64,000 nt of DNA from a virus. Under the pieces are notes generated by a model. That model had not been told where the DNA came from. It did no database searches and worked only from the letters and a program-made list of their open reading frames with translations. The DNA lies in IMG/VR virus record IMGVR_UViG_3300050821_006235, positions 1-64,000 of that record; one strand, given 5' to 3'. Positions 1-64,000 of this stretch are shown here, piece by piece. The position numbers and the translations under genes are program-made. Position 1 is the stretch's first letter. Each line of letters begins with the position of its first letter.

Positions 1-26
1 GCCTTGCGCGGTCGGGGGGAAGTCGG

Positions 27-296
27 TCAGCGGTCAGCGGCCCCCGTCGAATCGGCGGGGGCCGTTCGCTCGTTCTCGTTGCGGAACAGCTCCAGCACCT
101 CGCCAGCGGGGACGACACCGAGAGTGATCAGGTCGCCGACATCCGCGCCGCACTCGTGGTCAACCCGGTGGGCCCGCTTGCAGGGCGTGCAGCGGCGGAC
201 CTCGGTGACGGTGAAGATCAGCCCGTTGCCGCTGATCGCGAGACCGGGATTGCGAGACGCGATCGCGGCCGTCTGTGCTTCGGTGAGCAGGCTCAT
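27..296 (-). CDS. hypothetical phage protein (CxxC)
   Basis: MSLLTEAQ... C-terminal part of ORF 27..743; start overlaps upstream stop. Confidence 0.6.
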   Translation of the reverse strand: MSLLTEAQTAAIASRNPGLAISGNGLIFTVTEVRRCTPCKRAHRVDHECGADVGDLITLGVVPAGEVLELFRNENERTAPADSTGAADR

Positions 297-760
297 GCCG
301 CACCGCCCCAGGAGTGCTCCATCAGTCCCAGGTCGTACGCCCAGTCCGGCCCCTGCTGGATCTCCGAATGGCAGGGGCCGCATAGCGGAACCATGTTCGC
401 CGGGTCCGTGATGGACCCGCCGCGGGCTCGGGTCAGCGGCTCGTGCACGTCGCGGGCCATCGACGTGCAGCCGGGCCGGGCGCATCGCGGGTTGCGGCCA
501 AACGTGGCCAGGGCGACCGCGCGGCGCACCTTGTTCTCGGCCTTCCGCCGGCTGCTCATCGGGCCGATCTCGGTTGCGCGGATCAGGGTCGCGGACGGCA
601 TCGGGTCGGCGATGTGCCACTGATCGCGCCCGCACTTGACGACGTCGGTGGGCATCTCGGAGCGCAGGGCGAGGGACTGAATCTTCGCGAGGGCGCGCTC
701 TGCCGCTGCCTGCGAGTCGTACGCCCTGGTGCCGCACGCGCACTTGAGTTGGAGGCTCAC
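293..760 (-). CDS. HNH endonuclease
   Basis: CARPGC...DVHEPLTRARGG...NMVPLCGPCH His-Me finger motif. Confidence 0.8.
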   Translation of the reverse strand: MSLQLKCACGTRAYDSQAAAERALAKIQSLALRSEMPTDVVKCGRDQWHIADPMPSATLIRATEIGPMSSRRKAENKVRRAVALATFGRNPRCARPGCTSMARDVHEPLTRARGGSITDPANMVPLCGPCHSEIQQGPDWAYDLGLMEHSWGGAA

Positions 761-1104
761 GGGGTCACCCCCGAACGGGCCAGGGACACCTCAGCGCGGA
801 CGGTGGAAGCCAGCGTGCGGCCCACGTCGATACGGGCATGCAGGGCGCGGATGTGCTCCCTCTGGAGCCGCACCAGACCAGCGGCCTTCCCCCAGATGCG
901 CCACTCCGCATCGCAGTCCAGGATCGCGATCTGCTTGCGGTCCTCAACCGAGCCGGCCGCCTCCCTGAAGACCCGCGCGTACTTCACCTTGAAGTCGCCT
1001 TCGGCATCGACGGCGACGACCTCGTACTCGCCCATCGCCTTGACGGCCTTGTCGAGTTCGACGCCGAGACCTCCGAGGTGATCGGCGATCTGGTGCGGCA
1101 ACAT
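757..1104 (-). CDS. hypothetical helical phage protein
   Basis: Translationally coupled to both neighbours. Confidence 0.7.
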   Translation of the reverse strand: MLPHQIADHLGGLGVELDKAVKAMGEYEVVAVDAEGDFKVKYARVFREAAGSVEDRKQIAILDCDAEWRIWGKAAGLVRLQREHIRALHARIDVGRTLASTVRAEVSLARSGVTP

Positions 1105-2213
1105 CAGCCCTCACCACCCTCGGCGATCTCTTCGGGGGCGTAGTGCAGCGGGTTGTCGTCGTCCTCGACGTGGCCGGCCACGTCGGCGGCCTGCTGGCGT
1201 TCTGGAGATGCGGTCGGCGCGAGTTCCCGCCAGCAGGTGTGCAGGAACGGGCGAAGCTCCTCCCACGTCTCGCCGTCGACGCACACGAGGTCGTCGTCCA
1301 AGCCGTCGGCGTGGGCCTGAACCCCGAGCGCCTTGATCTCCTCCTGTGTGGTCGCCCGTGCGGCCCGGTCGGCGATCTGCTGGGACGTCAACGGCTTCAC
1401 GACGGGCTCGACTGGCGGTCGCGGCGCGGTCGGTCCGGGCGAGCCGCTCGTCAGTGCGCGGCGCTGCTCACCCGGTGCCGGAGGGAGCTGCGCGGTGATA
1501 CCGCCAGCGCTCAACGCTCCAGAGGCGATCTCCCGGAACGTCGACATGATCTCCAGCACCGGGACGGGAAAGTTCTTGGTCGTCCCGCCAGCGACCCGCT
1601 TGCGCTGTTCGATCCGCAGAGTCGCGGGCAGGAACACGCCCTGGTCGCGGGCGACCTGCATGATCGCGGCGGCGTCGCCGATCTCCACAGCCGCGTTGTA
1701 GGACCCGGTGTCGAGACGGAACACTCCGATGCCGGGCAGGTCCGGGATCATCACCGAGATCCGGGTGATCGCCTTGCACGCCTGCGGCGGGTTCATTGAG
1801 GCGAGCCGGGCGCGTTCCCTCGCTGCGGCCTCAACGACTTCGAGGTCTTCGGGGTCGTCGGCGTGCGGGCACAGGCACGGCCCGCCGGTGATCTGGTTGA
1901 CGCGGGAATCGCAGCGTCTAACCGCTCCGCCCCGGTTCCACATCTCGTAGTTCTGGCTGACGACCTGGTCGCGGGGCGGCACGGTCACGCCGATCGCGCT
2001 CTGCCCGGTGATGACCTCGAACTCGCCGTTCCAGTCCTTGACGGTCCCGCCGTACAACTCTGCGATCGCGTCGGCGGCATACCGGGAGGTGGTGGTGAAT
2101 CGGAACGTGTCGAGCTTGGCCGGCCGGGTCTTCCCGTTGCCGGTGGCGACCTGCTGGCCTATGCGGATTCGCCCGATCTGCTGGCCGCGGCGCTGTACAT
2201 CGAGGAGCGGCAT
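1104..2213 (-). CDS. phiC31 gp3-like / recombination directionality factor-like protein
   Basis: N-terminus MPLLDVQRR..IGRIRIGQQ..RPAKLDTFRFTT typical of this actinophage family. Confidence 0.7.
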   Translation of the reverse strand: MPLLDVQRRGQQIGRIRIGQQVATGNGKTRPAKLDTFRFTTTSRYAADAIAELYGGTVKDWNGEFEVITGQSAIGVTVPPRDQVVSQNYEMWNRGGAVRRCDSRVNQITGGPCLCPHADDPEDLEVVEAAARERARLASMNPPQACKAITRISVMIPDLPGIGVFRLDTGSYNAAVEIGDAAAIMQVARDQGVFLPATLRIEQRKRVAGGTTKNFPVPVLEIMSTFREIASGALSAGGITAQLPPAPGEQRRALTSGSPGPTAPRPPVEPVVKPLTSQQIADRAARATTQEEIKALGVQAHADGLDDDLVCVDGETWEELRPFLHTCWRELAPTASPERQQAADVAGHVEDDDNPLHYAPEEIAEGGEG

Positions 2214-2214
2214 G

Positions 2215-3366
2215 TCAGGCCACCTGTCCGGCCATTACGGCCTCGTCGGAAAAGGTGAGTGCGTGGTCGGCGAGCATCTGGCGGATGGTGCCGAGGGTCT
2301 TCTCCCCGATGCCCTTGACCGCGAGGATCTCGGCGGCGGTCATCATGGCGACCTCGTCCACATCGGCCAGGCCGGCCCGGATGAGGGGTGTGAGGACCCG
2401 CCCGTAGCCCTCCCCGTCAAGGTCGCAAAGCCGGGGCGCGGGCATGCTGCCGTCAGGGTTGAGCGGGTAGGCGACGTGGCCCGGCTTGGACCGCACCTCG
2501 GAACGGCCGTGCTCGATCTCCACGGCCCGCCGGAACCGGTTCCATGCCTTCGCGTCATCGGCGGCGGAGATCGGCATGAGCCGGTAGCCGCCCTCGTGCT
2601 CGGGGCGGAGGTGGAGGATCGCGCCCGCGTCGGTGGCGGGCATCGCCACGATCTGGCCCTGCGGCAGGCGCGCTTCGAGCATCCGCCGGTACGCGGCGAG
2701 CTGCTCCCGCACGGTGACGTCCAGGTTCTTGCCGGTCTTGATGTCGACGCAGAGGACCAGCACCTTGCCGGGCGCCCGCACCATCCACCCGTCCGGGGTG
2801 AGCGCCACGTCCCGCAACACGATGATCATGTCGAGGGTTCCGGCGATACCGAGGACCAGGTTGTACACGGTCATCTCGGCGGCCTCGAACGTCGGGGCGA
2901 AGTCAGTCACGAAGTTCAGGAACCCCGTGACCATCCAGTCCACGACCCGGTCCAGCGGCTCGCCGTCGTAGTCCGCGCCGACCAGATGGTCGGGCAGGTC
3001 CGGCAGCGCGATGTCCGCGCCCGTACCTTCCGGGGAGGCGGCCCACAGGATCAGCGCCTCAGAGACCGCGTGCACGTAGCTGCCCGCGTCCGCCTTGCGC
3101 TCCCGCAGGAGCTTCGCCTGGTCCTTCACCAAGTCGATGGCGGCACGCCGGCCCTCCGCCTTCACGACCTCGGCGATCAGGTCGAGGTTGGCGACGGCGA
3201 ACTCCGCGGCGAGCTTCGCGGCCCACACGGTCAGGAACGGCTTGCCGACCGTGGCGGAAAGGATCGTGGTCACGGAGGTGAGCAGGTCCCCGGTAATAGG
3301 GTGCGGGTAGTGCCGGTTGCCGTCGTCGGAGGTCGTGTGGACCTCGGTGATGGTCTCGGTCGTCAC
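2215..3366 (-). CDS. PD-(D/E)XK (Cas4/RecB-like) exonuclease with C-terminal HhH domain
   Basis: SVTTIL, GSYVH, E..GIAGTLD, VDIKTG, QLAAY motifs; C-terminal VKGIGEKT; GTG start overlaps upstream stop. Confidence 0.85.
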   Translation of the reverse strand: MTTETITEVHTTSDDGNRHYPHPITGDLLTSVTTILSATVGKPFLTVWAAKLAAEFAVANLDLIAEVVKAEGRRAAIDLVKDQAKLLRERKADAGSYVHAVSEALILWAASPEGTGADIALPDLPDHLVGADYDGEPLDRVVDWMVTGFLNFVTDFAPTFEAAEMTVYNLVLGIAGTLDMIIVLRDVALTPDGWMVRAPGKVLVLCVDIKTGKNLDVTVREQLAAYRRMLEARLPQGQIVAMPATDAGAILHLRPEHEGGYRLMPISAADDAKAWNRFRRAVEIEHGRSEVRSKPGHVAYPLNPDGSMPAPRLCDLDGEGYGRVLTPLIRAGLADVDEVAMMTAAEILAVKGIGEKTLGTIRQMLADHALTFSDEAVMAGQVA

Positions 3367-4118
3367 GCGCCGACCCCGATGGCCTCGATCAGCTCGGCGG
3401 CGGCGGACGCGGCCCGCCAGTGCTCGGCCCGGTCTCCGAGGGTCTGCGCGGTCTCCGCACGGATCACGAGCGACCCGAGGGTGAGCCAGTCCGCCTCGCG
3501 GACCTTGGTGAGGGGCTTGGGCACCCACACGACGCAGTTGCCGCAGTCGTCGCCGAACGGGTGGTGGGAGCTGATCCCTGCGAGGACGTTGAGGGCGCGG
3601 TCACGCTGGGCGCTGAGCTTGTCGTCGTCGTGCCAGAACGGGTCTTCGCGCCCTTCCCGCAGCGCGGTGCACGTCACGTCGGCGGACACGAACAGGTCGA
3701 GCCAGTTCTCGCGGGTGCACCCGAAGTCCGTGGTGTAGCGGGTGAACTTCAAGCCCGCCACGGTGGACACGGCGGCGACGGCCGCGCCCTTGGCCTCCAG
3801 CGCCGGGATGTCGGTGTCGTCGAGCAGGTCGGGCGCCAGCAGGCGGAGCAGGTCGAGGGCTTCGTGCTCGTCGAACTCCTCGCCGAGGTAGGCCTCGACG
3901 GTCTCCTCGACCAGGTCGCGGGCCGCCTTGTTGCGGCGCCGCTTGTCGGGCACCCAGTCGGCGATGGGCCGGGTGACGACCTCGCCGACGATGTCGGACT
4001 GGAGCAGGGTCCGCATGACCTCGATGAGGTCGTCGTCGGTGTGGACGGGCTCGACGATGTCGTCCCCGTTGCGGCGGTACCGGATCGCGGTCTCGGTCTC
4101 GGTCTCGGTGATGGTCAT
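3363..4118 (-). CDS. hypothetical phage protein
   Basis: 251 aa acidic ORF coupled to neighbours. Confidence 0.75.
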   Translation of the reverse strand: MTITETETETAIRYRRNGDDIVEPVHTDDDLIEVMRTLLQSDIVGEVVTRPIADWVPDKRRRNKAARDLVEETVEAYLGEEFDEHEALDLLRLLAPDLLDDTDIPALEAKGAAVAAVSTVAGLKFTRYTTDFGCTRENWLDLFVSADVTCTALREGREDPFWHDDDKLSAQRDRALNVLAGISSHHPFGDDCGNCVVWVPKPLTKVREADWLTLGSLVIRAETAQTLGDRAEHWRAASAAAELIEAIGVGA

Positions 4119-4330
4119 GCACCGCTCCTTGCGTTGATCGTGTTGCGGGCGATGTAGTTCTCGATCGAGGCGCGGGAGATGCGGAACGGCGAGTTCTTGG
4201 CGGGGCCCTTCATGGCCACCAGCTCGCCGTTCTCGATCAACTTCGTGACGGTCACGCGAGACATCCGCAGCAACTCGCGGGTCTCTGCCATGGAGAGGAA
4301 CACGTCACTCGCCTCGGTTCTCATGTACAT
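4115..4330 (-). CDS. excisionase-type HTH_17 DNA-binding protein
   Basis: LSMAETRELLRMSRVTVTKLIENGELVA..FRISRASIENY. Confidence 0.85.
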   Translation of the reverse strand: MYMRTEASDVFLSMAETRELLRMSRVTVTKLIENGELVAMKGPAKNSPFRISRASIENYIARNTINARSGA

Positions 4331-4415
4331 AGTCTATCCAACTCTGTACAGCTCTAGGCAAGGGGATTACCGGATTACCTTTGTCCATTTCGATGCAGCT
4401 CTGTACAACTGAGGG
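4331..4415. promoter_or_regulatory. divergent promoter/operator region of second HTH switch
   Basis: CTCTGTACA twice and tandem GGATTACC between divergent HTH genes. Confidence 0.55.
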
Positions 4416-4730
4416 GTGACCGAACGAGGCCCCGCCGCACCCTGGTACGACCGGGTCGTCGCCGAACTCGCCCAGCAGGGCCAGAGCAAGAGCTGGCTGA
4501 ACCGCCGCAGTGGCGTCTCTCGCGCCACCATCGAGAACTGGGCGACGCAGCCCAAGCCACCGCAGGCCGGGACGGTCGCAGCCGTCGCCGACGTACTCCG
4601 CATCCCACGGGAAGAGGCCGCGAGGCTGGCCGGGCTGCCCGTGAACGTACTCACCGCCGTCGTAGCCGACCTCGCGGCCGTGAGCGATGAGGACCTCGCG
4701 GCCGAAGTGCTGCGGCGCATGAAGCGCTGA
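4416..4730 (+). CDS. XRE-family HTH regulator
   Basis: SKSWLNRRSGVSRATIENW..PQAGTVAAVADVL. Confidence 0.85.
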   Translation: MTERGPAAPWYDRVVAELAQQGQSKSWLNRRSGVSRATIENWATQPKPPQAGTVAAVADVLRIPREEAARLAGLPVNVLTAVVADLAAVSDEDLAAEVLRRMKR

Positions 4731-4744
4731 CCCCGCCGGCGCTC

Positions 4745-4939
4745 TCACGACCCACCCGCTTTCGGCCCGACCGGCGGGATGTGAGCCGCTAGCCACCCGT
4801 CGAACAGGACGTCACCACGCGCCTTGAACCGGCCGTACTCCGCCCACTGGGCTTCCGTCATGGACGCTGTACGCCGGTCACGGTCGGCGCGGCCCCGGAC
4901 CGGCCACATGGTCGGCTCAGCGCCGATACGGCCGATCAC
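4745..4939 (-). CDS. hypothetical protein
   Basis: Coupled ORF in early operon. Confidence 0.5.
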   Translation of the reverse strand: MIGRIGAEPTMWPVRGRADRDRRTASMTEAQWAEYGRFKARGDVLFDGWLAAHIPPVGPKAGGS

Positions 4940-5223
4940 CGGGTCACCGCCTGTCCGCCGGACACGGCCATCAGCGCCCCGTTAGGACGGCAGTGCGGGA
5001 CCGACCCGGACGCCGCGTACACCCCGTACTGGGCTCGGGTCAGCCACTCCCTGGTGGCCCCGCACTTACGGCACATCAGCCTTCTGACCGGCACATGGCC
5101 GACCAGGGCGTTGACGACCGAGCAAGGCCCGGCCATGGCTCGCGGGTACGCCGTCCACGCCAGCTCGACCACGATCATCAGCCGGTCTGCGACCGCATGG
5201 GCTCGGGACTCGTAGATGGGCAT
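4936..5223 (-). CDS. hypothetical protein (CxxC)
   Basis: MPIYESRAH... coupled start. Confidence 0.55.
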   Translation of the reverse strand: MPIYESRAHAVADRLMIVVELAWTAYPRAMAGPCSVVNALVGHVPVRRLMCRKCGATREWLTRAQYGVYAASGSVPHCRPNGALMAVSGGQAVTR

Positions 5224-5441
5224 CAGGCACCGCCCAGCGCCCGCAGCGCAGCAGAGGCGCTGTCGAAGATCCGCCCATATTCGGCACGGATCGTCCGATG
5301 CCGGGCTAGTGCGGAGGACGCCCCCGTCTTGGTGAGTCCTCCGTCCGAGAACTCGACCAGGAGCTGTACCGCCTCGCCTTCGCCCATCAGGCCGGAGGCG
5401 ACAGCGGAGCCGAGCATCTCGATCTGGTCCACGAGGTTCAT
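5223..5441 (-). CDS. hypothetical protein
   Basis: MNLVDQIEML... coupled start/stop. Confidence 0.6.
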   Translation of the reverse strand: MNLVDQIEMLGSAVASGLMGEGEAVQLLVEFSDGGLTKTGASSALARHRTIRAEYGRIFDSASAALRALGGA

Positions 5442-5710
5442 CAGGCGCCGCCCAGCGAGATCCACGCGGCGTCGGCACCGGCAGCGCGGGCGACGAGTTG
5501 CGCGTCGTAGTTCCCGCAGAACAGCAGGGCGTGATGCCACGCTCGCGCCGACTCCTCAGAGCCGCGCACATCCACGTGGTCCCACTCGGTGCGGTACTGG
5601 TGGCGGACACCCCACTCCGTCGCGACGTCGGCGCGTAGGGGGTTGGGGCGCGGGAGCACTGGGAGCGGGGCGACACCCGCCCATGTCTTCGTGGACACGA
5701 CGTGCCTCAT
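5441..5710 (-). CDS. hypothetical protein
   Basis: Coupled ORF. Confidence 0.55.
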   Translation of the reverse strand: MRHVVSTKTWAGVAPLPVLPRPNPLRADVATEWGVRHQYRTEWDHVDVRGSEESARAWHHALLFCGNYDAQLVARAAGADAAWISLGGA

Positions 5711-6012
5711 CGGGCCACCGTCCCGCCGCGCTCACGGGTGGCTGCGTCCACCAGGGCCAGCGCCGCGCCGTGCGGGTTCAGCCGGTGCCCGTCCCCTGCC
5801 GGACCGGCGGTCGCCATGAGCGCGGCCACCAGCCCGCCCAGGACCGCTTCCGCCTTTGCCCGGTACTCCGTCGCCAAGGTCGGCCGGTTCACGCTGGGAA
5901 GGTCGCACCGCCACGCCGCAGCCTCGAAGTCCGCGACCTTGTCCGCGATCGCCGACAGCGCCAGATCCAGCGGGGACGGCGGGCTGTTCTCCGGGGTCTG
6001 TACCGTGTTCAT
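5707..6012 (-). CDS. hypothetical protein
   Basis: MNTVQTPE... with upstream GAGGAAG RBS. Confidence 0.6.
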   Translation of the reverse strand: MNTVQTPENSPPSPLDLALSAIADKVADFEAAAWRCDLPSVNRPTLATEYRAKAEAVLGGLVAALMATAGPAGDGHRLNPHGAALALVDAATRERGGTVAR

Positions 6013-6092
6013 GGGCCGACTTCCTCTCTTCGTTGGTGGTGGTTGTCGGTTCTGGCCCCGGTCGGCGCGTCCACGCTGGCCGGGGCCGCGGT

Positions 6093-6335
6093 CTAAGCGG
6101 CTCGGGTCTTGCCGGCCCGCTGTTTCTCGGCCGCTACCTGCTCGGCCTGGTGCTCGCGGGCGAACGCCGGCCAGTTGGGGTAGGCGGCTTTGAGTGCGAG
6201 GCCGATGTCGGAGCCTCGGGGGATGTCGGGGGCGGCGTCTGCGCACCGCCCGGAGGCTTCCCAGGCGGCTTCGTATGCCTTGAGCTCGTGGCCGGGCATC
6301 CCGGAGGTGTCCCACGGGAGGGTCGACTCGCTCAT
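6093..6335 (-). CDS. hypothetical protein
   Basis: Coupled to antirepressor stop. Confidence 0.55.
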   Translation of the reverse strand: MSESTLPWDTSGMPGHELKAYEAAWEASGRCADAAPDIPRGSDIGLALKAAYPNWPAFAREHQAEQVAAEKQRAGKTRAA

Positions 6336-7030
6336 GCGGCACCGCCGATCTCAAGCTGGGTCGGGGCATCGTCGACAGGCGTGACGTCCAGCCGGGACTG
6401 AACGAAGCCCAGAGCTTCGAGGTTGGTGAAGGTGTCGTACGCCTTCGCGGCGAGCAGCGCGACGGCCGCCGGACTGACCATCCACGCCGTGCCAGAGAAG
6501 CAGAACGAGCGGGCAAACGCGGCGAACGGTGTCCCGTCCTGCCGCAGCACTCCGGCGGCGCGGAGGGTTCTGGTGAGCGTGACGACCGACATGTTGATGC
6601 CGTGCCGCTGCCGGATGACCGCTGCCATCTCCGCCCATGTGAACGCGATCGGCTCGTACGGGGCGACGACTCGCGGGTTGAACGCCCTGCCCTGGGTCCA
6701 GTACGCCTCAATCGCGTCGGCGATCTCGGCCTGATAGGCGATCAGCTTGGGTCGGACATGCTCCGCCACGCGGTTCTCGTCGACGGTGGCCAGCAGCATG
6801 AGGAAGGTGCGGACGTCGACCACGACCATGTCGCGGGCCTTGCCGTCGGCTCCAACCGTTGCCGCTAGGGCAACGGTTGCCCATGACCTGCCTTCGAGCT
6901 TGCGGAACTGGCGGGCGTAGCTCAGGCCCAACGCATCAATGGCCGGGCGCAGGACGATGTGCGGCTTGCCGCTGACGTTGACCAACAGGACGCGGTCGCC
7001 GTGGAAGTCGAAGCTCTGGACCTCGGTCAT
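6332..7030 (-). CDS. phage antirepressor (P22 AR N-terminal domain)
   Basis: FDFHGD..KPHIVLRPAIDALGLSY..Q..KL..VGADGKARDM..KLIAYQAEIADAIEAYW. Confidence 0.85.
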   Translation of the reverse strand: MTEVQSFDFHGDRVLLVNVSGKPHIVLRPAIDALGLSYARQFRKLEGRSWATVALAATVGADGKARDMVVVDVRTFLMLLATVDENRVAEHVRPKLIAYQAEIADAIEAYWTQGRAFNPRVVAPYEPIAFTWAEMAAVIRQRHGINMSVVTLTRTLRAAGVLRQDGTPFAAFARSFCFSGTAWMVSPAAVALLAAKAYDTFTNLEALGFVQSRLDVTPVDDAPTQLEIGGAA

Positions 7031-7284
7031 GACGCCTGCCTGACGGGAACCGCGTGCTTGACGACCTCGAAGAGGTCCTCGAACTGACGGCCCGGCATGG
7101 CGGCCAAGACTGCGGCTATGAAGTCCTCTGTGACCTTGGTGCGACCGCGCAGCAGGCGGCTGACGTAGGCATCGGAGTGCCTGAACTCCTGCGCCTGCCT
7201 GGCCTGAGTGGTCCAGCCCTCGAACTCGCAGTACCGCAGGTACTGGGTGAGCCTGAGCTGTACGCGCGGCTCTATTTGCTCCAT
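7027..7284 (-). CDS. Cro-like HTH protein
   Basis: TQARQAQEFRHSDAYVSRLLRG; divergent from repressor. Confidence 0.75.
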   Translation of the reverse strand: MEQIEPRVQLRLTQYLRYCEFEGWTTQARQAQEFRHSDAYVSRLLRGRTKVTEDFIAAVLAAMPGRQFEDLFEVVKHAVPVRQAS

Positions 7285-7476
7285 GGCAAGAACCTATTGT
7301 GTTTGCCCGTCGGCACGCAACCCTTTCGCCAAGGGTCGCCAGAATTCGCACCCTTGTTCCAAGTGAGGGATGTTCTCGCAGGCCACTGGGCTTTCCGCCT
7401 CAGTGTCCGCTTACTTGCCACCTAGCAAAGATCAACAATGTATATCCGCAGGTCATCGACACTTGCTCCCCAGCAA
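7276..7476. promoter_or_regulatory. immunity operators TTGC-N6-GCAA
   Basis: Copies at 7276-7289, 7303-7316 (GCAC variant), 7415-7428 and 7463-7476. Confidence 0.7.
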
Positions 7477-7492
7477 GCTAAAGTCTGCGAAC

Positions 7493-7999
7493 GTGGGCGA
7501 CCAGGAGAGCTTTGGCGCGTGGCTCCGGCGTGAGATGACTACCCAGGGCTACGACGTCGACTCACCGCGCGGCGGTGGTCGCACGACCCTTGCCGCCGAG
7601 TCCGGTGTATCGATCTCGATCATCTCCAGGATCCTGACCGGCGAGAGGGCGGCGGAGGTCGACACTCTCCGCAAGATCGGCAGGGTTCTCGGCTACGACA
7701 TCATCCAGATGATGATCCACGCCGGGTTGATCGAGTACACAGAGGTCTCCGCCACCGAGCCCACGACTGGCGAGCGGGAGCCCCTCCGAAACCCGGGCGA
7801 CCTCGGCGACGACATCCCGTTCAACTCGTTGAAGCCGTGGGAACGGCGCCTCCTGATGATCACGGAAATCCCACCGGAGCAGCGCATTAAGATCCTCACC
7901 ATCGCCCGGTGGGAGCTACGGGAGATGCCCGCCGGGAACCCGGTGCCGGCCGATCAGCCGGCGTCGCTCGCCGACCGGCGCCAGAACGGCCCTTCGTAG
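7493..7999 (+). CDS. immunity repressor (XRE HTH)
   Basis: FGAWLRREM..TTLAAESGVSISIISRILTGER..TLRKIGRVLG; GTG start just after TAAAGT -10-like box. Confidence 0.85.
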   Translation: MGDQESFGAWLRREMTTQGYDVDSPRGGGRTTLAAESGVSISIISRILTGERAAEVDTLRKIGRVLGYDIIQMMIHAGLIEYTEVSATEPTTGEREPLRNPGDLGDDIPFNSLKPWERRLLMITEIPPEQRIKILTIARWELREMPAGNPVPADQPASLADRRQNGPS

Positions 8000-8207
8000 G
8001 CCAGTGCCGCCGTCGACGTTTCGAAGGTCATTTACCTACGGCGAAGAACAGACCGGATATAACAAGTAGGTTACGGATGCTTAAATGCAGTGACACCCAC
8101 ACGCCCGGAAGCGCTGAATGATGGTCCCTGATGTCGGAGCGGGCTAAGCACGGACGCTCGCGACGGGGGCCTCCCCGCCCACGGTCGCGACAGGGACGTA
8201 GACGTAA

Positions 8208-9218
8208 GTGAAAAACGACCCCAGCACCGACCACAACACCGACCGTGGCGCCACCCAGCCGTGGTGCCCCGCCGACGTGGAGGCAGCGGAAGAGGCAGAA
8301 AACGCCCGCATCATGGCCCTCCACATCGTGCGCTGGCGCTGGCAACACCCCATCCTCGAAGAGGACCTCGCCCACCGGGAGCGGGAGCGGGAACTCATCG
8401 ACCAGGGCTACCAGCTCGGCCGGGACTCGCTCGTCGCGCTCCTGCCCCAGCACTGGATGCTGGCGTTGCGCACAGGCCCGGACAAACACGGCTTGGGCGA
8501 GTACACCGTCCAAATCGACGGCTTGACGATCTGCGTGATCCCCAGCCGCAACGGGACCGGGTACGCGGACCCGGAAGCCGAACTCGCCGCTTGGCGCGCC
8601 CTGGTCGCCTGCGTACGGCGCATCATGGCCCGTCCGCGACCGGCCACGGCTGACGGGGTCATCCCGCTGCCGAACACCGACGCGGAGTTCCCGGATCAGC
8701 TCGCGACGGCAACGTGGATCACCGACGAAGGCGACGAGATCGTCCTGCGCCACCCGCGCCGCACGTCTCGCCAAATCCGCGCGTTCCGGCGCCGTACCCG
8801 GCCCGGCCTGTCCACCACCCTCCCGTTCGCTGGGCTCGTCGCCGTCAAGGTCGCCCTCGCTCTCGCCGGGGCTGTGGTGGTCATCGCCGGAGTCGCCACC
8901 CTCCCGCCCGGTAACGTCACCTCGTTGACGCCGCCGCGATCCGCCGCCGCCACCTCGGCGGCACGCGATCACTACGTCGCCCCCGCACCGACCCGGCTGG
9001 CCGCCGACGCCAGCGCTCCGGAGCCCCGGCAACCCATCCGCGACCCTGCCGACGCCCCCAGCCCGTCGCCCACCGTCTACCCGGGGCGGCTCCCGGCCGG
9101 CCCCACCGTGACGCCCACACCCACCCCGACCGCTGTGCCCAGCGTTGTGCCGACCACCGTCACGCCCACCGCTCCGCCCACTGTCCCGCCCACCGTCCTG
9201 ACACTCGCCGCGCCGTGA
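8208..9218 (+). CDS. membrane protein with Pro/Thr-rich C-terminus
   Basis: Hydrophobic segment FAGLVAVKVALALAGAVVVIAGVA followed by PT repeats. Confidence 0.7.
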   Translation: MKNDPSTDHNTDRGATQPWCPADVEAAEEAENARIMALHIVRWRWQHPILEEDLAHRERERELIDQGYQLGRDSLVALLPQHWMLALRTGPDKHGLGEYTVQIDGLTICVIPSRNGTGYADPEAELAAWRALVACVRRIMARPRPATADGVIPLPNTDAEFPDQLATATWITDEGDEIVLRHPRRTSRQIRAFRRRTRPGLSTTLPFAGLVAVKVALALAGAVVVIAGVATLPPGNVTSLTPPRSAAATSAARDHYVAPAPTRLAADASAPEPRQPIRDPADAPSPSPTVYPGRLPAGPTVTPTPTPTAVPSVVPTTVTPTAPPTVPPTVLTLAAP

Positions 9219-9223
9219 GCGGC

Positions 9224-10813
9224 CTAACGCCCCGGCTTCCGCCACACGATGCCCACCGACTCCTCCGGCTCGTAAATCCGCCGGTGGTTTACCGCCAGAA
9301 TCTCCACCCGCTCCGTCAAAACCCGGATCACCTCACGGCGCCGGCTCATCGACCGGCGGAACCATTCGGCGCGGATGGCCTCCACGGTCGGCAGCATCAG
9401 CCCGTCCAGTACGGGGGCGTACCTGGATTGGTTCATGGCCGCGCGGGCCCGTGTGATCTCCGGCCCCAGGGTGGCTTCGATGCGTTCGACGGACGCCAGC
9501 GGCAGGCGTCCAGCGGCGTAGGCGTCCCTCGCCTTGTCCAGGCGGCCCTGCTTCTCGGCGATCTCCGCTTTCAGGTTGGCGGTCTTGTCGTCGGCTTTGT
9601 CGTCCTCGGCGAGCAGGTCCGCGATGTCGGGGCGGGCGAGTCGCCGCCAGATGGACAACTGCACGTAGGCGTCGACGGCGGTCACGTCCCGCGACACGCA
9701 GTACCCGCGGACACCTCCCCGCTTGGCAGCCCCGACCTTCTTGTCCGGTGTGCACGTGTACCGGCGTGCGGGAGGAGGCGCGCCGACGGTGGGGTTCTTG
9801 GTCGTGCGGATCGGCCCCCCACATACTCCGCACACATACAGCCCGGACCCGAGGTGTTTGATCTTGGTCTCTTTGACGTGCCGCCGGTCCGGCTCGGAGT
9901 ACCGCGCCACCAGCGCGTGATGGTCGGCGACGGGGATGATCGGATCCCACACGGCGGGGCCGACGACCTCTTCCCAGTACACGCTCAGCCCGGCGTACAC
10001 GGGGTTCGTGATCCGGGTGACGACCTCGGTGTGCGTCCACCCGGCCACGGACGCCACAGCCGTCGGCACACCCCGCCTGTTCAAATCGACCGCGACGGTG
10101 TGCGGGGACTCGCCTCCCATACACCGCGACCCCATCTCGGCGATCACACCCGCCGGCGTGTACTGCGAGACGGTCCCGTCGACTGCCGTGGCGGTGCGGG
10201 GAATCTGGTCGGGGTATTGGCCGACGAGTTTCCGTTTGCCCCGCTCGTCGATGGTGTACTCGCGGCGGTACCCGTACGGGCACGGCCCGGTGGGCAGGCC
10301 CTTGCGGGCGAGCGCTTCCATGGCCCGCACGATACGGCCGGATGTCTTCTCGGACTCATCCGCAGAGTCGACGCCTTCCTCGGCGAGGGTTTTGTAGTCC
10401 CGCCGGTTGCGGACGTCGTAGGTGTGGTGGTGGGAGGTGATGTGGATCAAGACGCCGAGGCGTCGGCAGAGGTTGAGGAGTTTGATCCAGCTCTCCAGGT
10501 CCCGGTCGCCACGCGAGGGTTCCCACAGGACGAGCACGTGGAACCGTTTCGCTGCGAGGTCTTCCAGGAGTTCGTTCCACTCGGGGCGCTGCCCGCCGCG
10601 TGCGAACCGGCTGGCGGACATGTCGGGGTCGGCGTAGACGCGGCCGTGGATGGCCCACCCGTGGTCGGCGCATTCGGCGCGCCCGCGGTCTTCCTGCTCG
10701 TCGACGGACCGCTGGTCGCCGTGTTTGTCGTCGCTGACCCGGCCGTACAGGACCGCGACGAGCGTTAGCCCGGCTTTGGTGGCCGCTTCCGCGAGACCTT
10801 CGGTACGTCTCAT
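9224..10813 (-). CDS. int: large serine recombinase (integrase)
   Basis: YGRVS catalytic Ser, SRGDR, PYGY recombinase domain, CGVCG..C..C zinc ribbon, coiled coil; start may be up to 10855. Confidence 0.95.
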   Translation of the reverse strand: MRRTEGLAEAATKAGLTLVAVLYGRVSDDKHGDQRSVDEQEDRGRAECADHGWAIHGRVYADPDMSASRFARGGQRPEWNELLEDLAAKRFHVLVLWEPSRGDRDLESWIKLLNLCRRLGVLIHITSHHHTYDVRNRRDYKTLAEEGVDSADESEKTSGRIVRAMEALARKGLPTGPCPYGYRREYTIDERGKRKLVGQYPDQIPRTATAVDGTVSQYTPAGVIAEMGSRCMGGESPHTVAVDLNRRGVPTAVASVAGWTHTEVVTRITNPVYAGLSVYWEEVVGPAVWDPIIPVADHHALVARYSEPDRRHVKETKIKHLGSGLYVCGVCGGPIRTTKNPTVGAPPPARRYTCTPDKKVGAAKRGGVRGYCVSRDVTAVDAYVQLSIWRRLARPDIADLLAEDDKADDKTANLKAEIAEKQGRLDKARDAYAAGRLPLASVERIEATLGPEITRARAAMNQSRYAPVLDGLMLPTVEAIRAEWFRRSMSRRREVIRVLTERVEILAVNHRRIYEPEESVGIVWRKPGR

Positions 10814-10902
10814 ACGGGCACGATAGCGCGGTATGTATTGACAGTCAGTACCCACTCAAGCGAGTATCGGCTAGACGTACATATCTCCCGTGAGGACCCC
10901 CG

Positions 10903-11598
10903 ATGCCGCTCTCCCCCGAGTCTCCGCTTCTGGCGGAGCCCGCACCACCGGTTCGCCGGTACGTCCCTGACCCGCTCGTGGTCGCCGGAGCGGACCACGC
11001 CCGCCGTAAGGGCATCCGGAACCACCAGTTCTCGGTGATCCGGGTCGGCACCCACGCCCACGTGATCAACTGCATGCACGACATGCGCGACCTGATCGCG
11101 GTCGTCGTACGAGGTACTGGCGGTCGGACGGCGCGGGTCGTCCCGGTCGCCGACGACACGTGCCCCGAGTGCCCGCAGCGGGCCGTGAAGGCTACCGAGC
11201 CGCCCGTACCCGCCGTGGGCGATGTGATCCGCGGCACCCGGAACGCGCCCTGGGTTCAGGGCCACCTGCTGTCCGAGCCGTCCCGGGTGACCGGCATCGA
11301 CGCCCGCGGCGACGGTACGTGGACCATTGCCGCCACCACGATCAGCGCGCCGTACGCGTACACCGTCCGCGCTACCCGTGAGCAGTTGGGTGCCGTTGAG
11401 TTCCTGCCGCCGGACACCAAGGCGAAGCCGAAGGCGACCGAGGCGGAACTCATGGCGATCGACGACCACGAGGAACTGTTCCGCGAGTGGGCGAACGCGG
11501 AGGGCATCACGGCGACGTACGGGTTGTTCACGGCGTGGGCCGGTTGGAACGACCTGGGTGTCACCGAGCGGGGCTTTCTGGGCGGTGTGCCGTGGTGA
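10903..11598 (+). CDS. hypothetical protein
   Basis: First gene of rightward operon, GAGG RBS. Confidence 0.7.
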   Translation: MPLSPESPLLAEPAPPVRRYVPDPLVVAGADHARRKGIRNHQFSVIRVGTHAHVINCMHDMRDLIAVVVRGTGGRTARVVPVADDTCPECPQRAVKATEPPVPAVGDVIRGTRNAPWVQGHLLSEPSRVTGIDARGDGTWTIAATTISAPYAYTVRATREQLGAVEFLPPDTKAKPKATEAELMAIDDHEELFREWANAEGITATYGLFTAWAGWNDLGVTERGFLGGVPW

Positions 11599-12053
11599 CC
11601 GATCACGCCGACGCGATGGCCGCGCCCCTGACCCAGGTGATCCACCGGGTCTCCGTGGTCGCCACCGCCGGAACCACCCCGTGGTTGGGGTTGCGTTGTT
11701 CGTGCGGCTGGTACCTCGGGTACGGCATCGCGCACCCACTGGACACGCTCGCCCAGTCGGGCGCCGACCACGTCGACCAGTCCGCGAAGCTCACCGCTGA
11801 GGACATCGCCGCGATCACCGCCGACCCGTTCGCCGGCCCTGCGCTGACCGGCTGGCGTGCCGCCCCGGACTGCGGGAAATGCTTCGACACCGGCCGGTCC
11901 AGGTGGGCCAACGCCCACGGCGGCACGACCGAAGGTCACTGCTCCTGCAAGCGGGGGCGGCGCATGTCGGAGGTGTGGCGTGCGGAGAAGGACGGGCAGG
12001 ACCACCCGGACGCCTACGTCCAGGAAGAGCCGGACTGGGCGGACGAGCTGTGA
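11595..12053 (+). CDS. hypothetical Cys-rich protein
   Basis: CSCG, CGKC, CSC motifs; GTGA coupling. Confidence 0.65.
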   Translation: MTDHADAMAAPLTQVIHRVSVVATAGTTPWLGLRCSCGWYLGYGIAHPLDTLAQSGADHVDQSAKLTAEDIAAITADPFAGPALTGWRAAPDCGKCFDTGRSRWANAHGGTTEGHCSCKRGRRMSEVWRAEKDGQDHPDAYVQEEPDWADEL

Positions 12054-12361
12054 GCACCGCTCTGATCACCCTGCCCGAGCGTGACGACATGCTGCGCCGC
12101 CTCACCGCCGTGGACAACACCGACCACATGATCGCGGGTCTCTACCCGCTGATCTTGAAGGGTGCCGGTCAGCCCAAGACGGCTCTCGGGGTCATCCTGC
12201 TGATCCAGCTGGCCATCTTCGACTACTGCGCGGGCCTGCCGCCGGTCATGGGGCTGGCACTCGGGATGAGGCTCAGCGAGTACGTGGCCGCCCTCATCGA
12301 CGACGAGGACGTTCGCGGTGACGCGCTCGCGGAGATCCGCAACATCAAGGCGGCCACCTGA
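12050..12361 (+). CDS. hypothetical protein
   Basis: GTGA coupling. Confidence 0.65.
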   Translation: MSTALITLPERDDMLRRLTAVDNTDHMIAGLYPLILKGAGQPKTALGVILLIQLAIFDYCAGLPPVMGLALGMRLSEYVAALIDDEDVRGDALAEIRNIKAAT

Positions 12362-12537
12362 TGAGCACCGAGCAGATGGCCGCCGCTCTGGCCGCCGCGA
12401 TCGTGGCCCGTGCGGACGCTGACGCCGCGCGGGCAGGTGAGGAGCACCCGGCGCACTGGCTGGCATCCGAGGCCGCAAGCGAGCGGTACAAGCCCAAGCA
12501 CGCGGCCGTGCCCACCGGAACGGAGCCCTCATGCTGA
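12361..12537 (+). CDS. small hypothetical protein
   Basis: 58 aa MSTEQMAAAL..., TGATG coupling (read by hand). Confidence 0.5.
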   Translation: MSTEQMAAALAAAIVARADADAARAGEEHPAHWLASEAASERYKPKHAAVPTGTEPSC

Positions 12538-13097
12538 CCCCCGGGAACCTCTGTTTTGTGGACTGCGAGTCGACTGGCCTGGACCCGCGCGTCCACCAGC
12601 CGTGGGAAGTGGCTGTGATCCTCCGTGAGCTGGGCCTGCCCGACGAAGAGCACGTCTGGCAGATCCGCCCCGACCTCGACAAGGCCGACCCGAAGGCGCT
12701 GGAGATCGGACGGTACCGGGAGCGGTTCGCCGTCCCTGACGGGTGCGAGGCGACCTCATGCGTCCAGGGCAACGGCCCGTGGAGACTGCGCGCCGGCGAA
12801 GCGGCCATGGAGATCCAAGACGTCCTGCGGGACGCCCATCTAGTCGCGGCGGTCCCCTCCTTTGACGACGGGATGCTCAAGGCGCTCATGGGGCGCTGGA
12901 ACTTCCGCATCCTCTGGAACTACCGGCTGATCTGTGCGGAGACCCTCGTGTGCGGTGCATTGCGTCAGCCGGTGCCGGATGGCCTCAAGGCCGCCGCTGA
13001 CGCGATGGGCGTCACGTACGACGCGGGTGAGTTGCATACCGCTCTCGGTGACGCACGGCTGTGCCGGGACGTGTACGACGCGGTGATGTCCCGGTGA
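12531..13097 (+). CDS. DEDD (DnaQ-like) 3'-5' exonuclease
   Basis: FVDCESTGLD, SFD, HTALGDA motifs. Confidence 0.9.
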   Translation: MLTPGNLCFVDCESTGLDPRVHQPWEVAVILRELGLPDEEHVWQIRPDLDKADPKALEIGRYRERFAVPDGCEATSCVQGNGPWRLRAGEAAMEIQDVLRDAHLVAAVPSFDDGMLKALMGRWNFRILWNYRLICAETLVCGALRQPVPDGLKAAADAMGVTYDAGELHTALGDARLCRDVYDAVMSR

Positions 13098-13267
13098 TCA
13101 CCTACCGCTGGACCTCTCCCGGCTCGCCGATGTACTCCCCTCCGCCGTCCAGGTGGCGGCAGGCAGCCCACGCTCTCGGTGCCCGCGCCGCCCGCTTGCT
13201 GGTCTTGCTGGTCCTGCTGGTCGCTTTCGAGGTGGCCATGGTGTTCCAGGCCGGAGGTTGGGCGTGA
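13094..13267 (+). CDS. small membrane protein
   Basis: C-terminal hydrophobic stretch. Confidence 0.5.
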   Translation: MITYRWTSPGSPMYSPPPSRWRQAAHALGARAARLLVLLVLLVAFEVAMVFQAGGWA

Positions 13268-13470
13268 CCGCCCAGTGGATCCGGGAGTACTACCAGGTGC
13301 CCGCCAAGCGCTGGATGCGGATCAAGTTCCAGGGCCGACCGGGCGTGATCACCAGCTTCGGCCGTGCCTGCCTGCGTGTTCGGCTGGACGGCGAAACGCG
13401 CAGCATCCCCTGTCACCCGACGCGGGAGATCCAGTACCCGACCACCACCGACCGAGAGGCCACACCGTGA
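13264..13470 (+). CDS. small SH3-like phage protein
   Basis: WIREYYQVPAKRWMRIKFQGRPGVITS..LRVRLDG..CHPT, recurrent phage family. Confidence 0.7.
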   Translation: MTAQWIREYYQVPAKRWMRIKFQGRPGVITSFGRACLRVRLDGETRSIPCHPTREIQYPTTTDREATP

Positions 13471-13781
13471 CCACCGACACCGCCGAAGGCGTGCCCTTCG
13501 ATGCCGCTTGGGCCGAGCACGTCGCCTACGCCCGCCGAACCGCCGACGCCCTCAAGACGTTCCTCGTCACGGCGGACCGTGCGCTCCGGCAAGCGTCCAA
13601 GGAACTCCGCGAACTCGGGAACATCACCTGCGACGGAGAGTGCTGCGGCGCAGTCTCCGACATCGGCGACGCCGAGCACGAGCACCAGGTTGCGATGCGG
13701 GCGCTCCGCCACATGGAGCGGGTCGCCGACGACCTGTCCCGCCGGGCGGCGTCCGTGACGACCGAGGAGACCACGCCGTGA
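13467..13781 (+). CDS. hypothetical protein
   Basis: Coupled ORF. Confidence 0.65.
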   Translation: MTTDTAEGVPFDAAWAEHVAYARRTADALKTFLVTADRALRQASKELRELGNITCDGECCGAVSDIGDAEHEHQVAMRALRHMERVADDLSRRAASVTTEETTP

Positions 13782-13918
13782 CTCGGATCCTGTTCTACCC
13801 GGGCCCCGGGGCGGGACTGCCACCGACGATCACCCGATGCGGCGAATGCTCGTCGCTGGTCTTGGCCATCGACGAGGACCATCACCGCGCTTGGCATGAG
13901 AGGACGGTGGCGAATTGA
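13778..13918 (+). CDS. small zinc-finger protein
   Basis: CGEC..HHRAWH. Confidence 0.55.
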   Translation: MTRILFYPGPGAGLPPTITRCGECSSLVLAIDEDHHRAWHERTVAN

Positions 13919-14319
13919 GCATCAACGTGGCGACCCGTGACTTCTCCCTCGGCGACGTCCTTTCGGTCATGACCGGGAGGGGCTTGGCCCCGTACGCCAA
14001 CATCCGGCTGATCCTCAACTGGATGTCGGGTGAGAGCCTCCACCAGCACCAGCTCCCGCGAGTGGCCGAGGAGTGCCAGCCCGCCCTCCGTGCACAGCAC
14101 CCCGAACTCGCTGCGATCGTCGTCCCCGACGGGCTGCAAGGCAAGGACGCCTGCCTTGCGTGGCTGGACACGCAGGCCGCCCAGTACGGCGCGATGCACC
14201 CCGTGGTGCCGCTGGCCAGCGAGGACCATACCCGCATCGACCCGATCGCTGAGTTCCGAACGATGGCCCCGAACGTGCCGATCCTTCCCGTTGTCCTTCC
14301 GCAGGGAGATGCTCGATGA
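13915..14319 (+). CDS. conserved phage hypothetical protein
   Basis: FSLGDVLSVMTG..LNWMSGESL..HQLPR..L..QHPEL. Confidence 0.7.
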   Translation: MSINVATRDFSLGDVLSVMTGRGLAPYANIRLILNWMSGESLHQHQLPRVAEECQPALRAQHPELAAIVVPDGLQGKDACLAWLDTQAAQYGAMHPVVPLASEDHTRIDPIAEFRTMAPNVPILPVVLPQGDAR

Positions 14320-14714
14320 GGCCCGACACCAAGAGCCTGCTCCGCAGCGGCCCGCACCTGTGCGGGGATCCGGCCTGCCCGCAATGCTTCGGCGAGCCCC
14401 CGGAAGAGATCAACGGGGAGGCGCTCACCGAAGTCGGACGGCTCCGCGAGGAGCTGGCCGCCGCGAAGGAAGCGGCCGAAGGAGCCGTGGCCGCCGCGCG
14501 AACGCTCGGCACGCAGCACCGCGCAACCGAGCTTTACCTCCGTGGTCAGATCTCGGTCGCCTACGCGGCCTTGCAGGGCGCGGACCAGTACTGCCCCGAC
14601 CTCGACGATCACGGCAGCCAGATGTCCGACGTGTGCGAGGTCTGCATGCAGGCCGGGCTGGTCCGGACGGCGCTCGCTGCCCTGGACGCGGAGGTGCCCG
14701 ATGACGACACCTGA
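14316..14714 (+). CDS. hypothetical Cys-containing protein
   Basis: ATGA coupling. Confidence 0.65.
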   Translation: MRPDTKSLLRSGPHLCGDPACPQCFGEPPEEINGEALTEVGRLREELAAAKEAAEGAVAAARTLGTQHRATELYLRGQISVAYAALQGADQYCPDLDDHGSQMSDVCEVCMQAGLVRTALAALDAEVPDDDT

Positions 14715-15210
14715 GACCCTCACCCCCCGGGAGGTCGCAGCCCGGCAGCTCCGCAGGCAGTTGCCGAGGGTCTTCAATGCGGGCGACCTCGGACTGTCCG
14801 GCCCGGCCGACGCCGACGACGTTGTGGCCATCGTCCTGTCCGCTCTCGCCGAGGCCGGGATGGTGCTCACGGCCTTCTCCCGGTGCTCGTGCCGGAAGAC
14901 GCCCCTCGACTACGAAGGCCCAGAGCGGGACTGCCCCGTCCACGGGGAGCCCGAGGTGATGCTCGCCGAGGTGACCGACGAGCGGGACAACCACGCCGAC
15001 AGGATCGCGCTCGCCGTGGAGAAGGCCTCACAGCGGTCGGAAGCCCTGTACGCGGCACGGGACCGCACACCCTCAGACCAGCGGGAGCGGCGTATCCGGT
15101 TCGAGCAGGTCGCGAACGAGTTGGACGAGATCCGGCGGATCCTCGAACCCGCCGCCAGCCGGTCGCAGGTTCGCCGGCACGGCATTCAGCAAGGAGACGA
15201 CCGTGCCTGA
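14701..15210 (+). CDS. hypothetical protein (CSC..CPVHG)
   Basis: GGAGG RBS, MTTPETL... Confidence 0.65.
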   Translation: MTTPETLTPREVAARQLRRQLPRVFNAGDLGLSGPADADDVVAIVLSALAEAGMVLTAFSRCSCRKTPLDYEGPERDCPVHGEPEVMLAEVTDERDNHADRIALAVEKASQRSEALYAARDRTPSDQRERRIRFEQVANELDEIRRILEPAASRSQVRRHGIQQGDDRA

Positions 15211-15574
15211 CCGCTTCCGCTGCCCAGACCCGACCTGCGACGCCGCCGAATGGGAGATCCACCAGGACGCCCAGACCGGCGAACTGGTCGCCGTGTGTGC
15301 GCACTGCAAGGGAACCCACCCGATCTACACCGGGGACGACCTCGCCGACGCCGAAGCCTGCGGCGTCCAGTGGGCGGAGAACCTCGCCCGCGACATCGCC
15401 GCCGCCCTCGACGGCCTCGACCGGCCGGACGCCTCCGAGTGGGCGGAGCGCCTCCATTGGTTCGCCAACCGGATCCGCGGCGGCCAGCTGTCCATCCACG
15501 CGGACGAGGAGCTCCGGGCGCGGTTCGGCCTCCCGGCCGGCTACCTCGCCGACAAGTCCGAGGATCCGGAGTGA
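15203..15574 (+). CDS. hypothetical zinc-ribbon protein
   Basis: CPDPTC..CAHC; AAGGAG RBS. Confidence 0.7.
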   Translation: MPDRFRCPDPTCDAAEWEIHQDAQTGELVAVCAHCKGTHPIYTGDDLADAEACGVQWAENLARDIAAALDGLDRPDASEWAERLHWFANRIRGGQLSIHADEELRARFGLPAGYLADKSEDPE

Positions 15575-15759
15575 CCACCATCGCGACCGACCAGCCCGTA
15601 CGCATCGACCCGGCAGGGATGTCCCGCGCCAAGTTGGCCGGCAGGGCATGCGCCGTGTGCGACAAGCGGTGGCCGAGGCCGCAGCGGGTTGTCGGGGTGT
15701 GGCCGGACGGTCGGCCGGCGAAGTTGTGTCCGGACTGCGCTGGGGGGTTGGCGCCGTGA
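15571..15759 (+). CDS. small zinc-finger protein
   Basis: CAVC..CPDC. Confidence 0.55.
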   Translation: MTTIATDQPVRIDPAGMSRAKLAGRACAVCDKRWPRPQRVVGVWPDGRPAKLCPDCAGGLAP

Positions 15760-15809
15760 TCGCCCTTGCTAACGTTGTCGCTACCAGCGACGACGACCCG
15801 GAGGCAGTC

Positions 15810-16043
15810 ATGGCCGTGCACTATGTGGGCTTGGCCGGTGTCGCCGCCTGGTTCGACAATGCCACGGCCGCGACGGTGAGCAAGTGGTTGAGCCGGTATG
15901 CGGAGACGCACCCGTGCCCAGAGCCGGACGTGGAGATCGACGGGCGGCCCGGCTGGTTGCCGGAGCGTAGGGCCGAGTGGGAGGCGTGGCGGGTGTCGCG
16001 TCCAGGGCAGGGCACGGGCGGCGGTCCGAAGCCAAGCAGGTAG
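15810..16043 (+). CDS. small AlpA/MerR-like HTH DNA-binding protein
   Basis: YVGLAGVAAWF..ATVSKWLSRY..PEPD..RPGW..SRPGQG. Confidence 0.7.
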   Translation: MAVHYVGLAGVAAWFDNATAATVSKWLSRYAETHPCPEPDVEIDGRPGWLPERRAEWEAWRVSRPGQGTGGGPKPSR

Positions 16044-16053
16044 CGCCAAGATT

Positions 16054-16117
16054 CTTTGTCGAATACATAGACAGGTGACTCCTCAGCGCCCTATCTTTGT
16101 CTATGTAGGCGACAAAG
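16054..16117 (+). promoter_or_regulatory. promoter TAGACA-N18-TATCTT overlapped by paired palindromic operators
   Basis: 20-bp inverted arms at 16054-16073 and 16098-16117 (18/20 match), each CTTTGTC-N9-GACA. Confidence 0.7.
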
Positions 16118-16137
16118 TCTTAGCGAGGGAGACCAAG

Positions 16138-16599
16138 ATGGCCAGCACGAACACCACCGCCACCGCGGCGGCGACCCTGGCCGGGGTCTCCCTCTCCACC
16201 ATCCGCACCTGGTGCCGCGTCGGCGCCGTCGCAGCCGTCAAGACGGCGGGCAAGTGGGTCATCGACGCTGCGAGCCTCGCCCGCCGCATCGCGATCGGCG
16301 CTCAGCGTGAGGACGCCCGCATCGCCGCCATCGAGGCCGCCGCCGACCTCGTCGACACCAGCGCCTTCAAGGACGCGAAGAAGGCCCGCGACAAGGCCGT
16401 TCAGATCTTGATCGACCGCAGCCTCGTCGCGACCCGCCACGAGGGCCAGTTCTTGGTGGTCGGTTCGGATGCCGAGCACACCTACCTCGTTGAGACCGTG
16501 GGCGAGCGTTCCTGCCTCTGCAAGGGATCGGCCCACTGGGGCCGGTGCTCGCACCTGCTCGCCGCTGACATCAACAAGATCCTCACCCTCGCCGCCTGA
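16138..16599 (+). CDS. HTH plus SWIM zinc-finger protein
   Basis: AAATLAGVSLSTIRTWCR..WVID; C-terminal CLC..RCSH. Confidence 0.8.
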   Translation: MASTNTTATAAATLAGVSLSTIRTWCRVGAVAAVKTAGKWVIDAASLARRIAIGAQREDARIAAIEAAADLVDTSAFKDAKKARDKAVQILIDRSLVATRHEGQFLVVGSDAEHTYLVETVGERSCLCKGSAHWGRCSHLLAADINKILTLAA

Positions 16600-16638
16600 A
16601 CCGCCCACCGCCGCCCCACCTACTCGCAGGGAGCCGAG

Positions 16639-16905
16639 ATGCCCGCCACCGACCGCACACTCACCGAGCGGCTAACCCCGCAACAGATGAACATCCTCGG
16701 AGTGGTCAAGGAATGCGGCCCCGTGACCGCGTCCAAGGTGGGCGGCCACCTGCGGATCAGCTACAGCTCAGCTCACTCCGGGCTTCAGGCGCTGGAGCGA
16801 AAGGGCCTCGTTGGCGCGGTCTACACGGGCCAGCGCATGCGTGGCCGCGCCTACGAGGCCAGCCGGCGCGGCAGGACCGTCGCGAGTGACGCCTTCGAGG
16901 ACTGA
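16639..16905 (+). CDS. winged-HTH protein
   Basis: LTPQQMNIL..TASKVGGHLRISYSSAHSGLQALERKGLV. Confidence 0.75.
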   Translation: MPATDRTLTERLTPQQMNILGVVKECGPVTASKVGGHLRISYSSAHSGLQALERKGLVGAVYTGQRMRGRAYEASRRGRTVASDAFED

Positions 16906-16996
16906 CCCCCTGACCTCCCTGGGGCCGGAGCTCCATTCCCCTTGCCTCCGGCCTCAGGGACCCCCAACCCGCCCGAGATCAACGAGAGGACCCAAG

Positions 16997-17458
16997 ATGA
17001 CCACCAGCCCTCCCGCCCCGCAGGTCGAGCGCAACGAGCGCACTTCCGGCACCATCACCGAGATCGTGTGGACCGCCCGGGACGGCGAGACCGTGGCGGC
17101 CTTCGCCGTCCAGCACGACACCGCCGCGAAGACCGAGTTCTTCACCGAGCCCATCGAGACCTGGTCGGCCCCGCACCTCGGCATCCACCGCTCGGTACCG
17201 CTGAGCGCGACCGGGAGCGGCCATTGCCGGGTCATCGGCGGGCCGTGCTCCCACACGACCTCCGGCACGGTCGACGCCGCGAAGCTCCTGATCCGCTGGC
17301 GCGAGGCGGAGCAGGATGACGCGGTCATCGCCGACGCGCTGGCCGACCTGCTCGCATCGGAGACCGAGACCGCCGCCGACCCGGACGGGGTCGAGGGGTG
17401 GAAGGCCCGCATCCTGGCCGGTACCGAGCCGAAGAAGTTCATCGAGTTCCCGGCCTGA
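16997..17458 (+). CDS. hypothetical protein
   Basis: GAGAGGA RBS. Confidence 0.65.
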   Translation: MTTSPPAPQVERNERTSGTITEIVWTARDGETVAAFAVQHDTAAKTEFFTEPIETWSAPHLGIHRSVPLSATGSGHCRVIGGPCSHTTSGTVDAAKLLIRWREAEQDDAVIADALADLLASETETAADPDGVEGWKARILAGTEPKKFIEFPA

Positions 17459-17527
17459 CGCTGCGTCCTGCCGGATCCCAAGCGGGTCCGGCTCACGGAA
17501 CGCCAAGCCCCCGAGAAAGGGAACCGC

Positions 17528-18139
17528 ATGCTGGAGATGAAGGACTGGCGTGGGAACGCGCTGACGCCCGGGTGCGTGGTGCTGTACCCGCGCACGTCGG
17601 GGCGGTCCTGCGAGGTACAGGAGGGGATCCTGCTGGACGTGTGGCGGGTCTACAAGCCGCCGGGTTCGTGGGAGTGGAAGCGGCTCCACGACGGCCAGGA
17701 CGTGCCCACCGAGGAGGTTCCCGAGTGGGATCGCCACTTCGACCCCGCGAAGCCCACCCGGCCTTGTGAGAACGAGTTGCGGGTGCGTATCCAGCCGACC
17801 CGGTCCAGCCGCGACTTCCACCGTGGCGGCATGACCTGGGACCGGGAGGCAGGCAAGTACGAGCCTCCGGCCGAGTTCAAGCCGATCACCCTGACGATCT
17901 GCGAGAACGTCACGTTCCTCGCCCCGGCTTCCCCTGAAGCGGAGATACGGCACAGGTCGGCACCGTGGGTGTTCCTGGTCAGCCAGCACGTCACGGTCAC
18001 GGACAAGGAGGGAACCGTCACCGGGCTGCTGACTGGCGTGTCCGTGGACGTGATCAGGGTCTGGACGGAGCAGGGCGAGTGCGCTGTGCCGACCGAGAGC
18101 GTCGTCTCGGTCGTCCCGGCAGACGCGAAGGAGACCTGA
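17528..18139 (+). CDS. hypothetical protein
   Basis: RBS; DWRGNALTPG..YP phage-type N-terminus. Confidence 0.7.
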   Translation: MLEMKDWRGNALTPGCVVLYPRTSGRSCEVQEGILLDVWRVYKPPGSWEWKRLHDGQDVPTEEVPEWDRHFDPAKPTRPCENELRVRIQPTRSSRDFHRGGMTWDREAGKYEPPAEFKPITLTICENVTFLAPASPEAEIRHRSAPWVFLVSQHVTVTDKEGTVTGLLTGVSVDVIRVWTEQGECAVPTESVVSVVPADAKET

Positions 18140-18140
18140 G

Positions 18141-18356
18141 ATGCCCACCACCCACACCGAGTACGCCGTCCGCTACACCGTCACCCAGTACGGCAAGCCC
18201 GCGGTCATCGTCGAGGAGGCCCTGCGCTCCGAGGACCCGCGGGCGGCCGAGCCGATCCTTCGGGCGGCCCTGAGCTTGCAGGACAAGCTCGGCATCGACC
18301 GGGACGCCGTGATCGTCTCCCGCACCGTCGCCGTGTCGGACTGGGCGGAGGAGTAG
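18141..18356 (+). CDS. hypothetical protein
   Basis: RBS, operonic. Confidence 0.6.
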   Translation: MPTTHTEYAVRYTVTQYGKPAVIVEEALRSEDPRAAEPILRAALSLQDKLGIDRDAVIVSRTVAVSDWAEE

Positions 18357-18358
18357 CC

Positions 18359-18577
18359 GTGGACTTCACCGATGGCCGCCAGATGCTCGCCGACGTCGCC
18401 GCCCTCATCGACGCGCTAGACGCCGTACAGGCCGCTAAGACGCCCGAGGAGGAAGCCGCCGCGAAGCTGCGTGTTGAGGTTGAGTGCGCTCTCGGGCACG
18501 CGGCGTCGATGGAGCGGGCACGCGCCCGAGCCCTCGACATGATCCGCCGGCCGTTCCGTTTCGACGAGGAGACCTGA
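18359..18577 (+). CDS. hypothetical protein
   Basis: RBS, operonic. Confidence 0.6.
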   Translation: MDFTDGRQMLADVAALIDALDAVQAAKTPEEEAAAKLRVEVECALGHAASMERARARALDMIRRPFRFDEET

Positions 18578-18578
18578 C

Positions 18579-18797
18579 GTGCCCGAGACCGACGACGTGA
18601 CCCCGAAGCGCGGGATGCGTTTCCTGCACCGGCACTGGGTCACCGAGGCCCGCACCCCGGAGGAATGCGTGGTCACCCGGGTGACTTCGCTGGCCGTGTT
18701 CTACCGGGTGGGCGGCGCTGACGGTGCCAAGTACTACCTCGACCGGGACAAGTTCCCGACGATCGTGAAGGAGTGGATCACCGATGACCGGACCTGA
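18579..18797 (+). CDS. hypothetical protein
   Basis: RBS, operonic. Confidence 0.6.
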   Translation: MPETDDVTPKRGMRFLHRHWVTEARTPEECVVTRVTSLAVFYRVGGADGAKYYLDRDKFPTIVKEWITDDRT

Positions 18798-18990
18798 CCC
18801 GAGCGCCGTCCCGGACGATGCCCCACACGAGGTGACGTTCCGGAACGCGATCAACGGCCGGTGGTTCACCCGCCGGTACAGCAGCCGGGCGGAAGCCGAG
18901 GATGCCGCGCGCACCGAACGGCCGTTCAACAACACCGGGACCAAGATCAGACCGGTACCCACCAGCCCAGACGCCGAGGAGGCGGAGTGA
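18784..18990 (+). CDS. hypothetical protein
   Basis: Operonic. Confidence 0.55.
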   Translation: MTGPDPSAVPDDAPHEVTFRNAINGRWFTRRYSSRAEAEDAARTERPFNNTGTKIRPVPTSPDAEEAE

Positions 18991-19229
18991 GCAGCACCCA
19001 GCGCATCGCCTGGACGGAAGAACGCCATCACCAGCGCGGAGTCGTGAACGGCATCGACATGTTCGGGATCTCCTCGAACAGCCGACGGGGCGAGCCGCGG
19101 TGGGTCCTGTCCGGGACGCCATACGGCTACCGGCAGGACTTCGGGAAGTTCGACACCACCGATGAGGCCAAGGACCGGGCCGAGCTGGTGCTTGTCGAGT
19201 TCGTCGAGAAGCTCGGAGCGAGGTTCTGA
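18987..19229 (+). CDS. hypothetical protein
   Basis: GTGA coupling. Confidence 0.6.
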   Translation: MSSTQRIAWTEERHHQRGVVNGIDMFGISSNSRRGEPRWVLSGTPYGYRQDFGKFDTTDEAKDRAELVLVEFVEKLGARF

Positions 19230-19408
19230 TGGCCGCGTTGAAGCCGACCGACCTGCCCGAGGGCAGCGCCGTCCTGATCAGCGTTGAAGACGGCATCTTC
19301 CTCGCCGAGTTCTTCCCGCTGCGCCACGATCCGTACCGCACCGGGAGAGGGCAGGGCGCCACCATCGAGGAAGCCATCCGTGAGGCTCTGGACGAGGCAG
19401 GCGAGTGA
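19229..19408 (+). CDS. small HicB-N-like protein
   Basis: 59 aa read by hand: ..VEDGIFLAEFFPL..GQGATIEEAIREAL. Confidence 0.5.
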   Translation: MAALKPTDLPEGSAVLISVEDGIFLAEFFPLRHDPYRTGRGQGATIEEAIREALDEAGE

Positions 19409-19575
19409 TGGGCGCCGCCAGCATCCACGCCCAGTGCCTCGCGCTCCGGGAGCGGCAGGCCGGCTATGACATCTGCCGCAAGTCCAAGGGTCACACGGCG
19501 TCTGCGGACCCGCAGCGCCGAGAGCACTACGACCCGTCCAGCGAGCAGCGATGGACCGACGGCAAGGAGACGTGA
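19408..19575 (+). CDS. small hypothetical protein
   Basis: 55 aa read by hand, TGATG coupling. Confidence 0.45.
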   Translation: MGAASIHAQCLALRERQAGYDICRKSKGHTASADPQRREHYDPSSEQRWTDGKET

Positions 19576-19576
19576 G

Positions 19577-19753
19577 ATGCCACCGGAGACCTACGCGGAA
19601 CGCCAGGCCCGGCTCGCCGATGACACGGCGCCCGCCAAGCAGATGTACGTGTTCGAGGTCCAAGACCTGACGTTCGAGCAGGCCATGCAGATCCTCCGAG
19701 ACTTCCACGCGAAGGGTTTCAAGGCCGAGAGCGTGCCGTACGCCCCCCGCTGA
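19577..19753 (+). CDS. small hypothetical protein
   Basis: MPPETYAERQ...; AAGGAG RBS. Confidence 0.55.
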   Translation: MPPETYAERQARLADDTAPAKQMYVFEVQDLTFEQAMQILRDFHAKGFKAESVPYAPR

Positions 19754-19758
19754 ACCCC

Positions 19759-19799
19759 AAGAGCGCCTCACCGCCCGCAAGGGATGGTGAGGCGCTCTT
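19759..19799. terminator. intrinsic terminator hairpin
   Basis: AAGAGCGCCTCACC...GGTGAGGCGCTCTT 14-bp stem after operon end. Confidence 0.75.
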
Positions 19800-19946
19800 C
19801 CGTGTCGCCCCCCGGACGTCACGCACGGTAGTTGTAGCAGGCCCGGCAGCCTGAACGCGAGTCGATCAAAGCGCCGACCAGCGAAACGCCGAGAGCGCCC
19901 CACCTCATCCGATTCGGAGAGGCAGGGCGCTCGGTGTGTCTGCGGG

Positions 19947-20291
19947 TCACGCCTCGGCGAAGTCGGCCTTGCGTACGTCCGGCTGGGCCGTCGGCTCGAA
20001 CGTCGGCCAGCCCGGTGTCGCACAGCCCGCCGCGTGCAGAGCACACCGCAGGTTCGCGGAGAACAGACGGTGAGCGTCGGCCTCGGTGTCAGCGACGATG
20101 CCCATGAGGACACTCATCCACCGCTCGGTGATGACCACCGTCGTGTCCGGGTCGATGATGCCGTCGTCCACGCCGGCCAGGTTGGCGAGCTCGTCGTCGA
20201 CTGCGTCGGTGAAGGCGTCGAATCCGTCGTCGGAGTCGCGCTCTGGGTCACTGCACTCGAAGGTGAGATCGGCGATCAGGTAGAAGGTCAT
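19947..20291 (-). CDS. putative HicB-like antitoxin
   Basis: Acidic protein directly downstream of basic HicA-like gene. Confidence 0.5.
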   Translation of the reverse strand: MTFYLIADLTFECSDPERDSDDGFDAFTDAVDDELANLAGVDDGIIDPDTTVVITERWMSVLMGIVADTEADAHRLFSANLRCALHAAGCATPGWPTFEPTAQPDVRKADFAEA

Positions 20292-20297
20292 GTTTCG

Positions 20298-20507
20298 TCA
20301 CCCTTTCCAGCATGTGGCCCGGCGCAACTGGCCGAGCAGGTTGGTCACGTAGTTGGGGTCTGATGGCGTCAGGGACATGCTCTTCTTGCACTTCCTCGGA
20401 CACGGGCAGTACATCTTCCAGTACCCGTTGTGCCGAAAGACTCGCCATTCCTGCCGCTCCGCCTCCTCGCGGATCTCTTTCAGCTCCTTGCCGAGCTTGG
20501 GCGACAT
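20298..20507 (-). CDS. putative HicA-like toxin
   Basis: KELKEIREEAERQEWRVFRHNGYWKMYCPC..TPSDPNY..NL..LRR. Confidence 0.55.
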   Translation of the reverse strand: MSPKLGKELKEIREEAERQEWRVFRHNGYWKMYCPCPRKCKKSMSLTPSDPNYVTNLLGQLRRATCWKG

Positions 20508-20641
20508 CGGTGTCCCCTTACCTTCGGAGTGTAGGTCGGGGCACCATCCTGAACTAGAGCGGGGTTCCGGTTCCGGCGATTCTGAGATGAAACAGCAAGA
20601 TCCGAGCATCTGGCCACAACAGGCCACGGCGGGGACTCGGG

Positions 20642-21052
20642 TCACTCCCCGCGGATGACAGTCCGGTCCGCCGCCAGCACCTCATCAGCGGCACCGTCCC
20701 GCGACACCACGAACACCGGGATACCCGCCGGGATGCCGAGCGCCACCCGCTCCTCCGCTGATGGCATCCGCGAGGACACGTCCGTGTGGGCGTCGATCGT
20801 CACAACGGCCGGCTCGGGGATCACGTCCCGAACGTAACTGCGCTGGCCCGGCTCGGTCACGACCAGCCCCTCGTTGCGGAGGATCCCGATGGCCCTGCGA
20901 ACGGTCTCCCGCGAGACGCCGTGCTCTTGGATGAGGGTCTGTTCTGACGGGACGGTCTGCCCTGGTGCGAGCTGCCCGGAGGTGATCCGTTCTCGGAGCA
21001 GCCGCGCGATCCGCGCGTATCGCGGCTCGTACGAGTGCGGGTCCAAGGTCAC
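20642..21052 (-). CDS. GntR-family regulator (KorSA/TraR-like position)
   Basis: YARIARLLRERITSGQLAPGQTVPSE..GVSRETVRRA..EGLV. Confidence 0.9.
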   Translation of the reverse strand: MTLDPHSYEPRYARIARLLRERITSGQLAPGQTVPSEQTLIQEHGVSRETVRRAIGILRNEGLVVTEPGQRSYVRDVIPEPAVVTIDAHTDVSSRMPSAEERVALGIPAGIPVFVVSRDGAADEVLAADRTVIRGE

Positions 21053-21097
21053 GGAATGGACGCTAGGTCGCTACATCCGGACGCCTAGCCGGTGGTA

Positions 21098-21107
21098 CGT
21101 CTAGACG
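21098..21107. promoter_or_regulatory. putative GntR operator CGTCTAGACG
   Basis: Perfect palindrome fitting the HutC-type GT-N-TA-N-AC pattern, just before divergent ATG at 21110. Confidence 0.5.
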
Positions 21108-21109
21108 GC

Positions 21110-21307
21110 ATGACGAGTTGGCAATACCTTCGGAACGTGGACAGCCCACCGCCCATCCCGGAGTTCACCGTCACCCGATCACCTGACGGCGGGTGGCTGG
21201 CCGTCCACAAAGGTGACCCGCGGATCACCGTCACCGCGCCGGACCACGCCCGGCTCGCCCTGATGTGCGCCGCTGCCCGGATCCGCCGCACGTGGGCGCT
21301 GGCATGA
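21110..21307 (+). CDS. hypothetical protein
   Basis: Divergent from GntR. Confidence 0.55.
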   Translation: MTSWQYLRNVDSPPPIPEFTVTRSPDGGWLAVHKGDPRITVTAPDHARLALMCAAARIRRTWALA

Positions 21308-21612
21308 CCAGCCCGCCCATCGTCAACCTGGACACCGAGCGCGCCCACGGCTTGCACCTCGGGACGGCACAGGCCGGGTCCGAGAAGATCAAGTGGCGGA
21401 AGTGGGGACCGACCGCCAAGGCCACGGTCGTCGAAACCACCTGCACCTGCAAAGCGCGGGTGTACGAGTTGGGTCATGCGGGCGGCGAACGGTATATCGC
21501 CAGGATCGACCGGGCACCCGACCAGCGGGACGTGATCCTCTATGCGGGTCCGATGCTCGCCGGGAAGGCCGACCGGCTGTGGCAGAAGATCCTCACCGGC
21601 GAGGCCAGGTAG
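21304..21612 (+). CDS. hypothetical protein
   Basis: ATGA coupling; TCTC..YELGHAGG..W..ILTGEAR actinomycete family. Confidence 0.65.
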   Translation: MTSPPIVNLDTERAHGLHLGTAQAGSEKIKWRKWGPTAKATVVETTCTCKARVYELGHAGGERYIARIDRAPDQRDVILYAGPMLAGKADRLWQKILTGEAR

Positions 21613-21620
21613 CGCGGGGG

Positions 21621-21887
21621 TCAGTCTTTTGTCCCGTTATCGGGTCGTGACTCGCCCTCATCTGGCAGGCTGGCTGCACGCCGTTCGGCCCATTCCGGGC
21701 GCGGCGGAGGGTCCTTACGGAGCCCGAGCAGGTAGGCGACCGACAGCCGCAAATAGGCGTTCAGACTGCCCGTGACCTCGACGGCGGCACTGAGGGCGTC
21801 GGCATAGGTGGACTCGTCCGGCCGCCACGAGCGCGGGTTGGACTTGTGCTTGTCGGGCCGACCTCGCCGCTTGTCCTCTCTCGCCAT
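21621..21887 (-). CDS. putative ribbon-helix-helix DNA-binding protein
   Basis: HKSNPRSWRPD..Y..SLNAYLRLSVAYL; TGGTAGTTACCA near-palindrome upstream. Confidence 0.55.
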   Translation of the reverse strand: MAREDKRRGRPDKHKSNPRSWRPDESTYADALSAAVEVTGSLNAYLRLSVAYLLGLRKDPPPRPEWAERRAASLPDEGESRPDNGTKD

Positions 21888-22086
21888 ATCTGCGGGATCG
21901 TCTCACGAGCGATTGCGCCACGTAAACGACCGGGGTAGTGTGGCTTGTGGTTGGTAGTTACCATCCGTGATGACAGACTCCAGGATCTCCCCCGTCCTGG
22001 ACATAAAGCGGGGCCCCGCCGGAAGTTCTCTAGGCCGACGGCGGGGCCCCTTGATCGAGACACCCCCCGATGAAGGGCGCTCGACC

Positions 22087-22278
22087 GTGACTTACGTTAC
22101 CCACGGCATCCCCGCTGGCAACAGCGCGGTCCCATCACAGTCCGCCAAGACGCTGATGCACTGCGGCAAGCCGCTCCTCGGCGCCGCAACCCGCTGGTGC
22201 GGCACATGCGGCCACGTCGTCCTCGCCGCCGACGTCTCCCACGACTTCGTACCCGTCGCCGCTGGCGGTGCCCGGTGA
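22087..22278 (+). CDS. small zinc-ribbon protein
   Basis: HCGK..WCGTCG. Confidence 0.5.
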   Translation: MTYVTHGIPAGNSAVPSQSAKTLMHCGKPLLGAATRWCGTCGHVVLAADVSHDFVPVAAGGAR

Positions 22279-22709
22279 GCTTCGAGAAGATCACCCTCCA
22301 CGTCGCGGTCTGCGACAACTGCGGCCCGGACTGGTGGGACGACGGCCAGACCGAAGCGCCACCCTCCTTCAGCAACCCCTTCGAAGCCCGCGCGACCCTC
22401 ACCAGCGACTTCGAGTGGCGCATCACCCGGCAGATCGACGGCCGGTTCCGCATGCTGTGCGGCCCCTGCGCCGCCCGTGAGGACTGCGACACCTACGGCC
22501 ACCTGTGGAAGGCCGCAGACATCGACCCCACCGTCCCAAGCCCGCCGCGCGCCGCCCCGATCGAGATGTGCCGCAGGTGCGGGAAGGTCCGCCGTGAGGA
22601 CACCCCGCCGATCGACCACCCCGAGTCGATGACGGCCCTCCTCGGCGACGAGCAGGAGAACTGGCTCGCCCTGGTGGACGAGACCCTCTTTCCCAAGGAG
22701 GCGGCATGA
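22275..22709 (+). CDS. Cys-rich hypothetical protein
   Basis: Three CxxC motifs. Confidence 0.65.
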   Translation: MSFEKITLHVAVCDNCGPDWWDDGQTEAPPSFSNPFEARATLTSDFEWRITRQIDGRFRMLCGPCAAREDCDTYGHLWKAADIDPTVPSPPRAAPIEMCRRCGKVRREDTPPIDHPESMTALLGDEQENWLALVDETLFPKEAA

Positions 22710-23374
22710 CCGCCCGGCAGGGTGGAGTCTGCCTGCACTGCGGCAACACAACCGAACGCCCCATCAGGCGCGGACTCTGCGACAACTGTTACAAACACTC
22801 CCGCAAGCCCGAGAACCGGGATGCGTTCGATGCTGCCTACCCGATCATCAAGAAGCCTTCGGCCGCGCCCTCTCGCTTCTTTACAGCCCAAGGACTCGAC
22901 CTCTCGTCCGCTGATGACAGGTTCAGAAGCCGCTTCTGGGCCAAGACCGATCGGTCGGGCGCGTGCTGGGTCTGGACCAAGCACTGCACGCCCCAGGGCT
23001 ACGGACAATTCACAGTGAGCAGGGGCTCCTTCAGAGGCGCCCACTCCGTGAGCTACGCCCTCACTCATGGGATCGTCCCGGTCGGCATGCACGTCTGCCA
23101 CACCTGCGACAACCCGCCATGCGTGCGGCCCGATCACCTGTTCCTGGGAACCGCCAAGGACAACTCGGACGACATGTGGTCTAAGGGGCGTCAGGGAACG
23201 CGTCACCCCGGCATTGAGCGAGCCAACGCTCGCCTGACCGACGACGACGTCCGCGCGATCCGGGCCGTGTCGCCCTACTTCGGCCGCACAACTGATCTGG
23301 CACGCCAGTACGGCGTCTCCGACACCACCATCCGAAAGATCCTCAGGCGCGAGAAGTGGAGGCACGTCGCATGA
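22706..23374 (+). CDS. HNH homing endonuclease (HNH_3 type)
   Basis: RFWAK..CWVW..GYG..AH..CHTCDNPPCVRPDHL..GT..DN; C-terminal HTH. Confidence 0.9.
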   Translation: MTARQGGVCLHCGNTTERPIRRGLCDNCYKHSRKPENRDAFDAAYPIIKKPSAAPSRFFTAQGLDLSSADDRFRSRFWAKTDRSGACWVWTKHCTPQGYGQFTVSRGSFRGAHSVSYALTHGIVPVGMHVCHTCDNPPCVRPDHLFLGTAKDNSDDMWSKGRQGTRHPGIERANARLTDDDVRAIRAVSPYFGRTTDLARQYGVSDTTIRKILRREKWRHVA

Positions 23375-23628
23375 GCGAGCACTGGTCTGAACGGGCCCTT
23401 TGCGCCGAGGTTGGCGGTGACCTCTTCTTCCCGGAGAAGGGCGGCTCGACGTTCGAGGCGAAGAAGGTCTGCAAGGCGTGCGACGTCCGCGAGGAATGCC
23501 TTCAGGACGCGCTCGCCCGCGACGACCGCTACGGGATTTACGGCGGCCTTTCCGAGCGGCAGCGGCGGAGGCTCACCCGTGGGCGGGTGGCCGCAGCCAC
23601 GAAGACCGGACTGGCGGAGGCGTCATGA
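23371..23628 (+). CDS. whiB: WhiB-family Fe-S transcription factor
   Basis: ALC..DLFFPEKGGS..AKKVC..C.VREECL..GIYGGLSERQR. Confidence 0.95.
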   Translation: MSEHWSERALCAEVGGDLFFPEKGGSTFEAKKVCKACDVREECLQDALARDDRYGIYGGLSERQRRRLTRGRVAAATKTGLAEAS

Positions 23629-24851
23629 AGTTCATCTGGCGCACGACCCCCGACACCGGCGTCGTCGCCGCGGTGGCACGGCAAACCACCGCCGCAGCCG
23701 ACCTCGCCAGCATCGACGGCCAGGACCGGCTCGCCGACCCGCGAACCAACCCCGCCGTGCGCGGGCACGCCGACCAGCTCCGCGACACCCAGCACCGGCG
23801 CGCCCTGGACGCCGACCACGAACGGTTGCTGCGCCGGCACCGCGTCGCCGACACCCGCGCCCAGCACGCCGAGCGCGCTCTCCAGGCACTCCAGGCCGCC
23901 CGTGAGGCGTCGTCGGCAGCCCGGTCGGTCCTCGCCCTCGATCAGGGCCGCACCCGGTTCATGGGTGTCGCTCTGACCGCGTCCCTGGCGCTGTCGGCAG
24001 GGTCCGCGATGGGTGTCGCCGCTCTCGCCGAGCGACTCGGTGCGCCCGGCCAGGTCGGGTACATCGCCGAGGTCGGCCTGACCGGTCTCACCACCACTGT
24101 GATCCTGTACCGGTCGCATCTCGCCCAGCACGGCGGACGTCTGACCGGCTGGAAGGCGTGCGTTCTGTGGCTGCTCATGGTCGGCCCGCTGGTCTCTTCG
24201 ATGGTCGCGAACGCGTTCGGGACGGGGCCGGTCGGGGTGGCCTGCTCGGTGGGTGCGGCGGCGTTCTCGCTCCTGTCGTACGTGATCGCCGACGCGAGCG
24301 CGGAAGCGCTCCGGGTTCAGGCGGCGCTGGTGTCGGGAGCGGACGAACTGGAGCTGCGTGAGATCGCGACCGGCGACGAGTTGTTCACCGCGCGGGCCGA
24401 ACTGGGCATCGAACCGAACCTCGTTCAGTCCGGTCTGTCGGACCGGTCCGCCGAGGCGGTCCAGGCCGGTCCGGAAATCCAGACCGAGACCGGACTCCCG
24501 GACCGGTCTGCGGACCCGGACCGCGAGCCGGTCCCGGACCGGTCCGAGACGGCGGAACCAGGCCGCAATGGGGACCGGACCGAGACCGGACCGAAGACCC
24601 GGACCCAGACCGCCAAGAAGACCGCACCGAAGAAGCAGACCCGGACCGGACCCAAGACCCGGACCGACGTGCTCCTCGTCAGGGCCCGTGCCCTCGACGA
24701 GGCCCACCTCGAAGACACCGGCCGGCACATCTCCGCGGACAACCTGCGGGCCAAGCTCCACATCGGCAAGACGGCCGCCCTGGAGCTGGTCCGGCAGGTC
24801 CGCTTCACGCCGATCGACGACGAAACGACCGCCGAGGAGGCGACCGGATGA
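23625..24851 (+). CDS. Spd-like (SpdB/DUF2637-type) multi-TM plasmid-spreading protein with C-terminal HTH
   Basis: Coiled coil, about 4 TM segments, repeat linker, HISADNLRAKLHIGKTAALEL; in traB operon. Confidence 0.65.
   Translation: MKFIWRTTPDTGVVAAVARQTTAAADLASIDGQDRLADPRTNPAVRGHADQLRDTQHRRALDADHERLLRRHRVADTRAQHAERALQALQAAREASSAARSVLALDQGRTRFMGVALTASLALSAGSAMGVAALAERLGAPGQVGYIAEVGLTGLTTTVILYRSHLAQHGGRLTGWKACVLWLLMVGPLVSSMVANAFGTGPVGVACSVGAAAFSLLSYVIADASAEALRVQAALVSGADELELREIATGDELFTARAELGIEPNLVQSGLSDRSAEAVQAGPEIQTETGLPDRSADPDREPVPDRSETAEPGRNGDRTETGPKTRTQTAKKTAPKKQTRTGPKTRTDVLLVRARALDEAHLEDTGRHISADNLRAKLHIGKTAALELVRQVRFTPIDDETTAEEATG
24430..24666 (+). repeat. cluster of co-oriented GACCCGGA / GGACCG repeats (clt/TRS-like)
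   Basis: Perfect GACCCGGA at 24513, 24596, 24638, 24656; variants at 24495, 24531, 24602. Confidence 0.65.
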
Positions 24852-25084
24852 CCACCACCGAGACCACCACGTCGGGCGCGGCCAACACCGCACCCGGCAG
24901 CGCGAGGACCGGACGGTCCTGGAAGGTCCCCGCAATGCTCGGCTTCGCCGCCGCATGGTTGCTGGCGTTCGCCGGTCGCCTGGCCGATGCCCCGCCGATC
25001 GTCGGCTGGGTGGTCATCGGCCTGGCCGTGGCTGCGCTGGTCGCGGTCCGGGCGGTTGCCGCACGTCGCAGAGGTGCGAAGTGA
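24848..25084 (+). CDS. small 2-TM membrane protein (Spd-like)
   Basis: Two hydrophobic helices, basic tail. Confidence 0.65.
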   Translation: MTTTETTTSGAANTAPGSARTGRSWKVPAMLGFAAAWLLAFAGRLADAPPIVGWVVIGLAVAALVAVRAVAARRRGAK

Positions 25085-25308
25085 GCGCCGCCGCCGAGCA
25101 GCACGCCAAACGGGAGCGCCACACCCTGAGCAGGGCGCGGAAGGCCCGCACGCCGTTGCAGAAGACCGCGCCGTGGTTCGACGCGTGGCGGCGCCGGGTC
25201 TCCGAACTGCCACCGGAGGCGGCGGACGCGGAAGCGGTCGCATTGACCGCGCATCTGAAGGCAGCCATCGAGCGGCTCAAGCCACAAGACGGGGGTGACG
25301 GATCGTGA
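25081..25308 (+). CDS. hypothetical protein
   Basis: GTGA coupling. Confidence 0.55.
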   Translation: MSAAAEQHAKRERHTLSRARKARTPLQKTAPWFDAWRRRVSELPPEAADAEAVALTAHLKAAIERLKPQDGGDGS

Positions 25309-25787
25309 CCGGTACGGCCGAAATGAATGGGCAATCGGGCAAAGGCATCGACCCGGTGCCCTTCGAGGATGCGGCCCATCGCGACGCAGGCGCGCGCGCG
25401 GGCGACGCGCGCGCACGAGACGAGCAGATCGTAACAGACGGCGACGACGAACCGCCGCCACCCGCCGACCTGTTCGACGTCGAAGCGCTCATCAACCTGT
25501 GGGCGGACCAGGCCAAAGCCACCTCCGCCCGCATCTGGGCATGGTTCAGCGGCGACCGCGGAGTAGGCCGGGAGCACCCCGGCTCGCCCGTGGACCTCTT
25601 CACCTACTGGTGGCGTGCACCCATGGCCGGCAGCTCGCAGGCATTGCGGTGGGTGCAGCGCATTGACGCGCTGATGGTCGCCGCCCCGGGTGTCGCTGGT
25701 TTCACCGCGTTCCGCTGGCTGTGGGAGCGCCCCCTACGCCGCTACCTGTTCATCCTGCTCGCGTTCATCACCTGGAGGTACTCGTGA
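25305..25787 (+). CDS. membrane protein of transfer region
   Basis: Trp-rich, C-terminal TM. Confidence 0.65.
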   Translation: MTGTAEMNGQSGKGIDPVPFEDAAHRDAGARAGDARARDEQIVTDGDDEPPPPADLFDVEALINLWADQAKATSARIWAWFSGDRGVGREHPGSPVDLFTYWWRAPMAGSSQALRWVQRIDALMVAAPGVAGFTAFRWLWERPLRRYLFILLAFITWRYS

Positions 25788-26245
25788 CCACGTTGGCCGC
25801 CCCGTACAGCGTGGGTGTCCCGCAGCATTACACCGCCATCTCGATCTCAGCGGCCGTGGTCGCCCTGGTGCTGGTGCTGCTGCTCCAGTGGCGTCCGCTG
25901 GGCCGGTTGAGCTTCCTCGTCCCGTACCTGTGCATAGTCGCCGGGCTCGGTTTCGCCGCCGCGTTCCTGCGGTCGTGGGCGCACAGCTTGGCCGGGCTGG
26001 GCCGTACGACGATCCCGTACGTCGGTGTGGCGGTGCCGATCGTCGTTGCCGTGGTCCTGCTGTTCATCGTCCTGTACGACCTGTGGCCGGGTCATCCGAC
26101 GAACCGGACGACGGCTCTGGCGGCGACGTTGCTGCCCGCGTTCGGCCCGGAGATCGGCGGGTTCATCGGCTACGCCCTGGCTACCGCCCTGTCGTGGCTG
26201 GCGGTCACCGGGGCTGCCCTCATCGCCACAACGTTCGGAGTCTGA
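25784..26245 (+). CDS. multi-TM membrane protein (Spd-like)
   Basis: 4-5 hydrophobic segments. Confidence 0.75.
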   Translation: MTTLAAPYSVGVPQHYTAISISAAVVALVLVLLLQWRPLGRLSFLVPYLCIVAGLGFAAAFLRSWAHSLAGLGRTTIPYVGVAVPIVVAVVLLFIVLYDLWPGHPTNRTTALAATLLPAFGPEIGGFIGYALATALSWLAVTGAALIATTFGV

Positions 26246-26247
26246 CC

Positions 26248-27090
26248 ATGGAACTGCTGACCTTGTGCTTCGTCCTGGCGTGGACGATGCGGCACTGGTG
26301 GGACGGCCGCAAGAACGACTACCGGTCCCCGGACGGCGACTACCGGCAGCGGGTGCGGGGTGCTTCCCAGCGGCACGCCGGGCAGCGGTTCGCCGCCGGT
26401 TGGGGCCTGTACCAGCTCCGCCACGGGTGGGGGCCGATGGCCGCCGACGTCCGTGACGGGTGGGACGGCGCCCATGCGGCGGCCGACCGGTGGCGAGGAG
26501 GCGAAGCCGACCGGCCGACCATCCGCGACGCGTGGCGGGGCGGGTGGGGCGGCGCCGCACGGCCTGAACCGGCCATCCCACAGCGTCCCGGCTCGCCCGG
26601 CCCCGCACCCGCACCCGCACCGATTCCCGTGCCGACCGCGCCCAACGTCCCGGTCAACCCGACCAGGACCACACCCGACACCACAACCGGAGGAACCATG
26701 GCTGAAACCGCGACCGGCGAAGTCAACATCGGCGTCTACCGCCTGCACCTGCGTGTCGTCATCCGTGACGCCACACAGAGGATGGAAGACGCCGCCCGTC
26801 GTATCGCCGATGCCGACGCGGCGATCACCGCGCGGGGCGCCACCCACGACAGCCTGTCGGGCGCCGGGCTCGGCCCGCAGACCACCGGCGGTATGGCCGC
26901 CCTCATGGAGTACGCGCTCGAAGAGAGACGCGAGGCCGGGCAGGCGCAGGCGCGAGCCGAGGCGGAGCGGGCCACCGCCGAGGCCGAACTCGCCAACCTC
27001 GACGCCCAGGGCCACACCACCATCGAGGAAGCCGTCGGCGCGGCGTCCGCACCGGTGGCGACCGACACCACCTTCTACCAGCGGGTCTGA
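26248..27090 (+). CDS. TraA-like accessory transfer protein; possible internal start at 26698
   Basis: Pro-rich linker, GGAGGAACC-ATG at 26698, helical C-terminal domain; directly upstream of traB. Confidence 0.6.
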   Translation: MELLTLCFVLAWTMRHWWDGRKNDYRSPDGDYRQRVRGASQRHAGQRFAAGWGLYQLRHGWGPMAADVRDGWDGAHAAADRWRGGEADRPTIRDAWRGGWGGAARPEPAIPQRPGSPGPAPAPAPIPVPTAPNVPVNPTRTTPDTTTGGTMAETATGEVNIGVYRLHLRVVIRDATQRMEDAARRIADADAAITARGATHDSLSGAGLGPQTTGGMAALMEYALEERREAGQAQARAEAERATAEAELANLDAQGHTTIEEAVGAASAPVATDTTFYQRV

Positions 27091-27097
27091 TCGCAAC

Positions 27098-27130
27098 GGC
27101 AGGTGCCCGGAAACGGTCCGGGCACCTGCC
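27098..27130 (+). promoter_or_regulatory. 14-bp hairpin immediately upstream of the traB RBS
   Basis: GGCAGGTGCCCGGA-N5-TCCGGGCACCTGCC. Confidence 0.55.
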
Positions 27131-27142
27131 CATGGAGGGGAG

Positions 27143-29074
27143 ATGAGCATGCAGCAGGCCGAGCAGGTACGGGCCGAACTGCCGCGCACCCTTGCCCCGC
27201 CCATCGCGAGGTCGGCGAGGTCATCGAGGACGGCGAAGGCGGCGGGTCGTCACGGGTGGCGGCTCCGTAAGCAGATCTCCCCGCTCGCCGCCATGGTGGG
27301 TGTGTGGGTGGCCGGGTGCGTGCTCCGCTGGACGGGCCTGTCCTGGTGGATGGCACTCGCCGCTGGTGCCGCATGCACCGCTCTGGGCGCGGCGGCGTCG
27401 GTGTGGCGGCTGAACCGGAAGATCGAGCGCGTCTACGCCGCGGCCGTGCTGATCGCCATCACCCTATGGGCGACCGCCGCAACCCGGTACGGGATCGGCC
27501 GGCCGATGCCCGCACTGCTCGCCGGTGGTGGGGGACTGCTGGCGTTGCCGTGGTGGTGGCATCACCGGCTGCGCGGCTCCGGCAAACACGACCCGGAGGT
27601 GCTGCCCGAGGACGCGGAGGAGGACCCGCGCATCGGCCAGTGGGCTGCCACCGTCGCACGTCCGGGCGGCCCGCTGACCGATTCCCGCCTGGTCGAGTGT
27701 GAGGACATCCGCGGCGGGTGGGCCGGAACCATCGAGATGCTGCGCGGCAACACCGCCCGCGCCGTGATGGCCACCGCCGACATCGGCGCCGCGTTGAAGC
27801 TCAAGGCGGGGAGCATCGTCATCGAGCCGCCGCCCGAAGGCGAGTTGCACCTGGCGAAGATCCTGGTGCTGCCCGACAACCCGCTCGCGAGGCGTGTGGA
27901 CTGGACCGGCCCCACCATCGACGTTGAGTCCGGGGTGTCGGTGCTCGGCTGGTACGCGGACGGGGAACCGGTCCACTACAGGCATTACCGGCCCGGCTCC
28001 GGCCCGATCCATGACCTGATTTCCGGGTGCACCGACTCGGGCAAGTCCCGCACCGTTGACCAGCTCCTCGCGGAGGAACGCCAGTCCGGTGTGATCGTGT
28101 CGCACGTGATCGACCCGCAGGGCGGCCAGTCCCTGCCGGACTGGCAGGACAACGTCGATAGGTACGCCCGCAGCATCCAGGAGGCGGTCTTTCTGCTGAT
28201 GCAGGCACGGGACCGCATGTACGCCCGCAACGCCTTCCTGGCGTCCGTGAAGTGGGTCGACGACAAGGGTCGCGGCCGGGTCGGCATCGGCCAGTTCACA
28301 CCGTGCGACCCGCGCCACGGCCTGCCGATGCTGTCCATCACCATCGACGAAGCGCAGACCGTCCTCGCCGACGTGGCGTGCAAGGTGCTGGTCGAGGAGA
28401 TGATCGGCATGTCCCGCAAGTGCGGGATCAAGTTCCGGCTCATCACCCAGGTCCCGCTGTTGCCGTCCCTCGGCAACTCCATGGTGATCCGGGACGCGGT
28501 CGCGGCCGGGAACGTCATCGTGCTCAGAACGGCGAACAGGCTCACCGGGCAGGTCGCCCTGAACGGGACGCTCCCGGTGGACCCGTGCAGCCTGCCGAAG
28601 CAGTGGCCCGACGGATCCACCACCTCCGGGCTCGGATTCGTGTCCGCGCCGGGCGCCGACCGTGCGGCGACGATGCGCGTCGGGTACGTCGAGGACGTCT
28701 TCCACTGGGCGACCACCGGCGACCCGGCCGTCTTGGAGCCGTACACCGGGCCGCCAGCCCAGGGCGGCGACGGAGCGTCCCAGGAGACGCCACAGCCCAC
28801 CGCCGTCCCCGACGACCCCGACCAGCAGCGGATCGGCGAAGACACCGTCCTGGCCTACCTCGCCGCGCACGCCGGCCAGGACATCGCCCGCGGCGAGATG
28901 TTCAACACCATTCAGGAGACCGTCGCGCCCGTACCCGCGTTGCGGACCCTGACCAAGGCCCTCACCGACCTCTCCGCACCCGACGTCCGGCTGATCGAGC
29001 GGACCGGGCGCGGCATGTACAGGATCACCGACGCCGGCAGAGCAGAGCTGGAACGGCGCGGCGTCGCAGCCTGA
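27143..29074 (+). CDS. traB: FtsK/SpoIIIE-type conjugative DNA translocase (TraB/TraSA-like)
   Basis: N-terminal TMs, Walker A GCTDSGKS, IDPQGG, Walker B ITIDEAQ, RKCGI..ITQ, C-terminal winged helix. Confidence 0.85.
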   Translation: MSMQQAEQVRAELPRTLAPPIARSARSSRTAKAAGRHGWRLRKQISPLAAMVGVWVAGCVLRWTGLSWWMALAAGAACTALGAAASVWRLNRKIERVYAAAVLIAITLWATAATRYGIGRPMPALLAGGGGLLALPWWWHHRLRGSGKHDPEVLPEDAEEDPRIGQWAATVARPGGPLTDSRLVECEDIRGGWAGTIEMLRGNTARAVMATADIGAALKLKAGSIVIEPPPEGELHLAKILVLPDNPLARRVDWTGPTIDVESGVSVLGWYADGEPVHYRHYRPGSGPIHDLISGCTDSGKSRTVDQLLAEERQSGVIVSHVIDPQGGQSLPDWQDNVDRYARSIQEAVFLLMQARDRMYARNAFLASVKWVDDKGRGRVGIGQFTPCDPRHGLPMLSITIDEAQTVLADVACKVLVEEMIGMSRKCGIKFRLITQVPLLPSLGNSMVIRDAVAAGNVIVLRTANRLTGQVALNGTLPVDPCSLPKQWPDGSTTSGLGFVSAPGADRAATMRVGYVEDVFHWATTGDPAVLEPYTGPPAQGGDGASQETPQPTAVPDDPDQQRIGEDTVLAYLAAHAGQDIARGEMFNTIQETVAPVPALRTLTKALTDLSAPDVRLIERTGRGMYRITDAGRAELERRGVAA

Positions 29075-29101
29075 CCCACCACTACGAAAAGGACGGCCGT
29101 C

Positions 29102-29419
29102 ATGAACGAGATCGCCTACTCCACGAGCACCCCCGAGCCCGCACCCGCCGATGACCGGAAAGGCTGGGACGCCATGGACCGGATGGCCCTGTGGACCTTC
29201 ACCGCCGCCGACCAGCAGACGTTCAGCGACGTCGTACGGCGCCTCCCGGCCGGGATCCACTTCCGGGTGATCCGGTTCGCGTTGCAGGAACTCGTGGACG
29301 GCGGGCTCGTGACCCGCATGAGCGAGGTGGGTCCGTGGCAGATCACCGCTGAGGGTGCGTCTCTTCTCGCCGAGCGGCTGGCCGCCCAGAAGGCCGCCGC
29401 GATCCGTCAGGCGGCCTGA
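29102..29419 (+). CDS. winged-helix-like protein
   Basis: ALQELVDGGLV..WQITAEG. Confidence 0.6.
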   Translation: MNEIAYSTSTPEPAPADDRKGWDAMDRMALWTFTAADQQTFSDVVRRLPAGIHFRVIRFALQELVDGGLVTRMSEVGPWQITAEGASLLAERLAAQKAAAIRQAA

Positions 29420-29421
29420 CC

Positions 29422-29721
29422 ATGGCGACCGAGCCCGCCGGATTCCGTCTGATGCACATGGACAAGCCGGCACATAACTGGGGTGAACTGCGAGGCGTGT
29501 TCCCGACGCTTCAAGAGGCGATGGACGCCGCAGGCCACCCCGACCCGACCCACTGGGTGACGGCCACCGGAGCACCCGATCGGCTGTTCATCGACTGGAT
29601 CCACTATGCCGACGACATCGAGGACCTCTACGGCATCATGCCGTGGTCGATCCACGCGCCTGGTGTCGCCGACCACTACACAGACCTGCTCACCGCTGAC
29701 GTCGTCGCCGAAAGGAATTGA
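29422..29721 (+). CDS. hypothetical protein
   Basis: Operonic. Confidence 0.6.
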   Translation: MATEPAGFRLMHMDKPAHNWGELRGVFPTLQEAMDAAGHPDPTHWVTATGAPDRLFIDWIHYADDIEDLYGIMPWSIHAPGVADHYTDLLTADVVAERN

Positions 29722-29723
29722 CT

Positions 29724-29960
29724 ATGCCCGACATCCCCGCCCTCGCTCGGTACGTCACGGTCGGCCGGGCGGCTGTAGAGGTCACAGCCGACGGTCCGGC
29801 CGTGACAGGGACGTGCGGCGGCTGTGGTGGCCTCAAGACCGCCCGCCTCCGCAGCGGGCCACCGCCGGGCGCATGGGACGGCTTGGTCGCCACTCTCACG
29901 CTTTGGGCTCAGGCGCACGCTGAGGCGTGTCGTATCGCGCTTATGCCGGGCGGGGTCTGA
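29724..29960 (+). CDS. small zinc-finger protein
   Basis: RYVTVG..CGGC..AQAHAEAC. Confidence 0.65.
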   Translation: MPDIPALARYVTVGRAAVEVTADGPAVTGTCGGCGGLKTARLRSGPPPGAWDGLVATLTLWAQAHAEACRIALMPGGV

Positions 29961-29967
29961 CGTGGTC

Positions 29968-30240
29968 ATGTTCCGGCGTCCCCGGCAGGAGTCCACTCTG
30001 CCGCCCGAGCCCGACCTGAGCCCGCCCGCCGACACGGTCGTCATGCGGTTCCTCACTCGGGGCGGCGCGACCGTTGTCGTCGTCGAGCGCGAGAGGCCGA
30101 AGTACGGGGAGCGTTTCGGTTGGGTGTGCCTCGGCTGCGAGACGATCGGGCCGTCCGCCGAGGAGGTCGCCGGGTACGTCCGCGACCGCGCCAACCGGCA
30201 TGCGGGCGAGTGCCGCGCAATGCCGCAGCCGGTGGCCTGA
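29968..30240 (+). CDS. small zinc-finger protein (paralog of previous)
   Basis: RFLTRGGATV..CLGC..ANRHAGECRA. Confidence 0.65.
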   Translation: MFRRPRQESTLPPEPDLSPPADTVVMRFLTRGGATVVVVERERPKYGERFGWVCLGCETIGPSAEEVAGYVRDRANRHAGECRAMPQPVA

Positions 30241-30241
30241 C

Positions 30242-30445
30242 GTGGCGGCCCGCGATGTGGACCGCTACCCGCAGGTGCTCGACACCAGCACCGATGTGTG
30301 GCACCGGCGGCCGGACACCGATGGCGGGGGCGGCCCCAGCTACCCGACGGTGTGCGGCCGGACCGTCACCACACACACGGTGGACGAGCCGGAAGGCGTG
30401 CCGGAAGGGTGGCAGACCCGCTGCCGGGAAGGGTGCTTCGCTTGA
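30242..30445 (+). CDS. small hypothetical protein
   Basis: WH..TVCG..C..C. Confidence 0.5.
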   Translation: MAARDVDRYPQVLDTSTDVWHRRPDTDGGGGPSYPTVCGRTVTTHTVDEPEGVPEGWQTRCREGCFA

Positions 30446-30588
30446 CCACCCGGCAAGCCCTGTGGGCTGTCCTGGTCGCCGTGTTCGGGTACGGCCTGTG
30501 GGCTGTGGCCGGATGGCTTCAAGGGCTCACTGTGGCGGCTCTGGTCGCGATACTGGGCTACATGGTGGAGCGGGGGAGGACCCAGTGA
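30442..30588 (+). CDS. small membrane protein
   Basis: Two hydrophobic segments. Confidence 0.5.
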   Translation: MTTRQALWAVLVAVFGYGLWAVAGWLQGLTVAALVAILGYMVERGRTQ

Positions 30589-30845
30589 ATGACCGGACCA
30601 AACGCGCTCTCGCCGACATCGACGACGTGATCACAGACTGGAACGGCAGCAGGGACTCGATGCGGTGGAGTCCGGGGCCGCCGGAGACTGGCGAGCGTTC
30701 CATCCTGAGCCAACGCCCGTCGCTCGTTGGGTCGGACGGGTCGGGCGCGTACACCGTGCGGGCCATGCTGCACACCGGGAGGGCGGCCACGTTCCGTACC
30801 GGCGTTTGGGCCAGCCACCAGGCGAGCGAAGGGACCACGCAGTGA
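30585..30845 (+). CDS. hypothetical protein
   Basis: LADIDDVITDWNGSRDSMRWSP. Confidence 0.55.
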   Translation: MNDRTKRALADIDDVITDWNGSRDSMRWSPGPPETGERSILSQRPSLVGSDGSGAYTVRAMLHTGRAATFRTGVWASHQASEGTTQ

Positions 30846-31201
30846 GTGACCCGAAGGCCCGGCTGGACGAGGATGAGCGAGTGGCCAGCGAGGCTGTCGC
30901 TGGCCCGTGGACGGCCAGCGGCGGCTACATCACCGGTGGCGAGCCACCCAACGACGGTGACTTCGGCGAAGTCCACATCCTGCCGTACGCCCCCAACGAG
31001 TACGACCCCGACGAGAAGACCGCCGCCCACATCGCCCGCCACGACCCCGCCCGCGTCCTGGCGGATGTCGAGCGCACCCGCCGGATCATCGCCGAGTGCG
31101 AGTACGTCATCCGAGACAGCGCCAACCGGGACACCGGAGACGGGGTCGGCTTGGCTGAGACCATTTTGGGGATCCTTGGCGACGAGGTGAGCGGACAGTG
31201 A
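30842..31201 (+). CDS. DUF6221-like phage protein
   Basis: ARLDEDE..HIARHDPARVLADVE..RRII. Confidence 0.75.
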   Translation: MSDPKARLDEDERVASEAVAGPWTASGGYITGGEPPNDGDFGEVHILPYAPNEYDPDEKTAAHIARHDPARVLADVERTRRIIAECEYVIRDSANRDTGDGVGLAETILGILGDEVSGQ

Positions 31202-31416
31202 CCACCACGCTGACCGAGCCGGACCAGACCCGGCCGGACGCCGACGACGGCGACCTCGTGCACTTCTGGTGCTGCGACCAGAACGTTGCGATGTGCGGAG
31301 CGGACATCAGCGACGAGCCGCTCGTCCCGGACGCCAGCGCAGAGGAGGTGTGCACGCTGTGCCGGATCGTCGATGACAACCGGTGGGCGTGCCCGGTACC
31401 GGGATGCTCGCCCTAG
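31198..31416 (+). CDS. small Cys-rich protein
   Basis: HFWCCD..MCG..CTLC..CP. Confidence 0.6.
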   Translation: MTTTLTEPDQTRPDADDGDLVHFWCCDQNVAMCGADISDEPLVPDASAEEVCTLCRIVDDNRWACPVPGCSP

Positions 31417-31442
31417 CTCCTCATAAGCCTCATTCTGTGGAG
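31417..31442. other. dif/res-like tyrosine recombinase core site
   Basis: CTCCTCATAA-GCCTCA-TTCTGTGGAG: 10-bp inverted arms (8/10) with 6-bp spacer in an AT-rich gap upstream of the recombinase operon. Confidence 0.5.
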
Positions 31443-31506
31443 TTAACGATCTTGTAGGGATTGGAAAATCCCGGAAATTATGCGTCTGAGATGAGAGAAT
31501 GAAGGC

Positions 31507-31635
31507 ATGAGCAACGACACCGAGGTCCGTTCCGACAGCGAAGCCGAGATGCACCCTGACGACATGTGGGTCTTCCAGTGCGGCATCGAGGGATGCTCTC
31601 TGACGGGAATCCTGCACACCCACGAGCAAAGCTGA
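31507..31635 (+). CDS. small hypothetical protein
   Basis: 42 aa read by hand, C..C..HTH; possibly leaderless after GAGAAT. Confidence 0.4.
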   Translation: MSNDTEVRSDSEAEMHPDDMWVFQCGIEGCSLTGILHTHEQS

Positions 31636-31672
31636 TTGAAGCCATGGGCCACATCGACGGAGAGAAGCAGCC

Positions 31673-31987
31673 ATGACGATCGACATCTCGGGTCTCGACA
31701 AGGGCGCCGTCCTGGCCGCCTTGTGGAACAACGCCGCCCTGCCACCGAACCACGCCGTAGTGCACCCCCGCACCCGCCCGATGACCGTTGACGAGGCCCA
31801 CAAAGCCTTCATCGCCGAGGGCGGCCACGGCTTCGACTACTACCAGGACCGGATTTTGAAGTTCCACCTCGGAGCCGACGAGTTCGACCCGCGGTGGTAC
31901 GACCGCGACAACGGCCAAGGCCTCGCCGAGCGCGTCATCGAGCACCTGCGCGTCACCGGTTCCGTGGACAAACTCGCTGACGCATGA
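31673..31987 (+). CDS. conserved hypothetical protein
   Basis: IDISGLDKGAVLAALWN..FDYYQDR..YDRDNGQG. Confidence 0.75.
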   Translation: MTIDISGLDKGAVLAALWNNAALPPNHAVVHPRTRPMTVDEAHKAFIAEGGHGFDYYQDRILKFHLGADEFDPRWYDRDNGQGLAERVIEHLRVTGSVDKLADA

Positions 31988-32979
31988 CCGAGGTCGAACC
32001 GGCCGCCACTCCCCTACCGGCCCTCGCGGTCCACGAGCGCCCCGCCTTCGACCCGTACGAGGTGTACATCGCCTCCCTGGCCTCCCCCGAGTCCAAGCGG
32101 ACCATGCGCGGCGCCCTCGACCGGATCGCCCGCATGCAGACCGGAGACCCCGACGCCACCGGAGCATGGCAGCCGTGGTGGCTGCTCCGCTACGAGCACA
32201 CCACCCAGATCCGAGCCGACCTGATCGCCGCGGGCCACTCCCCCACCCACGTCAACAAGCACCTCATCGCTCTCCGCCGAGTGCTACGCGTGTGCTGGCG
32301 GATGCGCCTGATGTCGGCCGACGAGTACGAGCGGGCGCGCGACATCGAGAGCGTGACAGGCGAACGGCTCCTGGCCGGGCGGGACATCCATCGTGACGAG
32401 CTGGCCGCGATGCTCCGCGTCTGCGCCGAGACCGAGGGCGCAGCCGGCATCCGCGATGCAGCCATCATGGCGGTGCTGTTCTCCACCGGCCTGCGCCGGT
32501 CCGAGATCGCCGGGGCGCTGCTGGAGTGCTACAACCCCGGCGAACGCTCACTGAAGATCATCGGCAAGCGGAACAAAGAACGGGTCGTCTACGTCACGCC
32601 ATCCGCCGTCGCAGTACTCGATCGGTGGCTGCACCTGCTCGACATTCGGCGCGGGCCGATGTTCCGGCCGATCCACAAGACCGGCGTTATCAGCAACGGC
32701 GCTATGACGCCCCGAGCGGTCGGCTACATCGTGGACCGAACCCGCCGAAAAGCAGGATTGCCGCTGCTGGCCACTCACGACTTCCGCCGCACCTACACGG
32801 GCGATCTGCTGGACGCGGGCGTAGACCTGTCGACCGTTCAGAAGCTCCTAGGGCACGCCTCGCCGACGACCACCGCACGGTACGACCGGCGCCCCGACCG
32901 CGCGCTGAGGGACGCCTCAGACCTGCTGAGCCTGCCATCTCCAGAGCCCCTTCGGGACGAGCCAAGGAGCGAGCTGTGA
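31984..32979 (+). CDS. XerC/D-like tyrosine recombinase (resolvase type)
   Basis: RD..TGLRRSE, GKRNKER, HDFRR, LLGH, RYD catalytic residues. Confidence 0.92.
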   Translation: MTEVEPAATPLPALAVHERPAFDPYEVYIASLASPESKRTMRGALDRIARMQTGDPDATGAWQPWWLLRYEHTTQIRADLIAAGHSPTHVNKHLIALRRVLRVCWRMRLMSADEYERARDIESVTGERLLAGRDIHRDELAAMLRVCAETEGAAGIRDAAIMAVLFSTGLRRSEIAGALLECYNPGERSLKIIGKRNKERVVYVTPSAVAVLDRWLHLLDIRRGPMFRPIHKTGVISNGAMTPRAVGYIVDRTRRKAGLPLLATHDFRRTYTGDLLDAGVDLSTVQKLLGHASPTTTARYDRRPDRALRDASDLLSLPSPEPLRDEPRSEL

Positions 32980-33323
32980 GCGGCGAGATGGAACTGACAG
33001 GGACAGCCCTCCCCGCCATACGCCCCGCCACCTACCCGGAGGAGAAGTGGTACGCCGGGGATCTCGTCTTGGACGCCGCGGGCATCTTGTGGATCCGGTC
33101 GTCCGATCAGGGTGTCGCGGAGGGCTGGCCGTGGAGCTACACGGGCGGCTGGCACCCGTGCGACCTGCACGCCCCGGGCGGTGACCGGCCAGAGGAGGAG
33201 GCGGTGCGGCCTCTGACGCTGCTCGTGCGAGGCGGGAAGCCGGTACGGACCATCATCTACCGGCCAGGCCCGGACAGTGCCGAGATCGAAGCAGGGGACG
33301 AGCCACCCGGGGGCGAACCGTGA
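32976..33323 (+). CDS. hypothetical protein
   Basis: GDLVLDAAG..W..RPLTLLVRGG. Confidence 0.6.
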   Translation: MSGEMELTGTALPAIRPATYPEEKWYAGDLVLDAAGILWIRSSDQGVAEGWPWSYTGGWHPCDLHAPGGDRPEEEAVRPLTLLVRGGKPVRTIIYRPGPDSAEIEAGDEPPGGEP

Positions 33324-33682
33324 GCGAGGACTTCGAGCCTCACCCGCGCGTCCACCGAGCGGTCCAGTTCACCTGCCACGACCACGGCTGCGACGTTGGC
33401 TACAACGAAGCGCCCGAGCGGGAGATCGCCAGCGGCTTGCTGGAGGACGTCGGCGACTGGCACCGAGCCGTGGCAGGCCTCACCCGGGCTAGCGTTCCAC
33501 CAGGCGTCGCGGAGGCTTTGGAGGTGCTTCACGAGGCGGCGTGTGGGTGGGTGGACTGGCTGGACCGGGCAAGCGGCAAGCAGGCGACTCAGCCGGGCAA
33601 GCCCTCCCCCAGGGCAGGATGGACCCGTGACCGACATCGACGACGTGATCGCGTTCTACCGGGCACGGTTGGACGAGGGTGA
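33320..33682 (+). CDS. hypothetical protein
   Basis: Coupled start; overlaps next gene by 56 nt. Confidence 0.45.
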   Translation: MSEDFEPHPRVHRAVQFTCHDHGCDVGYNEAPEREIASGLLEDVGDWHRAVAGLTRASVPPGVAEALEVLHEAACGWVDWLDRASGKQATQPGKPSPRAGWTRDRHRRRDRVLPGTVGRG

Positions 33683-34229
33683 GCAATGGGCGCTGGCCGC
33701 ATCCAAGCCGTACCGCTATGCGGACGGTAATCCGCCCGTACCGCCGCAGGGTGTTCGCTGGACGTGGGTGGTCGGGGAGAACTGGGAGCCCGTCACCCCC
33801 GACCCGGTGCTGGACGAGTTCGTGGCCGAGCCCGGCGAGAGTTGCAATCTCGCCACGGTGGAGAAGTGGCCCTCCGACCGATGGGAAATGCGCAACGCCT
33901 ACGCCAACTGCATCGTGGAGATGGACAGTGCCGCCGCTGGTCACATCGTCCGCCACGACCCAGCCCGGGTACTCAAGAAGGTCGCCGCAGGGCGTGCGCT
34001 CATCCGCCTGTACGAGCAGTCCCTTGAGATGGTCGCGATGTTCCAGGGTCACGGCATGGACGGCAAGGGCTACGAGATCGCAGTCGAGTCGTACGCCAAC
34101 GCGATCCGCCTGGAAGCTTCCGTCTGGGACGACCATGAGGACTGGGATCCGGCATGGCGGCGAGGGTGGATGGACGAGATCCTGTCTGCCGTTGAGCCAC
34201 TCCCCCACCCTGAACGGAGCGAGACGTGA
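33627..34229 (+). CDS. DUF6221-like phage protein (second paralog)
   Basis: IAFYRARLDE..HIVRHDPARVL..WDDHEDWDPAW. Confidence 0.8.
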   Translation: MTDIDDVIAFYRARLDEGEQWALAASKPYRYADGNPPVPPQGVRWTWVVGENWEPVTPDPVLDEFVAEPGESCNLATVEKWPSDRWEMRNAYANCIVEMDSAAAGHIVRHDPARVLKKVAAGRALIRLYEQSLEMVAMFQGHGMDGKGYEIAVESYANAIRLEASVWDDHEDWDPAWRRGWMDEILSAVEPLPHPERSET

Positions 34230-34624
34230 GCCCAGACCTGTGGACGATCGGTGCCGACATCGGCCAGATGGTGACCGGCCTGTCGGTCGTCACCGCCACC
34301 TACGTGTGGACGCGCGGCCGGCTGAGCGACCGTCGTGAGCGGAAGGCGGCGATCAGGCAGCGCACGTGGGGCGGTTACATCGACCAGAGCGGGATCAACA
34401 CCTGGCTCGTGCAGCTCGCCGAGGAGCCTGACCGTCCCACCGGGCGGGTCGTCCTGGACGTGGTCGACGGCAAGGGCGAACCGAGCGTGAACGGTGCTCA
34501 CAGCCTCCGGCAGCGGATCATCGGAGAAGGGATGCTCGGCAGGGTCCCCACGACCGAGGAGTATGAGTTGCTGGCTGCGTTGCAGAAGGAACGCGGGTAC
34601 GGCAAGGGCTTCCCGGTCCGATGA
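34226..34624 (+). CDS. membrane-anchored hypothetical protein
   Basis: N-terminal hydrophobic helix. Confidence 0.65.
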   Translation: MSPDLWTIGADIGQMVTGLSVVTATYVWTRGRLSDRRERKAAIRQRTWGGYIDQSGINTWLVQLAEEPDRPTGRVVLDVVDGKGEPSVNGAHSLRQRIIGEGMLGRVPTTEEYELLAALQKERGYGKGFPVR

Positions 34625-34878
34625 CTCTCCCCTGCTTCTGCTGCGGCAAGGCTCTCGAATCCGTAGATCCGCTCGGCGATGACGACAACGAGCCGAGCGA
34701 GGCGACCACGTTCCGCACCGGCGGGCACTACGGGTCAGGCGCGTTCGACCCGATGGACGGCAGCATGCTCGAACTCAACGTGTGCGACGACTGCCTGACC
34801 GGCGGGGCCGAGCGGGTTGTGCTGCTGCGGACGGTCCAGACCGTACAGACGACATCATCGGCGTGGATCCCGGACTGA
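34621..34878 (+). CDS. small zinc-binding protein
   Basis: CFCCG..GHYGS..FD..VCDDC. Confidence 0.7.
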   Translation: MTLPCFCCGKALESVDPLGDDDNEPSEATTFRTGGHYGSGAFDPMDGSMLELNVCDDCLTGGAERVVLLRTVQTVQTTSSAWIPD

Positions 34879-35094
34879 CCCCGCTTGCCCGTACGTGGGC
34901 GAAGGCGACTTCCCGCAGGTCACAGCGTCGGGCTGCTGAGCCCTTCCGAGGTGTTGCGGATCGTTCCGACCGCTATCCTGGGTCTCGTCCCGGTCGTCTG
35001 CTGGCGGCAACGTCAGCATCCGTGGCAGCGGCTCAAGCCGACCGGGTGTTGCTATCGGCCCCGTCCACGGGTCCCGCTCCTACGGGAGCACGTC

Positions 35095-35124
35095 CTACGG
35101 CCACTCCCCCGGGGGTGGCCGTAG
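35095..35124. terminator. hairpin/terminator
   Basis: CTACGGCCAC...GTGGCCGTAG. Confidence 0.55.
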
Positions 35125-35234
35125 CTGTCTCGCGGTGTCTACGGCTGTATAGGCAGTCTCGTCGTCTCCGGGCGGCAGGGTGCTGCTCTTCCCTGGGTCT
35201 GGCGCGGTCCGGCATGCGGTGTAATGATCGGCGG

Positions 35235-36026
35235 ATGTCACCCGACCATCCCCCGCCCAAAATCGACCTCGCGAACGCCTCACCGTCCCGCGTCTACAAC
35301 GCCCTGCGAGGCGGGAGCGGACACTACCTCCCGGACCGGTCCGTCATCGCCGGGATCAAGGAGTTCGAGCCCGGAATCGCGTTGCTCGCCGCCCGCAACC
35401 GGGCTTTCCTCGGCCGGGTGGTCCGCTACCTCACCGCGCAAGGTGTCACGCAGTTCCTGGACTTGGGGTGTGGTCTGCCCGAGCGCCCGAACGTCCACGA
35501 GATCGCCTGGGAAACCGAGCCGGCGGCCCGGGTCGTCTACATCGACAACGACCCGAACGTCTTGGCCAACGTGCACGCGCTCGTGTCCGGCGACCACCGA
35601 ACCGCGTACCTGGAAGCGGATGTGCGCGACGTTGAGGCGATCTGGGCGTCGCCGCAGTTCGCGATCCTTGACCCCGATCGGCCGATCGGGTTCCTGGCGT
35701 TCACCCTGCTGCATTTCCTGCACCCCGCCGACGACCCGGCCGGGGTCGTGGACTGGCTCGGCGAACACTCGGCCCCGGGCGGCTACTTGGCGCTGTCGCA
35801 TCTCAGCCATGAGCTGCTCGACGCCGATGGGCGCGTCGAGGCGCAGGAGGTGTTCGACGCGGCCATCGCGGGCCTGATCCACATCCGCACCCGCGACGAG
35901 ATCGCCGCCCTGCTCGGGGACCGTGAGCTAGTTGAGCCTGGTCTCGTCCCCGTCGCCGCGTGGCGGCCGGACGAGCCTGCCGCCACTACCCGGCTGGTGA
36001 ACTTCGGCGCGGTCGCCCACCTGTGA
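35235..36026 (+). CDS. SAM-dependent methyltransferase (actinobacterial DUF574/Methyltransf_19 type)
   Basis: RVYN..GG..NRAFLGRVVRYL..QFLDLGCGLP..NVHE..VYIDNDP..PGLV..WRP. Confidence 0.92.
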   Translation: MSPDHPPPKIDLANASPSRVYNALRGGSGHYLPDRSVIAGIKEFEPGIALLAARNRAFLGRVVRYLTAQGVTQFLDLGCGLPERPNVHEIAWETEPAARVVYIDNDPNVLANVHALVSGDHRTAYLEADVRDVEAIWASPQFAILDPDRPIGFLAFTLLHFLHPADDPAGVVDWLGEHSAPGGYLALSHLSHELLDADGRVEAQEVFDAAIAGLIHIRTRDEIAALLGDRELVEPGLVPVAAWRPDEPAATTRLVNFGAVAHL

Positions 36027-36027
36027 C

Positions 36028-36225
36028 CTACCCGTGGTGTCCGGCCTTAATGCCGGTCACCAGTGCGGCGAAACCGGGCCGGGACACGCTCAGCCACGGG
36101 GCGTCCGGGTGCTTGGAGTCCCGTACGGCGATGCGGCGGCCGTTCGAACCGGCCTGGACACACTGCCCTTCGGCGGTGCTGTGGGAGGACGTTAGCCACA
36201 CGATGCTGTTCGGGATGGTATCCAC
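36028..36225 (-). CDS. DUF397 protein
   Basis: WLTSSHS..GQCV..IAVRDSKHP. Confidence 0.9.
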   Translation of the reverse strand: MDTIPNSIVWLTSSHSTAEGQCVQAGSNGRRIAVRDSKHPDAPWLSVSRPGFAALVTGIKAGHHG

Positions 36226-37140
36226 CTAGTGGTCAGTGTCCAGCATCGCCTTGAGCTGCTTTTCGATCATATCGACCGTCTTGTCCTGCGGCAGCGCCGC
36301 ACCCTTGAGCTGCTCAAAGGTACCTCGGAACACCGCCACCTCCGCGTCCTCCTCGATGAGCGCCTGCCCGGCCGGTGAGTCCACGTACACGACCTCCGGA
36401 TCGAGGGGCTGTGCGAACGTCAGGTGGACGAACGAGCCGGGGATACCGGGATGCGCGCCAGCGGAGAACGGGATCACCTGGAGGACCACGCTGGGGTGGG
36501 CGGCCGCGGCGAGGAGGTGCTGCAACTGCCCGCGCATGACCTGCGGGCCTCCCACGACGCGGTGAAGTACGGCCTCATCGAAGATCGCCCACAGGCGTTT
36601 CAGAGGCTGGCCGGCGTTTGGCTGCTCGTCGTCGGCTGCGAGGAGGAGGCGCTGGCGGTACAGGCGCTGGCGGTGCAGGCGTATCTCAACGCGACTTTCC
36701 ACCACGTCCGCGGCCAGGCCCGGGGCGACGCCTTGGATGGTGGCCCGCGCGTAATCCTCGGTTTGGAGGAGGCCGGGGACGACGGTCCCCTCGTAGGTGC
36801 GGACGACATCGGCTTCGTCTTCGAGGCCGATGTAGGTGGCGTGCCCGCTGGTCAGGGCTCCGGTGTAGGGCTGCCACCAGCCGCGTTGGCGCGCCTCGCG
36901 GACGAGGGTGAGGATCGCGTCCCGCCTGTCTCCGCTGACGCCGTACAGGTCGAGGAGTTCGCAGACCATGGCCGCCTGGGGTTTGGTCGCCAGACGGTTT
37001 TCCAGGCGCAGCAGCTTCGGTTTGGACCAGCCGAGGGCTTTCGCCGCTTGGTCGGCGGTGCGGCCGTCCTGCTCGCGGAGTCGGCGGAGTTCGGCGGCGA
37101 GCCGGCGGAGCCGGACGGTTGGGCTTTGGCTGGCTGCCAT
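36226..37140 (-). CDS. XRE HTH-DUF5753 regulator (WhiJ/Scr1-like)
   Basis: RRLAAELRRLRE..RGWW..VPGLLQTEDYA..DEAVLHR..QVIPF. Confidence 0.92.
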   Translation of the reverse strand: MAASQSPTVRLRRLAAELRRLREQDGRTADQAAKALGWSKPKLLRLENRLATKPQAAMVCELLDLYGVSGDRRDAILTLVREARQRGWWQPYTGALTSGHATYIGLEDEADVVRTYEGTVVPGLLQTEDYARATIQGVAPGLAADVVESRVEIRLHRQRLYRQRLLLAADDEQPNAGQPLKRLWAIFDEAVLHRVVGGPQVMRGQLQHLLAAAAHPSVVLQVIPFSAGAHPGIPGSFVHLTFAQPLDPEVVYVDSPAGQALIEEDAEVAVFRGTFEQLKGAALPQDKTVDMIEKQLKAMLDTDH

Positions 37141-37406
37141 AGTGGGGCTCCTGCTGGCCGGTCCGACCGTGGCCGGGTCCCGGGCGTATAGAACCCGGCA
37201 AAATCTGTACCTTGCAAATTTTAGCCCATGAGGGCATGCTGGTCGTCTCGCCGGTGGGGAGACCGACGAGACGATCGACGACAGTCCCGCCGCCCCGGGT
37301 GGCCATCAACTGATTGGCCCGTTCCGCCACCCGGGCGGTGGAAACCAATGTAACCGCGCGGCAAACAGAACGCCATGGAAATGGGCGTGTTGTGCCGCAC
37401 GTGTAT

Positions 37407-37832
37407 TCAATCCGTGACGTCGCCAGCCGTCAGCTTGATCTCATAGGCGTCCCGGATCCGTTCAGTACCATCCAGCCCCGTGATGACCACGACAGGTGCG
37501 CCTGCGGCCAACCCGAGACGCCGCCGTTCATCGGCTGTTGCGGGGCGGATGATGGCCTCTTCTCCCCGCTTGAGCTCTTCCACGACCCGCTCCCCCATCT
37601 CCCGCACTACGGCGCGTACGCCCTGCTCAGCAGCGATGAGGTGTTCTACGGCGAGAACGGTGAGCGCCTTGCGTACCGTGGCAACGCTCACCCGGTAGGT
37701 GTCGGCGAGGTCGGGCGCCGAACGCAGGCGGTCCCCCGGTTGATACTCCCCCGACACGATCCGCCTGCGGATGTCGTCCGCTACCTGGATGTACTTGGGC
37801 GCATAGAGCGTGGGGTCAACGGGCTCTGGCAT
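37407..37832 (-). CDS. GntR-family regulator (paralog of 20642..21052)
   Basis: KYIQVADDIRRRIVSGEYQPGDRL..VSVATVRKAL. Confidence 0.9.
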   Translation of the reverse strand: MPEPVDPTLYAPKYIQVADDIRRRIVSGEYQPGDRLRSAPDLADTYRVSVATVRKALTVLAVEHLIAAEQGVRAVVREMGERVVEELKRGEEAIIRPATADERRRLGLAAGAPVVVITGLDGTERIRDAYEIKLTAGDVTD

Positions 37833-38049
37833 GCGGGAACTCTATGGACGCATCACTGCACGGTTTCATTGTGGTCGATGCGCCAATGCGGCGATACAGC
37901 GATGTCCTATTGAGCTGGCCATATTCGGCCATGGATGTGGGTTCATTACGTCGGGGAGGCCAGAAGCACCTCTGCGGCCGGAGACGGATACCGGGGGGAA
38001 CGCTTATCCTGAGGGCTCCGCGTCTCTTCACTGGCCTGGACTGGCGCGA

Positions 38050-38089
38050 CGAAGGCCCCCAGACCGTCCGCTGACGGTGGGGGCCTTCG
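38050..38089. terminator. terminator hairpin
   Basis: CGAAGGCCCCCA...TGGGGGCCTTCG just after DUF397 stop. Confidence 0.7.
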
Positions 38090-38098
38090 GTTTCGTGG

Positions 38099-38302
38099 TC
38101 AGGCGAGGTCGGACTTCAACCGGCCGGTGAACGACCGCCAGTGCGACGGGCTGAACACCAGCGCCGGGCCTTGCGGGTCGGTGCTGTCGCGAACCGCGAC
38201 GATGCCCGGGAGGTTGCGGGCAACTTCAACGCAGGTGTCCGCATTGACGCTGCTGGTGGACTTGTGCCATTGGGCGCGCGAAAGATCATGCGGTGTGGTC
38301 AT
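38099..38302 (-). CDS. DUF397 protein
   Basis: WHKSTSS..CVEVA..VAVRDSTDP.GPAL.F..W..F. Confidence 0.92.
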   Translation of the reverse strand: MTTPHDLSRAQWHKSTSSVNADTCVEVARNLPGIVAVRDSTDPQGPALVFSPSHWRSFTGRLKSDLA

Positions 38303-38314
38303 TGGCCTGGACCT

Positions 38315-39157
38315 TTACCTTTTGGCGGCGGCGTCGATCAGTGCCGCCGACTCCTGTGGGGTGAGCGCATCCTGCCGGAGTCGCTCCATCGCCACATTAC
38401 AACGGGCCACCTGCTGAGGCCGTTCGAGGTACGTGGCCCCGTGGAAGCCCTCGTGGTACCCAACGTCTGGGTCGGCCGGCTCGGCGAACCGCAGCACGAT
38501 CAGCCCTCCTTCGAGACCGGCGTGGGTGCCGATCGCCTTCGGCAGGATCTGGATCGTGACGTTGGGGCGTCTGGCGTCAGCCGCGAGCCGGTACAACTGG
38601 TCGCGCATGACATCAGCGCCGCCGATCGGCCGCTCCAGGACCGCCTCGTCCAGGACGACCCTCACGCGCGGCGGATCCTGTGCTCGGGTCAGGAGCGTCT
38701 GGCGCAGCATCCGCACCTTGAGCCACCGTTCGACCTCGTCGACATGGTCGGGTGCTGCGGCGGTGAAGATCTCGCGGGCGTAGTCCTGGGTTTGGAGCAG
38801 GCCGGGGATTACCTGAGGTGCCCAGCCGTCGATCTCGGAAGCTGCGTCTTCGAGCGGGATGTACGGGCCGTCGATGAGGTCGACGTAGTCGGTCCACCAG
38901 TTGCGGCGTTCCGCCTCACTGGCGAGGGCGAGGAGTTCGGCGCTTGCCGGGCTGTTGACGCCGTACAGGCCGAGCATCAGGGCGACGTCTTCGACGCTGG
39001 CCTTGTTGCGGCAGGACTCGATGTGGCCGACCTTGGCGGTACTCCAGCCGAAGCTCGCAGCGGTGGCGGCCATGGTCAGACCGGCCGCTTCTCGGTACTC
39101 CCGCAGGCTGCGGGCGAGGCGGCGGGCTCTCACGCTCGGAATGTACGCGGGTGGCAT
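38315..39157 (-). CDS. XRE HTH-DUF5753 regulator
   Basis: RRLARSLREYREAAGLT..NWW..IPGLLQTQDYA..DEAVL. Confidence 0.92.
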   Translation of the reverse strand: MPPAYIPSVRARRLARSLREYREAAGLTMAATAASFGWSTAKVGHIESCRNKASVEDVALMLGLYGVNSPASAELLALASEAERRNWWTDYVDLIDGPYIPLEDAASEIDGWAPQVIPGLLQTQDYAREIFTAAAPDHVDEVERWLKVRMLRQTLLTRAQDPPRVRVVLDEAVLERPIGGADVMRDQLYRLAADARRPNVTIQILPKAIGTHAGLEGGLIVLRFAEPADPDVGYHEGFHGATYLERPQQVARCNVAMERLRQDALTPQESAALIDAAAKR

Positions 39158-39313
39158 GGGGTCATCTTCGCTGACTCGGGGTGGCGCACGGTGGCGCGTG
39201 GCCACATCGTGCCAAGATTCTTTGTTGATTCTACTTGCCGACTGTAGAAGCTACAGCGCAGGATGCGGATACAGCGTGACTCCGATACGTACCGTACGCC
39301 TCAGGTGGCCAGC

Positions 39314-39766
39314 ATGAGCCCGGTTCAGCACCAAGCGGCGGAACATCTCGCCGAACCCGTCGCATGGGCGGACGCCCACCACAGGTGGACCTTCTCCCGC
39401 ACCGGCAAACGCGGTGATGTCGCCCACCGGGTTCAGCAATCCCGGTACGCGTTCAAGGGCTTCGCCGAGAAGCTGTTCGGCAACAGTGACCGCACCAGCG
39501 AACTGGAGCTAGCCGCCGAGGAGCTGTTCGTCAACGCTGCCGAGCACGGCGACGGACCCACCGTGACGGTGTCGTTCATCGTCTGCGGGAACACCCTCCG
39601 CCTTGAAGTGCACGACGGTGGTACGGCTCCGATCGGCAAGCCGGACGGCGACGAGTTGGCGGAGACCGGGCGCGGCCAGTTCCTCGTCGACGCGTTCACC
39701 GATAGATGCGGCATCGACCAGAACCGGCGCGGTACGACCGCATGGTTCGAGGTGGATCCGTCATGA
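39314..39766 (+). CDS. HATPase_c / anti-sigma-like ATP-binding protein (AbaA-like)
   Basis: ELFVNAAEHG..EVHDGG..ETGRGQFLV..WFE. Confidence 0.88.
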   Translation: MSPVQHQAAEHLAEPVAWADAHHRWTFSRTGKRGDVAHRVQQSRYAFKGFAEKLFGNSDRTSELELAAEELFVNAAEHGDGPTVTVSFIVCGNTLRLEVHDGGTAPIGKPDGDELAETGRGQFLVDAFTDRCGIDQNRRGTTAWFEVDPS

Positions 39767-40074
39767 GTTCCCGCAGGGCAGGCAGGCACGCGCGTGTAGG
39801 TCCACGTCTCCGCGCCGCCGCCGTCCTCCGGGTGGGGGGAGGTCGCGAGCCGGGTTCCGATGCCCGTCGGCTCGCGGCCGGGTTGGTGGTGGCGGCCCCA
39901 TGGTGGCCTGTTCCGCCGCTGCCACCAACCACACAACGTCACCCGCGAGCACCCGGGCGGCGGACAGGGCAGGTCTCTCCGTCGCCCCCGTTGGGGAGAC
40001 CTGCCCGCGCAGACGAGGGCGCGGCGGAACCGTCGACCCGCCGTGCCCTCCCGGACAACCAGGAGGTGGAGTGA
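39763..40074 (+). CDS. hypothetical low-complexity protein
   Basis: ATGA coupling. Confidence 0.35.
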   Translation: MSSRRAGRHARVGPRLRAAAVLRVGGGREPGSDARRLAAGLVVAAPWWPVPPLPPTTQRHPRAPGRRTGQVSPSPPLGRPARADEGAAEPSTRRALPDNQEVE

Positions 40075-40256
40075 TGCAACCGCCCGAACCTGAGGACGTC
40101 GTCCCCGAGGAAGAGCCGGACGGCGACATGCAGGCCGAGAAGCCCGCACCCCGCACCTACCCGCGTGGCGGCTACTGGGACCAGGTCGACGAAGCCGCTC
40201 GGAGACCGGCAACCCCGCCGGTCGAGCCAGAGGAGACAGCAGATGAACAGCCCTGA
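40074..40256 (+). CDS. small acidic hypothetical protein
   Basis: GGAGG RBS, MQPPEPE... Confidence 0.45.
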   Translation: MQPPEPEDVVPEEEPDGDMQAEKPAPRTYPRGGYWDQVDEAARRPATPPVEPEETADEQP

Positions 40257-40449
40257 CCTGTCCGGCGCCGCCTGGCGCAAGAGCATCCGCAGCGCGTCCA
40301 ACGAGGCGTGTGTGGGCGTCGCCCCGCTCACCGGCGCTGTGGGCGTCCGCGACCAGAAGGACCCGACCGGGCCCGCGCTCGTGTTCGGCGCCGACGCCTG
40401 GTCCCGGTTCGCCGGCGCGGCCCGGTCCGGCCGCTACGACCTGGCCTGA
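40243..40449 (+). CDS. DUF397 protein (third copy)
   Basis: WRKSIRS..ACVGVA..VGVRDQKDP.GPAL.F. Confidence 0.9.
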   Translation: MNSPDLSGAAWRKSIRSASNEACVGVAPLTGAVGVRDQKDPTGPALVFGADAWSRFAGAARSGRYDLA

Positions 40450-40606
40450 CCGCCCCATGAACGCGCGACGGCGCGGGAGCCATCCCGTACATCCCCGTGG
40501 GGTTGGAACACCTCCCGTGCCGCCGCGCCACCCTTCGGGCCGGGCCCGAAGGTGCATCACCAAGCGCGGACCAGCCGCGCCGGAAGGCTTCTAGGAGGAA
40601 GCCGAG

Positions 40607-41044
40607 ATGACTACCCTGACCGAAAGGACGGCCCCGGCCGTCGCGAACCCGAGGGACCTGGTCTCCCCCGAGCTGTTCGGCAAGCTCGTCGACCGGGTCA
40701 TGCGGGACGAGCAGGTCACGGAGGGCTACGCCGAGAGGGTGATCGACCAGACCCTCGTGTTCCTCATCGCGTGCGCCGGCAACGGGTCGGGGCTCAAGCT
40801 GTCCCCGTCCACTCCGGTGGACCCCGGCTGGCATGCGTTCGTCCTGCACACCGAGGACTACGCCGAATTCTGCCAGCGGGTCGCCGGGCGCTTCATCCAC
40901 CACCGGCCCATCATGGACACCGACATCCGGTCCGGTGCGGCGCTGGAGCGCACCGTGATCGCAATGCACGCCACCGGGTACCCGGTGGATGCGGACCTGT
41001 GGTCCGGTGCGACGAGCTGCGGTTCCGGATGCGAGCCACGGTAG
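40607..41044 (+). CDS. glycine-rich-domain (GRDP-like) protein with Cys-containing C-terminus
   Basis: SPS..VD.GWHAFVLHT.DYA.FC..GRFIHH.P; ends SCGSGCEPR. Confidence 0.75.
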   Translation: MTTLTERTAPAVANPRDLVSPELFGKLVDRVMRDEQVTEGYAERVIDQTLVFLIACAGNGSGLKLSPSTPVDPGWHAFVLHTEDYAEFCQRVAGRFIHHRPIMDTDIRSGAALERTVIAMHATGYPVDADLWSGATSCGSGCEPR

Positions 41045-41069
41045 TCGCGGAAGGCTGAGAAAGGCCCTG

Positions 41070-41885
41070 ATGGCGCGTTGCGACTGGAGCGACCTGCCCG
41101 CCGATGTGCGGGAGGCCGTTCAGGAACACACTGGTGTGGTGAGCAGGGCTGTACCGGCGAAGACCGGGGAGCACTCCGATATCGCCGCCGCCCTGCACAC
41201 ACCCTCGGGACGCGTGTTCGTCAAAGGGGCACGCACATGCACCGAGGGACCTGACCTGTGGTCGCTGCGCCGCGAGGCACTGATCAACCCGCACGTCACG
41301 CAGTACGCCCCCCGGCTTCTGTGGGAAGTAGAGGCCGGGGGGTGGCTCATGCTCGGCTTCGAGTACGTCGAGGCCCGTCACGCTGACTACACCCCAGGAT
41401 CAGCAGACCTCCCTGTCCTGGCAAAGATCGTGGACGCGTTCCAGTCCATGCCGTGCCCCGACGTGGTGACGAGGCGGGTGGAAACCCACTGGGCCGACTT
41501 CACCGACGACGTGTCACCGATGGCCGGGACGTCGATGCTGCATATGGATCTCAATCCCGCCAACCTGCTATTCACCTCAGACGACCGGGTCTACGTCATC
41601 GATTGGGGTTTCGCCCGCCGCGGTGCGGCCTGGGTGGAACTCGCGACCCTGATCCAGTGGTTGACCATCAACGGGCACAGCCCCCAGCAGGCGGAGGAGT
41701 GGGTCGGTCAGTTCCCCGCTTGGCGTGCTGTGGTCCCGGCGGTGCTGGATCTCTTCGCCGACGCAAACGCCGCAAGGTGGCGGAGCCTGACCGCCGACGA
41801 CCCCCCATCTTGGGCGGTGACCCTCGCGGAGCACACCCAGAGTTGGGCGGAATACCGGCAGCCGCGGCGCACAGGTCCGCCATGA
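41070..41885 (+). CDS. aminoglycoside-phosphotransferase-like kinase
   Basis: VFVKG, LLHMDLNPANLL-like motif, VIDWG. Confidence 0.85.
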   Translation: MARCDWSDLPADVREAVQEHTGVVSRAVPAKTGEHSDIAAALHTPSGRVFVKGARTCTEGPDLWSLRREALINPHVTQYAPRLLWEVEAGGWLMLGFEYVEARHADYTPGSADLPVLAKIVDAFQSMPCPDVVTRRVETHWADFTDDVSPMAGTSMLHMDLNPANLLFTSDDRVYVIDWGFARRGAAWVELATLIQWLTINGHSPQQAEEWVGQFPAWRAVVPAVLDLFADANAARWRSLTADDPPSWAVTLAEHTQSWAEYRQPRRTGPP

Positions 41886-41944
41886 CCGCGAGGTGCGCGG
41901 CTTCGTAGTCGCCGGCTGACCCCCTGATCGGAAGGACCCCCCAC

Positions 41945-42421
41945 ATGAGCAACACAACGGCTGCGGCCCGCATGGCGGGCGTGGTCGCGGCGGCCATCCT
42001 GCTGCTGACCGGCGCCCAGAAGTGCGACACGACCACCAGCGGCGGAAGCGGTGGCGGCGGCAACGCTGGAACGTCGGGTGACTGCACGTTCCAGGAGGTA
42101 CGCCCGCCGTCAACGTTCCCGGCGCCCGACGGATCCACCCTGTGGATCACCTCGGCGGTGATCGTGGCATGCGACCCGCCGCCGACCTCGCACCGGCTGG
42201 TGATGCAACTCCAGAAGTACTCGGGTGGCGCATGGGTCACGATCTGGATTGAACACCCGGACACGACCATCCCGGGTCCGGGCGGATACCGGTCTGTGAT
42301 CGTCTACAACGCCTGCGACCCGGGACGGTGGCGGCTGAAGGTGCGGATCACCGGCAGCACCAAAGCCGGCACCCCGTACCAGGTGAACCAAGTAACCACC
42401 ACGTCACGGATTACGTGCTGA
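41945..42421 (+). CDS. secreted/lipoprotein
   Basis: Signal peptide ending LTGAQKC, Gly/Ser linker, beta-rich domain. Confidence 0.7.
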   Translation: MSNTTAAARMAGVVAAAILLLTGAQKCDTTTSGGSGGGGNAGTSGDCTFQEVRPPSTFPAPDGSTLWITSAVIVACDPPPTSHRLVMQLQKYSGGAWVTIWIEHPDTTIPGPGGYRSVIVYNACDPGRWRLKVRITGSTKAGTPYQVNQVTTTSRITC

Positions 42422-42430
42422 GATGGTGTC

Positions 42431-42736
42431 ATGACAGAGCGAGATGAGCCGGGCCTGCTCACGGCGGGACTCCGGTACGGCGGCCCGTCGCGTCGCCGCT
42501 GGTGGCGCAGGCTACGCCGCCGCCGTCGAACGGAACCCCAGGCGTCCTGGATCCTCCAGCACTTCGACACCTCGGGCTGGACGCTGAGGCTCCGCAGCTC
42601 AACACCGGGAGATCTTGAGTTGCCCCTCGCGTTCACCAACCCGCTCCTGGCAGCCGATGACGCCACGGCGGCATACGAGTGGGCGCTGGCCGCGCTGCCC
42701 GCAAACGTCACGCACACCGTCGCTGTGGCCTCCTGA
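42431..42736 (+). CDS. hypothetical protein
   Basis: Arg-rich N-terminus, coupled to next gene. Confidence 0.45.
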   Translation: MTERDEPGLLTAGLRYGGPSRRRWWRRLRRRRRTEPQASWILQHFDTSGWTLRLRSSTPGDLELPLAFTNPLLAADDATAAYEWALAALPANVTHTVAVAS

Positions 42737-42945
42737 TGGCCCCGCCGCTGTGCACCAAGGAGGAGGCGTTCGAGAACGCCGCGCGGGTCATGTCGGCCGC
42801 GTGGGCCGAGCTCGCCCGCAAGACCCCCGAACAGGCCGCAGAGGACGCCTACCGGCCCGGCGGGCCCTCGAAAGAGGAGATCGCGAACCGTATCCGCACG
42901 TGGCGCGCAGAGGCCCGTGCCCAGCGCGGTGCGACCGGAGACTGA
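42736..42945 (+). CDS. hypothetical protein
   Basis: TPEQAAEDAYRPGGPS..I. Confidence 0.6.
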   Translation: MAPPLCTKEEAFENAARVMSAAWAELARKTPEQAAEDAYRPGGPSKEEIANRIRTWRAEARAQRGATGD

Positions 42946-43003
42946 TCCGCGAACAGGCCCTCTGCGGTGCATCCCTTTGCCGGCCACCAGGTAGACCGGC
43001 CTT

Positions 43004-43207
43004 GTGGGTGCACGCTGGACGGTGCAGGGCAAGCCGGGCTGGGAGATCGAGGCGATCCGGCTGGACGGCCGCGACACCATCCGGGTCCGGCATCACGGCG
43101 TGCTGGTCGCCTACTGCTCTTCCGGCGTGGAGCTGGAGCGGGTGCTCGGCCGGCACGGCATCACCCTCGCGGACCTGGTCGAGGTGCCCGAGCCGGACCG
43201 CGGCTAG
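43004..43207 (+). CDS. small hypothetical protein
   Basis: EAIRLDG..RVRHHG..LADLVE. Confidence 0.55.
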   Translation: MGARWTVQGKPGWEIEAIRLDGRDTIRVRHHGVLVAYCSSGVELERVLGRHGITLADLVEVPEPDRG

Positions 43208-43605
43208 AGCTGGCTTGTGGACGGCGGCTCTACCGGCCCCGCCCGGTCGATCCCGATCGCGGTCCACTCCGCGACGGTGGCGGGGTCGAGGTCGTCGCCC
43301 GCGGCCTCCGCGCACAGCCTGGCCATGACCTCGTACCGGCTCCGCTCGTGCTCGCCGCGGGTTCCGAGCGCGAGCCCTGCCAGCAGGCCCGTTTGCTGGG
43401 ACAGCAGGTCGGCGCGGAGCATCGTCCCGTCCGGGCTGGCCGCTTCCCGGATGGCCTCGATCGCGGTTGCTCGCTCCGTGCCGACAGGGTCGCCTTGGAC
43501 CGGCTTGCCGTCTGGGCCGGGGACGACTGCGTAGCGGGAGGCGGTTCCGTGGATCCAGGCCAGCATGATCCCGTCGTGGGCGGGTGGGGTGCGTCGTACG
43601 GCCAT
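43204..43605 (-). CDS. putative SOS-regulated hypothetical protein
   Basis: SOS-like box just upstream. Confidence 0.6.
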   Translation of the reverse strand: MAVRRTPPAHDGIMLAWIHGTASRYAVVPGPDGKPVQGDPVGTERATAIEAIREAASPDGTMLRADLLSQQTGLLAGLALGTRGEHERSRYEVMARLCAEAAGDDLDPATVAEWTAIGIDRAGPVEPPSTSQL

Positions 43606-43615
43606 GGTCTCAGGC

Positions 43616-43631
43616 TAGAACAGGTGTACGA
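43616..43631. promoter_or_regulatory. actinobacterial LexA (SOS) box-like site
   Basis: TAGAACAGGTGTACGA vs consensus TCGAAC-N4-GTTCGA (2 mismatches), abutting a TAGCCT -10 on the minus strand. Confidence 0.55.
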
Positions 43632-43689
43632 ACTGGGCGAGATGGGCGTTAGCGATCTATGCCCATTTCGTTCTCACCCTTCCGCAGGA

Positions 43690-43711
43690 ACCTTAAGGTC
43701 TGTAAGGTCTG
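43690..43711 (+). promoter_or_regulatory. promoter/operator of ParB-N/Phd operon
   Basis: ACCTTAAGGT palindrome and tandem TAAGGTCTG repeats just before ATG 43716. Confidence 0.5.
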
Positions 43712-43715
43712 ACTC

Positions 43716-44120
43716 ATGAGCACACAACAGGTCGCCAACCCCCTTGGTCTCGAAGTCGTCTACGTGAGCGGCGTCGAAGCCCCCCACGACGCCCGCGAGG
43801 CCGACAAGCTCGCCGAGATCACCGCGAGCATGGAGGCTGGCGGCTGGGTCGGTGCCCCGATCGTCGCCTCCCGCGCGATGTACGAGCGCGGCCAGGACCG
43901 CGCGTACACCGGCTCCCACCGCATCCAGGCGTGGCGGGACGCTGTCGGCGGCGAACTGCCCTGCGTCTTCATCGAGGACATCGCCGAGACGGCCGGGCTT
44001 GACTGGGACGAGCTGATGGACGACCACCGAGGCGACGACTGGGACGCAGCCACCGCGGTCGCCTACGCCGTTCCCGCCGCTGTGCGCGAGGCGTACGGCA
44101 TGGACATCGGTGGCGCGTGA
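43716..44120 (+). CDS. stand-alone ParB/Srx N-terminal-domain protein
   Basis: KLAEITASM..GWVGAPIV..TGSHRIQA. Confidence 0.75.
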   Translation: MSTQQVANPLGLEVVYVSGVEAPHDAREADKLAEITASMEAGGWVGAPIVASRAMYERGQDRAYTGSHRIQAWRDAVGGELPCVFIEDIAETAGLDWDELMDDHRGDDWDAATAVAYAVPAAVREAYGMDIGGA

Positions 44121-44524
44121 TGGCCGAACACATCGGTATCGAAGAGGCCCGCAAGAACCTCGGCCCCCTCGTCAGCCGGGTCCAGTACTCCGGAGCCGAG
44201 ATCATCCTGACCCGCAACAGCAAGCCCGCCGCCATGCTCGTCCCGATCCCCCAGGAGCCCGCCATGACCGACGCCCGACGCTGGAAAGTCACCATCGAGT
44301 CGACTGGTTCCGAGCCCGTGTTCAGCAAGACGGTCAAAACCCTTCAGCACCCCGAGGAAGTGGGGCGCGGGCTGCTGCTCTGGTGGGTGAAGCAGAACGG
44401 CCCCAAGGATGGGCAAGGGCAGCCATACGCCGCTCAGGTTGACCCGCTCGGAAGCGGTGACGGCCGCTACGTGACCCTGTCCGACATCAAGGACGAGCTG
44501 AAGAGCCTCGGCCTGGAGCCCTGA
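44117..44524 (+). CDS. Phd/YefM antitoxin domain fused to an unknown domain
   Basis: IGIEEARKNLGPLVSRV..IILTRNSKPAAMLVP; internal RBS plus ATG at 44264. Confidence 0.75.
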   Translation: MMAEHIGIEEARKNLGPLVSRVQYSGAEIILTRNSKPAAMLVPIPQEPAMTDARRWKVTIESTGSEPVFSKTVKTLQHPEEVGRGLLLWWVKQNGPKDGQGQPYAAQVDPLGSGDGRYVTLSDIKDELKSLGLEP

Positions 44525-44587
44525 CCCGCCCGCGACGAAACGCCCCCCCTGCGGTCCTCACCTACACCCAAGGAGCCAGCCATGACG
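44521..44587 (+). repeat. cassette junction repeat, copy 1
   Basis: TGACC..CGACGAAACGCCCCC..TCCTC..TACACCCAAGGAGCC.GCCATGACG. Confidence 0.75.
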
Positions 44588-44938
44588 AAGACCCGGACCA
44601 GCCCCCGCGAGACCGCCCGCCGCGCGATGCTGGACGCCACGGAGCCGCTGGGCGAGAACCCTGCGCGGCAGGCCGACGCAACCACCGCCGCCGTCGGCGT
44701 CCTGCTCGGCATCGGAATCCAGAAGCGCGCCGACGGGCTCGGCCGGGACTCCGCCAGCGGGATCGTCGGGATCGTCGCCGGGGCGATCGAAGAGGCCATC
44801 GACGCGCACTCGCCGGACTTGGATGAGCGGTTGCGCCTGTCGGAGCAGGTGTGGGGCGCGCTGATCGTCCACGCCGAGCACACCTCCGGCGAGCACGGCG
44901 GGTGTACGGGTCCGTGCAGGCCGAGCGAGCACATCTGA
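44582..44938 (+). CDS. hypothetical protein (cassette)
   Basis: Bounded by junction repeats. Confidence 0.7.
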   Translation: MTKTRTSPRETARRAMLDATEPLGENPARQADATTAAVGVLLGIGIQKRADGLGRDSASGIVGIVAGAIEEAIDAHSPDLDERLRLSEQVWGALIVHAEHTSGEHGGCTGPCRPSEHI

Positions 44939-44994
44939 CCCCGCACGACGAAACGCCCCCTCGATCCTCTACACCCAAGGAGCCCGCCATGACG
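44935..44994 (+). repeat. cassette junction repeat, copy 2
   Basis: Same blocks as copy 1. Confidence 0.75.
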
Positions 44995-45378
44995 CTCTCT
45001 GATCGCGACATGCAGACCCTCGCCGACCTTTCCCGGAATGGGACCCGAACCGGGTCGAGCGCCGACTACGCCACACTCGTGGAAGCGGGCTACGCCAAGC
45101 CCCTGCCGCTCGGCAAGTACGAGATCACCAAGGCGGGCGCCGCTGCCGCGAGGGCGGCGGCCACACCCTCCTCTGCCTGGATCTTGGATGCGGACTGCTC
45201 CGAGGGGCTGCTGATGGACCTGGCCCGGCAGGCATCCGGTCGGGTTATCGACGCCAGCGGCGGTGAGGGCTATCAGTCCGGCGTCTGCGCACCCGGCGTG
45301 ACCGCCCCCGACTGGATGGCGCAGGTCGCGACCATGCTGAAGGACCGCGAGATCGCGCACGATCTCCATCGGCGCTGA
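44989..45378 (+). CDS. hypothetical protein (cassette), winged-helix-like N-terminus
   Basis: LVEAGYA..GKYEITKAG. Confidence 0.7.
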   Translation: MTLSDRDMQTLADLSRNGTRTGSSADYATLVEAGYAKPLPLGKYEITKAGAAAARAAATPSSAWILDADCSEGLLMDLARQASGRVIDASGGEGYQSGVCAPGVTAPDWMAQVATMLKDREIAHDLHRR

Positions 45379-45394
45379 CCCCGGACACAACGAG

Positions 45395-45447
45395 AACGGC
45401 CCCGCATCCTCCCGATCCCGTAGGACCGGTAAGGATGCGGGGCCGTT
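45395..45447. terminator. terminator hairpin
   Basis: AACGGCCCCGCATCCT...AGGATGCGGGGCCGTT. Confidence 0.7.
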
Positions 45448-45546
45448 TCGAATGGGCCGGCCGATGGCCTGACGCCCTGGTGGATCAAGTCTGTGTGCGG
45501 GAAGGCTACCGGCAGGGCGAACCGCAGCGGAAGCCCCGCAATACGA

Positions 45547-45585
45547 AACGCCCCACTCCCATCGTTGAGTGGGGAGTGGGGCGTT
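45547..45585. terminator. terminator hairpin
   Basis: AACGCCCCACTCCC...GGGAGTGGGGCGTT. Confidence 0.7.
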
Positions 45586-46042
45586 CGGTGCTTCCGCCCG
45601 CTTACGTCCGCGCGAAGGAAGCAGCCACGCGGTCAGCAGGATCGGGCGCCCAGACGACGCTATTTCCCTAATGGCCTGTCCGGCGTCAACCACGGTACGT
45701 CGGCCCGTAGATACAGCGCTGGTCAGGAGGTTCGGTACGCCCCGGCAAAGCCTGGGAAGTTCCCCGGGGTGCGAGCTTTCACTTGTCGATCCGCTGCCGA
45801 CGATAGCGGATCAGGCCGACAGAACGCAGCGAAACGCCCCGCTCCCCAGCCCGCGAGGGCCGAGAGAACGGGGCGGATCTACCCTTGGCGGGACGCATCG
45901 ACGATACGCCGGCACCGGGCGAGGCGGTAGAGGTCACGGGTCCGGCGTTCCGGCCCCGGAACGGATGAGGTCACGTGTGAAGGATGGGCTCATGGGGCGA
46001 TCCTATGGCGACAGTTGAAGACATCGGCCGAGTTGTTGAAGG

Positions 46043-46333
46043 TCAGGGCCGGTTAGTTGGGGTCGAGCCCGCTATCGTTGGAGTCGTCGCGGGCAGTAGC
46101 TCGCGGAAGTCGTAGACCCGGTAGCCCTCCGGACGGTGGGTCGACCGGGTCTTGCGCTGTTCAGGCGTAGGCTCATCTCGCGGCAGGGCGCGCAAGCGGG
46201 TCGTCCGGAGGTGCACCAAACGACGGCGAACCGAACCGGGACCGAACGAGACGGCAGGTACCAGTTGAATCCAGTAGGGGCCGAAGTAGGCGACCCTGAC
46301 CGCGATTAGTCGCCGCCGAGCGCCTACCTGCAC
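46043..46333 (-). CDS. hypothetical protein
   Basis: ORF only. Confidence 0.35.
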   Translation of the reverse strand: MQVGARRRLIAVRVAYFGPYWIQLVPAVSFGPGSVRRRLVHLRTTRLRALPRDEPTPEQRKTRSTHRPEGYRVYDFRELLPATTPTIAGSTPTNRP

Positions 46334-46362
46334 GGCTCACCGGCAGGGACGAGCCGTACGGG

Positions 46363-46830
46363 TCAACGATTCTCGCTCTTACGGCGGTACCCCTGCGGTC
46401 CGGTGATGACAGGCTTGCGGCGAATGCGCCGCTCCACCAGCACCGAGTTGCGGGCGTCGATCTCCCGTACCTCCTCCGCAGTCAGGGGATGCCAGTCCGG
46501 GCATTCCTCGCCGCCGATACGCCGGAAGTACTTCCCGCACGTCGTGCACTCCTGCTGGTGGAAACACGTCCAGCCCGGCTCCCACTCGCGTTCGCGGGGA
46601 CTCCAGGACGGCCGCCAACCGCACGCCGGCGTCTTCCCGCCCACGGGAGGAACGACCAGTACCGGGAGGTGCGGGCCGTGGGCGGGCTTGCAGTACGCCT
46701 TGTCCTTACGGCCTGGTGACCGTTTCGACGGGTCCCGCTCCTCGGCAACGACCACAGCGGAGCGTTCGGCCGACCGGGACGGCTCCGTCCCCCAGTCGAA
46801 CTTGCGGCGGGAATGCCTGCCTTGACGCAT
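46363..46830 (-). CDS. basic Cys/His-containing hypothetical protein
   Basis: C..H..C..CFH..CTTCG..CPDW. Confidence 0.6.
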   Translation of the reverse strand: MRQGRHSRRKFDWGTEPSRSAERSAVVVAEERDPSKRSPGRKDKAYCKPAHGPHLPVLVVPPVGGKTPACGWRPSWSPREREWEPGWTCFHQQECTTCGKYFRRIGGEECPDWHPLTAEEVREIDARNSVLVERRIRRKPVITGPQGYRRKSENR

Positions 46831-46840
46831 AGGGGCGACG

Positions 46841-47131
46841 CTACCGCCCGCAGGTCGGGCAGACGTGCTCGTTCGCAGCCTCCGGCGGCACCGAGTGCAC
46901 CCGGCAGGAGAACGACGGCTGCCGCTCCGGCTGCGTGGCCTGATTGCCGTCCACCATCCAGCGGTAGGTGCATGAGCAGCCCTGCGGAAGCGTCCACGGA
47001 ACCCCAGTCGCGGCAGCGGTCACGCCCGTTACCGTCGCCCCAACCGTGACGACGTTCGGAACCGGAGCCACTCCCACTCCCACCCCTGGCGAGGCAATCG
47101 GGTACCACGGGTAGTTGTCATTGATCGGCAT
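46841..47131 (-). CDS. small zinc-binding protein
   Basis: CSC..CRVH..CPTCGR; GAAGGGGAG RBS. Confidence 0.55.
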   Translation of the reverse strand: MPINDNYPWYPIASPGVGVGVAPVPNVVTVGATVTGVTAAATGVPWTLPQGCSCTYRWMVDGNQATQPERQPSFSCRVHSVPPEAANEHVCPTCGR

Positions 47132-47482
47132 GGGCTCCCCTTCAGTTCGCGCCGTACGCCTCGCATGCCAAGTCTGCCGCTTCACCGAGACGCTCGATCG
47201 CCTGCCGTTTGCGTTCACCCTCGGGCAGGACCGCCAGCCAGTGCAGGGCAAGCCCTCCCGCCCCATACCGCAATGCCCGCTGCCGGTCCGGCTCTCCGAG
47301 CGGGGACGCGAACATGGTCAGGACGTCGTCGAGCGCAGCGATCGGGAAGCCTTCCGGCGGGGGGTGGGCGGTACCCAGATTCTACCGGCGGGCTACGACA
47401 GGACGGGGCGGTCGGCACGTGAGCCGCTTACATTCGGCGGCACGGATTGCAAGTGGATCGCGATCGGGGTTACATCCGCAGG

Positions 47483-48385
47483 TCAGGACGCGTCGTAGCC
47501 GACCGTTGCCGCCCCGGTGTCCGCCCGTACCACCGACACACCATCCGTGGTCGCAGGGTCGGTGAAGTGCACGACCGCTTTCGTCGCGGCGGCGGTGTGC
47601 ACCGAGACCGGACCCCAGCCCTTCGCGTCGTGGACCTGGACGTGCAGCGCGGCCGACGCGCCGGGCTCGGCGAGGAACCCGATCGCGCCCTTGCACTGGC
47701 CCTTCGGCCACGAGATCGTGTCCTTGGCGTTTGCGCCGTCCTTGAGCTGTCCGTTCGGCATGTCGGTCTCCTGAGGAGTCGTCGGGGTTGGGGTCGGAGT
47801 GGGGGTCGGGGTGTGGCCGCCACCGAGGGCGAGCCACGCGGCCTTGTCGCCGTTGAACACGTCGACATCAACGCCGCCCGGTGAGCCGTACTGGTGCATC
47901 GCCCACGAAGTCCACGGGGCCGGCACGCGCGGGTGACCGGCAGGGCTGGACGGGTCGGCGATCCACAGCGGGTAGCCACCGAGGCCCGCGCAGCGGCCTT
48001 CCTGGGCGAAGGACAGGAACGTGTAGACGACCGGCCTCACACCGGTCTTGGCCTGGACGTGCTTGCACCACGCCACCGCCCACGCCGCGTCATGCGACGG
48101 CGAGGATCCGGGCGTCTCGTGGTCAAGGACCAGCCAGTCGCCCGGCTTGAGCCCTGCGGCCGTCACGATGGACAGGAAGTGGTCGGCTTCGGCGACCGGG
48201 TCGTCGCCCGTGTGCGCGAAGTGGTACGCGCCGCGGAGCGTTCCCCGCTGGGCGAGGGTCTTCCACCGGGCCGCGAACGGCGGATCGTTGTAGCCGAGAC
48301 CCTCGGTCGCCTTCTCGATGCAGAAGTCACCGGCCGGGATGGAGCCCTGGTAGGCGCTGATGTCGGTGCCGCGAAGGAAGCTCAT
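47483..48385 (-). CDS. endolysin, GH25 muramidase
   Basis: GTDISAYQ, KATEG, GAYHF, LDHE, LWIA, HQY..VDVDVF; PT linker and C-terminal domain. Confidence 0.93.
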   Translation of the reverse strand: MSFLRGTDISAYQGSIPAGDFCIEKATEGLGYNDPPFAARWKTLAQRGTLRGAYHFAHTGDDPVAEADHFLSIVTAAGLKPGDWLVLDHETPGSSPSHDAAWAVAWCKHVQAKTGVRPVVYTFLSFAQEGRCAGLGGYPLWIADPSSPAGHPRVPAPWTSWAMHQYGSPGGVDVDVFNGDKAAWLALGGGHTPTPTPTPTPTTPQETDMPNGQLKDGANAKDTISWPKGQCKGAIGFLAEPGASAALHVQVHDAKGWGPVSVHTAAATKAVVHFTDPATTDGVSVVRADTGAATVGYDAS

Positions 48386-48386
48386 C

Positions 48387-48617
48387 TCACGCCCCCGCGG
48401 CCTTGGTGACGTCCGCGACGATCGGCGCGGCGTCGTCGGCGATCTGCTCAACAGCGGGCGCGTCCTTCACCGCGACGCCTTCCAGCTTGCGGGTGTGGTC
48501 GGCCAGGGCGCGGAAGATGCGGGCGGCATCTGCGGCGAGGGTGTGCCCTTCGTCGGCCAGCCACTGCTCGGCGCGTGCCAGTGGGGACAGGTGGGAGGTG
48601 GGGGCGGGGTCGGTCAT
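48387..48617 (-). CDS. lysis-region hypothetical protein
   Basis: Operonic with endolysin. Confidence 0.6.
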   Translation of the reverse strand: MTDPAPTSHLSPLARAEQWLADEGHTLAADAARIFRALADHTRKLEGVAVKDAPAVEQIADDAAPIVADVTKAAGA

Positions 48618-49159
48618 GACGTGGTCCTCTCGGGAGTTGGCGCGGCGACCGCGCCTGTGATGTGGGAGATGAGGTCGGCGAGTACCGCGTCCTGCGCCTG
48701 GAGAGCGGCGTCCTGGACGGCGAGGTGTGCTTGAAGCTCCACGGCCTCATGGAGGATCGCCTCAGCGTCGGCATACGTCGCCGCTGCGCGCTTGTCGGCC
48801 GCAGCGCCCTGGAGGTTCTGGCCGACAAGAATCGCCGGGAGCAGGACGAGCTGAATCCAGTTCGACGACGCCCAGTTCACGATCGTGGTCGGGTCGCCGG
48901 TGGCGAACGCCGCCTTAGCTGATGCCGACGCCAGCAGGTTGAAGAGGTAGAAGCAGTACATCGTCCCAACGACGCGGGTTATGAGCATCGCCACCCGCCC
49001 GTTGAACCGGGCTATGGCGTTGCCGTCCGGGTGCTGGTCGCCGATTTTGACCGGGCCGGCGTCGCTCCGTGCATGGGCGTGCGGGTGGCGGACGTAGGCG
49101 TACACCCTCTCGCCGAGACCCACCTGGCCGTCGTGGTCGAGGTCGCGGGCATCGTCCAC
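48614..49159 (-). CDS. DUF1003-like membrane protein (holin candidate)
   Basis: FNGRVAMLITRVVGTMYCFY..IQLVLLPAILVGQN; coiled-coil tail; start uncertain. Confidence 0.7.
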   Translation of the reverse strand: MDDARDLDHDGQVGLGERVYAYVRHPHAHARSDAGPVKIGDQHPDGNAIARFNGRVAMLITRVVGTMYCFYLFNLLASASAKAAFATGDPTTIVNWASSNWIQLVLLPAILVGQNLQGAAADKRAAATYADAEAILHEAVELQAHLAVQDAALQAQDAVLADLISHITGAVAAPTPERTTS

Positions 49160-49267
49160 TACGCACCGCCCGGCTGCTGAGGTGCGACCGGTCCGCGAAC
49201 GAGATCCCAGCCCGCCCGGAAATACTTCTGAGCCACCCACGCTGGGTATATCCGATACAATTCAGTC

Positions 49268-49846
49268 ATGCCCCTCACCCTCTGCGAGCGCTGCGGAAAG
49301 CGCCGATCTCAAGGCCGGTTGTGCTATCGATGCAATGCGGTGCCAGACCCCGAGAACAACCCGCCGAAACAGTTCGGCTGCACGGGCTCCTGCGAGCGTT
49401 GCGGAAAAGAGAAGTGGATCGTTCGCGGCATCTGCCAGCACTGCGCCCGAGCCATACGCAGGGGAAACGCGCGACGCGGGAGCGAAGAGCACAAGGCGCG
49501 CATGCAGGAGATGGGCGAGCGGCAGCGGGGCGAAGGCAACCCCTCGTGGAAGGGTGGCCGCCATGTCGACAAGCATGGTTACGTGTGGATCCGCGTGACA
49601 CCCGATGATGAGATTGCCAAGGCCATGATCAGGAGCAGTACAAGGCACTACGTGCAAGAGCACCGCCTACTCATCGCTCACCTGATAGGGCGCCCGCTGG
49701 AGAGCATGGAAACGGTCCATCACATCAACGGCGAAAAATCAGACAACCGGATCGAGAATCTGAAACTCTTTGCGTCACAGAGCGAGCATCACAGGCACCT
49801 TCACCTGGAGGCCTGCCCGAACTGCGGATATGCACTTCGTCAGTGA
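49268..49846 (+). CDS. HNH homing endonuclease, antisense in lysis cassette
   Basis: NPSWKGG..GYV..YVQEHRL..LIGRPL..VHHINGEKSDNRIENL. Confidence 0.9.
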   Translation: MPLTLCERCGKRRSQGRLCYRCNAVPDPENNPPKQFGCTGSCERCGKEKWIVRGICQHCARAIRRGNARRGSEEHKARMQEMGERQRGEGNPSWKGGRHVDKHGYVWIRVTPDDEIAKAMIRSSTRHYVQEHRLLIAHLIGRPLESMETVHHINGEKSDNRIENLKLFASQSEHHRHLHLEACPNCGYALRQ

Positions 49847-50325
49847 TCCGGCGGCCCCTTAACGAGGTCCCACCCGGCTGCGAAATATTTCTGCGCGCAC
49901 CACACCGGATAGGTGATCGCGTGGACGCCGTAGTACCCGGATCTGTGATGCGTGTCGCAGAGCACCAACATGTTGCCTTCGGAGTCCAGCCAGTCCCGCA
50001 GGTGCGCGTCGTCGGCCGCGCCGAGCTCCGGGAAGTCCGCGAGGATCGCGGCGGGGTCCACTGCGTTGACCAGCGCCCACTCAACGTGCCAGTGGTGCGT
50101 TTCCATCTGTGTCGCGCCGTGCGGGTTGCTGACAGGGTCGGCGAGGGTGGACTTGCGGACACCGCAGATCCAGCACGGTTCGTCCAGCTCGCCGATCAGG
50201 TGCTCGTGGACGCGCCGATACTCCGCGGACGCCTTACGCGCCTGATGCTCCGGGTACATCACTGATTCGGTGAGGCGCCGGGTGACCTCGTGGGCGGGGA
50301 CGGGCTTGCCGACCTGGTCGGTCAT
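49840..50325 (-). CDS. His-Me finger/HNH-like protein
   Basis: CWICG..ETHH..EW..NMLVLCDTHHR..GVH. Confidence 0.65.
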   Translation of the reverse strand: MTDQVGKPVPAHEVTRRLTESVMYPEHQARKASAEYRRVHEHLIGELDEPCWICGVRKSTLADPVSNPHGATQMETHHWHVEWALVNAVDPAAILADFPELGAADDAHLRDWLDSEGNMLVLCDTHHRSGYYGVHAITYPVWCAQKYFAAGWDLVKGPPDH

Positions 50326-50765
50326 CGGCGGGTGCCTCCGATCGTGGCGATGTGGGCGACCTGGACGGCGCCGCAGGGCAGCACACCAACGGGCAGGCGG
50401 ACGGTGACGACCTGCGCCACCGGGCACCCGGCTGGGGGCGGGCTGGGGCTCGGGCGGGGATGCGGCGCCAGGGAAGGCGACGGGGCAGGCTGCGGATGTG
50501 TGATGCGGATGACCCGCTGCACCACCAGCGCACCCGGAGGGACACCACCAGACCGGGCGGGAGGGGCTGGGCTCGCAGACGCCGGCGCGGCCGTCGGCGA
50601 CACGACCGGCTGAGCAGTGCGGCGCGATAGTGCACCCACCTGGTGGCGGAGGGAGTCACGTTCGTGGACGAGTCCGGCGATCGAAGAGGCGGCAAGGTAC
50701 GCGCCTGCGACCGGGACCGCCGCTGCGGCGACGATCGCGACATCCCGCACCCACCTGGCCTTCAT
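50322..50765 (-). CDS. membrane-anchored Pro-rich lysis-region protein
   Basis: N-terminal TM, coiled coil, Pro-rich tail. Confidence 0.6.
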   Translation of the reverse strand: MKARWVRDVAIVAAAAVPVAGAYLAASSIAGLVHERDSLRHQVGALSRRTAQPVVSPTAAPASASPAPPARSGGVPPGALVVQRVIRITHPQPAPSPSLAPHPRPSPSPPPAGCPVAQVVTVRLPVGVLPCGAVQVAHIATIGGTRR

Positions 50766-51118
50766 CAGTGGCCGCCCTTCAGCCATGCGCTGACAGCCGC
50801 GACAGCGAGCGCCGCCAGGAACGTCCCGATCGAGGTGAGGAGCGCCATCCGTGACGTCTGCCGCGCCGAATGCGCTTCGGTAGCGGCCCGTTCCCGGTCC
50901 GTCTCGCCCTGCTTCTCCAGGCGCGCGATCCGCTCAGACTGTGCGGTCTGCTCGGCGTGGTACACCTCGCGGAGCACGTACTGCTGCATCTGCGCGATGA
51001 GTGTCTGGATCGCTGCGGAGTGCTGGGTTTGCATGTCCCGCAGGTCGGAGACCAGGTCTTTGTGGTTGCGTTCGATGAGTTGGTGCAACTCGCGGGGGCT
51101 TGGCTGCTCATCGCCCAC
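50765..51118 (-). CDS. coiled-coil protein with C-terminal TM (holin-associated)
   Basis: YVLREVY..RIARLE; C-terminal hydrophobic helix. Confidence 0.7.
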   Translation of the reverse strand: MGDEQPSPRELHQLIERNHKDLVSDLRDMQTQHSAAIQTLIAQMQQYVLREVYHAEQTAQSERIARLEKQGETDRERAATEAHSARQTSRMALLTSIGTFLAALAVAAVSAWLKGGH

Positions 51119-51172
51119 GGCACTCCCTAGCTTGAGGTCCAGTGGGCGGTGAGGGTGCGGTGATCGGTCGGG

Positions 51173-54103
51173 TCAGACCGGGGCGGGTGCCAAGGTGAGG
51201 GTGGTCTGCCACACGTCCGGGGCGACGCCGTGCTTGATGTCGAGCACCACGCACGGAATGGTGATCGCCGGGGCACCGATGGGCCGCCGTTTGAACGTGA
51301 CCAAGTCACCAACTTCTACCCCGAGCACGAACGTGAAGGTGTTACCCGTTTGGTCTTTCGCCGGGTCCAGCAAGACGGTGCTGACACGCTTACGCGGATT
51401 GGCGTACTGGGCCAGGTAGTAGTTCATCACGTTGGCGGTGTCGGCATCATCGGCGAAACTGACTGTTTTACCCAGCGTGCGCAGACCGTACTTGGCTATG
51501 GAGCTCTGGTTACTGACAGCAATTGAAGTCGTGGCTACAATTACATTTTGGTTGTAGGGACTGGAAGTCACACGTCCGCCGTTGTCGACCTGAACCCGGT
51601 TGTACAGATATGTGGGATCAAAGTCAATTTGGAGGCTTCCAGAATCCCCGACATAGGGAATCTCGCCCAGGTCTGGGCGATCTCCCAGTATCGCTTTGAC
51701 CGTCTGGTTAAGGGCGTTGCTTCTGGTGCGAAATTGCAGTTGTCCAGCGGCGTCTGCGAACAGCTTGCCAGCGTTGAAATCCGCGATCTGAACGATCTGC
51801 TCAGCGACGGTGCTCTGGGTCAGCTCGAAACCGGCGTTGACAGCACCGACCCCGTTGATGATTCTTGTGCCTTTCCACCCGGCTATAGCCAGCTTGCGGT
51901 CGATCACAAGGTTCTGAGGTGCAGCAGCGCCGCTAGGGAGGGCCATTTGCCCAACTATCATCGAGGTGAAAATATCGTACAACTCACCGACAGTAAGCAT
52001 CCGTGGCATGATGGCAATGTGTGCGTGGACAGCGTTCCATGTGTGGCCGCCTGTGCCATAGGAATCGACCGTGCCACCAATGTCGATCCGGTCAAAGTTG
52101 GTGACCAGGTTACAGGTACCTGAGTGGACCAATGCACCATTGAGGTAGAGATTGTACGTCGTCTGGTTGAACGTCACGGCCCAGGTACCAAAGGCGGGGG
52201 GCATGGTAAAGGTAGTGCCGCTGCTGAGCGTATCGGTAACAAGGGTTCCGGTGACCTTGTCCCATTTGTTGATAGCGGGGTAACCGATGCCTCCGTTGAC
52301 AATCTGCACCTCAAGTGTTCTGCCATGAAACCCTGGCCCCGTGGCGTTGCTTATCGCGAACACCGTAGGTCTTACGGTCGCATTCCACAGGTTTCCACTT
52401 GCACCGCCAGGGTCGAGGAGGTTATAAACCCCGCATATCGTGACGCCATTAGTGATGGACGGGAAAGTCGTGTCGTTGGCGACGAGCGCGAATCCGTGGT
52501 TCGTGTAGTCAGCTGCGGTCAGCCCGGTCTGGCTCCAGCCGGAACCTGGGTCCCCCAGAATGCTGGACGTACTGCCGAATGATGTAAAACCCTGAGTGGA
52601 GGCTCCGAATGTAGCACTCCCACTCCCGGCACCAGCTGCCGACATCTGTTGAGTGAGTACCTGTGTCCCGATTCCAGAGGAATTCTGGGCGACACTGTTC
52701 CCCGACGCGTCACTCAGTGTCCAGTACGAATGTGGGGCAGAACGGAGAATGACACCCTGAAGAGGTGTGTAGTCCTTAGACGTCAGGGTGGCGATCACGT
52801 CGATGCCGATGGCCGTGGAGTCACCCCAGTGAGGGTCGGTCCACACCTGCGGCCACCGTTCGATCCACCCGACACAGACGGGATACTGCTTGCCCATCCA
52901 CGTCGCGACGATCCGGAACGGCAAGTAGATGTCGATAGCGATACCGGCGTACTTGTCACCAGTAGCGGTAGACACCAGCGCATTACCGTTACCGTCTGCC
53001 CGGGTAAACGTCACGGTGCTCGTCCCGCCGACCGTGCTGATACCGGTCACCTGGAACACCGTGAATTCCTTCAGCGCACCACCCGAGGTGGTCAGCTGGA
53101 AGTAGTCAGTGACAGTCATCGTCGCTGAGTCGGTGCTGGAGCACACGAACGTGCTGGTCGTGCCGTTCGCCGTAGCCGTACCGGCTCCGGCCGCGCGCGG
53201 CGACAGCGCCCCGTCGTCGTTTCGCAATCTCAGATCAGTCGGCGAGGACTGGACCGAGCCCAACTCGAACTGGATGCCGCGCTCGTGACCGAACTCAGTC
53301 AACCGGTTCGGGATCGACGTCCAGGTGATCATCGGCGGAGGCGTAGACAAGTTGTACCCGAGACCGAGCTGGAAATCGACCACAGGCCAGCTGGGGTTGG
53401 TCTGCGTCGGACCCACTCCGGTGACCCGGATAGAAACCGCGACACCCGCCCAGTTGGCAGCGGCTCCGAGGGTATACGAGACAGTCTGAGCGGTAGCTGA
53501 CTCCATCCATATGGCACTTGTGGTTATTTGAGGTGTGAATCCGTAGATCCCGTTGGCGAACGTCCAGCCCCCACTCGCAGTAACCGTCGCGTTGGCGACG
53601 TCCGTGGTCACCGCCGCCACCATCAGGCAATCCGCGCCACCTGCGGGTGTAGGCAGCGTCATCGAGAAACTCGTAGTGTTGTTAGCAGTAGCCACTGCCA
53701 CGGCATCCACCGTGAGGTAACCGTTGGTCATACCGGCGATCTCAAAGATGCTCATGTAGACGGTGGCGGTGTCCGTCGAGAGAAATTGTTGGATGGCGCC
53801 GTACAGGCTCACATTGGGCCACCCGGTGTACACAATCTTCGGGCACGCCCATATCTGCGTGTGCAGAAAGGAGTTCGGGTGCTTCACGCTCGCCTGTGTC
53901 GTGGCGCTGTACAACAGCGTCCACATGTTTCGCGACCAGTCACCTACCGTCGCTGTCGGTGCGTCCGCGTTTATCGCATGCCAGTGCAGTGAGACGATCA
54001 CCCAGTTGCCGGTGGCCGGGGTGATGTTGATCTCGCAATCTACCGGAGCAGCATATCCATTGGCGGAATAGCCGTTCCAGGCGTGAGGCATCGAAAGCGC
54101 CAT
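51173..54103 (-). CDS. large minor tail protein (hub/Tal-like with LamG-like insert)
   Basis: Follows tape measure; LRLRNDDGALSP, YWTLSD, QLQFRTR, SIAKYGLR, GDLVTF. Confidence 0.85.
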   Translation of the reverse strand: MALSMPHAWNGYSANGYAAPVDCEINITPATGNWVIVSLHWHAINADAPTATVGDWSRNMWTLLYSATTQASVKHPNSFLHTQIWACPKIVYTGWPNVSLYGAIQQFLSTDTATVYMSIFEIAGMTNGYLTVDAVAVATANNTTSFSMTLPTPAGGADCLMVAAVTTDVANATVTASGGWTFANGIYGFTPQITTSAIWMESATAQTVSYTLGAAANWAGVAVSIRVTGVGPTQTNPSWPVVDFQLGLGYNLSTPPPMITWTSIPNRLTEFGHERGIQFELGSVQSSPTDLRLRNDDGALSPRAAGAGTATANGTTSTFVCSSTDSATMTVTDYFQLTTSGGALKEFTVFQVTGISTVGGTSTVTFTRADGNGNALVSTATGDKYAGIAIDIYLPFRIVATWMGKQYPVCVGWIERWPQVWTDPHWGDSTAIGIDVIATLTSKDYTPLQGVILRSAPHSYWTLSDASGNSVAQNSSGIGTQVLTQQMSAAGAGSGSATFGASTQGFTSFGSTSSILGDPGSGWSQTGLTAADYTNHGFALVANDTTFPSITNGVTICGVYNLLDPGGASGNLWNATVRPTVFAISNATGPGFHGRTLEVQIVNGGIGYPAINKWDKVTGTLVTDTLSSGTTFTMPPAFGTWAVTFNQTTYNLYLNGALVHSGTCNLVTNFDRIDIGGTVDSYGTGGHTWNAVHAHIAIMPRMLTVGELYDIFTSMIVGQMALPSGAAAPQNLVIDRKLAIAGWKGTRIINGVGAVNAGFELTQSTVAEQIVQIADFNAGKLFADAAGQLQFRTRSNALNQTVKAILGDRPDLGEIPYVGDSGSLQIDFDPTYLYNRVQVDNGGRVTSSPYNQNVIVATTSIAVSNQSSIAKYGLRTLGKTVSFADDADTANVMNYYLAQYANPRKRVSTVLLDPAKDQTGNTFTFVLGVEVGDLVTFKRRPIGAPAITIPCVVLDIKHGVAPDVWQTTLTLAPAPV

Positions 54104-57100
54104 CAGCGACCGACCGGGAGCGAGTAGCGGTTGTTGGAGTTGCGCAAGTTCATTCGCAACACCGCCTCTTGGATGCCGCGTTCGAGGTCGCGTTGCGCGA
54201 GCACGCTGCCTTGGTTGTGGACGTGGACGACGACGACCGTGTTTCCGCCACCACCGCCACCGCTTGCCCGTGTGACGGGTGTGGTGGTGAACGCGTCAAC
54301 CCCGGTACCGCCGCCGGGTGAGGTGATGTTCGCGATCATCTCCCTGGACAGGACGTACTCGCCGCCGTGCAGAATCGCCGCAATCGGAGCACCGTCTTGC
54401 CCGGGGACGGGGCCGCCCTCAGCGAACCCCAGCATGTGCGTGATGCTGCTGACGCCGCCCGTCACGCCGTTGATCATGTGGCCGATGCCGCCGAAGATCG
54501 ACGAGATCTTGTCCCCGACCCACTGGGCGGCTTTCACGAGGTCATTGAAGATGGTGTGGATGAAATCCCAGGTACCGGAGATCGCCGAGCCGATCCCGTC
54601 GAACGCCGGTTTGATCGCGTTCTTCCACAGCCAGGAGAAGACCGCACCGACCGCGTGCGCGGCCGGTTCAACAATGGTGTGCCACCACCACATGATGATG
54701 CCGGCGAGCATGCGGTAGCCGCCGACGATCCAATCGAACGCCGGTTTGATCGCGTTGTTCCACAACCACATGGCGACCGCGCCGACAAATTTCGATGCGG
54801 TCACGATCGCGTCGAACGTCGGCTTGATCACGGAGTGGTACGCCCACGACACGATCGCGCCGATGCCCTTGAAAGCGGGTTCGATGAGCTGGCGGTACGC
54901 CGTCACAATGACCGCGCCGAGCAGCTTCATGACCGCCAGCCACAGGTTGAACAGCGGCTTGACGAAGTTCCAGCACCAGGTCGCCGCTGCGGCAATGCCG
55001 TGCCACACGGCTTCAATTGCGTGCCACAACCACATGGCCACAGCGACGACCGCGTGCCAGGCGGCCATGATCCCGCGCCAGACGGCCTCCATCGCGTGCC
55101 ACAACCACATGGCACCCGCGGAGATGCCGTGCCACACGGCTTCCATCGCATGCCAGAGCCACAGTGCCCCGGCGACGATGCCGCGCCAGACGGCCTCCAT
55201 GGCGTGCCACAACCAGATTCCGCCTGCGGCGAGGGCGTGCCAGGTCGCGATCATCGCGTCCCGGAAACCCTTGAAATGGTTCCAGGCGTACATGACCCCG
55301 ACCACGAGCAACGCCACCCCCGCGATGATCGCGAGAATGGGCCACGTGGCCGCGATGGTCGCAGCAGCGGCGCTGATCATAGAAATGGTGTACGCCGCTA
55401 CGGCCGCGACGAGGACGACACCTACAGCTATCGCCAGCGCCTTGACCACACCCTCGTGCTTGGACATCCAGTTCATCGCCGTCATGAGCGGGGGGATCAG
55501 CACGTTCCCGACGGTGATCGCCACAGCGTGGAATGCCGACTTGAGCTGGTCGATCTTGAAAGACAGGGTCTGCTGTACATCGGCGAAGCCCTTGACCGCC
55601 GTGCCGCCCTTGTTCCATGCCGCGCTTGTGGCGGCAATGTTCGCCGTCGTCTCTGGCAGGTTCCCGTTGAGCAACTGCATTGCCGCGCGGTAGGCGTTAG
55701 TACTGCCCAACATCTTGGTCATGGCGGTGGCATAGGATTGTGTGATCGGCGAGCCGGACTTCAACAGATCAGAGAACCCGGACGCGCGCTTCTGCATGGT
55801 GGCCCACTGCAACCCCAGGTTGGAGGAGACCGGCCCCAGGGCCTTGGCCGCCTTGGCGTAATCCGCCCAGGTTATCGAGCCACTCTTGACCTCAGAGGCC
55901 AACTTCTGAATGTCGGGGGGCAACGCTTTGAAAGCAACATTGGCGTCGTTGGCAGCCGTCTTCGACTTGTTGAGCGTGTCGACCAGGATGTAACCGCCCT
56001 TGGTGTGGGACGCAATGGCGGCTGTCAGCATGGAGAAGGTCCCCATGAGGCCGTTCTTACCCAGGTCGTGTTCCAGGACCGTGGAGGACAACCCGAGCCG
56101 GTCCATCTCCTTAACGGCCTGGAGGTTGTGAATGGACATACCCCGGATCACAGCCGTGAGGTCATCCACCGCGCCGTGTGCCGTCGCACCGTGCTGAGTC
56201 AGGGTTGCCATGGCGCCAGACAGTTCACCAAAAGTGATTCCGGCCTTTTGGGCGATAGGCGAAACTGTCCCGATGGCGGCGGCGAAGTCCGCCATGGTCA
56301 TCTTGCCGCGCCCAACCGCAACGGTCATGGTGTTCATAACCCGGGCGGCCTCGGCGGGCTGGACGTTAAAGTCCCGCATCACCGTGGTGAGTGCGTTGGT
56401 CACATCGGCGAGCGGGGCCTGCTCGGCGCGGGCACCTTGCGCCGCGACCTTGAGAACATTCAACCCGTCCGCGCCGTGATACGCGCCCTTGGCAATCCCG
56501 TACCCGGACGACTCGACCATGTACATACCGGCGGTCAATTGCGTGGTCGCCGTGCCCGTGTCCACGGACATCTTGAGGATCTCGTCCGACGCGGTCTTGA
56601 GATTGCCGGTGAGCTTGCCGCCGATAACGGAGCCGGTCTCCCCCGCCGACGTCCCGAGCTTGACGATCTGGGATTGGTATTTCGCGGCGGAGTCCACGCC
56701 GTACACGGCGAAGGCGGCGGCACCGATCAGGGTGTCCTTGCCCAGCTTGTTAATAGCACTGCCGACCTTGCCCAGTGCCGCCGACTGACGACCAGCAGCC
56801 GCTTCCGCCCCGGAAGCCTTGGAAACGGCTGTGGTCTGCTCGGCGGCCAGCAGCCGCTCCGCGACGGCCGTTTTGCCCATTGTGTCCCCGAGGACCCGTT
56901 GGGCGTCGGCCGACGCCAGGGACGCGTCCTTCACGAGGTTCTGCTGGACGGCGAGGTCCGCGGCCATCTCGGCTTCCAGCTTGGCGGCGTCGGCCGCCAT
57001 CTTCTCGGCGTCCCCGAGCGCCGTCTGAGCGGCGGCAGCGGCGCCCGCATCAACACCGGCCCCGCCGATCGCCGCACCACCAGAGGCCGCGGCGAGAGAC

Positions 57101-57246
57101 GCCTCCATGCCCTTGGACTGGGCGGCTACGGCGTCGATCGTGGCTGCGAGACGCTCCAACGCGGCGATCTCAAGGTCGATCCCGGCGACCGCACCGGCGG
57201 AGTCCACGAGGAACTGCTGCGTAGCCGGCGGCAAGAGTTCCGCCAT
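54103..57246 (-). CDS. tape measure protein
   Basis: 1047 aa Ala-rich, TP901-type core, Trp-periodic repeats, FAEGG..HGGEYV. Confidence 0.95.
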   Translation of the reverse strand: MAELLPPATQQFLVDSAGAVAGIDLEIAALERLAATIDAVAAQSKGMEASLAAASGGAAIGGAGVDAGAAAAAQTALGDAEKMAADAAKLEAEMAADLAVQQNLVKDASLASADAQRVLGDTMGKTAVAERLLAAEQTTAVSKASGAEAAAGRQSAALGKVGSAINKLGKDTLIGAAAFAVYGVDSAAKYQSQIVKLGTSAGETGSVIGGKLTGNLKTASDEILKMSVDTGTATTQLTAGMYMVESSGYGIAKGAYHGADGLNVLKVAAQGARAEQAPLADVTNALTTVMRDFNVQPAEAARVMNTMTVAVGRGKMTMADFAAAIGTVSPIAQKAGITFGELSGAMATLTQHGATAHGAVDDLTAVIRGMSIHNLQAVKEMDRLGLSSTVLEHDLGKNGLMGTFSMLTAAIASHTKGGYILVDTLNKSKTAANDANVAFKALPPDIQKLASEVKSGSITWADYAKAAKALGPVSSNLGLQWATMQKRASGFSDLLKSGSPITQSYATAMTKMLGSTNAYRAAMQLLNGNLPETTANIAATSAAWNKGGTAVKGFADVQQTLSFKIDQLKSAFHAVAITVGNVLIPPLMTAMNWMSKHEGVVKALAIAVGVVLVAAVAAYTISMISAAAATIAATWPILAIIAGVALLVVGVMYAWNHFKGFRDAMIATWHALAAGGIWLWHAMEAVWRGIVAGALWLWHAMEAVWHGISAGAMWLWHAMEAVWRGIMAAWHAVVAVAMWLWHAIEAVWHGIAAAATWCWNFVKPLFNLWLAVMKLLGAVIVTAYRQLIEPAFKGIGAIVSWAYHSVIKPTFDAIVTASKFVGAVAMWLWNNAIKPAFDWIVGGYRMLAGIIMWWWHTIVEPAAHAVGAVFSWLWKNAIKPAFDGIGSAISGTWDFIHTIFNDLVKAAQWVGDKISSIFGGIGHMINGVTGGVSSITHMLGFAEGGPVPGQDGAPIAAILHGGEYVLSREMIANITSPGGGTGVDAFTTTPVTRASGGGGGGNTVVVVHVHNQGSVLAQRDLERGIQEAVLRMNLRNSNNRYSLPVGR
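54990..55245 (-). repeat. coding tandem repeats in tape measure (about 18 aa, WLWHAMEAVW..GI)
   Basis: About 54-bp repeats visible in DNA and protein. Confidence 0.8.
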
Positions 57247-57321
57247 GGCGCACCCCCGCCCCGTGAGAATCTGTCAGCGGATCGGCGTACCGTTCACGCG
57301 GCGCAGGCCGATACTCCGGGC

Positions 57322-57804
57322 ATGGAAGCAAAAGGGCGCAACGGGCAGATCGACTTCGATGGCCAGTGGGTCACCATCACCCGGCGCGGTTTCGTCGCCA
57401 GGGCGACCGTGGGTAAGGGCGACAAACGAATCCACGTGTCGTCGCTCGGCGCGGTCGGCTGGAAACCGGCCGGGCCGATCGTGAACGGGTTCATCACGTT
57501 CTCGGTGCCGGGCAGCACCGCGGTCCGGTCCCGGTCCGGAAACCGAACCAACCAGCATGTCCGTGACGAGAACTCGGTGCTGTTCACCTGGCAGCAGCGG
57601 AAGGCGTTCGAGGACATCCGGGCCGCCATCGAGCAGGCGCTGCACGCCTCCCGGACCGGGCAGGCAGCGCCAGCCCCGCCGCCGCCCGTTGCGCCGGCCG
57701 ACGCGCGCGCCCAGTTGCAGCAGCTCCAGGGGCTGCACGCGCAAGGGCTGATCAGCGACGCCGAGTACCAGGCGAAGCGTGCCGAGGTGCTGCGCCGCAT
57801 CTGA
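57322..57804 (+). CDS. DUF4429 plus SHOCT domain protein (antisense moron)
   Basis: KGRNGQI.FDG.WVTI.R..KPAG..NGFI.F; C-terminal LQQL..L..QGLISDAEYQAKRAEVL. Confidence 0.85.
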   Translation: MEAKGRNGQIDFDGQWVTITRRGFVARATVGKGDKRIHVSSLGAVGWKPAGPIVNGFITFSVPGSTAVRSRSGNRTNQHVRDENSVLFTWQQRKAFEDIRAAIEQALHASRTGQAAPAPPPPVAPADARAQLQQLQGLHAQGLISDAEYQAKRAEVLRRI

Positions 57805-57807
57805 CGG

Positions 57808-58248
57808 TCAGATGCCGAGCGCAGCGGTCCACGCCTTCGCGGCCACAGCGGTGAGCGTTCCGGACGACGCGAGTTTCTCCGTCGCAGGCCGCAGGTACGG
57901 TCTGGCCGGGAGGACGGAACCCCGCCCGGCCGTGCCTCCGAGCTCCTGGATCCGCGCGTAGATGACGGTGCCGCCGACCGTCGCCAAATACCGTGCCGGC
58001 CCTGCTGAGATGGCCGGGGTCGCGACGATGGAACGGCGCAACGTCCCCGTGACGAGCGATGGAGGATCGCCGGGCCGTGACGGTGTGGGTGTACCCGCCG
58101 GGTGGGAGGTGCGGGTCAGCTCCAGTTGGGTGGCTTTGAGTGCGGTCAGCGACATGGCGGTGACCGCCGCACGCGGAGCCACCGTTGCGGCGCGGGCACG
58201 GATCACCTTCAGCCGTGCGACGACATCGACGGCGGCGTTCGCGGACAT
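57808..58248 (-). CDS. HK97 gp10-like tail completion protein
   Basis: TGTLRRSI..YARIQELGG..PARPYLRPA. Confidence 0.85.
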   Translation of the reverse strand: MSANAAVDVVARLKVIRARAATVAPRAAVTAMSLTALKATQLELTRTSHPAGTPTPSRPGDPPSLVTGTLRRSIVATPAISAGPARYLATVGGTVIYARIQELGGTAGRGSVLPARPYLRPATEKLASSGTLTAVAAKAWTAALGI

Positions 58249-58251
58249 CGC

Positions 58252-58545
58252 TCACCACCCTCCGTTGAAGCGTGGCCCGTCCTGCTCGGTCTGCTTAGAC
58301 GACTGCGCGGCTTTGCGTTTCTCCTCGGCCACGTAGTCGTGTGCGGCGGCCAAACCGGGAGCCCACCGGACGAATTCGAGCGGTTGCTCATCGACCACGG
58401 TCGGCGGCATGTTCCACCGCTCAGCGAAGGACAGGTACCAGGCCGTCTCGGTGACTTCGTCTACAGGGATGTCTCCGAGGTAGGCGGCGTCTCCGCTGAG
58501 GATCCATCGGACGAGCCTGCCGCGCTCGTCTTCGACGATTTTCCC
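58252..58545 (-). CDS. tail assembly chaperone, -1 frameshift extension
   Basis: Reading GKIVEDERGRLVRW..RWNMPP entered at slippery GGGAAAA. Confidence 0.75.
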   Translation of the reverse strand, partial: GKIVEDERGRLVRWILSGDAAYLGDIPVDEVTETAWYLSFAERWNMPPTVVDEQPLEFVRWAPGLAAAHDYVAEEKRKAAQSSKQTEQDGPRFNGGW

Positions 58546-58865
58546 GACTTCTCGATCTTTTCGATGAGCGGTTCGATCGCCTCCAGCATCGGGTCGAGGT
58601 AGTCGAGGTCGAGCCGTTCCAGCACCGGCTCGGCGATGTCGGGGGGTTCGGCGAGGGGGATCGGGTAGTCGGTGAGCGACCAGGAGGTGATGAGGCGGCG
58701 CAGGACGGCGTACCGCTGGCACTCCTGGAGGTCCCCGGCGATCTCCTGGAAACCTCCCTCGGTGTTGACCTTGAACTTGATGGCGCCCTTGAAGGCCTTC
58801 CGGTCGCCACCCTTGACGTTTTCCCGAAGTTCGGCCCAATCGCCGTTGGGAAGCGTTACGCGCAC
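58461..58865 (-). CDS. tail assembly chaperone
   Basis: Directly after major tail; ITSWSL; slippery site near 3' end. Confidence 0.85.
   Translation of the reverse strand: MRVTLPNGDWAELRENVKGGDRKAFKGAIKFKVNTEGGFQEIAGDLQECQRYAVLRRLITSWSLTDYPIPLAEPPDIAEPVLERLDLDYLDPMLEAIEPLIEKIEKSGKSSKTSAAGSSDGSSAETPPTSETSL
58539..58545 (-). other. programmed -1 frameshift site GGGAAAA
   Basis: G GGA AAA in frame; -1 frame open to 58252. Confidence 0.8.
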
Positions 58866-58877
58866 AAGCGCCTACTT

Positions 58878-60110
58878 TCAGTAAGAAGGTACGGAGTTCA
58901 CGACAGTGATCTTGCAGGGGGAGAACGAGCCGGAGTTGCCCACGTTGGTCGTGTTGGCCATGAGCTTCGCTGTGGTGTCGTAGCCGAACGTCTCCTTGCC
59001 GTCGTTCAACTTGCTGGTGTCGTACGCCGTGACCTGCGCGTCCACCGTGATGCTGGTGCTGTTGGGCCCGGTCGCGATGAACTGGGTTTGCGGCTGGGTG
59101 TTGTTCAGCAGGTTCAACAACGGCGTCTCCGACGGTGCCGACTCGAACGTCAGCTTCAGGCTGGCCGCGAACCCTCCCCTGGCGATCACGTACGGGTTCT
59201 GGACGCCTTGCACCGTCCACACCGGCGCGATCTTGCGGGCCAAGGTGATCGCCCAGTCGCTCACGTACAGCACCTTCGTGCCGCCACTCGCCGGACCTCC
59301 GATACCGACCGCACCGTTCCAGCCCGCCTGCGCGGGCTGCGTCGACGCCGTGAACACCGGGGTCGTCGCGGCGATCGACGACAGCCACCCCTGCCCCTTG
59401 GCCTGCCAGGTGAGGAACTGCTGGGCGTTCGCGGTCAGGACCACTTCCGACACGCACGCGGACGCGTACTGCCGGGCGAACGTGCTTGCGGGCATGCCGG
59501 AGATGTCCGTCAGGGTGTGGGTCGGCGGTTGCGCACCGTTCGCGGCACTGTTCAAGAGGCTGAACACGTGCGTGTAGTTGCCGTTGCCCGCGACCGTGTT
59601 GGTCACCGCGACCCCGGTCAGGTGGGTCAGGCGGATCGGTGTTGCCGCCGTCAACGTGATCGTGTTCGTTGCGACACTGAGAACCTGCACGATCTCGGCG
59701 TTCGAACCGGTATCCACCTGGATCCACTGGTTCGCGGCGAACCCTGTCCCGGCGACCACCGGGACCGTGAACGTACCGATCGCGAGAGGGCTGGACAGCG
59801 TCGAGTTCGGGGTCGTCGCGACACCGGTCGACGTGTAGTCGCCCAGGCAGTTGAGCAAGAAGTGACCGAGCGTGTCCGCGTATACCGGCCCCTGAATGTC
59901 CCAGTCGGTGACGTAGGTGCCAGCCGTGTAGCCGAACTCTTCGGCCATGGACTGACGCCACGACTTATCAATCAGCGGATTAATCTTGTCTTCGACCGTG
60001 AACTTCTCGGCCGGGACACCGATCGTCGGCATCACCGGGGTGCCGACCGCCCCGGCCGCCTCCTTGCCGAGGGCGATACCTCTGCGTGTTACTGGGAAGA
60101 CAGCGACCAT
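58878..60110 (-). CDS. major tail (tube) protein with inserted beta domain
   Basis: IALGKE..G; YTHVF; position before chaperones. Confidence 0.85.
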   Translation of the reverse strand: MVAVFPVTRRGIALGKEAAGAVGTPVMPTIGVPAEKFTVEDKINPLIDKSWRQSMAEEFGYTAGTYVTDWDIQGPVYADTLGHFLLNCLGDYTSTGVATTPNSTLSSPLAIGTFTVPVVAGTGFAANQWIQVDTGSNAEIVQVLSVATNTITLTAATPIRLTHLTGVAVTNTVAGNGNYTHVFSLLNSAANGAQPPTHTLTDISGMPASTFARQYASACVSEVVLTANAQQFLTWQAKGQGWLSSIAATTPVFTASTQPAQAGWNGAVGIGGPASGGTKVLYVSDWAITLARKIAPVWTVQGVQNPYVIARGGFAASLKLTFESAPSETPLLNLLNNTQPQTQFIATGPNSTSITVDAQVTAYDTSKLNDGKETFGYDTTAKLMANTTNVGNSGSFSPCKITVVNSVPSY

Positions 60111-60376
60111 CAGACAGTCACCGCCTTCGAAGCCTTAGCGGCCTTCTCGATGACCGGCGTGGGCGGTGTCTCGGCGCTGGCCGGGATCCATGACCCGTCG
60201 CCCGGAATGTCCGGCAACGGCTCACCGCCGTGGTCGGCTCCCCCGGCCTTACGGATCTGCACGGGGTCCATGCCGGGGACGCCGATCAGGGTGGTGGTGG
60301 TGCCGTCCGGGGCGACCGCGAGGTACGCGGAGTAGATCCGCTCCTCGGCCTCGGTGTACGCGTAAAGGTCCTGCAC
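60110..60376 (-). CDS. small virion-region protein
   Basis: Coupled to major tail gene. Confidence 0.55.
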   Translation of the reverse strand: MQDLYAYTEAEERIYSAYLAVAPDGTTTTLIGVPGMDPVQIRKAGGADHGGEPLPDIPGDGSWIPASAETPPTPVIEKAAKASKAVTV

Positions 60377-60488
60377 ACGGCCTCTTTCTGCCGCGCGAAG
60401 GCGACCGGTCGGAACTGCACGAGAAAGGCGCCCATGCGGCGCCGGGCATGCGAAAGGCCCGCACCTCAGCGCGGGCCGGGAAGAGGCT

Positions 60489-60992
60489 CTAGGCCTGGAT
60501 CAGTTCCAGGAATGGCACGATGATCAGGGCGTCAAAACGCTGCCACCTCTGGTCGGAGACGGTCGCGACACCGAGCGCCTGCCACGACATGTCCTCACCG
60601 ACACCCACCAGGTTGCAGACGAGCCCCGAGTTCGGGTCGACGACCGTCGCCGGGTCCGGGGACGTCCGCAGCTTGTTCATGACCGCGTCGACCACGGACG
60701 GGAACGCGTCCGCGAGGTACGGGTCGTCGGAGGAGTTGAACCAGGTCAAGAACACGTCCATGTCCGGGCGGACTTCTTTCCACCCGGCCGCAGTCCCCGG
60801 CCCTGTGTTACGCGGCATCGTCTGCCGGCGTTCGTGACCGGCGTTCGGCCAGATGTAGCAGGCGGGTTGCGGGCCTTCGTTCGGGTCCGGGGGGGCGATG
60901 AACGCCTCCAACGGGCCGACGTTCGCGGGCCCGGGGACGATGAGCCCGTTGAGTTGCTGGTGAATCCAGTTCTGCACGGTGACCAGAGGCAT
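60489..60992 (-). CDS. tail terminator-like protein
   Basis: Size and position in head-tail joining module. Confidence 0.65.
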   Translation of the reverse strand: MPLVTVQNWIHQQLNGLIVPGPANVGPLEAFIAPPDPNEGPQPACYIWPNAGHERRQTMPRNTGPGTAAGWKEVRPDMDVFLTWFNSSDDPYLADAFPSVVDAVMNKLRTSPDPATVVDPNSGLVCNLVGVGEDMSWQALGVATVSDQRWQRFDALIIVPFLELIQA

Positions 60993-60995
60993 CGG

Positions 60996-61943
60996 TCACC
61001 ACTTCCGCTGGAACGGATTCAGCATGAGTTCGGCCTCTGAGGCGAGTTCCTCCGGCGCCTTGCTGCCCGCCGATGATCCGCCACCGGTCGAATGGATCGT
61101 GGTGGACGTCGCACCCCTCGTCAGAGCCTGAGACCCGGCGAACAAAGCGGTCGCCCACCGGATCTGCGCGGGCATCGTCGTCACCATCACCCCGGCGTTG
61201 TGCGGGTAGCCGAGCGGCGCCGACAGGGTGAGGGTGCCGGGACCCGACACCACGGACGCGGCCGTCACCGTCACGGCCTCCTGAAGGCCACCGTCGTACA
61301 CCACCCCGACCGCGCCCGGTTGCCCGACCGCGACGGGGGCCCACCCGGTGCAGTCATCCACCGCCAAGGTGGTCGCGCCAGAGGCGGCCTGCGCGGTCAA
61401 AGACGTGTGCGGCCACCCGTTGGTGTACGACACCTGGATGCGGTACCCGTTGCGCCCTTCACGCCACGACACCCAGTTCGGGGCGATCAGGATGGCCTGC
61501 CCGCCCTCCCCCGAATCGGCCGGCGAGCTGGTGCCGAACATGCCGATGACGGGGATCGCGGGCTCGTATTGGCCGGGCGTGACGGTGGTCCAGGCGCGGG
61601 GGAAGCTCCGCGCCGGGGACACCTGCACGGACGTGACCTGTAGGACCGGGCCGCGCCGCAGCACACACGTCGTGACCTTGGTGTGGGTGTCGACACCGAC
61701 CCTGGCACCGCCGGGGCCGGTCAACGACTCGGTGTTGAGGGTTGCCCGCAAAGGCTGGTTGCAGTACCCGTCGATCAGGCCGGACGCCTTCTGGCAGATG
61801 TCGACCAGGACGGCGTTCAGGTCCTGCGGCGAGGAACCCGTACGCGGAACCAGCGAAGACCAACTTACGCCGATCGGTTCACGAATCAGCAGATCAGGCG
61901 TGAGGTAAGGGGTCCCGGGACCCATCACTGTCGGGGATGGCAT
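60996..61943 (-). CDS. head-to-tail adaptor with inserted beta domain
   Basis: PYLT..ASGLIDGYCNQPL..SYTNGW..MPAQIRWAT..LMLNPF. Confidence 0.8.
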   Translation of the reverse strand: MPSPTVMGPGTPYLTPDLLIREPIGVSWSSLVPRTGSSPQDLNAVLVDICQKASGLIDGYCNQPLRATLNTESLTGPGGARVGVDTHTKVTTCVLRRGPVLQVTSVQVSPARSFPRAWTTVTPGQYEPAIPVIGMFGTSSPADSGEGGQAILIAPNWVSWREGRNGYRIQVSYTNGWPHTSLTAQAASGATTLAVDDCTGWAPVAVGQPGAVGVVYDGGLQEAVTVTAASVVSGPGTLTLSAPLGYPHNAGVMVTTMPAQIRWATALFAGSQALTRGATSTTIHSTGGGSSAGSKAPEELASEAELMLNPFQRKW

Positions 61944-61975
61944 TGGGCATCACCCCCTCGTCTGACGGTTCCTGG

Positions 61976-62170
61976 TCACCGCACCGTCATCACGGTGATC
62001 TTGTTGGTGCGCGCGCACTTTCGGCACAGATGCCGTTCACCGTCCGGATCCCATGCGGCGTGCCTGCCGCACAGGGCCGTCTGGCACAGGTCGCAGGATC
62101 CGACCAGAGCGACCGGTCCGCCACCGCGGCGAACTCCCCCGCACCGCCCGCAGGCGTGGCCGCGTTTCAT
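61976..62170 (-). CDS. small Cys-rich zinc-finger protein
   Basis: CGRC, CDLC, CGRH, CRKC. Confidence 0.55.
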   Translation of the reverse strand: MKRGHACGRCGGVRRGGGPVALVGSCDLCQTALCGRHAAWDPDGERHLCRKCARTNKITVMTVR

Positions 62171-62499
62171 CCCGCAGGGTCGGCCTTCGCGGACCGCTTG
62201 GTGGTCGCCCGCTTCGCGACCTGGGGGTCGGGCGGGGTGACGGCCTGCGCGGCGTTCACGAGCTGCTGCACAGCGTCCATCAGCGTCGCCGGGTCACGGC
62301 GCCGCTCCATCTCCTCCGCCATCAGCCGGGCCTGCCGTTCGATGTCGGTCTCCCACAGCGGCTTACCGCGGAAGTGGAAGGAGTACAGCTTGTTGCTGAG
62401 TTCGTCGGGGAAGTCGAAGCCGCCCTGCTCGTCGGCGTCGAAGTGTCCGTACTCGGGGTCATCGACCCCGCTCGCGTCCGAGCGCGTATACAGGCGCAT
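62167..62499 (-). CDS. head-region hypothetical protein
   Basis: GGAGAG RBS, operonic. Confidence 0.65.
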   Translation of the reverse strand: MRLYTRSDASGVDDPEYGHFDADEQGGFDFPDELSNKLYSFHFRGKPLWETDIERQARLMAEEMERRRDPATLMDAVQQLVNAAQAVTPPDPQVAKRATTKRSAKADPAG

Positions 62500-62536
62500 G
62501 CCTGCTCTCCCTGGGTGAGGGTTGGGGGGAATGTGA

Positions 62537-62565
62537 AAGGCCGAGAGCGGGATGCTCTCGGCCTT
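62537..62565 (-). terminator. post-capsid terminator
   Basis: 12-bp stem AAGGCCGAGAGC/GCTCTCGGCCTT. Confidence 0.7.
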
Positions 62566-62583
62566 CGGGGTGGGGCTTTTCGG

Positions 62584-63564
62584 TCAGCGGCGGACCTTGC
62601 GGAGCGCCAGGTTCTGAGAACGGGTCAGGGCTTGCAGGTGGGCCGGGTTGACGCAGCGACGGACGTGACAGGTGTGATGCACGTCTAGGCCCACGGGCAG
62701 CGGCCCGGAAGCCAACTCGTAGGAATAACGGTGAGCCTGGACCTGAACCCCGGTGTAGGCCGTGAACTGGCCATAGCCCGTCCCAGGATTGACCGCCGCA
62801 GTCCACAGCCAGCAAGAGTCGGTCTTGTCGACCTTCTCCCAGAACCGCTGCTCGGGCGTCCGCTGCCTCGGTCGCTCGACGCTCGGATCTCTGAGCCACT
62901 TGCGATAACACGGACGGCAGAGCGTTCGCTTGAAGAGGGGCCGATCGCCACTGCACTCGGTGCAGTGGGTCGGCTTCTCGATTTTCGGCTTCACCGGAAC
63001 GACCTCGGGGGCGTACCCCCAGAAGGCGCCCTGATTGCCGCGCCGGATGTTCTCGCGCGGCGTTACGGGCTCCAGGTGCTCCGGCCTGACGCAACTGCGC
63101 CGACGGCACAGGTGGTCGAGGTGGAGACCCTTCGATATCAGACCCACCAAGTACTGGTAGGCGATCCGATGAACGAGTTGCGTCCCTTTGCCGCCGAATA
63201 CACCGTAGCCGGTGACCGGGTGCTTGCATCCGGTCCAAACCCAGCAGGGGCCCAGTGACTGGCGCTCCTCGGGGAGGGGGCCGTCCTTGTCGACTTGCGC
63301 CCAGAAGCGTCGAGCGCGCGGGTCAGTGACCTCGCCGTGCTTCTCGACTCGGCGCACGTGCATCTCGCACATGCCGCGCCGCTTCGGGGTCCGGTCACAT
63401 TCCTCAACCGAACACCTCTCGCCCTGCTCGGCGTAGCGGCGCGTCTCATGTAGGGGGTCGCCGTATGTCCGCCAGCGTGCGTAATGCGTCGAGCACCAGC
63501 CGCGTCCGAAGGCGTGCTTACCGCAGTCGGCAATCGAGCAGTCCACATCTGAGTTGACCGTCAC
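62584..63564 (-). CDS. double-HNH homing endonuclease
   Basis: Two RFW..CW.WT..GYG..HR..H.C..CV.P.HL units plus Cys/His repeats. Confidence 0.9.
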   Translation of the reverse strand: MTVNSDVDCSIADCGKHAFGRGWCSTHYARWRTYGDPLHETRRYAEQGERCSVEECDRTPKRRGMCEMHVRRVEKHGEVTDPRARRFWAQVDKDGPLPEERQSLGPCWVWTGCKHPVTGYGVFGGKGTQLVHRIAYQYLVGLISKGLHLDHLCRRRSCVRPEHLEPVTPRENIRRGNQGAFWGYAPEVVPVKPKIEKPTHCTECSGDRPLFKRTLCRPCYRKWLRDPSVERPRQRTPEQRFWEKVDKTDSCWLWTAAVNPGTGYGQFTAYTGVQVQAHRYSYELASGPLPVGLDVHHTCHVRRCVNPAHLQALTRSQNLALRKVRR

Positions 63565-63572
63565 TCATGGCT

Positions 63573-63607
63573 CCTTTGTTGGAGTGGAGAGCCCACTCCA
63601 ACAAAGG
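63573..63607 (-). promoter_or_regulatory. 15-bp hairpin sequestering part of the HNH RBS
   Basis: CCTTTGTTGGAGTGG-N5-CCACTCCAACAAAGG overlapping AAGGAG. Confidence 0.7.
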
Positions 63608-63657
63608 TACCACAGAACAGCGGGTCGCATGCAGCCAAAACAGCGTAATGCTCCTGC

Positions 63658-64000
63658 TCAGCCCACGTTTTGAAGAACCGCCATGGCAACCGGGGCCTTA
63701 TTCACGAAGGCGCCCATTGACTTAATTTCGAATTCACGACGCGGGCCGCCGCCGGAGGTGTTGGCGATGCGGTTGATGCCGTAGTCGAACTGGGCGGTGT
63801 CACGCAGCGACCGGTACTCCAGCACGCTGGAGATGTTCGCCTGCGGGAACGGAACCCGGTCGGTGCGGGCCGCGATGGTGCCCGGGGGCAGCGACACGTG
63901 CACCTCGATGGGGACGGTCACACCACCCGCGGGCGCGTTCACGATCTCGCCGACCCGGCCACCAGCGACCACGCTGATACGGCCGGAAGCGTCGGTGTTC
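63658..64000 (-). CDS. major capsid protein, C-terminal part (truncated by window)
   Basis: VPIEVHVSLPPGTI..EFEIKSMGAFVNKAPVAMAVLQNVG HK97-type ending; upstream of adaptor. Confidence 0.75.
   Translation of the reverse strand, partial: NTDASGRISVVAGGRVGEIVNAPAGGVTVPIEVHVSLPPGTIAARTDRVPFPQANISSVLEYRSLRDTAQFDYGINRIANTSGGGPRREFEIKSMGAFVNKAPVAMAVLQNVG

Follow-up and report, generated by a model that had tools for sequence, protein, structure and literature searches.

The clt locus of the Streptomyces venezuelae plasmid pSVH1 adjoins traB. According to a review passage, the word that pSVH1 TraB recognises is the 8-bp sequence GACCCGGA. Other characterised clt loci, those of pWTY27, pJV1 and pIJ101, are described in PMC3583192 as three to nine direct repeats of 5–9 bp that are clustered within 54–175 bp and bound by Tra, and the clt of pWTY27 extends 16 bp into traA. 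A site of another type, sps, is a 12-bp palindrome present two or three times in the coding region of spdA, where it is translated as SRDD/E and is bound by SpdA2; its removal by synonymous substitution lowered stability and did not lower transfer (PMC4170104). The pSVH1 Spd protein SpdB2 has approximately 409 amino acids, with an N-terminal coiled coil, four membrane helices and a C-terminal domain, and it binds both peptidoglycan and, non-specifically, double-stranded DNA (PMC4447253).

In the literature searched, no clt motif is described for AICEs such as pSAM2 (PMC9513070), nor for pZL12, pSLE1 or PhiNon1, which are actinomycete elements of 59–90 kb that join phage particle genes to plasmid functions; the transfer of pZL12 depends on a major tra gene. 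No precedent for a clt within the coding sequence of an spd gene appears in the same literature; primary listings of TraB words and clt positions may contain cases. Here we describe an array of short repeated words that lies in an Spd/TraB operon, among the plasmid-type genes for DNA transfer of a soil phage. The phage is represented by a tailed-phage record (IMG/VR record IMGVR_UViG_3300050821_006235), of which the window, the whole stretch of DNA that was analysed, covers positions 1 to 64,000. The host is probably a member of the Thermomonosporaceae. Our analysis favours, at a probability of roughly 0.35, the reading that the array could be a clt-like, cis-acting docking or loading site for the double-stranded DNA transfer machinery (TraB).

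A same-strand word array in the linker of an SpdB2-like gene

The gene that carries the array (23625..24851, plus strand) encodes an SpdB2-like protein of 408 amino acids. Its layout comprises a helical N-terminal part, hydrophobic segments, a disordered linker (approximately residues 265–345) and a C-terminal helix-turn-helix-like domain (approximately residues 345–408). At a strict hydropathy threshold three hydrophobic segments are retained, at residues 115–135, 176–199 and 202–224, and a weaker fourth lies at approximately 145–163. Searches of Pfam, PHROG and NCBIfam returned no match to the protein. With regard to DUF2637 (PF10935), neither it nor any of 17 aligned homologues had a Pfam match, and hhalign gave probabilities of 0.06% for a DUF2637-annotated Streptomyces plasmid protein (L038) and 2.75% for the Spd-like protein of a viral locus (L077). 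One homologue is named DUF2637 by one source, and the nearest Atlas clusters carry the same name at a score of 0.86, which serves as a lead only. The best homologues are P0004, P0017 and P0019, at 47–57% identity, and a single-protein scan of viral contigs found no Spd relatives. The C-terminus matches helix-turn-helix families in five of the 17 homologues; no DNA-binding family matches the C-terminus of the window protein itself. In 20 homologues the linkers are low-complexity and lineage-specific.

Direct reading, an octamer scan and TRF place a degenerate, co-oriented word array at 24430..24666 on the plus strand, within this linker. Its core is the heptamer CCGGACC, of which nine same-strand copies lie within 170 bp, distributed 3/2/4 over frames 0/1/2. 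The frame 0 copies (24498, 24516, 24534) encode Pro-Asp-Arg, those in frame 1 (24586, 24646) encode Thr-Gly-Pro and those in frame 2 (24575, 24599, 24641, 24659) encode x-Arg-Thr. The consensus approximates to G-A/G-C/A-CCGGACC-G, with GACCCGGACCG as the extended word, and four of the copies carry the octamer GACCCGGA. These four octamers had been reported in an earlier note on this DNA, and direct reading verified the coordinates and strand of each: 24513..24520 (frame 0, Asp-Pro-Asp), 24596..24603 (frame 2, Lys-Thr-Arg-Thr), 24638..24645 (frame 2, Gln-Thr-Arg-Thr) and 24656..24663 (frame 2, Lys-Thr-Arg-Thr), all on the plus strand and separated successively by 83, 42 and 18 nucleotides. Two of the near matches it listed, at 24531 (GTCCCGGA) and 24602 (GACCCAGA), do differ from the octamer at a single position, but the third, at 24495 (CTCCCGGA), has two mismatches; the many GGACCG units that it mentioned number nine in 24430–24666. 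It was also right that the array doubles as protein-coding sequence, as all copies lie in the Spd linker and are read in three frames. The note overlooked the core word CCGGACC(G), which is more repeated than the octamer, and its placement in three frames.

Two further kinds of repeat overlap the array. A palindrome of 10–12 bp occurs in three copies at 24439..24546, of which two are the perfect 12-mer CGGACCGGTCCG (24439 and 24535) and one is the imperfect GGACCGGTCT (approximately 24499–24500), and these copies translate as (S/P)DRS. The 86-kb genome contains only three perfect 12-mers, the remaining one lying at 35332, outside the linker. TRF also reports degenerate tandem arrays with periods of 11, 12 and 36 and reads the segment 24573–24667 as a degenerate array of an 11–12-nt unit, in which identical 11-nt copies stand side by side at 24573 and 24584. 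Contigs of three other sequencing runs match parts of the module at 80–99% likeness; their cover is thinner over 24410–24650 and the ends of the X4 contigs fall at 24434 and 24644, thin or missing cover being no evidence in either case.

Word repetition against chance and codon background

Across the whole window there are 14 copies of GACCCGGA against 6.62 expected (sd 2.29), and none of 100 dinucleotide shuffles reached 14. The ten copies beyond the cluster are unremarkable, and it is the clustering rather than the total that stands out. All octamers of the 86,077-bp genome were scanned, and copies that do not overlap were counted wherever they fell within 200 bp of one another. The top two clusters were CCGGACCG with seven copies and CCCGGACC with six, both at 24497–24666, and the next best had four. 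Within the 14-kb module (20–34 kb) no other multi-copy cluster of direct repeats occurs. Outside the cluster CCGGACC is dispersed and without strand bias (17 plus, 32 minus); the array segment has only one reverse-complement copy of the word.

Recoding of the linker was simulated in three ways with 20,000 trials each, of which the first two keep the protein sequence. With codons redrawn from genome usage (a), GACCCGGA had a mean of 0.94 against the four observed (42 of 20,000 trials reached four) and CCGGACC a mean of 1.93 against nine (no trial reached nine). With synonymous codons permuted inside the linker only (b), the means were 2.93 for GACCCGGA, where 4,981 of 20,000 trials reached four and the count is not unusual, and 5.99 for CCGGACC, where 282 of 20,000 reached nine. 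With codon order shuffled (c), neither count was reached in any trial. Each of the three Thr-Gly pairs of the array is written with the rare glycine codon GGA, which makes up 8% of the genome's Gly codons, and CGG (34%) encodes Arg in all four x-Arg-Thr copies. Word repetition was also compared with protein-based expectation in 84-codon windows over 52 ORFs (16,106 codons, 300 resamples). The linker windows gave z values of 8.3–8.4, with nine copies against 3.1 expected and six in the highest resample; the next unrelated coding window gave 3.9, and the true amino-acid repeats of the tape-measure gene gave approximately 0. The linker is therefore the only coding window among the 52 ORFs in which word repetition is far above the protein-based prediction.

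Amino-acid repeats alone thus fail to account for the density of CCGGACC (0/20,000; z 8.3). For the octamer, on which the earlier note had based its argument, the density is rarely reached under genome codon usage but ordinary under the linker's own codon set. Since the word is read in three frames, is written with rare codons and is an outlier genome-wide, the repeats are a real DNA-level feature and not a by-product of amino-acid repeats.

Of 401 related genomes, 162 contain GACCCGGA triplets, for the most part as repeats in coding sequence (the tally includes the unpublished genome G129), and with triplets so common, a match to the word of pSVH1 TraB carries little weight. The background clusters nevertheless differ in appearance from the array, with its spacings of 83, 42 and 18: in 25 of 30 all spacings are multiples of 3, and the other five are strictly periodic. 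Non-triplet GACCCGGA arrays (periods 13–31) were tried as markers of TraB elements and rejected, as none of ten had a TraB or Spd match (E ≤ 1e-3) within approximately 9 kb.

A DNA-level feature may still arise neutrally, and it is quite possible that an 11–12-nt unit expanded by slippage in a weakly constrained, disordered linker, copies of 11 and 13 nt rotating the frame, with no function at the DNA level. The TRF periods and the two exact neighbouring 11-nt copies fit this explanation, as do the outcome of test (b) for the octamer, the lineage-dependent low complexity of the 20 homologue linkers, the composition of the word from favoured high-GC codons, the frequency of triplets in related genomes and an Actinomadura graeca plasmid homologue in whose dissimilar linker the octamer stands only once. 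Slippage leaves unexplained, however, why one heptamer underlies three unrelated peptides (PDR, xRT and TGP), with a rare codon needed for one of the three; the product of codon frequencies for the three peptide families jointly is approximately 0.002, and no other coding window in the genome behaves alike. Nor does it account for four Actinomadura species whose linkers are barely alignable and yet retain 13–17 co-oriented copies of CCCGACC, above protein-based expectation. Were the array only a product of slippage, it would warn that in high-GC genomes the octamer of pSVH1 is common (162 of 401 genomes) and that its presence by itself is no sign of a TraB site.

The transfer module and its relatives

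A TraB-like FtsK/SpoIIIE-type ATPase of 643 amino acids (27143..29074, plus strand; profile search and hydropathy) starts 2.5 kb from the array, which lies upstream on the same strand. When 68 homologues were combined into a profile, FtsK 2iuu (E 5.9e-15) and 4nh0 (E 4.8e-15) were matched, and profile positions 576–633 matched winged-helix domains (E 1.8e-5). In the protein the winged helix spans approximately residues 560–643, in which the putative recognition helix (alpha-3) is ALRTLTKALTDL. Walker A is represented by the invariant residues G295, G300 and K301, and N-terminal hydrophobic segments fall within residues 45–115. Searched on its own, the protein sequence matched no FtsK family of Pfam or NCBIfam and nothing in the PDB. 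Judged by sequence, the protein has the features expected of a conjugative double-stranded DNA translocase, namely an FtsK/SpoIIIE ATPase, membrane segments, a winged helix and synteny with GntR and spd genes. Its best homologues are P0123, at 68% identity, followed by P0124–P0126 (48–68% for the four), and a single-protein scan of viral contigs found one relative; Streptomycetaceae plasmid homologues are at most 37–39% identical, and the matches to them end before its winged helix at the C-terminus.

Three plus-strand genes with no family match separate the Spd and TraB genes (25305–25787; 25721–26245, encoding a membrane protein; and approximately 26242–27090). A divergent GntR-family regulator (20642..21052, minus strand; PF00392, E 7.7e-18) occupies the position of TraR/KorA, a 19-nt direct-repeat pair between it and the operon (21157..21235, plus strand) is a candidate operator, and a tyrosine recombinase gene lies downstream of the module (31984..32979, plus strand; PF00589, E 3.2e-23). 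The order GntR, Spd-like, TraB-like is common to three Streptomycetaceae linear plasmids. The module had no match in the phage collection, and the array cluster had no blastn match in plasmids, a search in which the low-complexity filter may mask such sequence.

In other elements the Spd linker is occupied by co-oriented words of other sequence, some of them in several frames. Loci L010 and L026 have five copies of CGCGAACC (2/1/2 over the frames), the four Actinomadura elements have their CCCGACC copies in all three frames and a TraB 47–49% identical to that of the window, and the viral locus L077 has six copies of GAGCGCC. The excess over protein-based expectation in relatives (z 3.7–6.6) is weaker than here and absent in many loci; under the ORF filter L026 and L022 have no window of at least four copies, and z is unstable in small loci, where four copies can give a value of 5.

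Each TraB helix type seen pairs with a different word, a pattern that is confounded by descent. The locus L027 has the same core word as the window and an Spd protein whose C-terminal domain is of the same type, while its TraB is only approximately 28% identical and has different helices; in this natural 'recombinant' pair (n=1) the word tracks the Spd gene type and not the TraB type, and in every case seen word type follows Spd C-terminal domain type. Among the genomes searched, the closest TraB is that of G222, with 57% identity and the same putative recognition helix. Its 4.9-kb contig contains no such word, and a Spd homologue of the window type was found in none of five genomes searched, G222 included. 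There are only three CCGGACC triplets in the G222 genome: one, at C136 (L072), sits among unrelated genes, with no conjugation genes, and the other two (C223) overlap within one 30-bp tandem repeat.

The link between word and Spd type would be expected if the array were an sps-like site that serves segregation of a plasmid-prophage, spreading or autoregulation instead of TraB loading, an explanation that we regard as rather unlikely. It has a published precedent inside spdA, where SpdA2 is the binding protein (PMC4170104), and the 12-bp palindrome in the linker, two perfect copies and one imperfect, has the form and coding-region position described for sps. The L027 linker contains the same 12-mer once, and the helix-turn-helix matches at the C-terminus of five homologues are in keeping with a DNA-binding Spd protein. 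Against this, the C-terminus of the window protein matches no DNA-binding family, the binding of pSVH1 SpdB2 to double-stranded DNA is reported as non-specific, and most copies in the array are direct repeats rather than palindromes; moreover, the linker adjoins the C-terminal domain, so co-inheritance accounts for the tracking of Spd domain type by the word. A function of the peptides alone (PDRS, TGPK, K/QTRT and the basic Pro/Thr-rich tail, for example in contact with peptidoglycan or DNA, as bound by SpdB2), with incidental DNA words, would fit the recurrence before the C-terminal domain of TGPKKQTRS in P0017, P0019 and L027 and of TGPKKRTRS in P0004, together with PDRS in the same proteins, but is improbable, since a protein role does not need codons skewed to one heptamer across differing peptides and the codons used for the conserved basic motif in L027 are different ones (ACC AGG TCC).

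A clt-like reading and comparison with known systems

The clt reading is plausible. What stands of it, as first proposed in the earlier note, is the DNA-level array, its place in an Spd/TraB operon and its clt-like form; the further claim that GACCCGGA is the word of this TraB is unsupported, as it derives from pSVH1, the two TraB proteins are distant and the word is absent from the G222 TraB contig. Three things are inferred: the binding of a protein to the array, TraB as the binder and the promotion of transfer by this binding. The winged helices of a hexameric TraB would bind the repeated words, TraB would then load on circular phage or plasmid DNA and, together with the Spd membrane proteins, would pump it across hyphal tips or septa. 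The linker may be able to host such a site because the word, in whichever frame it is read, gives residues that are compatible with disorder (Pro-Asp, Arg-Thr, Gly-Pro). Points that count against a clt are that the octamer is ordinary given the linker codons, that TRF finds a tandem unit and that slippage (11 + 13 nt) explains the frame changes as well; characterised clt loci, as far as the sources describe them, also lie in non-coding DNA beside tra or kor.

A wider version of the clt reading is more doubtful: in Thermomonosporaceae TraB elements, and in tailed phages that have captured their modules, clt would be a three-frame, element-specific word array in the SpdB2-like linker rather than an intergenic site, and a temperate phage would spread double-stranded DNA through the mycelium without virions. 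A clt hidden in the Spd linker would, if real, explain why no clt motif is described for AICEs such as pSAM2. If it works as a clt, the array would be the first to lie wholly within coding sequence and the first on a tailed phage. Co-oriented, multi-frame words in a Spd linker would then be a signature with which to search AICEs and plasmid-phages, whose clt is mostly unknown, and synonymous recoding would allow a direct test of whether a phage genome spreads through the mycelium without virions.

KOPS and SRS are 8-bp words read by a winged helix at the C-terminus (gamma domain) of the hexameric pumps FtsK and SpoIIIE, a mode of reading that the array would share; KOPS are dispersed over a chromosome and strand-biased, and here the words outside the cluster are unbiased. 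With sps of pIJ101 SpdA2 it shares a position inside spd coding sequence, visible as a short peptide repeat, and a palindrome repeated in the Spd gene; sps sits in the small spdA (117–163 aa) and acts in stability and not transfer, and no SpdA homologue was identified here. Among the elements that combine phage and plasmid genes, PhiNon1 (NZ_LT559120.1) has a TraB match with 27.7% identity to that of the window, and the group differs in that a tail protein of the present phage matched nothing in the collection of plasmids. The array resembles the clt loci of pWTY27, pJV1 and pIJ101 in having four to nine direct copies of a 7–9-bp word in less than 200 bp; theirs, as described, are essentially non-coding, adjoin tra or kor and use other words, whereas this one is wholly coding. 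The clt of pSVH1 offers the closest likeness, with the identical octamer present here in four co-oriented copies on an element with an FtsK-like winged-helix TraB; the differences are that the present array lies wholly in an spd-like coding linker, that CCGGACC(G) is its more repeated word, that its TraB is distant and that its carrier is a tailed-phage record.

A plasmid-type module in a phage contig

The array analysed here (24430-24666, + strand), first recognised by its copies of the octamer GACCCGGA, lies in a record held by IMG/VR as a virus, a single linear contig of 86,077 bp with a CheckV completeness of 82%. The window, with a G+C content of 60-72%, makes up the first 64 kb of this contig. 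The phage genes code for a serine integrase and an exonuclease as well as for a minor tail protein and a tape measure protein, the last with a PHROG match at E 4.4e-52. A plasmid-type module occupies the + strand from 21 to 33 kb. First in its order is a divergent GntR gene (20642-21052, PF00392), followed by an HNH endonuclease gene (22706-23374), the gene for the 408-aa Spd-like membrane protein that carries the array (23625-24851, +), three small genes without family, the gene for a 643-aa TraB-like protein (27143-29074, +) and, downstream of this, genes for a small winged-helix protein and then a tyrosine recombinase. Two 19-nt direct repeats that are 84% alike (21157-21175 and 21217-21235) lie between the GntR gene and the operon's first gene, and are a candidate operator comparable to the TraR repeats that precede spdB3 on pSVH1 (PMC4447253, available part). 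A contig from another soil run joins 22633 to 23423 via 202 different letters and thus represents a relative with different DNA where the HNH endonuclease gene stands, which suggests that this gene may be a mobile insertion.

The 643-aa protein matched 127 plasmid records, nearly all of Streptomyces or Kitasatospora, with identities of at most 39% and coverage of 56-74%. It found no match in the phage collection searched and, as a single sequence, none in Pfam, NCBIfam or PDB. A profile of 68 homologues, drawn from an exhaustive search (739 proteins, E <= 0.001), matched FtsK (2iuu, E 5.9e-15) and an FtsK/SpoIIIE-type chain (4nh0, E 4.8e-15), and its last 60 positions matched winged-helix domains (E 1.8e-5). 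Since these matches are accompanied by hydrophobic N-terminal segments, the label 'TraB-like' is justified. The gene order GntR, small genes, DUF2637 protein, small genes, TraB homologue was common to all three plasmids inspected.

The 408-aa protein is similar in size and layout to pSVH1 SpdB2, a protein of 409 aa in which a coiled coil at the N-terminus precedes four membrane helices and a C-terminal domain (PMC4447253, available part). Homology to DUF2637 was not detectable by family or profile comparison, the only pointers being the source name of one homologue and Atlas neighbours (score 0.86). The named members of the 127 Spd-like homologues detected are from Thermomonospora, Actinomadura and Spirillospora, which suggests that the host probably belongs to the Thermomonosporaceae. 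The N-terminal and membrane parts are common to all homologues, and the linker and C-terminal helix-turn-helix domain are of several unrelated types. Among plasmid records, a homologue was present only in the 16-kb Actinomadura graeca plasmid pAGRA3207_2 (L009; 55% identity, residues 30-252), which also has genes for GntR, NUDIX and an ATP-binding protein; the repeat in the linker of this homologue is another one, CGGGAT-like, and the octamer stands there once.

Words, frames and repeat units in the linker

The earlier note had placed four perfect octamers on the + strand at 24513, 24596, 24638 and 24656, and direct reading and counting bear this out. Of its three near matches (24495, 24531 and 24602), two are one base off and one, at 24495, is two bases off. 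Between 24497 and 24666 there are nine copies of the heptamer CCGGACC, seven of CCGGACCG and six of CCCGGACC, the latter two forming the top octamer clusters genome-wide, with a runner-up of four copies. The heptamer is read in all three frames (Pro-Asp-Arg three times, x-Arg-Thr four times and Thr-Gly-Pro twice), octamer copy 1 is in a different frame from copies 2-4, and the segment contains only one reverse-complement CCGGACC. Two perfect copies and one imperfect copy of the 12-bp palindrome CGGACCGGTCCG lie in the array's 5' half; outside the Spd linker it is found only once in 86 kb, at 35332-35343. The analysis confirms the observation, which proves stronger than had been noted, though the word at its centre is a slightly different one.

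When codons were redrawn from genome usage with the protein kept, 0.94 octamers were expected and 42 of 20,000 trials reached four, while for the heptamer 1.93 were expected and none of 20,000 trials reached nine. The rare glycine codon GGA (8%) is present in all three Thr-Gly pairs. Permuting only the linker's own synonymous codons made four octamers ordinary (4,981/20,000) and nine heptamers mildly unusual (282/20,000), indicating that the linker's skewed set of codons accounts for a large part of the signal; such a set would also be expected from the copying of units. A genome-wide control is clearer than these permutations. Scoring 84-codon windows over 52 ORFs by copies of the commonest 7-mer beyond protein prediction gave z 8.3-8.4 for the linker windows, 3.9 for the next unrelated window and 1.9, in a single frame, for a Pro/Thr-rich linker elsewhere in the genome. 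The tape measure protein has tandem WLWHAMEAVW-type repeats (54922-55341, - strand), and these provide an internal control with z about 0, their DNA repetition being fully explained by protein. We conclude that the array is a feature of the DNA itself, and that amino-acid repeats alone, which the earlier note had named as a possible cause of the octamer density, do not explain it.

The identification of GACCCGGA as the pSVH1 TraB consensus agrees with a review, the available part of which also gives 25 clusters of four pSVH1-type TraB words in the S. coelicolor chromosome (PMC5133688). Octamer triplets (gaps 5-35) were present at least once in 162 of the 401 genomes surveyed from the family to which an Actinomadura relative belongs, a tally that takes in the unpublished G129. 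Among 30 sampled triplet loci, 25 had all spacings in multiples of three (coding repeats, e.g. Asp-Pro-Asp) and the remaining five were strictly periodic. No TraB or Spd match lay within about 9 kb of any of ten octamer arrays retrieved together with their flanks, of which six (L108-L114 and L117) had non-triplet periods of 13-17 bp. These six belong to a class of GACCCGGA arrays with a strict period between 13 and 31 bp, not a multiple of three, which was seen at loci L079, L080, L082, L083 and L099 and in family genomes G274, G381, G213, G298, G321 and G300. Since octamer triplets are this common, the pSVH1 match taken alone carries little weight; the window's array, irregular and spread over several frames, is nevertheless unlike the background clusters.

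TRF resolved 24573-24667 into roughly eight degenerate 12-nt units, with sub-arrays of period 11, and a period of 18/36 in the array's 5' half. Two exact 11-nt copies stand side by side, followed by a 13-nt copy that restores the frame. These copies and periods indicate that slippage in a tolerant linker can yield both the repeats and the frame rotation, and we regard a neutral slippage array as a credible, if tentative, explanation.

Relatives and the candidate binding protein

In an unbiased octamer scan for the best cluster of each related locus, this cluster lay in the Spd-like linker in the metagenome contig L027 (GTCCCGGA/CCCGGACC, six copies), in L010 and the provirus locus L026 (CGCGAACC, five copies, frames 2/1/2 in both) and in the viral locus L077 (AGCGCCCG, four copies). 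In L027, AGGTCCCGGACC encodes Gln-Val-Pro-Asp, plus one frame-shifted Arg-Ser-Arg-Thr using the rare AGG codon. The best cluster of L011 falls just beyond the downstream end of the Spd-like frame, and weaker clusters lie within the linker; that of L038, L012, L013, L029, L031 and L009 is not in the Spd-like linker, and the Streptomyces plasmid L039 has a single-frame coiled-coil repeat at this position. Spd-like and TraB modules are present in two further IMG/VR records (92-95 kb, 90% and 97% complete). L026 is IMGVR_UViG_3300049298_000033, a 94.5-kb provirus with linker word CGCGAACC, and L077 is IMGVR_UViG_3300047443_000115 (91.6 kb, 97% complete) with linker word GAGCGCC, each with Spd-like and TraB-like genes. 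In one of them the tape measure gives only a weak match, and they are therefore not close kin of the window phage.

Four chromosomal AICE-like elements of Actinomadura (L125-L128, in genomes G456, G480, G491 and G477) encode a TraB that is 47-49% identical to the window's over its full length, with a tyrosine recombinase just downstream. The membrane protein upstream of TraB (401-488 aa) has a C-terminal domain related to the window's, and its Pro-rich ends carry 13-17 co-oriented CCCGACC copies in three frames. When the resampling test was applied to 22 loci, the Spd-like low-complexity part was the top window in six (L010, L077, L125, L127, L128 and L037), second in four (L027, L126, L018 and L021) and not among the leaders, or not testable, in 12. 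The outcome is mixed, and the strength nowhere equals that of the window.

TraB C-termini differ by element type, with ALRTLTKALTDL in the window, ALRTITKALTDL in genome G222, GRTVVLALQQL in the four Actinomadura elements, SALDVSRALDAL in L027 and KHRRVAxxLxxL in L010 and L026. Each type has one word of its own, matching the prediction of TraB recognition but confounded by common descent. The two informative cases speak against a simple TraB link. The G222 TraB shares 57% identity and the helix with the window's; neither GACCCGGA nor any cluster lies on its 4.9-kb contig, and no Spd homologue of the window's type was found in the G222 genome. L027 agrees with the window in its Spd C-terminal domain, in the palindrome of 12 bp and in the core word CCCGGAC(C), at a TraB identity of only about 28%. 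A published precedent is sps, a 12-bp palindrome with repeated copies in the coding region of spdA, where it shows as an SRDD/E peptide repeat; the protein that binds it is SpdA2 itself, and its effect is on stability, not transfer (PMC4170104, available part). By analogy this would fit a binding partner other than TraB, although we consider it rather unlikely that the array is an sps-like site read by another regulator or by the DNA-binding domain of the Spd protein itself.

Comparison with characterised clt loci

A purely protein-level role, in which the DNA words would simply follow from the peptide, is improbable beside the genome-wide control. To the proposal of the earlier note, that the array is a clt-like TraB loading site, we give a probability of about 0.35, and neutral slippage is almost as probable. 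If functional, it would be a cis site overlapping a coding linker and carried by a phage. Homologues of SpdB2 on phages, and plasmid-phages that carry tra genes, are already described in the literature; a clt wholly inside an spd linker was not found in the literature searched, the key papers and supplements lying outside its scope. For pSAM2, the available part of PMC9513070 describes no clt motif. As given in the available part of PMC3583192, the characterised clt loci (pIJ101, pJV1, pWTY27 and pSVH1) are direct-repeat clusters bound by Tra/TraB, and are non-coding except for 16 bp of pWTY27 traA, whereas the window array lies within a coding linker.
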